Shown: positions 1 to 11,961 of the stretch, piece by piece | Layout: each line of letters begins with the position of its first letter | Position numbering within the stretch: the first letter of the stretch is position 1 | Assembly (NCBI GenBank): GCA_965649115.1 | Contig: CBFGJN010000058.1 | Location: 1-11,961 of the forward strand | Source of the DNA: a candidate division WOR-3 bacterium | Lineage (GTDB): Bacteria; Hydrothermota; Hydrothermia; LBFQ01; DSFT01 | Reading direction: 5' to 3' | DNA length: 11,961 nucleotides | Made by a program: the position numbers and the translations under genes | The notes under the pieces: generated by a model | The model's input: only the letters and a program-made list of their open reading frames with translations | What the model was told of the DNA's origin: nothing | The model's database searches: none

Positions 1-143
1 CCACCCTAATAATAAGCCTTCGGCTTATAAATGCCCATTTTTCGGTCTAGGGGGGCTTTGTCCCCCATAAAATTTTTAATTTCCTTAAAATTTTTGTAAG
101 TTATTGATAATCAAGGACTTAACACTATTTACTAGACAAAGCA
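1..143 (+). mobile_element. MITE-like element copy A (left end outside window)
   Basis: Hairpin ATAAGCC-TTC-GGCTTAT 12-28; GGGGGGC-TTT-GTCCCCC 50-66; double IHF-like site 97-121; right TIR TTACTAGACAAAGCA ending 143. Confidence 0.85.
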
Positions 144-159
144 ATTTAAAATTGTCGTG

Positions 160-341
160 TGCTGTGTCTAGTAATTTTGAAAAAAATATATATTTTATTA
201 TATTTTTCCCTCTCACCCTGAAAATAAGGCTTCGCCTTAAAAACTTTGCCCCTAAAATCTCCCCATTAAATCAATAGTTTCATTAAAGATTTTACAAGTC
301 ATTGATAATCAATTACTTAACATTATTTACTGGACAAAGCA
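160..341 (+). mobile_element. MITE-like element copy B (182 bp)
   Basis: Left TIR TGCTGTGTCTAGTAA at 160; right TIR TTACTGGACAAAGCA ending 341; hairpin TAAGGC-TTC-GCCTTA 225-239; IHF-like pair 295-319. Confidence 0.88.
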
Positions 342-350
342 ATGGTTTAT

Positions 351-512
351 TGGTGTGTATAGTAATTCTGAAAATAATTATTTTTCTTTATTTGCTCACC
401 TGCTCTAAAATCAAGCCTTCGTCTTATAAATACTCCATCTTTTGCTATGGGGGAATTTGTATCTAATAATTTTTCCCTCCATAAAATCCCCCCAATTTAC
501 TAGACCAAAGCA
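351..512 (+). mobile_element. MITE-like element copy C (short, degenerate, no IHF module)
   Basis: Left TIR variant TGGTGTGTATAGTAA 9 nt after copy B; right TIR TTACTAGACCAAAGCA; flanks ATGGTTTAT / ATTGTTTAA (7/9 identical). Confidence 0.8.
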
Positions 513-529
513 ATTGTTTAACAATTTAT

Positions 530-1321
530 CTAATCACTAACCAAAATAAAACCAATACCTAAATTTTTCAATTTGTTCTTTATTTTATTTGAAATCTCCT
601 TTCCAATTAAAATTGGTATAACCTTTCTCTTATAAACTTTCTGTAAAATTTCTCTCCTTCTCATAACTCTTTCAATATCATAATCTCCAATTTTATATGA
701 AATCTCAATAGCAACATATACTTCCTCTCTCGTGCTTTTTAACATACCACTAATAATTAAATCTAATTCACTAACATCCTCCTCCTCTTCTTCACTAATT
801 ACTTTTTCTTCAACATATTTGTCTAATTCATCAAATAATTCACTTTTTTCTTTTATCTTACATTTTCTAAGTCCAATATGCCTTCCTAAATATGAGCATA
901 TGTTTAAGAAAACTTTATGTTCTAATTGCCAACCTTTCAATTCTTGTATGCTCTTTTCATGGCTTTTTAGTATTTCTTCCATCCTATCTTGTCTCTGTTT
1001 TATCTCATCTTGCCCCTTCTCCAATAATTCAAATCTTTTATTTACTTCATTTTTGAATTCTTCAAACCTTCTATCTGCCTCTTCAAATCTTCTATTTACT
1101 TCACTTCTAAATTCCTCAAACCTTCTATCTGATTCATCAAATCTTTTATCTATTTCATCAAATCTTCTATTTACTTCACTTCTAAATTCTTCAAACTTAA
1201 TAGGTAATTCTAATAACTCTTTTGTTAAAATTAACATTCTCAACTTTTCAAGATAGTCTGGTCTTTCTCTTAATAAATTTAGCAAATCTTCAAATTCTTT
1301 TATAATGTATTCTTTTTCCAT
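530..1321 (-). CDS. Hypothetical protein: N-terminal repetitive coiled coil plus C-terminal PD-(D/E)XK nuclease-like domain
   Basis: 263 aa. FEEFRSEVNRRF / FDExDRR coiled-coil repeats; C-terminal ELDLIISG...VYVAIEISYKIGDYDIERVMRR pattern typical of this nuclease-like fold. Family assignment is by motif recognition only. Confidence 0.7.
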   Translation of the reverse strand: MEKEYIIKEFEDLLNLLRERPDYLEKLRMLILTKELLELPIKFEEFRSEVNRRFDEIDKRFDESDRRFEEFRSEVNRRFEEADRRFEEFKNEVNKRFELLEKGQDEIKQRQDRMEEILKSHEKSIQELKGWQLEHKVFLNICSYLGRHIGLRKCKIKEKSELFDELDKYVEEKVISEEEEEDVSELDLIISGMLKSTREEVYVAIEISYKIGDYDIERVMRRREILQKVYKRKVIPILIGKEISNKIKNKLKNLGIGFILVSD

Positions 1322-1330
1322 AGTTTTAAA

Positions 1331-1336
1331 AGTTTA
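1331..1336 (-). promoter_or_regulatory. Putative -10 box (TAAACT), 9 nt before ATG 1321, no SD
   Basis: Minus strand reads CCTT-TAAACT-TTTAAAACT-ATG; same context as at 7042, 8396 and 11265. Confidence 0.45.
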
Positions 1337-1344
1337 AAGGTTAA

Positions 1345-1486
1345 ATTATTTTTATTTGTTTCATTATGTTCTGCCCACCCGCCCTGAAAATAAAACCATC
1401 TTTTGCCTTGTGGAATCAAAAATTTTCTTAAAACTTCTATAAGTCTTTGATAATCAACAACTTAACAATAATTATTGGATAAAGCG
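1345..1486 (+). mobile_element. MITE-like element copy D (left end eroded, start approximate)
   Basis: GCCCACCCGCCCTGAAAATAA core; IHF-like pair 1440-1464; right TIR TTATTGGATAAAGCG ending 1486. Confidence 0.75.
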
Positions 1487-1495
1487 ATTTAAAAT

Positions 1496-1641
1496 TACTT
1501 TGTCCAATAATAAAGGCTACGCCTTTAAAATTCCCATATTTCGGCAAGGGGGCAATAAACCCCCCATAAAAACTATAATTTTCTTAAATTTTTGTAAGTT
1601 GTTGATAATCAATAATTTAACACTATTTATTGGACAAGGCA
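1496..1641 (+). mobile_element. MITE-like element copy E (internal deletion after left TIR)
   Basis: Left TIR TACTTTGTCCAATAA 9 nt after D; hairpin TAAAGGC-TAC-GCCTTTA 1511-1527; IHF-like pair 1595-1619; right TIR TTATTGGACAAGGCA. Confidence 0.82.
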
Positions 1642-1650
1642 ATTGGAAGC

Positions 1651-1765
1651 TTAAATCAGTAATTTCAGCAATTTTTCATAATTTGCCAACCCACTCTGAA
1701 ATTAAGTCTTTGACTTTAAAATACCCATTCATAAGCTTTGGGGAAATTTGCCCACATTAAACAAC
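1651..1765 (+). mobile_element. MITE-like element copy F (degenerate fragment, ends approximate)
   Basis: CAGTAATTTC, GCCAACCCACTCTGAA, hairpin AAGTC-TTT-GACTT 1704-1716, ATACCCAT and TGGGGAAATTTGCCCAC are colinear with the consensus. Confidence 0.65.
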
Positions 1766-1825
1766 CTTTAAAATTTAATAACTATTATATTTTTCCTTAC
1801 TTACTTTGAATTTAGGGCGGATAAT

Positions 1826-2647
1826 ATGGAAATAGAATATTCTGATAAGGGTTATATTTACAAGCTAAAAGGGAATGTTTTTTTGAAAACAGACAATTAT
1901 GAAATTTACTCAAATAAAGGGGTATATTATGAAGGTGATGGTATTTCAGAGCTTGAAGGTAATGTTTTAGTAAAAGGTAAAAATTACATTACAACATCTC
2001 ATTATTTAAAACATATTCAAAAAAATGATGAAATTTATTTAAAAGGAAATGTTTATCTTGAAGATAGTTTGAGAATTATAAAAGCAAATGAAATTCATGT
2101 AAAAAATAATTTTTCAAGGGCAAAAAATAATGTTCATATTTACTTAAAAGATAAAAAAATTATTTGTGAGGGAGATAGTGGGAATTACGATTTGAATAAA
2201 AAGGAAGGTGTTATTTTTAATGTGAAGTACATAAACATAATTAGGGATAGTGATACAGTTGACATTAGAACCAAAATTGTTTTTGTTTTTAAAGAAAATT
2301 TAAAACTCAAACCATTAATAAGCCTTAAAACGAGGAAAGAATTTGCAAAAGGTGATAGCTTAATATATGAAACATTAGAAGATTCAACTGAAAAAATTAC
2401 AATTTACAATAATGCTTTTATATCTTGGGAAAATGGTAATGGAAACTCTGATACAATTATTATTTATTATAAAAATTCAAGAATTGAAAATGCCCAATTT
2501 ATAAATAATGCTTATGTCCAAACAAAGAATAACGAAGATATAATATCAGTAAAATCAAATTTGGTAAATGTTGAATTTTCTGAAAGTAAAGTTAAAAAAG
2601 TTATTTGTTATGATTTAATTGAAGGGGTAAGTGAAAAATGGAAGTAA
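1826..2647 (+). CDS. LptA/OstA (LptD N-terminal-like) beta-jellyroll family protein; true start may be upstream
   Basis: Repeated L(K/E)GNV motifs (LKGNVFL, LEGNVLV, LKGNVYL) and GDS/SDT turns typical of OstA/LptA; overlaps the der start. Confidence 0.65.
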   Translation: MEIEYSDKGYIYKLKGNVFLKTDNYEIYSNKGVYYEGDGISELEGNVLVKGKNYITTSHYLKHIQKNDEIYLKGNVYLEDSLRIIKANEIHVKNNFSRAKNNVHIYLKDKKIICEGDSGNYDLNKKEGVIFNVKYINIIRDSDTVDIRTKIVFVFKENLKLKPLISLKTRKEFAKGDSLIYETLEDSTEKITIYNNAFISWENGNGNSDTIIIYYKNSRIENAQFINNAYVQTKNNEDIISVKSNLVNVEFSESKVKKVICYDLIEGVSEKWK

Positions 2648-3930
2648 AAAAAAGACTGCCAAGAATTGTAATTGTCGGAAGAGCAAATGTTGGAAAATCA
2701 ACATTATTTAATAAACTCATTGAGAAACCATTTTCTATTGTAAAAAACGAGCCAGCTATCACAAGAGATAGAATTACAAAAATTGGATATTGGCTTGATT
2801 GGAGTTTCTATTTAACAGATACAGGAGGATTATTAGACAAAAAAGAAATGGAAATTCTATATGATAAAGTTTTAGAAAGTATTAAAAAAGCTATTGAAAA
2901 AGCTGATGTTATCATATTTCTTACTGATGGAACTACTGAACCAATGCCTATGGATTATGAAATCGCTAATGTTTTAAGAAATTATAATAAAAAGGTTTTT
3001 TTAGCAGTTAATAAATGCGATAGAAGTGATTTTTCATATTTAGAGTACTATAAACTTGGATTTGATAAAGTTTATCCAATATCAGCAGAACATAAAATTG
3101 GATTAAATGAATTATTTGAGGATATCTTTGATTATCTTAAAATTGAAGGTTTTGAACCTATAAAAAGATACAAGAAATTAAAAGATAAACCAAGAGTAGG
3201 AATTATAGGCAAAGTAAATGTTGGAAAATCATCATTATTAAATGCTCTTGTTGGAGATGAAATTGCTATTGTATCTGATATTCCTGGAACAACAAGAGAT
3301 TCAATAGATGTTGAAACAAAAGAATTCATATTTGTTGATACTGCTGGACTTAAAAGAGAATTTAAAGATGATATTGAATATTATGCTTATGTTAGGACTT
3401 CAAGAAGTATTCATTATTCAGAAGTTTTATTAGCTGTATTAGATGCATCTCAAAAAATTACAAGAATGGATAAGAAAGTTGTAGGAATTGCTCAAAAGGA
3501 ATATAAAGCACTTATAGTTGTTTTAAATAAATGCGACTTAATAAAGAAAAAAGATAGAAAAAAAGTTTTTGATTATTTCAAAAAGGAACTTGAATTTGCT
3601 GATTGGGCTCCTTTTCTATTCGTTTCAGCCAAAACTGGCGAAAATTTAGATATTCTAAAACAAACGATAAAAGAAGTTTATAAACAATATAATAAACAAT
3701 TGAGAAAAGATGAATTGCTTGATACATTATCAGAAGCTTTTGAGTTAAATAAACCTCCCTCAAGAATTTATGAAATTAAACAAGTTGGACATAAACCTCC
3801 AACATTTAAATTTGTTCTTGATAAAGAATTCAAAAGCCATTATGTTAAATATATTGAAAGTGCTTTAAGAAAAAAATTCGGTTTTTATGGAAGTCCAATA
3901 AAAATTATAATGGAAAGAAAAAAACAATGA
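2638..3930 (+). CDS. der: Ribosome biogenesis GTPase Der (EngA)
   Basis: Two GTPase domains: GRANVGKS/TRD/DTGG/NKCD and GKVNVGKS/GTTRD/DTAG/NKCD; C-terminal LRKKFGFYGSPI. Confidence 0.96.
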   Translation: MEVKKRLPRIVIVGRANVGKSTLFNKLIEKPFSIVKNEPAITRDRITKIGYWLDWSFYLTDTGGLLDKKEMEILYDKVLESIKKAIEKADVIIFLTDGTTEPMPMDYEIANVLRNYNKKVFLAVNKCDRSDFSYLEYYKLGFDKVYPISAEHKIGLNELFEDIFDYLKIEGFEPIKRYKKLKDKPRVGIIGKVNVGKSSLLNALVGDEIAIVSDIPGTTRDSIDVETKEFIFVDTAGLKREFKDDIEYYAYVRTSRSIHYSEVLLAVLDASQKITRMDKKVVGIAQKEYKALIVVLNKCDLIKKKDRKKVFDYFKKELEFADWAPFLFVSAKTGENLDILKQTIKEVYKQYNKQLRKDELLDTLSEAFELNKPPSRIYEIKQVGHKPPTFKFVLDKEFKSHYVKYIESALRKKFGFYGSPIKIIMERKKQ

Positions 3931-4562
3931 ATGGATGGATATTTAAAGATGGATTTTATGTTTTTGAAGGAGAATTCTTTATAATCAAGGTTTCTACAAA
4001 ATTAATAGATGAAGAAACAATAACTTGTGATGTATGGTTAAATCAAATTCATTCGGATAAAATCTACATTATTGATGATATTAAAAATTTACCAAAAGGC
4101 AACTTAGATGGTGATGGAATAATTTTAAAATTGAAAAATGTAAAGTCAAGAATAAGAACTGCTGATTGTTATCCTACTATATTAATTGATAAAAAAAATC
4201 AAATTGGTGCCATTTTACATATTGGTTGGAGGGGTTCATATTTAAGGATTTTAGAAAAATGCATAAGAATTTTCCATGATTATTTTAATTCAAAAGATAT
4301 AATGGCAATTTTTGGTCCTGGTATTTGCTCAAAGTGTTATGAAGTAAAGGAAAATTTATTTAATTACTTTCCAAAAGAGTACTTTTATTTCAAAGATGAA
4401 AAAATTTTTTTTGATATTTTAACTTTCAATATAGATATTCTCAAAAGATTTGGCATTAATGAAATTATTTATCCACCATCTTGTTCTTTTGAAAACCCTA
4501 TTCTTTATTCACATAGAAGAAATGAAAAAAGTAGAATTTTTACAATTTTTGAGATGTTTTAG
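3927..4562 (+). CDS. PgeF/YfiH-family (polyphenol oxidase/laccase-domain) protein
   Basis: LNQIHS, TADC, HIGWRG, GPGICSKCYEV and YSHRR motifs; ATGA overlap with the der stop. Confidence 0.9.
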   Translation: MNGWIFKDGFYVFEGEFFIIKVSTKLIDEETITCDVWLNQIHSDKIYIIDDIKNLPKGNLDGDGIILKLKNVKSRIRTADCYPTILIDKKNQIGAILHIGWRGSYLRILEKCIRIFHDYFNSKDIMAIFGPGICSKCYEVKENLFNYFPKEYFYFKDEKIFFDILTFNIDILKRFGINEIIYPPSCSFENPILYSHRRNEKSRIFTIFEMF

Positions 4563-4572
4563 ATAAATCTCT

Positions 4573-4693
4573 TCCTTTGTCAGAATAGTTGCTTGATTTA
4601 ATGTGGGGATTTTATTGGGGGATTAAAAGCATAAAAATGGGCATTTATAAGCCAAAGGCTTATATTTAGGGTGGGTGGAAAAAAGACAAAGCA
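4573..4693 (-). mobile_element. MITE-like element copy G (short, inverted), between convergent genes
   Basis: Minus strand begins TGCTTTGTC...CCACCCACCCTAAATATAAGCC-TTT-GGCTTATAAATGCCCAT; degenerate far TIR TCCTTTGTCAGAATA at 4573. Confidence 0.8.
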
Positions 4694-4713
4694 ATAATTT
4701 TAAATTTTTTTTC

Positions 4714-5307
4714 TTATGGACTAAATGGTTGTCTTGATAAAATTGCTTTTTGTAAAGTGATACTATCAGCATAAATAATTTCATAACCTGTTGGAATACC
4801 TCTTGCTATTTGCGTTATATTTACTTTTAAGTCTTTTATTTTTTCATAAATATAATAGCTTGTTGCATCTCCTTCAACACTTGGACTCAAACCAATTATC
4901 ACTTCTGAAATATCCTCTTCCAAAATTCTACTTTTTAAATCATCAATAAATAAGTTATTTGGTTCAATTCCCTCAAGCGGAGAAATTAAACCTCCAATAA
5001 CATGATATTTCCCATTATAAACCCCAAGTCTTTCAATATGAAACATATCATATGGACTTTCAACAACCATAATAACTTTATCTCTTTGAATATCTGAACA
5101 TATATCACAAATTTCTTTCTCGGATATTGTATGACATTTTGAGCATAGTTTTAATTCTTTTACTTCATTCAAAGAATTCATTAAATCTTCTAGAATTTTT
5201 TTGTTTTTTACAATTGTAAAAGCACTTTTTTCAGCAGTTTTTTCACCAATACCTGGAAGTTTTTTTAAATTTTCAATAAGTTTTAAAAAAGACTTTGGAA
5301 ATTTCAT
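4714..5307 (-). CDS. recR: Recombination mediator RecR
   Basis: LPGIGEKTAEK HhH, CxxC...CxxC zinc finger, YHVIGGLISP, EGDAT, IARGIP. Confidence 0.97.
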   Translation of the reverse strand: MKFPKSFLKLIENLKKLPGIGEKTAEKSAFTIVKNKKILEDLMNSLNEVKELKLCSKCHTISEKEICDICSDIQRDKVIMVVESPYDMFHIERLGVYNGKYHVIGGLISPLEGIEPNNLFIDDLKSRILEEDISEVIIGLSPSVEGDATSYYIYEKIKDLKVNITQIARGIPTGYEIIYADSITLQKAILSRQPFSP

Positions 5308-5618
5308 ATACCAAGTTGTTTTCTAACTTCTGGTGGTAAATCTTTTAATAATTCCTGCATCTTTTGTAATGATTGTTGTTGAGCTTTCTTTTGAGCATTA
5401 TTTATTAAATTAACAATAGTTTTTTCAATTTTTTTAATATCTTGTGATTTAAATATATCCTCACTTAATTTTATATCAATTACCTCACCAGCACCATTTA
5501 CAATAACCTTTATTTTACCATCCATTCCACTCTCCTCTATCCTTATATTTTTAAGTTCCTTTTGCATTTTGTCTATTTTAGCCTTCGCTTCCATAATCTG
5601 CTTTAAGTTCCCAAACAT
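5304..5618 (-). CDS. ybaB: YbaB/EbfC nucleoid-associated protein (start revised from TTG 5624 to ATG 5618)
   Basis: KMQKEL...GKIKVIVNGAGEVIDIKL pattern; conserved adjacency to recR; AGGAGG lies 6 nt upstream of ATG 5618 but abuts TTG 5624. Confidence 0.9.
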   Translation of the reverse strand: MFGNLKQIMEAKAKIDKMQKELKNIRIEESGMDGKIKVIVNGAGEVIDIKLSEDIFKSQDIKKIEKTIVNLINNAQKKAQQQSLQKMQELLKDLPPEVRKQLGI

Positions 5619-5624
5619 TTTCAA

Positions 5625-5630
5625 CCTCCT
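5625..5630 (-). promoter_or_regulatory. Shine-Dalgarno AGGAGG for ybaB
   Basis: Minus strand AGGAGG-TTGAAA-ATG. Confidence 0.75.
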
Positions 5631-6705
5631 ATATTTTTATTATATCTTTTGTTATACTCGTTAAATTTACAACTTCATTTTTCTCCTTATCAAGATAAAC
5701 AGTGTCCTCTATTCTTATTCCAAATTCGCTTTCAATATAAACACCAGGTTCAATTGTAAAAACTTCATTTCCTTTTAATATCCATTCATCTGCTTTTTGA
5801 CTAAAAGCAGGTAATTCATGAACATCAATTCCAATAGAATGACCAAGTGCATGACCAAAATAATTATCATCATAACCAAAGGACTTTAAATAATCCCTTG
5901 CTATTGAATCAACCTCTTTATTTTTTATTCCAATTTTTGTTTTTTCTTCTACTAAATCTACTGCTTTTTTAACAATTTCATAAACTTTTAAAAATTCTTC
6001 ATTTATACTTGAACCTATCCAAATCGTTCTTGTAATATCACAACAATATCCATCATAAACTAAACCAAAATCTATTAGAAGTGGTTTATTATTTAAAATT
6101 TTTTGATTTGATGGTCTTCCATGTGGCATAGCACTTCTATGAGATGTTAAAACAATTGTTTCAAATGCCATTTTCTCAACATTATATTTCTTTTTTGCTA
6201 TATATTCCATCTCTATTGCTAAATCTCTTTCAGTCATTTTTTCAGGTTCTATAATGTTTAAAATTTCTTCAAAGATATTTTTAGCAATATCACAAGCCTT
6301 CTTAATTTTATTAATTTCTTCATAGCTCTTAATAGCTCTTAAATTCTCAATTATATTGTTAGTGGGAATAAATTCAATATCCCTAAATTTTTCTTTAAAA
6401 CTATTAAGTGTGCTTATTGTAAAATATTTTCCTTCAATAGCTAATTTTTTTATTGGTTTTAAAAGTTCTTCCATGGTTTTGAAATAATCATTATAAATAA
6501 TAATTTCATATTTGGTTTTGTCAATTTTTTCATTAGCGTAAATTTTATACCTAAAATCAGTAATAAAATAATTTTTCTCTTTGGTTATTAAAATTTGGGC
6601 AAATGAACCAGAAAAGCTTGAAAGGTACTTTATATTTGATAAATTTGTAATAAAAAGCCCATCTAAATTATTTTCAGTTAAATAATTACGAAGGTAAGAT
6701 AGCAT
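5629..6705 (-). CDS. Xaa-Pro aminopeptidase/dipeptidase, M24B family
   Basis: Creatinase-like N-terminal domain (TDFRY); metal-ligand motifs IDFG, CDITRT, HALGHSIGIDVHE, TIEPG, RIED. Confidence 0.94.
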   Translation of the reverse strand: MLSYLRNYLTENNLDGLFITNLSNIKYLSSFSGSFAQILITKEKNYFITDFRYKIYANEKIDKTKYEIIIYNDYFKTMEELLKPIKKLAIEGKYFTISTLNSFKEKFRDIEFIPTNNIIENLRAIKSYEEINKIKKACDIAKNIFEEILNIIEPEKMTERDLAIEMEYIAKKKYNVEKMAFETIVLTSHRSAMPHGRPSNQKILNNKPLLIDFGLVYDGYCCDITRTIWIGSSINEEFLKVYEIVKKAVDLVEEKTKIGIKNKEVDSIARDYLKSFGYDDNYFGHALGHSIGIDVHELPAFSQKADEWILKGNEVFTIEPGVYIESEFGIRIEDTVYLDKEKNEVVNLTSITKDIIKI

Positions 6706-7033
6706 TTATCTTCGGTAAAACAATTTCAGGCTTTAATCTTGGATCTTTTTTCCATTCTTCTCTCAAAATTTTTAAAACATTTAAACGAACTTCAATTGGA
6801 TAATTGCTAATAATTGGTTCAATATGTTTTTTCCACAATTCAACACCTCTTTTATATGCCCAACCTCTTATGTTCGTTGGATGTTTTATTAAGAATGTTT
6901 TAGCAATTTCAAGAGCTTTTTCAGTTTCACCTGCTAGCAGAAGTTCAGCAATTTTAGATTCTACTTTATAACTTTTCTTTTTTAACTTTAATTTTTGTTG
7001 TTTTTTAATTTGATACTGCTTCCATCTGCTCAT
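6686..7033 (-). CDS. Hypothetical basic protein
   Basis: 115 aa; ATG start with an upstream -10-like box; overlaps the peptidase start by 20 nt; no recognised family. Confidence 0.7.
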   Translation of the reverse strand: MSRWKQYQIKKQQKLKLKKKSYKVESKIAELLLAGETEKALEIAKTFLIKHPTNIRGWAYKRGVELWKKHIEPIISNYPIEVRLNVLKILREEWKKDPRLKPEIVLPKINAILPS

Positions 7034-7041
7034 ATCCGAAA

Positions 7042-7047
7042 ATTTTA
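7042..7047 (-). promoter_or_regulatory. Putative -10 box (TAAAAT), 8 nt before ATG 7033
   Basis: Minus strand CTT-TAAAAT-TTTCGGAT-ATG. Confidence 0.55.
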
Positions 7048-7069
7048 AAGCATAACTATTTAATCAAAT

Positions 7070-7273
7070 TGCTGTGTCTAGTAATTCTGAAATATAGATT
7101 ATTTCTATATTTTCCCACCCACCCTGAAAATAAGGCTTCGCCTTTAAAGTACCCATATTTCGGCTATGGGGGGCTTTGCCCCCCATTAAAACCCCCCTTT
7201 AATAAATAATTCCAATAAAATCTTTATAAGTTATTGATAATCAATAACCTAACACTATTTACTGGACAAAGCA
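7070..7273 (+). mobile_element. MITE-like element copy H (full length, 204 bp) with perfect 9-bp flanking direct repeats
   Basis: TIRs TGCTGTGTCTAGTAA / TTACTGGACAAAGCA; TAATCAAAT at 7061-7069 and 7274-7282; hairpins 7132-7144 and 7166-7186; IHF-like pair 7227-7251. Confidence 0.92.
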
Positions 7274-7282
7274 TAATCAAAT

Positions 7283-7426
7283 TGCTGTGTCCAGAAATTC
7301 TAAAAATATAATTATTTCTATATTTCCCTCACCTACCCTAAATTCAAGCCTTTTGCTTTAAAATGCCAATTTTTCGGCTGCGGGGGCTCCGTCCCCCTAT
7401 AATTCTCCCATTAATTGAACAAAGCA
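7283..7426 (+). mobile_element. MITE-like element copy I (short, 144 bp) with the same 9-bp repeats
   Basis: TIRs TGCTGTGTCCAGAAA / TAATTGAACAAAGCA; TAATCAAAT at 7274-7282 and 7427-7435; lacks the IHF module. Confidence 0.88.
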
Positions 7427-7481
7427 TAATCAAATTTTTCGGTGTTGGAAGCTTTAATTTCAGACCCACTCCCACCTGACT

Positions 7482-8168
7482 TTAAAAATTATAAATTTTT
7501 AATGCCAAATTTTTAAAAAATTCTATAACTTCATTTATTTCAATAGGTTTTATCATATTTAGAGGGATAAAATTTAATTTTTCTAAAATTTCAATTCTTT
7601 CCTCTATTTCAAATGCAACGCTTGGAGGGTCATCAAATAATTTTTCCTTCCTTCTTGAAAGTTCATAAATTTCATCAAAGTTAAAATTGAAGTTTTTAAA
7701 AATAAAATAAAAATCAATCAAATCTCTAATTTCAAATCTTGAAACAATAGCACAAAGTTTATTGCTTGCTATATTTTCAAGACAATCAACTTTTAGTGTT
7801 CTATCATTCTCAAATTTAAAAACCTTCCTTTCACAATCTATTGAAAGTCTATCTATTACAAAATCAACTTTTATACCAAGAATTTCATAAGATAAATAAA
7901 ATTCTGATATTGATTTTATGCTTACATTATAAGAAAATTTGAACTTTATCCAAAAACTTAAATCATTTAAATTAACATCTGAAATTGTAAAAAAATCTAA
8001 ATCTTCTGAAATTCTATGTCCTAAATAAAAAACTGAAAGAGCGGTTCCTCCAGTTAGAAAAAATTCATTTTTTATAGTTTCATTTTCAAGTAAACTTATT
8101 AACAAATTTCTTTGACTATCTGATTTGTAAGCACTTTTTATTTCTTTAACTGGATAATTCTTTTCCAT
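7482..8168 (-). CDS. AbiEii/AbiGii-family nucleotidyltransferase toxin (type IV TA-like)
   Basis: FFLTGGTAL...HRISEDLDFF signature; downstream NKL...R...RDLID motif. Confidence 0.9.
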   Translation of the reverse strand: MEKNYPVKEIKSAYKSDSQRNLLISLLENETIKNEFFLTGGTALSVFYLGHRISEDLDFFTISDVNLNDLSFWIKFKFSYNVSIKSISEFYLSYEILGIKVDFVIDRLSIDCERKVFKFENDRTLKVDCLENIASNKLCAIVSRFEIRDLIDFYFIFKNFNFNFDEIYELSRRKEKLFDDPPSVAFEIEERIEILEKLNFIPLNMIKPIEINEVIEFFKNLALKIYNF

Positions 8169-8389
8169 TTTTTTCTAGCCTTTGGAGATATTTTAACTTT
8201 ATCAATAAATTCTTCAATTTCAGAAATTGTAAAAATTTTTAAAGTATCAGCAACACTTGCCCTTTCAAGAAATCTTGATAAAATCCATAGATATACTTTT
8301 TCATTATTTCTATTATTATTCAAGAATTTAATTAAATTTTGCTCATCTTGAAAATCACTATAATCCCAAAATACATTTTTCAAATTCAT
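8138..8389 (-). CDS. Small putative antitoxin partner of the AbiEii gene (DUF6922-like)
   Basis: 83 aa; FWDY...ILSRFLER pattern; directly upstream of the toxin ORF and overlapping it by 31 nt. Confidence 0.7.
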   Translation of the reverse strand: MNLKNVFWDYSDFQDEQNLIKFLNNNRNNEKVYLWILSRFLERASVADTLKIFTISEIEEFIDKVKISPKARKKWKRIIQLKK

Positions 8390-8395
8390 ATTAAA

Positions 8396-8401
8396 ATTTT
8401 A
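8396..8401 (-). promoter_or_regulatory. Putative -10 box (TAAAAT), 6 nt before ATG 8389
   Basis: Minus strand CCTT-TAAAAT-TTTAAT-ATG; no SD. Confidence 0.55.
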
Positions 8402-8423
8402 AAGGATAAAAATTGATTTGTTG

Positions 8424-8627
8424 TGCTGTGTCTAAGAATTCTGAAATTATTTATTTTTCTTATTTTGCCCACCCGCCCTGAAATAAAGGCTTCGCCTTTA
8501 AAATGCCCATTTTTAGGCTTTGGGGGGCTTTGCCCCCCATTAGATCCCCCATAAAATCAATAGTTTTATTGAAATTTTCGTAAGTCATTGATAATCAAGC
8601 ATTTAGCAATAATTACTGGACAAAGCA
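8424..8627 (+). mobile_element. MITE-like element copy J (full length, 204 bp)
   Basis: TIRs TGCTGTGTCTAAGAA / TTACTGGACAAAGCA; hairpins 8484-8500 and 8521-8539; IHF-like pair 8581-8605. Confidence 0.92.
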
Positions 8628-8636
8628 GATAAAAAT

Positions 8637-8750
8637 TGCTTTGTCTAGTAATTCTGAAATAATTTATTTTTCTATGTTTTGCCCAACCGCCCTATGAATA
8701 AGCCTTCGGCTTATAAATACCCATATTTGTGCCTTGGGGGGCTTTGCCCT
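8637..8750 (+). mobile_element. MITE-like element copy K (right part missing, abuts alaS stop)
   Basis: Left TIR TGCTTTGTCTAGTAA 9 nt after J; hairpin ATAAGCC-TTC-GGCTTAT 8698-8714; ends within GGGGGGCTTTGCCC. Confidence 0.85.
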
Positions 8751-8753
8751 AAT

Positions 8754-11255
8754 TTAAATAAATAACTTTTTTATTTTATCTTCTAAGTTTTCTAAAATTT
8801 CTAAATTATCCGTTCCTCCTTCTGCTTTAATGTCAGAGCCACCTCCCTTCCCCAAAATTTTTATCATTAGATTATTAGCATTAAATTTATCTTTTAGAAG
8901 TTTCCCAATTCTAAAATGTGCTATAACTTTATCTTCTAATTTTGAAAAAAGAAAAATAAGTAAATCATCTTTTTGTAGGTAATCTGCCAATTTTCTTAAA
9001 AATTCCATATCAGCACCCTTTAAAACTTCAAAATAATATCTATATCCATTAGTTTCTTTTGAACTTATCGTTTTTGAATAAATGCTAATGTACCTATCAA
9101 GTAATTCATTATACTTAACCTGCATATTTTTATTTTCAAGAATAGTCTTTTCTAATTTTTCAGGAATGTCTTTAATATCTGATTTTAATAAAACTGATAC
9201 CTTTTTGAGAATTTCCTCGTTTTCTTTAATGTATTCAAAAGCTCTAATACCAACATAAGCATTTATTCTTCTAATTCCACTACTAACAGCCTCTTCCTTT
9301 ATAATTTTAAAAAATCCAATTTCCCCTGTTCTCCTAACATGTGTTCCTCCACATAATTCTTTACTAAAATCTCCAATACTAACAACCCTAACAATATCTC
9401 CATATTTTTCTTCAAAAATAGCAATTGCTCCTTCATTTATAGCACTTAAATAGTTTTTATATTCCCAAATAACTTCCAAATTTTCTCTAATTTTTTCATT
9501 AACAAGTTTTTCTATTTCATTAATTTCCTTATCACTTAAAGGTTTTGGATGTGAAAAGTCAAATCTCAATCTGTCATTCTCAACTAAGGAACCTTGTTGA
9601 AGTGCATGTTCTCCAATAATTCTATGTAATGAAGAATGTAATAAATGTGTTGCTGTGTGAGCTCTCATATTTGCTTTTCTTAAATTTACATCAACTTTTG
9701 CCAAAACTTCTAAATTATTTAACTTTATATTGTTTTTCAATTTTCCAAATAAAACAATATCTGAGCCTATTTTTTTAGTATCAAAAATTTCAATTTCATC
9801 ATTTTCTAAAACTAAAATTCCCTTATCTCCAACTTGACCCCCACCTTCGGGATAAAAAGGAGTTTCAAATAAAACAATGTAAATTTTATCATTTTCAATT
9901 TTATATTTAGCAATTTTTGTTTTATATTCCATAAAATCATAGCCTACAAATTTCGTTGATTTATAGTTACCGTCAATATAATCCCAATTTTCAATGAGCA
10001 TTATATTCCTTTTCTCCTTAGTCAGTCTTTTCCTTTCATCTAATAATCTATCATAACCTTCCAAATCAAGTTTTAAATTTTTATCTTTTGCATATTCTTC
10101 AATTAAATCCAAAGGTATTCCATAAGTATCGTAAAGCTTAAATATATCTTCACCTTTTATTATATCATTTGAATTTTGGACAATTTCAATTAGATAAACG
10201 ATGTTCTTTCCAATTGTTTGAATGTACTTTTCTTCTTCGTTTTTGATAATTTCTTTAATTGTTTTTAAGTTTTTTGAAATTTCAGGATAAGCATTTTTCA
10301 TAATTTCATAAACTACATCAACAAGTTTATATAAAATTGGTTCATTAACATTTAATTTCTGAGCAAATTTATAAGCCCTTCTTAAAATTCTTCTTAAAAC
10401 ATAACCTCTTGAATAATTACTTGGATAAATTCCATCAGAAATTGCAAATACTAATGCTCTAATATGATCTGCTATAACCCTATGGGGAACTCCCGTTTTT
10501 TCATCATATTTAACACCTGTTAAATTTTCTATTTCTTTAATAATTGGCATAAACAATGAAGTATGATAATTATTATTAACACCTTCAATAACTGATAATA
10601 ATCTTTCTAACCCCATTCCTGTATCTACATTCTTTTTTGGAAGTGGTTCTAAACTTCCATCACTCTTTCTATTGAATTCCATAAAAACGATATTCCACAA
10701 TTCAAGCATTTCATCACCTAAATCATAATGAATCTCTGTTGAAGGTCCACAAGGACCAACATCACCCATTTCCCAAAAATTATCTTTTTCATCAAATTTA
10801 AAAATTCTTTTTTCATCAATTCCAACTTCATCTTTCCAAATATAATATGCTTCATCATCTTTATAATAAACACTAACATATAACTTTTCTTTTGGAATTT
10901 TAAAAACATTTGTTAATAATTCCCAAGCCCATAAAATTGCCTCCCTTTTAAAATAATCTCCAAATGAGAAATTACCAAGCATTTCAAAGAATGTATGATG
11001 TCTTCTTGTAAATCCAACATTATCTAAGTCATTATGTTTTCCTCCCGCTCTTAAGCATTTTTGACAAGTAGTTATTCTTTTTGATGGTGGTTCTGCTTCA
11101 CCTAAAAAATATATTTTAAATTGATTCATACCTGCATTTGTAAAAAGAAGTGTATTATCTCCTCTTGGAAGTAATGAACTTGAAGGATAAATTAGATGAC
11201 CTTTTTCTTTAAAAAATTCCAAAAATGTTCTTCTTAATTCATCAGCTTTTTTCAT
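8754..11255 (-). CDS. alaS: Alanine--tRNA ligase
   Basis: LLFTNAGMNQFK, HHTFFEMLGNFSFGDYFK, DTGMGLER, TPFYPEGGGQVGD, editing motifs HTATH and ELCGGTH, C-terminal GKGGG. Confidence 0.99.
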   Translation of the reverse strand: MKKADELRRTFLEFFKEKGHLIYPSSSLLPRGDNTLLFTNAGMNQFKIYFLGEAEPPSKRITTCQKCLRAGGKHNDLDNVGFTRRHHTFFEMLGNFSFGDYFKREAILWAWELLTNVFKIPKEKLYVSVYYKDDEAYYIWKDEVGIDEKRIFKFDEKDNFWEMGDVGPCGPSTEIHYDLGDEMLELWNIVFMEFNRKSDGSLEPLPKKNVDTGMGLERLLSVIEGVNNNYHTSLFMPIIKEIENLTGVKYDEKTGVPHRVIADHIRALVFAISDGIYPSNYSRGYVLRRILRRAYKFAQKLNVNEPILYKLVDVVYEIMKNAYPEISKNLKTIKEIIKNEEEKYIQTIGKNIVYLIEIVQNSNDIIKGEDIFKLYDTYGIPLDLIEEYAKDKNLKLDLEGYDRLLDERKRLTKEKRNIMLIENWDYIDGNYKSTKFVGYDFMEYKTKIAKYKIENDKIYIVLFETPFYPEGGGQVGDKGILVLENDEIEIFDTKKIGSDIVLFGKLKNNIKLNNLEVLAKVDVNLRKANMRAHTATHLLHSSLHRIIGEHALQQGSLVENDRLRFDFSHPKPLSDKEINEIEKLVNEKIRENLEVIWEYKNYLSAINEGAIAIFEEKYGDIVRVVSIGDFSKELCGGTHVRRTGEIGFFKIIKEEAVSSGIRRINAYVGIRAFEYIKENEEILKKVSVLLKSDIKDIPEKLEKTILENKNMQVKYNELLDRYISIYSKTISSKETNGYRYYFEVLKGADMEFLRKLADYLQKDDLLIFLFSKLEDKVIAHFRIGKLLKDKFNANNLMIKILGKGGGSDIKAEGGTDNLEILENLEDKIKKLFI

Positions 11256-11264
11256 AGTTTGAAA

Positions 11265-11270
11265 ATTTTA
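11265..11270 (-). promoter_or_regulatory. Putative -10 box (TAAAAT), 9 nt before alaS ATG
   Basis: Minus strand TTT-TAAAAT-TTTCAAACT-ATG; no SD. Confidence 0.55.
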
Positions 11271-11292
11271 AAATATAAATTTAAATTTACTA

Positions 11293-11438
11293 TGCTGTGT
11301 TTAGTAATTCTGAAAGTCCTTATTTTATTATAATTTCTCCACCCACCCTGAATATAAGCCTTTGGCTTATAAATACCCATTTTTCGGCTGTGGAGGACTT
11401 CGCCCCCCATAAGTCACCCATTATTTTTGGACAAAGCA
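11293..11438 (+). mobile_element. MITE-like element copy L (short, 146 bp)
   Basis: TIRs TGCTGTGTTTAGTAA / TTTTTGGACAAAGCA; hairpin TATAAGCC-TTT-GGCTTATA 11353-11371; no IHF module. Confidence 0.87.
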
Positions 11439-11440
11439 AA

Positions 11441-11510
11441 GTTTTATTATATTTTTCCCACCTACTCTAAATACAAGTCTTCGGCTTAAAAACTTCATCC
11501 CCCATCAAAC
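11441..11510 (+). mobile_element. MITE-like element fragment M (no TIRs, ends approximate)
   Basis: TTTTATTATATTTTTCCCACCTACTCTAAA and AAGTC-TTC-GGCTT 11475-11487 are colinear with the consensus. Confidence 0.7.
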
Positions 11511-11542
11511 CTCCGAAAAAACCCTTAACAAAATCTCTTATT

Positions 11543-11961
11543 TCAGTGTAAAATTATCCTTGAAAGGAAGTATAACAAGATGCTTGAAATAATAGTTATT
11601 GAAAGTCCTAAAATCATTCTTTCAATTCTTTCAGTTCTCTTTTCAAGCCTGTTAATATCGTCCTTTGTGGCAAAATTCTTTTGCGCTTCTTTTAGTTCTC
11701 TAATGTCATCTTTTGTAGCAAAGTTTTCTTGACTTGCTTCAATTTTCTCAATCCTCTCTTCAAGTCTCTTAATATCATCCTTTGTGGCAAAATTCTTTTG
11801 CGCTTCTTTTAGTTCTCTAATGTCATCTTTTGTGGCAAAGTTTTCTTGACTTGCTTCAATTTTCTCAATCCTCTCTTCAAGTCTCTTAATATCATCCTTT
11901 GTGGCAAAATTCTTTTGCGCTTCTTTTAGTTCTCTAATGTCATCTTTTGTGGCAAAGTTTT
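11543..11961 (-). CDS. Partial (5' end outside window) membrane-anchored coiled-coil protein with ATKDD repeats, DUF1640/CCDC90-like architecture
   Basis: Manual translation: ...(NFATKDDIRELKEAQK-NFATKDDIKRLEERIEKIEASQE)x2-NFATKDDIRELKEAQK-NFATKDDINRLEKRTERIERMILGLSITIISSILLYFLSRIILH*, with TGA at 11545-11543. Not in the ORF track. Confidence 0.85.
   Translation of the reverse strand, partial: NFATKDDIRELKEAQKNFATKDDIKRLEERIEKIEASQENFATKDDIRELKEAQKNFATKDDIKRLEERIEKIEASQENFATKDDIRELKEAQKNFATKDDINRLEKRTERIERMILGLSITIISSILLYFLSRIILH
11652..11961. repeat. 117-bp coding tandem repeat (~2.6 units visible), made of 48+69 bp subunits
   Basis: TTAATATC(A/G)TCCTTTGTGGC recurs at 11652, 11769 and 11886; units are near-identical. 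Confidence 0.93.

What the first reader, a model, noticed from the sequence alone, without database searches (positions are those of the whole stretch)
1..11510. One non-autonomous TIR element family occupies every sizeable non-coding region
Seen: about 13 copies or fragments (~1.9 kb, ~16% of the window) in all six non-coding regions, none inside a gene. They share 15-bp TIRs, a fixed module order (TIR-L, AT tract, CCCACCCRCCCTRAA, hairpin 1, G/C hairpin 2, optional IHF module, TIR-R) and no conserved ORF. Known: IS5-family IS903 ends begin GGCTTTGTTGAATAA and make 9-bp target duplications, resembling TGCTTTGTCCAGTAA plus 9 bp here. Inference: a heavily expanded MITE mobilised in trans, possibly by an IS903-like transposase. 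Density this high is unusual; I cannot tell whether the family is already described.
Basis: partly seen in the sequence, partly recalled or inferred. Interest (0 to 1): 0.8.

Follow-up and report, generated by a model that had tools for sequence, protein, structure and literature searches.

The report
Promoter-seeking miniature transposon family
The repeats are a very abundant 205-base non-coding transposon, moved by an IS903-like jumping gene, that lands the same way round a fixed few bases upstream of this hot-spring bacterium's promoters.

Summary
A profile of the repeat finds 13 copies or fragments in the window: 1825 bp, 15.3% of the window and 80% of its non-coding bases, none inside a gene. 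Genome-wide there are 770 hits, 5.4% of 1.85 Mb.

It is a true MITE. Of 157 testable full-length copies, 70 have perfect 9-bp target duplications. A sister species has empty sites. The parent is a roughly 1.05-kb IS903-group IS5-family element. Only its ends survive, at contig ends, and its 300-aa transposase was recovered from public data.

The element's left end lies 18-19 nt from the host promoter box in 179 of 329 outer left ends, and 10-13 nt away in 46 more. Right ends show no such peak. The IS does the same at 11 of 16 ends. Copies stack in the same 9-bp target.

No paper on this family turned up. Earlier notes of this scan on other pieces of the same genome reached the same reading. 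Verdict: a new variant of a known kind, of moderately high interest.

The parts
1..143 (+). MITE copy A, cut by the contig start (profile positions 51-205), with a complete right end
   Evidence: nhmmer hit, E 9e-35
160..341 (+). MITE copy B, both ends complete, GC hairpin 2 deleted (182 bp)
   Evidence: nhmmer profile 1-205, E 3e-38; sequence read
351..494 (+). MITE copy C, 9 nt after copy B; a degenerate right end follows to about 512
   Evidence: nhmmer profile 1-130; sequence read
1328..1339 (-). Host promoter box (one mismatch) of ORF 530-1321; the adjoining copy D has lost its left end
   Evidence: sequence read; motif defined genome-wide
1355..1485 (+). MITE copy D, 5'-truncated (profile 27-204)
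1504..1641 (+). MITE copy E (profile 55-205); a TIR-like word at 1496-1510 lies 9 nt after copy D
1669..1772 (+). MITE fragment F (profile 28-132)
4591..4704 (-). Degraded MITE copy G between the convergent yfiH-like and recR genes; absent at the same place in sister species G002
   Evidence: alignment with G002:C57; block 45
7038..7050 (-). Host promoter box GAAAATTTTAAAG of ORF 6686-7033, 19 nt from the left end of copy H; also present, without any MITE, upstream of the orthologue in four other species of the genus
7061..7069 (.). 9-bp target duplication TAATCAAAT (first of three identical copies; the others are at 7274-7282 and 7427-7435)
   Evidence: sequence read
7070..7273 (+). MITE copy H, full length (204 bp), promoter-proximal member of a stack
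   Evidence: nhmmer profile 1-205, E 2e-55
7283..7426 (+). MITE copy I, lacking the palindrome module, distal member of the stack
   Evidence: nhmmer hit 7283-7422; right TIR at 7412-7426
8392..8404 (-). Host promoter box TAAAATTTTAAAG of ORF 8138-8389, 19 nt from copy J
   Evidence: sequence read
8424..8627 (+). MITE copy J, full length (204 bp)
   Evidence: nhmmer profile 1-205, E 1e-58
8637..8749 (+). MITE copy K, 9 nt after copy J, 3'-truncated at the end of alaS
11261..11273 (-). Host promoter box GAAAATTTTAAAA of alaS (8754-11255), 19 nt from copy L
   Evidence: sequence read
11293..11438 (+). MITE copy L, a short form with both TIRs
   Evidence: nhmmer hit 11293-11421; TIRs at 11293 and 11424-11438
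11438..11516 (+). MITE fragment M (profile 27-129)
   Evidence: nhmmer E 1.7e-7

Best explanation
[quoted passage not shown] Their two ends are the two ends of a roughly 1.05-kb insertion sequence of the IS903 group of the IS5 family. That IS is present in at least 16 copies in the same genome, and its DDE transposase moves the MITEs in trans, making 9-bp target duplications.

Integration is not random. The 9-bp target mostly lies 11-19 nt upstream of the lineage's promoter box (CTTTAAAATTT, which sits 4-8 nt before start codons and 5-18 nt before tRNA genes). A minor register lies about 8 nt closer. The element always goes in with the same end, the one matching the transposase-stop end of the IS, next to the promoter. 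Because the promoter-side copy of the duplication recreates the target, later copies enter the same 9 bp. This builds head-to-tail stacks with the newest copy nearest the promoter.

Shown here: the family, its duplications, the shared ends, the transposase family, empty sites, and the spacing and orientation bias.

Inferred: that the box is a promoter (from its position only), that the bias arises at integration rather than by later selection, and how the transposase reads the promoter (DNA shape or sequence, or a promoter-bound protein).
For: Family size: 770 profile hits, 99,319 bp, 5.4% of the genome, on 93 of 99 contigs.

Target duplications: 70 of 157 testable full-length copies have 9/9 duplications of varied sequence, and 7 more have 8/9.

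Parent IS: 10 contig ends carry the left end with the transposase start, and 16 carry the right end with the stop. P0004 matches both and is an IS5-family transposase aligned end to end with IS903B. 6 of 10 left ends pair with a right end by an exact 9-mer, against a mean of 0.08 in shuffles. Each MITE end carries the same side-specific subterminal words as the matching IS end.

Empty sites: of 21 blocks whose two flanks were both found in a 390-kb sample of sister species G002, 10 have the flanks no more than 30 nt apart there. One is a clean case that keeps a single copy of the duplicated 9-mer.

Targeting by the MITE: of 329 outer left ends, the box lies at 19 nt in 132, at 18 nt in 47 and at 9-13 nt in 46. 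Among 185 outer right ends, no distance class exceeds 3.

Targeting by the IS itself: 11 of 16 right ends are at 18-19 nt and 3 more are stacked on a MITE. None of the 10 left ends is at a box.

Replicate: in the G002 sample, 12 of 21 outer left ends are at 18-20 nt.

The box is host DNA: it lies outside the duplication, and it is present without a MITE at the orthologous promoter in four other species of the genus.

The box behaves as a promoter: 32 of 45 tRNA genes have it 5-18 nt upstream. There are 697 sites where the box is followed by an ORF start, and 216 of them carry a MITE.

Stacks: 73 of 85 abutting pairs are spaced exactly 9 nt. The promoter-side copy is closer to the consensus in 35 of 48 stacks, against 13 where it is not (Wilcoxon p 8e-6).
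Against: The interior of the IS is not in this assembly. The transposase sequence comes from another public assembly: 92% identical over 86% of the 56-residue fragment, and 96% over the 49 residues of the other contig-end fragment. Its activity is therefore untested.

No transposase of this kind was found in sister species G002, although G002 has many MITEs. G002 is a 180-contig assembly.

About a quarter of arrays with an intact left end have no box within 8-21 nt (73 of 320), and 90 of 329 outer left ends have none within 80 nt. At least one copy sits inside a gene. Targeting is therefore a strong preference, not a rule.

87 of 157 full-length copies lack a perfect duplication.

Most perfect-duplication copies are followed by another copy. 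A resident left end may therefore add to, or stand in for, the promoter as the attractant. 17 stacks have no recognised box.

There are no transcript data, so the promoter role of the box rests on position alone (one search listed no RNA run).

The known palindromic IS903 target pattern is not seen here (2 of 70 and 1 of 70).
Confidence: 0.85

Rival explanations
1. Integration is essentially random, or merely AT-biased like IS903. The promoter-side pattern is what purifying selection leaves behind in a compact genome.
For: Copies are old on average, with a mean pairwise identity of 79%, so selection has had time to act. 23% of arrays with an intact left end are not at a recognised box (73 of 320). 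One copy lies in a gene.
Against: Selection would not produce a single-nucleotide peak (132 at 19 nt and 47 at 18 nt, against no more than 4 at each of 17, 20 and 21 nt) or one fixed orientation. It would not explain the same spacing for the near-identical, hence recent, IS copies (11 of 16). It would not explain repeated use of the very same 9 bp.
Confidence: 0.07
2. New copies are attracted mainly by the end of a resident copy (self-adjacent insertion), and the promoter link is secondary.
For: In reconstructed targets of the 70 perfect-duplication copies, the base after the duplication follows the left-end word of another copy in 60-86% of cases. 17 stacks have no recognised box.
Against: 120 single copies sit at 17-21 nt from a box with no neighbouring copy. 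11 of 16 IS right ends are at a box, while only 3 sit on a MITE. First insertions need another cue.
Confidence: 0.1
3. The repeats are REP-like or regulatory or structured-RNA elements kept for a host function, and are not transposed by a DDE transposase.
For: The GC hairpin stems and a palindrome are far better conserved than the loops in a 27.6% GC genome. Stem pair 67/73 occurs as C-G in 272 copies and as G-C in 112.
Against: The elements have terminal inverted repeats, 9-bp duplications, empty sites and an IS with the same ends. No Y1/RAYT transposase was found in the 94.5%-complete assembly. No Rfam family matches at its threshold; the best was ALIL at 17.4 bits against 50. The covariation is dominated by one swap that may mark two subfamilies.
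Confidence: 0.03

Closest known systems
IS903 / IS903B (IS5 family, IS903 group)
   Same: A single roughly 300-aa DDE transposase that aligns over 295 residues, with the DDE region and the Y..R...E......K stretch aligned. 9-bp target duplications. Element size about 1.05 kb (IS903B is 1057 bp between its ends). Ends identical at 14 of 18 positions.
   Different: Only 27% protein identity. IS903's reported target pattern is a palindrome flanking the duplication (WTTYA-N9-TRAAW; Table 1 of PMC2577343, passage read). That pattern is not seen here. Here the cue is one-sided, promoter-linked and fixes the orientation.
TnGBS conjugative elements and the ISLre2 / ISKra4 insertion sequences (prokaryotic Mutator-like transposases)
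   Same: They integrate upstream of promoters in a conserved orientation. That orientation is ascribed to the difference between the two inverted repeats, and they make 8-9 bp duplications (PMC3942029, passages read). Here too the two ends differ beyond position 15.
   Different: The transposase superfamily is unrelated: here it is IS5-family, by NF033579, PF01609 and PF13737. TnGBS lands 15-17 bp upstream of sigma-A promoters. Here the end lies 18-19 nt (or 10-13 nt) from a box that sits directly before start codons. In this case a MITE derivative makes up most of the copies.
Bacterial MITEs such as Correia/NEMIS elements of Neisseria (recalled, not checked here)
   Same: Short, non-coding, bounded by inverted repeats, in hundreds of copies, intergenic, with an IHF-like site in the middle.
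   Different: As recalled, Correia elements duplicate TA and have 26-bp repeats. Here the duplication is 9 bp, the parent IS is identified, and integration is promoter-directed and stacked.
IS5 of E. coli at the glpFK, bglGFB and flhDC control regions
   Same: An IS5-family element repeatedly found upstream of particular promoters at one site and in one orientation (PMC5493358, passages read).
   Different: Those are a few hot spots tied to a tetranucleotide target and local DNA destabilisation. They are seen under selection for activation. They are not a genome-wide fixed spacing from a promoter box.

Membership tests
MITE (non-autonomous DNA transposon) | Terminal inverted repeats | tested here: met
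   14 TIR words in the window against 0.42 expected. Both ends are conserved in the 166 full-length copies.
MITE (non-autonomous DNA transposon) | Target-site duplication of fixed length | tested here: met
   70 of 157 copies have 9/9 and 7 have 8/9. In the G002 sample, 6 of 10 have 9/9.
MITE (non-autonomous DNA transposon) | Small, without a conserved ORF | tested here: met
   205-nt consensus. The longest open stretch changes strand and frame between copies.
MITE (non-autonomous DNA transposon) | An autonomous element with the same ends in the genome | tested here: met
   10 left and 16 right IS ends lie at contig ends and share 18-26 nt with the MITE ends. The transposase was recovered as P0004.
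MITE (non-autonomous DNA transposon) | Presence/absence at orthologous sites | tested here: met
   10 of 21 orthologous blocks are unoccupied in sister species G002, one with a single copy of the 9-mer. Within-population polymorphism is not shown (one search was uninformative).
IS5 family, IS903 group (parent IS) | Transposase passes the curated IS5-family model | tested here: met
   NF033579 at 245.5 bits against a cut-off of 140, covering profile 2-288 of 289. PF01609 and PF13737 also match.
IS5 family, IS903 group (parent IS) | Catalytic DDE region and YREK stretch aligned with IS903 (names of the motifs recalled) | tested here: met
   The BLASTP alignment with the IS903B transposase shows LDSTG/IDSTG, DAGYDT/DGAYDT and YNKRWSVES/YNRRSIAET aligned.
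IS5 family, IS903 group (parent IS) | 9-bp target duplication | tested here: met
   6 of 10 IS left ends pair with a right end by an exact 9-mer, against a shuffle mean of 0.08.
IS5 family, IS903 group (parent IS) | About 1.05 kb with one ORF | tested here: inconclusive
   The interior is missing from the assembly. The length is inferred from the ends plus 300 codons of P0004.
IS5 family, IS903 group (parent IS) | IS903-like palindromic target preference (WTTYA-N9-TRAAW) | tested here: not met
   2 of 70 and 1 of 70 reconstructed targets match, at a background of 0.022. This is a property of IS903, not a family criterion.
Promoter-targeting Mutator-like elements (TnGBS, ISLre2, ISKra4) | Mutator-like (p-MULT) transposase | tested here: not met
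   The transposase is IS5-family.
Promoter-targeting Mutator-like elements (TnGBS, ISLre2, ISKra4) | Integration upstream of promoters in a fixed orientation | tested here: met
   It works like them but is not a member.
REP/BIME elements with a RAYT | Y1 (RAYT) transposase in the genome; no inverted-repeat ends or duplications | tested here: not met
   PF01797 finds nothing in the 94.5%-complete assembly. The elements have TIRs and 9-bp duplications.
Any Rfam RNA family | Match at the family's gathering score | tested here: not met
   Only ALIL, at 17.4 bits against 50.

The most novel reading that the evidence does not exclude
An IS903-group DDE transposase has independently evolved promoter-guided, orientation-fixed integration. 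Its MITE sits at about a third of the recognisable promoters, with GC hairpins and an HU/IHF-like palindrome held constant. On this reading the MITE has become a working part of promoter architecture in this lineage, for example as an upstream insulator or as a shared binding platform that couples many promoters to one factor.
Probability: 0.2. Interest if true: 0.85.

Novelty: new variant of a known kind. Interest (0 to 1): 0.62.

Why it matters
In the passages I read (PMC3942029), promoter-directed integration in bacteria is described only for Mutator-like transposases. A second, unrelated DDE family with the same habit would show that this gene-sparing strategy evolves repeatedly. It would also offer a small (300-aa) enzyme for studying how a transposase reads a promoter.

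The case shows how a compact 1.85-Mb thermophile genome can carry more than 5% of one element. At least 90 end words of the family lie within 300 nt of contig ends, which explains why such genomes assemble badly.

Because 216 of 697 promoter-like sites carry a copy, the element is also a practical marker of promoters in a lineage with no cultured member and no transcript data.

Tried and rejected
- Rfam scan of the window: no family reached its threshold.
- Search for an intact IS inside the assembly, as TIR pairs up to 8 kb apart with a duplication. It found only a 1426-bp composite carrying two small genes and no transposase.
- IS ends and the transposase in 20-40 relatives: only TIR-length matches or remote fragments.
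- Exact-word scan of metagenome contigs for the IS interior: 0 matches.
- The search for related loci with the transposase in genome contigs: none confirmed.
- Clean empty sites at the window's own loci. Synteny breaks at 7055 in all four relatives. The 4563-4713 spacer has diverged, so only absence of the copy is seen there, not a tidy site.
- Terminator reading of the hairpins: the simple scan flags none of the two named GC hairpins; its one site inside a copy (433-452, in copy C) is a different weak stem.
- RNA evidence: no RNA holder is listed.
- Laying contigs of four DNA runs on the window. The pieces break at the repeats and no joint cleanly skips one copy, so this is uninformative for polymorphism.
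- IS903 palindromic target pattern: not present.
- The hairpin covariation is real, but it rests mostly on one swapped pair and may reflect subfamilies. I do not count it as proof of selection on structure.


Full report
OBSERVATION. The 15-nt end word occurs 14 times in the window against 0.42 expected. The CCCACCC core occurs 11 times against 0.19 expected. A profile built from genome copies gives 13 hits covering 1825 bp, or 15.3% of the window. They lie in all six sizeable non-coding regions (2287 non-coding bases in all) and none lies in an ORF (ORFs and families). The module order in the finding is that of the 205-nt consensus: left end, AT tract, CCCACCCACCC, a short hairpin, a G6/C6 hairpin, a TTGATNATCAA palindrome, right end. 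No reading frame is kept between copies.

CENSUS. The window is a whole contig of a 1.85-Mb, 27.6% GC, 99-contig assembly. The profile finds 770 hits (E up to 0.01) covering 99,319 bp, 5.4% of the genome, on 93 of 99 contigs. 166 hits span the whole model. Full-length copies are 79% identical on average (5th-95th percentile 72-86%), and 164 of the 166 are distinct. Identical copies are probably collapsed: 90 end words lie within 300 nt of contig ends.

MOBILITY. Of 157 full-length copies with testable flanks, 70 have perfect 9-bp duplications of varied sequence and 7 more have 8 of 9. In the window, TAATCAAAT occurs at 7061-7069, 7274-7282 and 7427-7435, around two different copies. Pairs of a left and a right end with a duplication of at least 8/9 number 130. 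By length, 57 are 200-219 bp, 51 are shorter than 200 bp, 21 are doubles or triples of 300-699 bp, and one is 1426 bp.

Against a 390-kb sample of sister species G002 (flanks about 85-93% identical), 21 blocks had both flanks on one stretch. In 10 of them the flanks are no more than 30 nt apart in G002. Two are ambiguous. Nine have 168-2342 nt between the flanks, which I did not examine. The cleanest case is G000 C4:35714-35925: G002 has one copy of the 9-mer and no element, inside a 614-aa ORF. The window's own copy at 4591-4704 is likewise missing from G002.

THE PARENT ELEMENT. Ten contig ends run into one non-MITE sequence behind the end word, and sixteen run into another. The first opens a reading frame. 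Two longer variants give 49-56 residues, which hit the IS5-family model NF033579 (E 1e-5 to 3e-5). A database search with the 56-residue piece found one 300-aa protein, P0004, 92% identical. Its last residues equal the translation of the second contig-end class.

P0004 passes NF033579 (245.5 bits, cut-off 140, whole profile) and matches PF01609 and PF13737. It aligns with IS903B transposases at about 26% identity over 96% of its length. In a direct comparison it is 27% identical over 295 residues, E 6e-33, with the catalytic stretches aligned. The IS903B ends read from a plasmid record match the ends here at 14 of 18 positions, and that element is 1057 bp long. Six of ten left ends pair with a right end by an exact 9-mer, against a shuffle mean of 0.08 and a maximum of 2. 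The IS therefore also duplicates 9 bp. The MITE's right end carries the subterminal word of the IS left end, and the MITE's left end that of the IS right end.

TARGETING. The flank outside the left end holds AAATTTTAAAG (up to 1 mismatch) at 19 nt in 132 of 329 outer left ends, at 18 nt in 47, and at 9-13 nt in 46. In 90 there is none within 80 nt. Among 185 outer right ends, no distance class has more than 3. In the window all three arrays with an intact outer left end (7070, 8424, 11293) lie exactly 19 nt from such a box, which itself lies 4-5 nt from a start codon.

The IS behaves alike. 11 of 16 right ends are at 18-19 nt and 3 more are stacked on a MITE, while none of the 10 left ends is at a box. 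In the G002 sample, 12 of 21 outer left ends are at 18-20 nt.

The box is host DNA. It lies outside the duplication, and it stands before the orthologous gene, with no element, in four other species of the genus.

The box behaves as a promoter rather than a ribosome site. 32 of 45 tRNA genes have it 5-18 nt upstream, and most of those without it are later genes of tRNA clusters. 697 boxes are followed within 2-21 nt by the start of an ORF of at least 60 aa, with a peak at 4-8 nt. 216 of these sites (31%) carry a MITE. The reported IS903 palindromic target (PMC2577343, Table 1, passage) is not seen in 70 reconstructed targets.

STACKS. The hits form 542 same-strand arrays: 376 singles, 115 doubles and 51 larger. 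Between a complete right end and the next complete left end the spacing is exactly 9 nt in 73 of 85 cases. The 9-mer equals the one to its left in 28 of 52 cases, and the one to its right in 9 of 27. In 48 promoter-anchored stacks whose first two copies both start at the left end, the promoter-side copy scores higher per position in 35 and lower in 13 (p 8e-6). It has a complete right end in 44, against 19 for the second copy.

This fits repeated entry into the same promoter-defined target, with the newest copy nearest the promoter. A contribution from the resident end cannot be excluded. Most perfect-duplication copies are followed by another copy, and 17 stacks have no recognised box.

INTERNAL MODULES. 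The stems of both hairpins pair in 88-99% of copies, while the loops vary freely. Pair 67/73 is C-G in 272 copies and G-C in 112, and two other pairs show rarer double changes. The G and C runs, the CCCACCCACCC word and the palindrome are held at about 90% or more, in copies that differ by 21% overall and in a 27.6% GC genome. This points to constraint, but it may act on transposition-competent lineages rather than on a host function.

A word fitting the IHF consensus (recalled as WATCAANNNNTTR) occurs in 126 of 166 full-length copies, 74 of them at one place. TTGATNATCAA occurs in 100 of 166. The genome encodes HU/IHF-family proteins. Binding is untested.

DISTRIBUTION AND TAXON. Among 40 relatives, the MITE is found in G002 (many copies) and G003 (one scored match). 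It was not found in G001 or G004 of the same genus. Two genomes of a neighbouring genus give only 24-25 nt matches, and the other 34 give none. The closest named AlaRS relative (53% identity) is a Candidatus Hydrothermota MAG, followed by Ignavibacteria and Chlorobi MAGs. DNA holders are mostly hot-spring metagenomes.

WHAT IS KNOWN. Promoter-directed, orientation-fixed integration is described for TnGBS, ISLre2 and ISKra4, all Mutator-like (PMC3942029, passages). IS5 itself has a few promoter-side hot spots in E. coli (PMC5493358, passages). Full-text searches gave no paper on this family or on a promoter-seeking MITE. The searches were: IS903 with MITE (44 papers, 15 listed), the lineage names (31, 15 listed), MITE with insertion specificity and promoter (9), and WOR-3 with insertion sequence and transposase (0). 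I saw only listings and abstracts of those. ISfinder could not be consulted.

Earlier notes of this scan on other pieces of the same genome, and on one other genome, reached the same reading. One of them is marked as having partly failed a later check, without saying which part.

LIMITS. The promoter role is positional. The transposase sequence is from another assembly. The sister-species sample is a quarter of that genome. Nothing here shows how the promoter is recognised.

Noticed in passing
window 7038-7050, 8392-8404, 11261-11273; genome-wide: The lineage's genes carry a box CTTTAAAATTT only 4-8 nt before the start codon (697 sites). 32 of 45 tRNA genes have it 5-18 nt before the mature 5' end. 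This suggests mostly leaderless transcripts.
   Followed up: partly
G000 C11:31359-32784 (L001:560-1985): A 1426-bp unit is bounded by a MITE left end and a MITE right end and flanked by a perfect 9-bp duplication (TATATCTTT). It carries two small genes of 65 and 242 aa. It looks like a cargo-carrying composite moved as one piece.
   Followed up: partly
window 530-1321 (minus strand): A 263-aa ORF with no Pfam match, whose N-terminal half is made of 21- and 54-nt repeats. It has three relatives in the genome (88%, 49% and a fragment) and lies between two MITE arrays.
   Followed up: partly
window 11543-11961 (minus strand): An ORF running off the contig end, built of 117-nt (39-aa) tandem repeats that are 92% alike (repeat finder family D8).
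   Followed up: no
window 7482-8389: An AbiEii-type toxin gene with a small upstream ORF lies between two MITE stacks. This stretch is not at the syntenic place in sister species G002, where synteny ends at window position 7055.
   Followed up: partly
G000 contig ends, e.g. C1:1-126, C93:1-236: The transposase gene of the IS is itself preceded by a one-mismatch copy of the host promoter box, a few bases before its ATG (sequence).
   Followed up: no
G000 C4:35714-35925: A 212-bp MITE copy with an 8/9 duplication sits where sister species G002 has an uninterrupted 614-aa ORF. This is an apparent gene disruption.
   Followed up: partly
whole assembly: 90 end words of the family lie within 300 nt of contig ends, and the IS interior is missing. 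The family is a main cause of the fragmentation, and copy numbers are lower bounds.
   Followed up: partly

Follow-up and report, generated by a model that had tools for sequence, protein, structure and literature searches.

Matched changes keep a small hairpin paired inside an abundant MITE of a hot-spring bacterium, in a sequence that conforms to what is published on heat-stable DNA hairpins

A short hairpin (hairpin 1) recurs across the window, the whole 11,961-nt stretch of DNA from a candidate division WOR-3 bacterium that was analysed here, and its arms differ between copies in a matched way. The question raised by this locus is what keeps the arms matched: selection on a folded DNA or RNA, a mutational process that re-matches the arms, or nothing beyond descent from two ancestral forms. 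Our preferred explanation, which we hold tentatively, is that hairpin 1 is a heritable mini-hairpin module of a MITE, kept paired in the lineages that spread, with the constraint lying on the element at the DNA level.

The mobile element that carries hairpin 1

All 12 copies of hairpin 1 in the window (Table 1) are parts of a MITE about 205 nt long, which has inverted ends and makes 9-bp target duplications. Full-length copy H runs from a 5' inverted end through a C-rich block, hairpin 1, hairpin 2 and an AT-rich palindrome to a 3' inverted end. The 9-mer TAATCAAAT stands on both sides of copy H (7061-7069 and 7274-7282) and a third time right after copy I (7427-7435). Re-reading the 12 copies returned the alleles that an earlier, sequence-only reading had assigned (G-C in B, E, H and J, C-G in A, G, K and L, T-A in F, T.G in M), and GCGAAGC is present, as claimed, on the reverse strands of copies B, H and J. 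That reading had put no stress on two carriers of mismatches, copy C (GTCTT arm) and copy I (TGCTT arm).

Table 1. Copies of the MITE and of hairpin 1 in the window
Feature	Position	Strand	Description
Copy A, hairpin 1	14-26	+	AAGCC-TTC-GGCTT, C-G form; element 1-143, cut by contig start
Copy B, hairpin 1	226-238	+	AAGGC-TTC-GCCTT, G-C form; element about 160-341
Copy C, hairpin 1	413-425	+	AAGCC-TTC-GTCTT, C.T mismatch at dimorphic pair; element about 351-512
Copy D, degenerate (thirteenth, near 1386)	about 1353-1486		just upstream of E
Copy E, hairpin 1	1513-1525	+	AAGGC-TAC-GCCTT, G-C form; element about 1497-1641, internally deleted
Copy F, hairpin 1	1704-1716	+	AAGTC-TTT-GACTT, T-A at dimorphic pair
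Copy G, hairpin 1	4649-4661	-	AAGCC-TTT-GGCTT, C-G form; element about 4570-4700; absent from related strain
Copy H, full-length MITE	7070-7273	+	G-C form of hairpin 1 (7132-7144); hairpin 2 spans about 7168-7184
Copy I, short MITE	7283-7426	+	broken closing pair in hairpin 1 (AAGCC-TTT-TGCTT, 7346-7358); stacked on H
Copy J, full-length MITE	8423-8627	+	hairpin 1 at 8486-8498, G-C form; opposite strand GCGAAGC
Copy K, 3'-truncated MITE	8637-8752	+	hairpin 1 at 8700-8712, C-G form; opposite strand CCGAAGG
Copy L, short MITE	11293-11438	+	hairpin 1 at 11356-11368, AAGCC-TTT-GGCTT, C-G form
Copy M, hairpin 1	11475-11487	+	AAGTC-TTC-GGCTT, T.G wobble; element 5'-truncated

Across the genome (G000), 737 matches to the MITE sum to 99,456 nt, or 5.4% of the genome, and 914 end-like sites are divided between the two strands (462 and 452). 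The 5' end of the element, TGCTKTGTCYAGTAAT, has an inverted match at the 3' end. Perfect 9-bp duplications flank 91 of the 202 testable full-length copies, against 0.72 expected from shuffling, and at least eight of the nine positions are identical in 107 copies in the same test. Long ORFs enclose just 12 of the 737 MITE midpoints, as expected of a small, non-coding, multi-copy element. In a related strain the site of copy G is empty, window positions 4558 and 4714 being directly joined on contig 28 of run X7, and 22 of 34 gaps syntenic between G000 and a second species, G002, hold species-specific copies (18 in G000 only, 4 in G002 only). The duplications, the 737 matches, the empty site and the species-specific copies identify the MITE as a mobile element, with the features expected of a bacterial MITE: terminal inverted repeats, a target duplication of fixed length, and small, non-coding, numerous copies that are present or absent between relatives. 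Insertion is also directional: the distance to a start-proximal motif is 19-20 nt for 151 of 451 ends, in a single orientation, 99 more ends are stacked, and 259 of 281 copies in co-directional gaps have the same facing relative to the genes.

Inverted ends and 9-bp duplications around a unit of 205 bp point to a DDE-type transposase. A search of G000 (99 contigs, 94.5% complete, in a set of fragmented assemblies) found no transposase ORF enclosed by a pair of such ends, and profiles PF01609, PF13737 and PF13586 had no matches there; PF01609 also had none across G000 and its four congeners, whose assemblies are fragmented. Members of the IS903 group of the IS5 family have short terminal inverted repeats and make 9-bp target duplications. 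IS903-group MITEs have the duplication length and the short inverted ends in common with the present element, but no matching transposase gene was found in these five fragmented assemblies; the MITE ends may resemble IS903 inverted repeats in sequence. REP/BIME elements, served by RAYT (Y1 HUH) enzymes, are also hairpins that occur between genes in great numbers and are strongly biased in orientation. However, hairpin 1 is one part of a larger unit of 205 bp that has inverted ends and 9-bp duplications, and the search for a HUH (RAYT/TnpA-like) nuclease that the sequence-only reading had proposed gave no match to the Y1 transposase profile (PF01797) in G000; a control search was positive in 6 of 14 reference genomes.

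Covariation of the stem and history of its dimorphism

The stem pair next to the closing one (columns 72/78, second from the loop) is dimorphic: 356 of 571 copies carry C-G and 150 carry G-C, and the mismatched combinations C.C (13 copies) and G.G (7) together account for only 20. The mutual information of the two columns is 0.62 bits genome-wide, the next best partner of either reaching 0.10; the normalised value is 0.547, compared with a median of 0.058 for polymorphic columns 4-6 nt apart. On a tree of the copies, the two columns change 35 and 38 times, 33 of these on the same branch (p = 1.6e-40, rank 1 of 14,706 pairs), and 31 of the 33 joint changes replace a Watson-Crick pair with a different one. 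Pairs 69/81 and 71/79 show three co-changes each, all Watson-Crick (p = 1.9e-5 and 3.8e-5), and at least three Watson-Crick exchanges other than the C-G/G-C swap reach multi-copy frequency. Compensated double changes were found in 34 copies, of five types and in 15 flank clusters, against 1.1 expected under independence (about 30-fold), whereas other doubles numbered 29 against 12.2 expected. Among 39 copies from the window and the second species, pairing cells (86.1% versus 77.2% in shuffles) and the covariation score (0.210 versus 0.080) were reached in none of 500 shuffles, and slid controls scored at most 0.034.

These data support the conclusion that some process keeps the stem of hairpin 1 complementary. 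The sequence-only reading had proposed that structure is being maintained and had named loss of significance under phylogenetic correction as grounds for refutation; the covariation survives tree-based correction. The outer-pair swaps that it also described are not confirmed genome-wide: pair 68/82 is Watson-Crick in just 330 of 560 copies and pair 67/83 in 297 of 522, and in neither do the two columns change jointly on the tree (p = 0.73 and 0.16, respectively).

No such process would be needed if a single chance double change had founded two ancestral subfamilies, with the stem forms hitch-hiking thereafter. Both alleles do occur in two species (69 C-G and 17 G-C among 95 complete hairpins of G002), switches of state accompany replaced flanks, and nearest-neighbour copies share their state in 72% of cases versus 57% by chance. 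However, two clean subfamilies do not account for a tree that needs 32 state changes, nor for a state to which no other column is linked, as the 0.10 bits of the next best partner indicates. Columns 4 nt away have been randomised by recombination or mutation while 72/78 stays coupled; there are also three further compensated variants and a roughly 30-fold excess of compensated doubles. The two-subfamily reading is largely refuted, and we consider it very improbable.

The dimorphism is nevertheless old, as shown by alleles common to two species. Between copies of unlike state whose distal parts are less than 6% diverged, the near flanks differ by about 19%, compared with 2-6% for concordant pairs, which shows that the state moves between copies along with its flanks, by recombination and not by repeated double mutation. 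The main swap therefore behaves as one old polymorphism that has been recombined, and the part of the earlier proposal that would make it many independent compensations is not sustained. Once inserted, copies decay with no constraint to be seen: 9.0% of cells in the stem G/C columns depart from consensus, compared with 5-9% in most other G/C blocks (16.6% in that of the 5' inverted end), so the stem is no better conserved than its surroundings in resident copies. Copies with broken hairpins are more diverged than others (0.185 versus 0.155, p = 6e-7). Two lineages with a broken closing pair, AAGCC-TTC-CGCTT (11 among 442 clean rows, and 8 in G002) and AAGCG-GAC-GGCTT (6 copies), still multiplied, so hairpin 1 is not strictly required.

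Possible roles of template switching, transcripts and binding proteins

Matched arms could also arise with no function at all, if replication template switching in a quasi-palindrome, or a short ectopic copy of the hairpin 2 apex, re-matched them. Template switching has been described as creating and repairing hairpin stems with multi-base compensatory changes (PMC8794818), as acting at E. coli quasipalindromes (PMC7202029) and as inverting spacers (PMC8604942), and hairpin 1 resembles these cases in being an imperfect inverted repeat whose arms are matched by multi-base changes. Moreover, GGCTTCGCC, the nine-base core of the G-C form, is identical to the hairpin 2 apex in the same element, and the GGA and AGA loops that are frequent in hairpin 2 accompany only the G-C form in hairpin 1 (13 and 8 copies), neither ranking among the nine loops most often seen with the C-G form. 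Hairpin 2 loops are found in both orientations (TTC 44/GAA 31, TTT 26/AAA 17, GGA 13/TCC 11), and the absence of constraint in resident copies fits purely mutational upkeep of hairpin 1. In contrast, the main hairpin-1 loops are never inverted (TTC 316/GAA 0, TAC 34/GTA 0; the other counts are TTT 51/AAA 1 and GGA 11/TCC 4), and hairpin 2, which has longer arms, shows zero co-changes in its seven pairs on the tree. The sequence of the stem is conserved in addition to its complementarity, with not one flipped closing pair among 572 copies, a constancy that homogenisation of the arms would not by itself lead one to expect, and in the few informative cases the hairpin-1 loop does not follow the hairpin-2 loop of the same copy. 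The main loops that stay uninverted (0 of 316) and the conserved stem sequence and closing-pair orientation would set hairpin 1 apart from quasipalindrome mutagenesis. We regard a wholly mutational origin and upkeep as rather unlikely but as a serious rival. The main dimorphism itself may be a single event, a one-step copy from the hairpin 2 apex without selection, and the matched changes may arise mutationally, by template switching.

Another possibility is that read-through transcripts fold hairpins 2 and 1, thereby ending, insulating or stabilising the RNA of the upstream gene, which would make insertion near the downstream start tolerable. A precedent is bcr1 of the Bacillus cereus group (about 155 bp), a small, non-coding, MITE-like mobile repeat with short direct repeats and stems that carry compensatory changes at the RNA level (PMC3184786). 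According to the same source, bcr1 is transcribed and has 5-bp direct repeats, whereas the present MITE has 9-bp duplications and a fixed insertion distance, and hairpin 1 is a 5-7 bp triloop that is, by sequence, of the DNA mini-hairpin type. The common facing of 259 of 281 copies would ensure that read-through RNA always carried the GAA-loop strand, on which a short T-rich stretch follows hairpin 1, but this bias is already explained by the fixed 19-20 nt distance from the motif. Counting both strands, the window has five sites with the terminator pattern of a G+C-rich stem ahead of a T run, and neither hairpin is one of them. Rfam 15 offers no credible family: with E allowed up to 1, it gives ALIL alone, scoring 17.4 bits where the gathering score is 50 (E = 0.65). 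As RNA, the stem has a weak folding energy (-4.3 to -7.2 kcal/mol at 37 C), the mini-hairpin made of RNA, r(GCGAAAGC), melts at 39 C (PMC13037366), and G.U-type wobbles are strand-symmetric (34 versus 26). No RNA run was found among the sequencing runs containing this DNA. An RNA-level role is, on balance, improbable. The least probable of these readings is that the palindrome is a duplex binding site for a dimeric protein, whether host factor or transposase, and not a folded hairpin. The stem is conserved, symmetric and fixed in place within the element, and the element interior contains other conserved blocks besides hairpin 1, as such a site might suggest. However, independent recognition of two half-sites does not predict matched complementary change, yet mismatches are limited to 20 of 571 copies.

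Hairpin 1 as a candidate DNA mini-hairpin

For the DNA mini-hairpins d(GCGNAGC) and d(CCGNAGG) known from Hirao and colleagues, a review (PMC13037366) states that GC-GC and CC-GG stems form the structure, whereas CG-CG and GG-CC stems do not, and gives melting temperatures of 76.5 C for d(GCGAAGC) and 65 C for CCGAAAGG. The gene-sense cores of the two hairpin-1 alleles, GCGAAGC (GC-GAA-GC) and CCGAAGG (CC-GAA-GG), are exactly those d(GCGNAGC)/d(CCGNAGG) cores, with C-G closing and G-C or C-G as the second pair. Of 572 copies, 468 close the loop with C-G and none with G-C, and both orientations occur at the second pair only. On the gene-sense strand within MITEs, GCGNAGC was counted 188 times and CCGNAGG 234 times, and the 455 C-G-closed loops include 316 GAA, 34 GTA and 51 AAA, the last of which is not GNA. 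The GNA mini-hairpin proposed by the sequence-only reading is thus consistent with the published rule of two G/C pairs, C-G closing and, in most copies, a GNA loop. A triloop hairpin has an estimated chance of about 1/16 of combining C-G closing with GNA on either strand.

We infer for hairpin 1 a role beyond that of filler, in which the constraint would bear on the element and on its DNA. The closing-pair rule, the gene-sense cores, the sequencing runs containing this DNA (mostly hot-spring metagenomes), the weak RNA stem, the absence of a terminator or Rfam match and the symmetric wobbles all argue for DNA. Hairpin 1 would then be an inherited structural module of the roughly 205-bp MITE, which inserts at a fixed distance from the start-proximal motif in constant orientation. 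Complementarity is kept in lineages that continue spreading, and the C-G/G-C difference, an old polymorphism of the two species, passes among copies with its flanks by recombination; after insertion, an individual copy decays with no visible constraint. A heat-stable hairpin, or an arm of a cruciform, could assist so short an element of a hot-spring organism in bending, in pairing its ends or in being processed during transposition. Counting against a folding role, the partner strand, with its TTC loop, is not a mini-hairpin, and extrusion of a cruciform would be costly. Nearest-neighbour DNA energies of the hairpin are just -3.2 to -5.0 kcal/mol at 37 C, from parameters that may lack the extra stability of mini-hairpins.

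The natural mini-hairpins named in PMC13037366 are those of the phage G4 origin, of RSF1010 ssiA, bound by RepB' primase, and of phage N4 early promoters. None of those named lies within a transposon, whereas the candidates here sit in a MITE, and many of them have decayed to AAA loops. The gene-sense loop G is not protected, with TTT (AAA on the other strand) standing in place of TTC in 51 of 455 C-G-closed hairpins.

The repeat family and its target sites

The intergenic gaps of the window are filled by copies of a single repeat. A profile built from six of these copies matched 621 times, on 92 of the 99 contigs of the source genome (G000; 1.85 Mb, 27.6% G+C, 94.5% complete), and a full-length profile gave 737 matches that occupy 99,456 nt, or 5.4% of the assembly. 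Among 212 matches with both ends aligned, 202 were testable for target duplication: a perfect 9-bp direct repeat flanked 91 copies, with 0.72 expected, and at least 8 of the 9 positions were identical in 107. These duplications, together with the terminal inverted repeats, establish the element as a true MITE of ~205 nt. One 9-mer occurs three times around two stacked copies, as expected if the second copy inserted in the duplicated target of the first. Most of the sequencing runs carrying window DNA are hot-spring metagenomes; the 12 matching runs are all DNA or of unknown type, with no RNA run among them. Contigs of four runs were compared with the window and were mostly repeat noise, usable only at the empty site of copy G. 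There, a 5,348-nt contig (run X7, record 28) from a related population of hot-spring origin joins position 4558 directly to 4714, which makes copy G a clean presence/absence insertion polymorphism. The family is also present, at lower density, in the congener G002 (~87% identity to G000 in syntenic blocks). Across 34 syntenic gaps, copies lay in G000 only at 18, in G002 only at 4, in both at 7 and in neither at 5. The repeat had no match in the congeners G001 and G004 or in any of 34 genomes outside the family, and in two sister-genus genomes the match was limited to ~25 nt.

Placement beside genes is strongly biased. In co-directional gaps, the model strand is opposite to the genes in 259 of 281 copies, so the "opposite strand" of the sequence-only reading is the gene-sense strand, and only 12 of the 737 MITE midpoints lie inside long ORFs. 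TTTAAAA starts 19-20 nt beyond the 5' end in 151 of the 451 copies whose 5' end is aligned, while 99 further copies of those 451 adjoin another MITE copy; ATG follows the motif mostly after 7-12 nt (118 copies with the motif at its modal offset). The orientation bias is thus explained by target choice at a fixed distance from this motif, rather than by an RNA function.

The search for an HUH nuclease, which the sequence-only reading had put forward, found no Y1/HUH transposase in G000, and no transposase that might move the MITE was found in this genome or its four congeners. Inverted-end pairs spaced 260-4000 bp, then 800-1800 bp, were considered as a parent insertion sequence and enclosed only housekeeping genes. 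Multi-copy ORF families considered as transposases were instead a family of ~147-aa proteins and proteins with DUF3782 and PDDEXK_10 domains. Matches to PF01609 in the sister genus (G005, G006) lack MITE-like ends, save for one doubtful site with 2 mismatches. The final codons of the ~147-aa ORFs, and the DNA past their stops, resemble the palindrome module of the MITE. The proteins with DUF3782 and PDDEXK_10 domains belong to a multi-copy family of coiled-coil proteins: of the three paralogues scanned (C4, C28 and C32), all match DUF3782 and two also match a PD-(D/E)XK nuclease (PDDEXK_10). The coiled-coil gene at the window end carries three 117-nt tandem repeats. Two lone host genes, a coiled-coil gene and one for a SAM-type methyltransferase, lie between inverted MITE ends and could in principle be mobile as composite units.

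Coordinates of the features discussed (C numbers are contigs of G000; "window" is its contig C58)
Feature	Location	Remarks
MITE copy G	window 4559-4713	
Thrice-occurring 9-mer	window 7061-7069, 7274-7282, 7427-7435	
G-run pattern, gene-sense strand	window 7116-7160 (example)	model columns 51-61 and 89-91
Hairpin 2	window 7168-7184	model columns 105-121
AT-rich palindrome	window 7225-7250	model columns 167-187 in other copies
~147-aa ORF copies	C22:10920-11363, C13:7316-7756, C50:3289-3729, C61:5313-5786, C71:3393-3824, C7:48763-49095	six, each directly after the start-proximal motif
Coiled-coil genes	window 530-1321 (-), 11543-11959 (-)	
Coiled-coil paralogues	C4:53074-54033, C26:460-1272, C28:16758-17462, C32:7758-8411	
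MITE-bracketed methyltransferase gene	C23:582-1460	
MITE-bracketed coiled-coil gene	window 351-1486	

Coupled changes in hairpin 1

Hairpin 1 is a small triloop stem inside the MITE that reads AAGCC-TTC-GGCTT (C-G form) or AAGGC-TTC-GCCTT (G-C form). A pattern scan of the window found 12 sites, identical in sequence to those previously listed: the G-C form in copies B, E, H and J, the C-G form in A, G, K and L, T-A in F and T.G in M, with mismatched stems in C and I and one additional, degenerate copy. Copies B, H and J have GCGAAGC on their reverse strands.

The sequence-only reading had proposed compensatory changes in this stem, and mutual information, shuffling and a tree all bear this out, with coupling at the second pair from the loop (columns 72/78). 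This pair was C-G in 356, G-C in 150, C.C in 13 and G.G in 7 of the 571 copies with both columns. The mutual information of 0.62 bits ranked third among all column pairs, and the next partner of either column reached 0.10. In a set of 39 copies taken from the window plus G002, 86.1% of cells were paired versus 77.2% after shuffling, and the covariation score was 0.210 versus 0.080; none of 500 shuffles reached either value, and slid controls gave at most 0.034. In a maximum-likelihood tree built from 200 near-full-length copies (398 branches), column 72 changed 35 times and column 78 changed 38 times; in 33 cases both changed on one and the same branch, and 31 of these 33 exchanged a Watson-Crick pair for a different Watson-Crick pair (p 1.6e-40; rank 1 of 14,706 pairs). 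The covariation of the main pair therefore survives phylogenetic correction. That of pairs 69/81 (p 1.9e-5) and 71/79 (p 3.8e-5), each of which co-changed 3 times in 5-6 changes and always between Watson-Crick states, does so only if the pairs are pre-specified and would fail correction for all 14,706 pairs; pair 73/77 co-changed twice (p 0.012). The swapping of outer pairs that had been read from the window was not upheld, as the outer stem pairs had no significant co-change on the tree.

The distribution of stem variants points the same way. Among 556 complete hairpins, 359 have exactly the C-G or G-C form and 107 have a single stem difference (34 model-strand wobbles, 26 other-strand wobbles and 47 other mismatches). 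Two differences at paired positions that restore Watson-Crick pairing occur in 34, where independence predicts 1.1, and other double differences in 29, where it predicts 12.2; the remaining 27 differ at three or more positions. The compensated class consists of five types in 15 flank clusters (AAAGC..GCTTT 16, AAGCT..AGCTT 9, GAGCC..GGCTC 7 and two singletons). Consensus folding of 120 of the 137 full-length copies returned nothing but hairpin 1 for the model strand; for the opposite strand it gave a long-range pairing that was unconvincing. Evidence against a strict need for hairpin 1 came from lineages that multiplied with a broken stem: one with a C.C closing pair accounts for 11 copies among 442 clean rows and 8 copies in G002, and another broken form for 6 copies.

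Mosaic descent and decay after insertion

The state of hairpin 1 requires 32 changes on the tree, versus 51 with shuffled labels, and nearest neighbours are alike in state in 72% of cases versus 57% by chance; no column besides the partner is linked to state. Two ancestral subfamilies, which had been named as a possible source of the covariation, fail in their simple form on the 32 changes and the lack of another linked column, and what stands is an old dimorphism that moved with its flanks. Copies less than 6% diverged distally and discordant in state differ by ~19% over the 27 columns around the hairpin, which is the family average, whereas concordant pairs differ by 2-6% there. The hairpin thus moves together with a stretch of its flank, recombination has made the family a mosaic, and the state switches are not clean double mutations. 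In G002, 69 of 95 complete hairpins are C-G and 17 are G-C, and the broken-closing-pair variant is there too. Because both alleles also occur in G002, the dimorphism is old, and it may be traceable to a single event. The coupling of 72/78 despite this reshuffling is what still needs explaining.

Resident copies show no comparable upkeep. In the G/C columns of the stem, 9.0% of cells depart from the consensus, as do 5-9% in most other G/C blocks and 16.6% in the 5' inverted end, and broken-stem copies diverge more elsewhere (0.185 versus 0.155, p 6e-7); after insertion, the stem is without visible constraint. The 5' junction of fifteen G002 copies is shared, in register, with a copy in G000. 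In all 13 with enough aligned columns, the two resembled each other no more than family members drawn at random (identity 0.71-0.84, rank 34-395 of 352-543), so that these are either independent same-site insertions or orthologues that diverged, very fast, to family background. One syntenic pair, aligned by eye, has a decayed hairpin. We conclude that the force preserving the pairing acts on element lineages that are still spreading, not on resident copies. MITE interiors are commonly regarded as filler; here, an internal hairpin stays paired across a pool of lineages that predates a species split, even as the inserted copies decay, which points to selection or templated repair on the element, not the host.

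What may preserve the pairing

Tentatively, the likeliest cause in our view is that the element is under selection for a hairpin at the DNA level. Purely mutational upkeep, by template switching or by one-step copying from the apex of hairpin 2, a stem of seven G-C pairs near mid-element, ranks second and is somewhat unlikely. The nine-base apex of hairpin 2 is identical to the G-C core of hairpin 1, which favours copying. Hairpin 2 itself has 0 co-changes in all seven pairs, and both loop orientations are present in it (TTC 44 and GAA 31, TTT 26 and AAA 17, GGA 13 and TCC 11), while the main loop of hairpin 1 is never inverted (TTC 316 versus GAA 0); cases in which the two loops of one element can be compared are too few to judge copying. 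An RNA-level role for hairpin 1 appears improbable: the orientation bias that would favour it is already accounted for by target choice, Rfam returned no match of note, and no terminator-like site in the window falls at either hairpin. Pure hitch-hiking, in which the pair would simply travel with its flank, has very little probability. Of the 35 changes in column 72, column 78 shares 33, and columns at a distance of 4 nt share 1-11. Polymorphic columns 4-6 nt apart have a median normalised mutual information of 0.058; that of 72/78 is 0.547 and ranks 7th of 3,081 pairs, the six higher pairs all lying within two block substitutions. Least probable of all is that the palindrome formed by hairpin 1 serves, in duplex DNA, as a protein-binding site. 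Elsewhere in the MITE, the 3' third holds a near-perfect AT-rich 23-nt palindrome, the core of which may resemble iron-regulator (Fur-type) operators.

The proposed DNA hairpin may be of a particular kind. According to one review (PMC13037366), GNA triloops are the sole triloops forming a DNA mini-hairpin motif, in which GC-GC and CC-GG stems work and CG-CG and GG-CC stems fail; the melting temperatures it gives are 76.5 °C for d(GCGAAGC), 65 °C for CCGAAAGG and 39 °C for r(GCGAAAGC), and the natural examples named in the passages considered are origins and promoters only. On the gene-sense strand, hairpin 1 reads CC-GAA-GG or GC-GAA-GC, and the GNA triloop claimed for this strand appears, as judged from sequence, to fit the published rule, with C-G as the closing pair of 468 copies out of 572 and G-C as that of 0. 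The third pair is C-G in 0 of 565, and the second pair alone occurs in both orientations. The one stem position that swaps freely is the position that the rule leaves free. That natural variation obeys the stem rule is suggestive, not proof; by our estimate, the GNA and closing-pair match would arise by coincidence about 1 time in 16 per triloop hairpin. Inside MITEs, the gene-sense strand holds 188 GCGNAGC and 234 CCGNAGG motifs and 0 control motifs with the wrong closing pair. Outside them, there was no clear enrichment (74 and 97, where base composition predicts ~63). The loop G is free to decay (TTT in 51 of 455 loops), and nearest-neighbour energies at 37 °C are weak for hairpin 1 (DNA -3.2 to -5.0, RNA -4.3 to -7.2 kcal/mol); hairpin 2 has -10.4 as DNA and -17.3 kcal/mol as RNA.

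It is conceivable, if unlikely, that in this thermophile transposon hairpin 1 and the hairpin 2 apex fold as heat-stable DNA mini-hairpins that are working parts. Folded hairpins might act as a hinge bringing together both ends of the 205-bp element, and we infer that they could make it easier for the two ends to come together in an element this short; alternatively, they might be a single-strand signal in replication-linked steps of transposition. Goryshin and colleagues reportedly described, in 1994, length and bending limits of IS50 transposition, which form the backdrop of the hinge idea. Were the mini-hairpin reading true, it would be a natural use of a very stable motif inside a transposon and a concrete case of DNA secondary structure aiding transposition of a very short element at high temperature. 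Template switching as the sole explanation of the pairing would make the family, with ~700 copies, a large natural data set for that mutational process. Judged by titles, no paper on this MITE family was among those found, and the listed titles for the phylum name are not about mobile elements. Compensatory changes in MITE-like repeats are already published, for example for bcr1 repeats (PMC3184786), so that the new part is the mini-hairpin twist on a known phenomenon, unproven but testable.

A further pattern was seen on the gene-sense strand, where 248 of 380 copies have three close G-triplets and a fourth 18-36 nt upstream, a quadruplex-like arrangement in a genome of 27.6% G+C. Hairpin 1 lies inside the long loop of this four-tract run, which may therefore form a quadruplex-hairpin hybrid.

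Follow-up and report, generated by a model that had tools for sequence, protein, structure and literature searches.

Integration of an IS5-family element and its 204-nt MITE derivative is probably guided by host promoters

An IS5-family IS and its 204-nt MITE derivative probably choose their targets by the host promoter. The initial annotation had left two alternatives for a constant distance between the left TIR of a repeat and a TAAAAT box, namely integration positioned relative to promoters, or co-option of the TIR as a promoter or activator site. The first is upheld by a peak at 21–22 nt, strict orientation and target duplications lying between TIR and box, and likewise by repeated hits to the same 9-mer, orthologous boxes that are free of the element, and an IS with the same spacing; the second finds no support. 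The features of the window (the whole stretch of 11,961 nt that was analysed; coordinates count from its first letter) are as follows.

1–494 (+): MITE array truncated at the beginning of the contig (units 1–143, 160–341 and 351–494)
1329–1339 (−): putative promoter box CTTTAAACTTT of gene 530–1321
1356–1774: MITE array adjoining the 1329–1339 box; three truncated units, left TIR and spacer lost
4592–4706 (−): isolated MITE fragment (model 15–138) between two convergent genes, not beside a promoter
7040–7050 (−): putative host promoter box CTTTAAAATTT (TAAAAT at 7047–7042) serving the 115-aa gene 6686–7033; ATG 8 nt past TAAAAT
7061–7069 (+): first copy of the 9-bp target, TAATCAAAT; further copies at 7274–7282 and 7427–7435
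7070–7273 (+): full-length MITE unit (model 1–204), left TIR 22 nt from ATTTTA
7283–7426 (+): second stack unit, an internally deleted MITE (model 1–140 plus a right-TIR remnant)
8394–8404 (−): putative host promoter box CTTTAAAATTT serving the 83-aa gene 8138–8389; ATG 6 nt past TAAAAT
8424–8627 (+): full-length MITE unit with its left TIR at a distance of 22 nt from ATTTTA; the 9-mer in its flank, GATTTGTTG, differs from the spacer, GATAAAAAT
8637–8769 (+): second MITE unit, 3′-truncated (model 1–144), extending to the alaS stop codon (8754–8756)
11263–11273 (−): putative host promoter box TTTTAAAATTT of alaS (8754–11255); ATG 9 nt past TAAAAT
11293–11438 (+): MITE unit with an internal deletion; its left TIR lies 22 nt from ATTTTA, and a 5′-truncated unit comes next at 11438–11521

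The ATTTTA motifs have their 3′ edges at 7047, 8401 and 11270, and the left TIRs (TGCTGTGT...) begin at 7070, 8424 and 11293; the 22-nt gap first noticed at these three loci is exact at each of them. The pattern ATTTTA-N22-TGCTGTGT matched three times in the window against 0.00 expected, and none of 200 shuffles gave a match. Four of the seven left TIRs in the window (160, 351, 7283 and 8637) are array-internal, and all three array-initial left ends follow the 22-nt rule. Two caveats raised at the outset stand: the unit at the 1329–1339 box, the locus near 1336, has lost its left TIR, and the box near 1769 (1766–1776, +), which has no left TIR at that distance, faces the distal end of an array.

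Genome-wide, the distribution of distances that the initial annotation had proposed as a check has a sharp peak at 21–22 nt. A regular-expression search of 283 array-initial left TIRs returned gaps of 22 nt in 113, 21 in 37, 23 in 4 and 14 in 25; in an nhmmer map with 297 arrays that retain an intact left end, 170 lie 21–23 nt from TAAAAT (125 at 22, 40 at 21 and 5 at 23, with 2 arrays at 20) and 57 lie at 13–16 nt. The earlier suggestion that the box, rather than the start codon, sets the spacing is borne out by 143 loci, at 107 of which the gap to the box is 22 nt while the TIR-to-start distance is spread across 34–39. Orientation is strict, one end of the element always facing the promoter; the right end has no preferred distance to the box, with at most 4 box matches at any one distance among 142 arrays. 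Counted against promoter targeting are 51 of the 297 arrays with an intact left end, for which there is no box within 45–60 nt, and a second, minor register at 13–16 nt, 8 nt closer to the box. Perfect 9-bp duplications are present in both registers (42/89 and 14/29), and whether TIR position 5 is G or T does not account for gaps of 21 versus 22 or 14. The same spacing recurs in kin of this genome, which are not independent samples: 5 of 10 initial ends in a sister species lie at 22, and a scripted count on metagenome contigs placed 17 of 38 ends at 22, 5 at 21 and 9 at 13–16. Locus L115 among these contigs was scripted as 7 via a second box-like match, and by eye has its proper box at 22.

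The repeat is an apparently non-coding MITE of 204 nt; its ends are of the IS903 type and its target duplications 9 bp long. The genome contains 738 copies or fragments of it, 226 of them full-length, in 99.7 kb or 5.4% of the sequence. It has the traits of a MITE, being short, multi-copy and TIR-bounded with 9-bp duplications, and has 18–27 terminal nt in common with the IS described below. Of 214 full units, 94 have a perfect duplication and 15 more have one that matches at 8 of 9 positions; in a control 12 nt further out, no unit among the 214 reached a match of at least 7/9. There is no consensus within the 9-mer target. Spacers between stacked units measure 9 nt at 70 of 77 junctions, and in 28 of 57 arrays the first spacer is identical to the 9-mer on the promoter side. 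The full-length share falls with growing distance from the promoter (0.57, 0.30, 0.08), and neighbouring units are not more alike than random pairs (0.730 versus 0.725, p=0.72). The stacks thus arise by independent insertions into one 9-bp target. No terminator-like sites were predicted inside the MITE units, and a known RNA family was ruled out, the sole Rfam match in the window at E≤1 being a weak chance match to ALIL (17.4 bits, cut-off 50).

ATTTTA (complement TAAAAT) is the core of a general box, CTTTAAAATTT, in the host genome, and judging from its position and conservation, TAAAAT would be the −10-like core of a promoter used generally by the host. In the genome TTTAAAATTT is found 1154 times against 144 expected, 371 times with the start codon of an ORF of at least 80 aa placed 6–11 nt past TAAAAT. 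A box is also found at 32 of 45 tRNA genes, its end 6–20 nt before the mature 5′ end, and for most of these genes TAAAAT lies 6–16 nt before it. The host lineage appears to use leaderless genes; a literature search on the lineage name together with leaderless genes returned nothing specific. Among 681 leaderless-type promoters, 328 have an element at most 90 nt upstream and 341 have no mapped copy there. Upstream of the box, these 341 copy-free promoters show no information content and no conserved −35 region; an ORF-based test of their upstream space cannot be relied on, as ORF cover is inflated by in-frame ATGs lying upstream. In a sigma-70-type promoter, a −10 hexamer resembling TATAAT precedes the start site by about 7 nt, and a −35 hexamer, TTGACA, lies 16–18 nt further upstream. 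The host box promoters lack this −35 hexamer, as the initial annotation had correctly remarked, and the three window boxes are absent from the best 60 of 93 two-hexamer promoter matches.

The box also exists without the element. At the alaS and 115-aa-gene promoters, seven of eight relative loci have the box and lack the element, including three of the four relatives at alaS, where the script did not locate the start in the fourth relative, which is the eighth locus. The promoter therefore precedes the element. Among relatives (G001–G004), a search with the flanks and a 19.5-kb stretch yielded no clean filled/empty pair in which both flanks were conserved.

These observations bear directly on the view that the left TIR was co-opted as a promoter element, whether as an activator site or in place of a −35 or UP element, with its distance kept by selection. 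In favour of co-option, the tip of the TIR is at about −35, a position without a TTGACA-like hexamer, TAGACA is present within the TIR, and occupied promoters have better boxes (exact CTTTAAAATTT in 70%, versus 38% of free promoters); we nevertheless regard it as quite improbable. The 341 promoters without a mapped copy do without any conserved upstream element, and the element is absent from orthologous promoters in relatives, alaS among them, for which co-option had been specifically suggested. Promoter-proximal left TIRs have a conservation of 0.877 versus 0.890 for internal left TIRs and 0.890 for right TIRs, in the main class TAGACA would be separated from the −10 box by 27 nt, and the duplicated 9-mer and its reuse go beyond what selection can explain.

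Selection may also be invoked in another way, with untargeted insertion into AT-rich DNA, as for MITEAba12, followed by purifying selection that spares the copies just clearing the promoter core. Harm is to be expected from insertions nearer the box or within the genes of a compact genome, and IS903-type relatives favour AT-rich targets without positional specificity in the available part of PMC6382973. Such sparing is difficult to reconcile with a peak that is sharp on both sides, with non-coding positions further upstream that stay unused, with an orientation that is strict when the right end is flat, or with unrelated copies found repeatedly in the same 9-mer, and we consider it very improbable. 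That the box is part of the element, a mobile promoter carried at its end, would fit the box-like motif inside the IS and MITE near the other end, but is in effect refuted by the duplication, which falls within the 22-nt TIR–box interval and so puts the box outside the element; moreover, these 22 nt are not conserved, and the same box stands before orthologous genes without the element and at the 341 copy-free promoters here.

Promoter-guided integration is also consistent with the spacing of an autonomous element. Locus L072 carries a 1040-nt element encoding a 295-aa transposase with matches to NF033579 (227.6 bits, cut-off 140), PF01609 (99.5 bits) and PF13737 (69.7 bits), as in IS5-family DDE transposases; the traits of the IS903 group are found as well, with IS903-like ends, a length of about 1 kb and a 9-bp duplication, the last seen in the MITE units. 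The equivalent end of this IS lies 22 nt from a box beside a start codon. Judging from the ends, this IS5-family (IS903-type) IS is the parent of the 204-nt MITE. It is the one full-length autonomous copy found, and its flanking 9-mers, TTTCTAATT and TATTTTCAG, do not match, so there is no target duplication at that site. The NF033579 alignment spans model positions 1–287 of 289, leaving no room in the 295-aa protein for an extra targeting domain. The internal box-like motif appears, in the IS, to be the transposase gene's own promoter.

In this genome, searching with the L072 transposase as a protein query recovered N-terminal fragments only, at two contig ends, and the PF01609, PF13737 and PF13359 profiles had no match in the assembly. 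TIR pairs 600–3000 nt apart, considered as a parent IS, are nearly all host genes flanked by two MITEs, and no multi-copy interior common to TIR-only ends was found in this genome. A PF01609 match in five relatives proved to be one unrelated GC-rich element, and a related-locus search in genome contigs gave nothing useful as a transposase lead. A further candidate IS with a perfect 9-bp duplication (C11) is a MITE interrupted by a two-gene cassette; the 242-aa protein of the cassette has no similarity to the window ORF 530–1321.

Taken together, a model for promoter-guided integration emerges. The 9-bp target of the transpososome would have its promoter-proximal edge 13 nt upstream of TAAAAT and occupy about −34 to −26, the usual place of a −35 box; insertion would therefore leave the element tip 22 nt, sometimes 21 nt, from the box. 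The promoter-facing end would always be the end downstream of the transposase gene (IRR, the “left TIR”). The targeting cue would sit on the promoter side of the 9-bp target, so that later copies would re-hit the same 9-mer and push older copies outward, building stacks of head-to-tail units separated by 9 nt. The host probably tolerates insertion, because nothing is conserved upstream of about −20 and the genes appear to be leaderless, and the site is probably a safe harbour. The cue could well be the box DNA itself, read directly or through its A4T4 bend; RNA polymerase or sigma bound at the box is a more tentative candidate, and we think it unlikely that another factor intervenes. A broader scheme, which we regard as doubtful, has the IS5 transposase, free of extra domains, homing via the RNA polymerase holoenzyme or sigma on −35-less promoters. 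Because insertion lands at −35, the MITE would on this scheme have replaced the upstream DNA of at least half of the transcription units, with promoter architecture and the reshuffling of gene order as consequences; were it true, it would explain why these promoters need nothing 5′ of about −20 and why nearly every array lies at a synteny break.

Bacterial promoter homing is known in print only for one transposase superfamily, the prokaryotic Mutator-like DDE transposases of TnGBS ICEs, ISLre2 and ISKra4, which, in the available part of PMC3942029, home to promoters and avoid genes, landing 15–17 bp upstream of the −35 box. Promoter homing at a set distance is common to both systems, and the distance and the reference point differ: the element described here would land at the −35 position itself, gauged from a −10-like box in −35-less promoters. 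Unlike those elements, it has an IS5 transposase of an unrelated superfamily, outside p-MULT 3 and 4 with their signature motif between N1 and N2, and its MITE, present at about half of all promoters, has a second register. The element thus works like the promoter-homing Mutator-like group without being a member of it. On IS5-family promoter homing, the literature matches listed included nothing relevant beyond PMC3942029 and PMC6382973.

Like IS903 and IS903B (IS5 family, IS903 group), the element makes a 9-bp duplication and is of similar length (about 1.04 kb, versus 1057 bp for IS903); its ends match the IS903B end GGCTTTGTTGAATAAATC at 12–14 of 18 positions, and its transposase is 28.8% identical to that of IS903 over 89% of the length. 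We know of no promoter homing by IS903. The loose palindromic target that IS903 prefers according to the available part of PMC2577343, WTTYA-N9-TRAAW, differs from what is found here, where the WTTYA and TRAAW arms are not visible around the insertions. MITEAba12, a 113-bp derivative of ISAba12 with 90 copies across 31 Acinetobacter genomes, resembles the present MITE in having only the TIRs in common with its IS5-family parent, in its 9-bp duplications and in its AT-rich targets. The part of PMC6382973 available reports no positional or orientation rule for it, whereas here 738 pieces in one genome are placed with nucleotide precision.

If the targeting proposed here is correct, a second, unrelated family homes to promoters, and the safe-harbour strategy has evolved more than once; the scale is that of hundreds of natural events, at one-base precision, in one small genome. 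How a DDE transposase gauges its distance from a promoter could then be studied in a simple system made up of the 295-aa transposase, the 11-nt box and the 9-bp target. The insertions would also map the promoters of an uncultured lineage, and the element would account for the instability of intergenic DNA and of gene order in this genus. In the comparison with relatives, each array examined falls at a synteny break or rearrangement.

The window is the entire contig C58 (11,961 nt), from an assembly of 1.85 Mb in 99 contigs with 27.6% G+C and an estimated completeness of 94.5%. At three of its loci, an ATTTTA box, which is TAAAAT when read in the direction of the neighboring gene, is followed at a fixed distance by the left TIR of a repeat (TGCTGTGT...), the end that faces the promoter (plus-strand reading):

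ATTTTA box ending at 7047; left TIR starting at 7070
ATTTTA box ending at 8401; left TIR starting at 8424
ATTTTA box ending at 11270; left TIR starting at 11293

The 22-nt gap described in the initial annotation is borne out by these coordinates and by a pattern count, with three matches to ATTTTA-N22-TGCTGTGT in the window against 0.00 expected from 200 shuffles. Four of the seven left TIRs in the window are array-internal; the three array-initial ends all obey the rule.

The repeat is an IS903-type MITE of the IS5 family. Searching the genome with an nhmmer profile made from two units of the window returned 738 matches, 226 of them full-length (204 nt), which together account for 99.7 kb (5.4% of the genome). 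On either side of full units stands a 9-bp direct duplication that is perfect in 94 of 214 cases and identical at 8/9 positions in a further 15; control positions 12 nt farther out gave no unit (0/214) with at least 7/9 identity. The MITE ends match those of IS903B (GGCTTTGTTGAATAAATC, taken from an annotated plasmid record) at 12–14 of 18 positions. An Rfam search of the window found no family for the repeat.

Genome-wide, the distance distribution of array-initial left TIRs is peaked at 21–22 nt rather than flat: among the 297 arrays whose left end is intact, the gap to TAAAAT is 22 in 125, 21 in 40, 23 in five and 20 in two, while 51 have no nearby box, a regular-expression count of left TIRs agreeing with the distance map. 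As had been proposed, the spacing is fixed relative to the box rather than to the start codon; of 143 loci, 107 have a gap of 22, whereas the TIR-to-start-codon distance is scattered over 34–39. The right MITE end shows no distance peak relative to the box (142 arrays). A second class of 57 arrays has gaps of 13–16 nt (31 at 14), a register 8 nt nearer the box (e.g., C10:13593 and C61:4217); a TIR variant does not account for it. Perfect 9-bp duplications occur at an equal rate in the main (42/89) and nearer (14/29) registers, and the latter is therefore a true insertion site, not the product of later deletion. The 9-mer targets have no consensus of their own, and the IS903 target arms WTTYA/TRAAW, as tabulated in PMC2577343, were not seen around them.

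What, then, is the box? Read in the sense of the gene next to it, the motif is CTTTAAAATTT. TTTAAAATTT occurs 1154 times in the genome against 144 expected from base composition, and 371 of these have the start codon of an ORF of at least 80 aa 6–11 nt past TAAAAT; tolerating one mismatch raises this to 681 boxes. Boxes also precede 32 of 45 tRNA genes, ending 6–20 nt ahead of the mature 5′ end, which a translation signal could not explain; box-less tRNA genes include downstream members of tRNA clusters. In same-genus genomes, the box is conserved at the orthologous starts of alaS and of the 115-aa gene (window 6686–7033). On frequency, start-codon position, tRNA genes and this conservation, we infer that the box is the −10 region of the lineage's general promoter, and that mRNAs would be mostly leaderless. 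The lack of a TTGACA-like hexamer at −35 noted initially holds more widely: for the 341 promoters that have no mapped copy in the 90 nt ahead of them, the sequence upstream of the box carries no information content, and thus no −35 element; in a two-hexamer promoter scan, none of the three window boxes was among the 60 best matches. Some divergent genes have back-to-back boxes just 6–27 nt apart (C83 3390–3445, and 1460–1500 of locus L036 in the sister species G002), such that each has the other's promoter or gene as its upstream region, consistent with promoters that require nothing upstream of about −20. The exact 11-mer box is found at 70% of occupied promoters versus 38% of free ones. TIR remnants occur at 33 "free" promoters, in 13 cases at 22 nt (versus one in shuffles), which makes the occupancy of 328/681 a lower bound.

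Comparison with four same-genus relatives indicates that the promoter comes first and the element second. In G002 and G004, alaS carries an identical box, shares the sequence downstream of it and lacks an element upstream; the G001 upstream region likewise has a box and no element, its alaS start being placed approximately by script, and in G003 the script did not locate the alaS start. At the 115-aa gene, all four relatives (4/4) have the box without the element. The MITE is present in G002 and G003 and was not found in G001, G004 or 36 other genomes of the class. No clean filled/empty site pair was found, every compared array lying at a synteny break. Array-initial ends in G002 (n = 10; five at gap 22, one at 23, two at 15–16) and in metagenomes (38 distinct; 17 at 22 by script, five at 21, nine at 13–16, five box-less) come from kin and are not independent samples. 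Locus L115, outside the 17, was scored at gap 7 through a second box-like match, and its proper box lies at 22 by eye.

The matches cluster into 510 arrays, 344 of one unit and 166 of two to five. Intact neighbors are separated by 9 nt at 70 of 77 junctions, and in 28 of 57 arrays the first spacer is identical to the promoter-side 9-mer; the window example, TAATCAAAT, is present in three copies. The full-length fraction falls from 57% nearest the promoter to 30% and 8% at the second and third positions. Neighboring full units resemble each other no more than randomly paired ones do (similarity 0.730 versus 0.725, p = 0.72, 35 pairs), so that stacks represent separate insertions rather than tandem duplication. 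The second copy re-uses the 9-mer even though the resident element now fills the upstream side, placing the cue on the promoter side.

Two readings had been offered initially: integration positioned by the promoter, and co-option of the TIR as a promoter or activator site. The latter is not supported: conservation is 0.877 for promoter-proximal left TIRs, 0.890 for internal left TIRs and 0.890 and 0.868 for right TIRs, all above the core (0.79 and 0.74), and transposase binding predicts such a pattern. Selection alone cannot set the spacing, for it gives no two-sided sharp peak, no strict orientation and no re-use of a single 9-mer. That the box is part of the element is excluded, because the 9-bp duplication sits between TIR and box.

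Positioning by the promoter extends to the parent element. The assembly holds no full transposase gene; metagenome locus L072 carries a 1040-nt element with the same MITE-like ends and a 295-aa transposase (NF033579, 227.6 bits, cut-off 140; also PF01609 and PF13737). A gap of 22 nt separates its left-TIR equivalent from a box, and a start codon comes 7 nt past the box; the transposase gene reads toward that promoter, making the promoter-side end IRR. The transposase gene is itself preceded by a box, TTTTAAAATTT, after which come GGG and then ATG. The other end adjoins an older MITE across a 9-nt spacer, and the element's two flanking 9-mers differ. Spanning positions 1–287 of 289 of NF033579, the protein leaves no room for an added domain. 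As a query, it recovered two N-terminal fragments (54–59% identity) at the ends of contigs C93 and C50, one of which lies in a stack, 9 nt from the end of a MITE; the parent is therefore present in this genome but unassembled. A 1079-nt IS5-like element with nearly identical ends (TGCTGTGTCTAATAATTC ... GGACACAGCA) lies on metagenome contig L047 (37% G+C), from an unrelated, less AT-rich host; its transposase is 27% identical and split over two ORFs, and no box-like motif was seen alongside.

TnGBS, ISLre2 and ISKra4, which have Mutator-like transposases, are described as inserting in one orientation 15–17 bp upstream of sigma-A promoters, their IRr adjoining the promoter (PMC3942029). Among described pairs of a MITE and its parent, the nearest is MITEAba12/ISAba12, for which the accessible part of its report gives no positional rule (PMC6382973). 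Our literature search found no report of promoter homing within the IS5 family.

Between this genome and G002 (DNA identity about 87–90%), nearly every compared MITE-bearing intergenic region is a synteny breakpoint (L003, L016, L030, L032, L036; L165), and some breaks resemble inversions; the pattern suggests that recombination between MITE copies reshuffles transcription units. Between two MITE arrays of the window lies a two-gene cassette (7482–8389, minus strand) encoding an AbiEii nucleotidyltransferase toxin (PF08843, 60 bits) and an upstream 83-aa ORF. In G002 another gene, divergently oriented, neighbors the 115-aa gene that lies downstream of the cassette here, and the cassette may thus have come by recombination at the arrays. 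At C11:31200–32950 (L001), a MITE is interrupted by a 1.0-kb insert that holds a further MITE and two genes (65 and 242 aa) with a box of their own; the whole lies between the two copies of a perfect 9-bp duplication, TATATCTTT, and looks like a composite that moved as a single unit.

The sole plus-strand box in the window (1766–1776), ahead of the gene at 1826–2647, lies inside a truncated MITE unit (model 26–134) and matches a MITE-internal stretch by eye, and may represent a promoter that derives from the MITE. After it comes a leader of 44 nt carrying an SD-like AGGGCGG, unlike the leaderless norm. G002 shares this arrangement. Three tandem 117-nt repeats (11621–11961, 92% identical) lie inside an ORF (11543–11959) that runs off the contig end and has a weak DUF2730 match; the equivalent place in G002, upstream of alaS, holds a coiled-coil gene. 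At 8754–8769, the profile alignment of a truncated MITE unit overlaps the last codons and stop of alaS (8754–11255, minus strand). AlaS is 833 aa long in the window versus open frames of 837–857 aa in the four relatives, and its C-terminus may have been shaped by the element.

Follow-up and report, generated by a model that had tools for sequence, protein, structure and literature searches.

The window analyzed in this study is the whole of contig C58, a complete contig of 11,961 bases that belongs to a genome assembly of 1,848,020 bases (1.85 Mb) in 99 contigs with a GC content of 27.6%. The public sequencing runs that contain this contig are mostly hot-spring metagenomes. At the locus of interest, an open reading frame for a 115-aa protein is preceded by a promoter-like host motif, and the upstream region of this gene took a stack of two MITE copies, H next to the motif and I distal to it, which are bordered and separated by three copies of the 9-mer TAATCAAAT (Table 1). 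A Pfam search assigned the 115-aa protein to no family. The orthologues of this gene carry the same motif at the same place in all four other genomes of the genus, and no MITE was found at the orthologous promoter in any of the four.

Table 1. Features of the window, with the evidence on which each was placed
Feature	Position	Strand	Basis and remarks
MITE copies A, B and C	1..512	+	profile and termini; A cut by the contig start, B 160-341, C 351-512
MITE copies D, E and F, all partial	1343..1778	+	profile and termini
MITE copy G, partial, in a convergent gene gap	4591..4702	-	profile
Open reading frame, 115 aa	6686..7033	-	ORF list; start codon 7031-7033, 4 nt from the promoter-like motif
Promoter-like host motif GAAAATTTTAAAG	7038..7050	-	sequence and motif scan; 19 nt before the left end of H
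9-mer TAATCAAAT, motif-side copy	7061..7069	.	sequence
MITE copy H, full-length, 204 nt, motif-proximal	7070..7273	+	nhmmer, profile 1-204, E 5.6e-55
9-mer TAATCAAAT, middle copy	7274..7282	.	sequence
MITE copy I, 144 nt, distal	7283..7426	+	profile 1-140
9-mer TAATCAAAT, distal copy	7427..7435	.	sequence
MITE copies J (8424-8627, 204 nt) and K (8637-8754)	8424..8754	+	profile and termini
MITE copies L (11293-11438) and M (partial)	11293..11492	+	profile and termini

Exactly three occurrences of TAATCAAAT were found in the window by an exact-match count. At least three copies were also obtained in 30 of 200 shuffles, and the bare count is not significant in AT-rich DNA. The significant part is their positions: the copies abut the termini of H and I. 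Under the base composition of the genome, two given 9-mers match by chance with a probability of approximately 0.30^9 = 2e-5, and both pairs do so with a probability of approximately 4e-10. A first-pass annotation of this DNA had described the identical 9-mers as bracketing two divergent units of 204 and 144 bp, one of which lacks a module, and this description was confirmed in all its parts. The termini of H showed no mismatches at either end, and the right terminus of I, at position 7426, showed three mismatches, its right-hand module being absent. H and I are 69.6% identical over the aligned positions, and a 60-nt module makes up their difference in length. The 27 nt of the 9-mers around them are unchanged, while the units themselves differ at 30% of positions. 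Both have closer relatives elsewhere, those of H and I being 89.2% and 85.8% identical, respectively, and located on other contigs. Ordered by relatedness, I is only the 267th of the 276 relatives of H, and H is the 210th of the 272 relatives of I.

A 9-nt separation with a different 9-mer at each locus had also been noted between B and C, D and E, and J and K, and these spacers were found at 342-350 (ATGGTTTAT), 1487-1495 (ATTTAAAAT), and 8628-8636 (GATAAAAAT), respectively. The spacer between E and F is ATTGGAAGC, and the gap between A and B is 16 nt, not 9. The B/C spacer matches the 9-mer after C at 7 of 9 positions, and the 9-mer before B matches it at 4 of 9; the 9-mer before J matches the J/K spacer at 3 of 9. 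Because the spacers of B/C, D/E, and J/K repeat their outer flanks poorly, H/I is the sole clean case in the window of two elements alternating with three identical 9-mers. K is truncated at the stop codon of alaS, and the motif that belongs to J/K lies at 8393-8403. The motif for L/M lies at 11262-11272, upstream of alaS. Copy G is missing at the orthologous site of the sister species. An Rfam scan of the window detected no known RNA family; a sub-threshold match to ALIL inside copy E scored 17.4 bits against a gathering score of 50.

A family profile built from 45 full-length copies gave 730 matches in the genome, which cover 95,830 of the 1,848,020 bases (5.19%). The inverted ends are 14 nt long, with the motif TGCT[GT]TGTC[CT]AGTA on both sides, and 854 termini adjoin profile matches, 230 of them with no mismatch. 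The modal unit length was 200-209 nt (121 of 277 copies). The flanking 9-mers were identical in 105 of the 267 two-ended copies with readable flanks, compared with 0.6 for shuffled flanks, and 8/9 alike in 19 more, compared with 0.85. At the site of a solo copy on contig C4, the sequence of the sister species is continuous and contains the 9-mer once, that is, a clean empty site. The units are thus MITEs that make 9-bp target duplications; they are small, numerous and, judging from their size, non-coding. The MITE family has been active recently, because 53 of the 277 copies have a relative at an identity of at least 98%. The closer the nearest relative, the higher was the proportion of intact duplications, which climbed from 28% to 65%. 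Among the pairs with at least 98% identity, an intact duplication was present in at least one member in 38 of 41 and in neither member in 3 of 41.

Stacking is a genome-wide property of this family. Exactly 9 nt separated the units at 115 of the 137 close end-to-start junctions (within 60 nt), and 8 nt at 10 of them. The two-ended copies were divided into 178 solos and 46 arrays (40 pairs, 5 triples, and one quadruple), three of the 46 arrays being mixed-orientation pairs. In addition, a profile of the right flanks showed that many "solos" have another partial copy 9 nt farther on. When the copies were compared with each other, the neighbour never came out as the closest relative (0 of 106 comparisons) and was within the top five in only 1. 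The mean identity of the 53 neighbour pairs was 0.771, and that of all 37,773 pairs was 0.773. The first-pass annotation had favored a second, independent insertion that re-duplicated the same target over simple tandem duplication, and had predicted that neighbours within an array would not be sisters. Both the proposal and the prediction, the latter also by the relatedness ranks of H and I, are supported by these comparisons.

The spacers and outer flanks were compared in 33 two-copy arrays with 9-nt spacers. All three 9-mers were alike (at least 8/9) in 8 of the 33 arrays and nearly so in 3 more. The motif-side duplication alone was kept in 9 of 33, and the distal duplication alone was intact in 2 of 33, both of which are 1-nt register shifts. 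In 4 of 33 arrays, and in one further array with an 8-nt spacer, the outer flanks were alike and the inner spacer was different, which fits a dimer that moved as one unit. No 9-mer match was found anywhere in 9 of 33; these nine arrays need later deletion, rearrangement, or composite moves. The expectation of the first-pass annotation that spacers repeat the outer flanks at most loci holds only in part. On contig C8, a stack of three units carries three different 9-mers and fits the scheme of repeated target use poorly; the sister species is empty at this site.

Nine spacers recur across loci, and the units that flank them are 0.59-0.85 alike, contig C5 being the exception with one segmental duplication. 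Two dimers, located on contigs C1 and C3, have the common spacer AGAGTTAG(T), similar outer flanks, and units that are 75-76% alike. Recurring spacers were considered as proof of moved dimers; with units of such identity, including those of the AGAGTTAG(T) pair, they are not decisive. Hints of gene conversion were seen in these two dimers, with their common spacer and unlike units, and in copy J, the flanks of which are unlike (3/9) although it shares 95.6% identity with a copy elsewhere in the assembly, on another contig.

A conserved sequence, AAAATTTTAAA, was found in the 60 nt to the left of the stacks in the orientation of the element. With a strict definition allowing at most one mismatch to AAAATTTTAAA, the end of the motif was located 19-20 nt from the left end of the element in 108 cases among 215 left flanks, and no motif peak was observed on the 215 right flanks. 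Of the 173 solos, 83 had the motif at 18-21 nt, as did 24 of the 36 pairs and 4 of the 5 triples; under the strict definition, it was absent at this distance from the other 90 solos and from 14 of 42 arrays. A second, minor distance class at 11-14 nt comprised 34 cases, one example of which is upstream of a tRNA gene. The triplet CAT (the reverse of ATG) was found 3-8 nt past the motif in 77 of 111 cases. These elements are inserted at a fixed distance and in a fixed orientation relative to one host signal, and the position and conservation of the motif suggest that it is a promoter.

Stacks are also polar. The motif-proximal unit was full-length in 27 of 43 stacks, compared with 10 of 43 for the next copy (Fisher p=0.0004). 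The identity to the nearest relative was 0.934 for proximal units and 0.899 for the next ones, the proximal value being higher in 30 of 43 (Wilcoxon p=0.0017). Three independent measures, namely the side on which the duplication is kept, full length, and relative identity, say that the stacks grow at the motif side. By the latter two as proxies of age, the proximal copies appear to be the younger ones, which suggests an order of arrival. According to this genome-wide trend, H would be the later arrival and I the earlier one.

The genome under study (G000) was also compared with that of the sister species (G002), which was sampled as 345 kb (12 of its 180 contigs). Among 19 MITE loci of G000 with both flanks mapped in this sample, 15 were free of MITEs in G002. 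Eleven of these 15 sites were clean gaps of less than 100 nt, and five of the eleven hold two or three matches in G000. The stacks of G002 are likewise spaced by 9 nt (8 of 10 junctions), and one case with like outer flanks and a different inner spacer was found there. The coding DNA of the two species is 88-91% identical; therefore, the comparison is usable for presence and absence only. Dating of units by orthologous copies in G002 was considered and set aside: orthologous neutral DNA is expected to be about as diverged as unrelated MITE copies (77%).

Ten contig ends of the assembly carry an element end that matches the right end of the MITE over the first approximately 22 nt. This end is followed by the N-terminus of a transposase, 19-56 aa long, and then the contig stops, which is the pattern to be expected when a multi-copy element is not bridged by short reads. 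Two fragments at contig ends matched the NCBIfam model NF033579 with 24.4 and 23 bits. A 51-aa N-terminus is 91% identical to P0001, a 300-aa database protein that contains PF13737 and PF01609 and scores 245.5 bits on NF033579 (cut-off, 140). P0001 is in turn approximately 30% identical, over 96-97% of its length, to the annotated transposases of ISVa1 and ISAba10, and 14 of 18 positions of the element end agree with the terminal repeat in an annotated copy of ISAba10. We take ISAba10 to be a member of the IS903 group. The element under study resembles the IS903 group of the IS5 family, of which ISAba10 and, among its MITEs, MITEAba12 are examples, in its 9-bp duplications, in its terminal repeat and, as judged from P0001, in a putative transposase of the PF13737 plus PF01609 (NF033579) type. 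The only transposase found associated with these ends belongs to the IS5 family, and an IS5-family (IS903-like) element is the likely mover as judged from these sequence resemblances. The link between the transposase and the MITE rests on their shared ends, because the full insertion sequence, including its other end, is unassembled. The insertion sequence itself joins the stacks, because 3 of its 10 ends are separated by exactly 9 nt from the terminus of a MITE, one of them (contig C28) apparently tail to tail.

Searches for a complete copy gave the following results. The Pfam families PF01609 and PF13737 had no match in the G000 assembly. In 30 relatives, PF01609 matched 12 loci in 9 genomes, none of them with a MITE terminus, and PF13737 had no match in 7 genomes of the family. 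With the 51-aa N-terminus as the query against the genome and metagenome contigs, the full insertion sequence was not found and the matches were weak and unrelated. Where two termini with like flanks lay 340-8000 nt from each other, no autonomous element was found; these pairs comprised stacks and one 1426-nt unit. This unit, on contig C11, was rejected as an autonomous element; it carries ordinary open reading frames. Consecutive termini 700-2600 nt apart were likewise rejected, since they enclose host genes by the appearance of the products. No repeated genome segment of at least 450 nt encodes a transposase, one set of these having been scanned against Pfam.

Based on the above, we consider that H and I are two separate insertions into one target, made through an IS5-family mover acting in trans, anchoring by the motif, and growth at the motif side; we put the probability of this reading at about 0.75. 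It builds on the duplications, the fixed distance and orientation, the non-sister neighbours, the polarity, and the presence of insertion-sequence ends, all of which are observed in this genome. An IS903-like DDE enzyme of the IS5 family would act in trans, its source being a multi-copy insertion sequence in the same genome. This transposase would set the left end of the element 19-20 nt from AAAATTTTAAA, a few bases upstream of the start codon. Its staggered cut would duplicate 9 bp, so that, after the insertion of I, the 9-mer would remain in register beside the motif. The next insertion, that of H, would use the same 9-mer, duplicate it again, and push I outward, and the outcome would be the order 9-mer, H, 9-mer, I, 9-mer. 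The motif-side 9-mer would be reusable because each insertion duplicates the 9 bp, and it would be used again because insertion is anchored from outside by the promoter-like motif. A stack would then be a time series with the newest unit beside the gene, and the motif-side copy of TAATCAAAT at this locus would be a regenerated target open to another insertion. The way in which the enzyme reads the motif, and the part of this particular insertion sequence as the mover, are presumed here from the shared ends and the fixed distance.

A different account, which we regard as unlikely, is that the target is set by a resident copy and not by a host motif. The transposase would be drawn to element ends and cut the adjoining 9 bp, and any site with a first copy would give rise to stacks. 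Such attraction to their own ends is a property of IS30 and of some IS3-family elements. The arrays in which the motif is absent at 18-21 nt (14 of 42), the insertion-sequence ends lying exactly 9 nt from a MITE terminus (3 of 10), and the mixed-orientation pairs (3 of 46) are in line with this account. However, the 83 of 173 solos located at the fixed motif distance and orientation have no resident copy, and attraction to ends alone predicts growth at either end, but the stacks are polar. Targeting by a resident copy and anchoring by the motif could also act together.

It is very improbable that H and I arose by tandem duplication and that gene conversion, with dispersed copies as donors, later replaced their sequences, the 9-mers being left untouched. 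The C1 and C3 dimers with their common spacer, the unlike flanks of J despite its near-identical distant copy, and the 3 of 41 near-identical pairs without an intact duplication are in line with this account. Such conversion requires tracts that span whole units and end exactly at the termini, including changes in length of 60 nt. Moreover, it leaves unexplained the polarity, the fixed distance from the motif, and the stacks for which the sister species has an empty site.

Local tandem duplication of an element together with its 9-mer, by unequal exchange or slippage between 9-mers, followed by divergence, would yield the same layout of 9-mers and units. It is rejected as extremely unlikely, because neighbours are never closest relatives (0 of 106) and H and I are 69.6% alike; furthermore, the two differ by the 60-nt module around 27 unchanged nt of 9-mers and have closer relatives elsewhere. 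Equally remote is the joint arrival of H and I as a pre-formed dimer moved via its two outer ends, a route that fits the 4 of 33 two-copy arrays and the array with an 8-nt spacer described above and the one case in G002, but is contradicted at H/I because the old inner spacer should differ from the outer 9-mers and all three are identical.

The separate insertion of H and I into one target, with anchoring by the motif, can be extended to a broader proposition, to which we give even odds. In this proposition, an IS5-family (IS903-like) transposase would recognize either the promoter-like motif or a protein that binds there, and insert base-precisely at one position upstream of the motif. Hundreds of promoters would then be regenerating landing pads, and the stacks would be ordered, leader-proximal records of waves of transposition. 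The first-pass annotation had pointed to a formal similarity to the growth of CRISPR arrays or tandem casposons. The formal part stands, in the duplication of the 9-mer, the motif-side polarity, and the anchor. The likeness goes no further than form, because the enzyme associated with these ends is an IS5-family DDE transposase rather than a Cas1-type integrase. The anchoring motif as the reason for target reuse, the polarity, and the family of the enzyme had escaped the first-pass annotation. If the broader proposition is true, the system would be a DDE-transposase counterpart of CRISPR-array growth.

Classical members of the IS903 group are described as only weakly selective in their targets. 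For the IS5 family and the IS903 group, a limited literature search turned up no account of stacking or of oriented insertion anchored at promoters. The nearest precedent is found in other families. According to a preprint, ISKpn21, ISAba54, and ISAju2 of the IS1202 family are stacked at XerCD/dif sites; for ISKpn21 and relatives at dif, four copies with the same 5-bp repeat between them are described, and the proximal copy is judged to have arrived last (bioRxiv 10.1101/2022.12.17.520857). As in our stacks, successive insertions are described there beside one fixed DNA signal, one distal copy lacks a flanking repeat, as do nine arrays here, and different elements may occupy one stack (bioRxiv 10.1101/2022.12.17.520857). 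In contrast to these systems, the signal here is a promoter-like motif at hundreds of genes instead of a recombination site, target duplications measure 9 bp and not 5, and the transposase is of the IS5 and not the IS1202 family. The units here are mostly 204-nt non-coding derivatives, and dozens of stacks occur in one small genome.

In tandem casposons of Methanosarcina, two adjacent elements have only a common target-site duplication between them, which the authors read as one target used twice (Krupovic et al. 2016, PMC4779613). Casposons are described there as large, self-replicating elements that a Cas1 homologue integrates either at a tRNA gene or at a single intergenic site, and their tandem copies are closely related (PMC4779613). 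In contrast, the units within a stack of this genome are unrelated, small, non-coding, and probably moved by a DDE enzyme. Dada DNA transposons, which sit in snRNA and tRNA genes of fish, give a eukaryotic parallel: Dada-U1A and Dada-U1B, from different families, lie in tandem at an identical site with a 6-bp duplication between them (Kojima and Jurka 2013, PMC3706591). Unlike the present stacks, these are single cases of elements of autonomous size with a strict sequence-specific target in a multicopy RNA gene (PMC3706591). The regeneration of a target by its own duplication and its subsequent reuse is therefore already in print for casposons, ISKpn21, and Dada. The present case adds an IS5-family MITE that forms polar stacks at dozens of loci through a target choice anchored at a promoter-like motif.

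Promoter homing is described for TnGBS, ISLre2, and ISKra4, which have prokaryotic Mutator-like transposases (Guerillot et al. 2014, PMC3942029); this transposase superfamily is unrelated to the IS5 enzyme considered here. If the broader proposition is true, promoter homing would be extended from these Mutator-like elements to a second lineage of bacterial transposases that is unrelated to them. The stacks provide a clean natural example, at dozens of loci, of a duplicating integrase and an external anchor that together lead to ordered arrays, and the logic of such arrays, usually discussed for CRISPR and casposons, is found here with an ordinary DDE transposase. In addition, the periods of activity of the MITE subfamilies of this uncultured thermophile can be placed on a relative time scale by means of the stacks. 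Targeting that is base-precise, oriented, and gene-sparing would be worth understanding and, provided that the anchor can be defined, could possibly be borrowed for targeted insertion.

The H/I region (6700-7900) was also compared with the short-read contigs of four public runs. These contigs break within the repeats, and the joints listed for them derive from other copies. No contig of the four runs links 7069 with 7283 or 7273 with 7427, and the runs are thus uninformative on arrays with n versus n+1 units. Contigs of run X1, which may be the source sample of the genome, cover 6700-7095 and 7225-7647 with 0 differences. One contig of run X5, from another study, covers 7250-7534 with 8 differences and includes the end of H, the 9-mer, the whole of I, the next 9-mer, and the flank.

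Within the genus, two genomes were rich in the MITE family (a transposon family of approximately 204 nt with 14-nt inverted ends and 9-bp target duplications), with 49 and 41 scored matches in a comparison of G001 and G004 with G000 and its sister species G002. In a third genome, a single copy was observed, and in two further ones there was none. The expansion of the MITE is therefore lineage-specific within the genus.

A promoter-like motif of the host was found at four positions in the window (see the table). Genome-wide, a start codon was located 3 to 8 nt from this motif in 77 of 111 cases. If the motif acts as a −10-type element, the organism would have many mRNAs with no leader or almost none. 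In addition, the right-hand module of copy H (positions 7210 to 7235) and of the other full-length copies contains a sequence resembling the motif in the opposite orientation; this module is absent from copy I. The motif-like sequence may serve as an outward-facing promoter and substitute for the upstream signals displaced by insertion. For the first GC-rich hairpin in the MITE, two forms were observed, GGCTTCGCC and GCCTTCGGC (7130 to 7147 versus 8688 to 8705, and in other copies). Because the arms are swapped between the two forms, it is apparent that the stem has been kept despite changes on both sides.

Features of the window outside the MITE copies
Feature	Position	Strand	Remarks
Promoter-like motif	1327-1339		
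Promoter-like motif	7038-7050		
Promoter-like motif	8392-8404		
Promoter-like motif	11261-11273		
263-aa ORF	530-1321	−	internal 21/54-nt repeats; no firm Pfam family
AbiEii-type nucleotidyltransferase toxin ORF (228 aa) and small upstream ORF (83 aa)	7482-8389	−	
Three 117-nt tandem repeats, 92% alike	11621-11961		within open-ended ORF 11543-11959

The 263-aa ORF, which has MITE arrays on either side, belongs to a multi-copy gene family; its copy on contig C26 is 89.6% identical, and several relatives were found in G002. The 16-nt gap between copies A and B (144 to 159) starts with ATTTAAAAT, which is also the 9-mer of the D/E spacer (1487 to 1495), 1.3 kb away. The match is either fortuitous, the DNA being AT-rich, or was left by a rearrangement between the two arrays flanking the multi-copy gene. 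On contig C11 (31359 to 32784), a 246-aa ORF lies between two MITE parts, and its short internal peptide repeats apparently resemble those of the 263-aa ORF. A perfect 9-bp duplication, TATATCTTT, brackets the two parts jointly, and this unit looks like a composite transposon with a host gene as cargo. The product of the ORF at 11543 to 11959 is coiled-coil-like, with a weak match to DUF2730. A similar repeat-rich gene is located between two MITEs in G002, and the same locus in G000 (contig C37) contains just a stack.

On the right side of the H/I stack, no synteny was seen with the other four genomes of the genus; at this position, a different neighbor is present in each. No Pfam match was obtained for the 83-aa ORF upstream of the AbiEii-type ORF. 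In the last 126 bases of contig C6, one end of the putative IS5-family insertion sequence abuts a MITE terminus, or the terminus minus its last base, without a 9-nt spacer, unlike the three 9-nt junctions between these elements.
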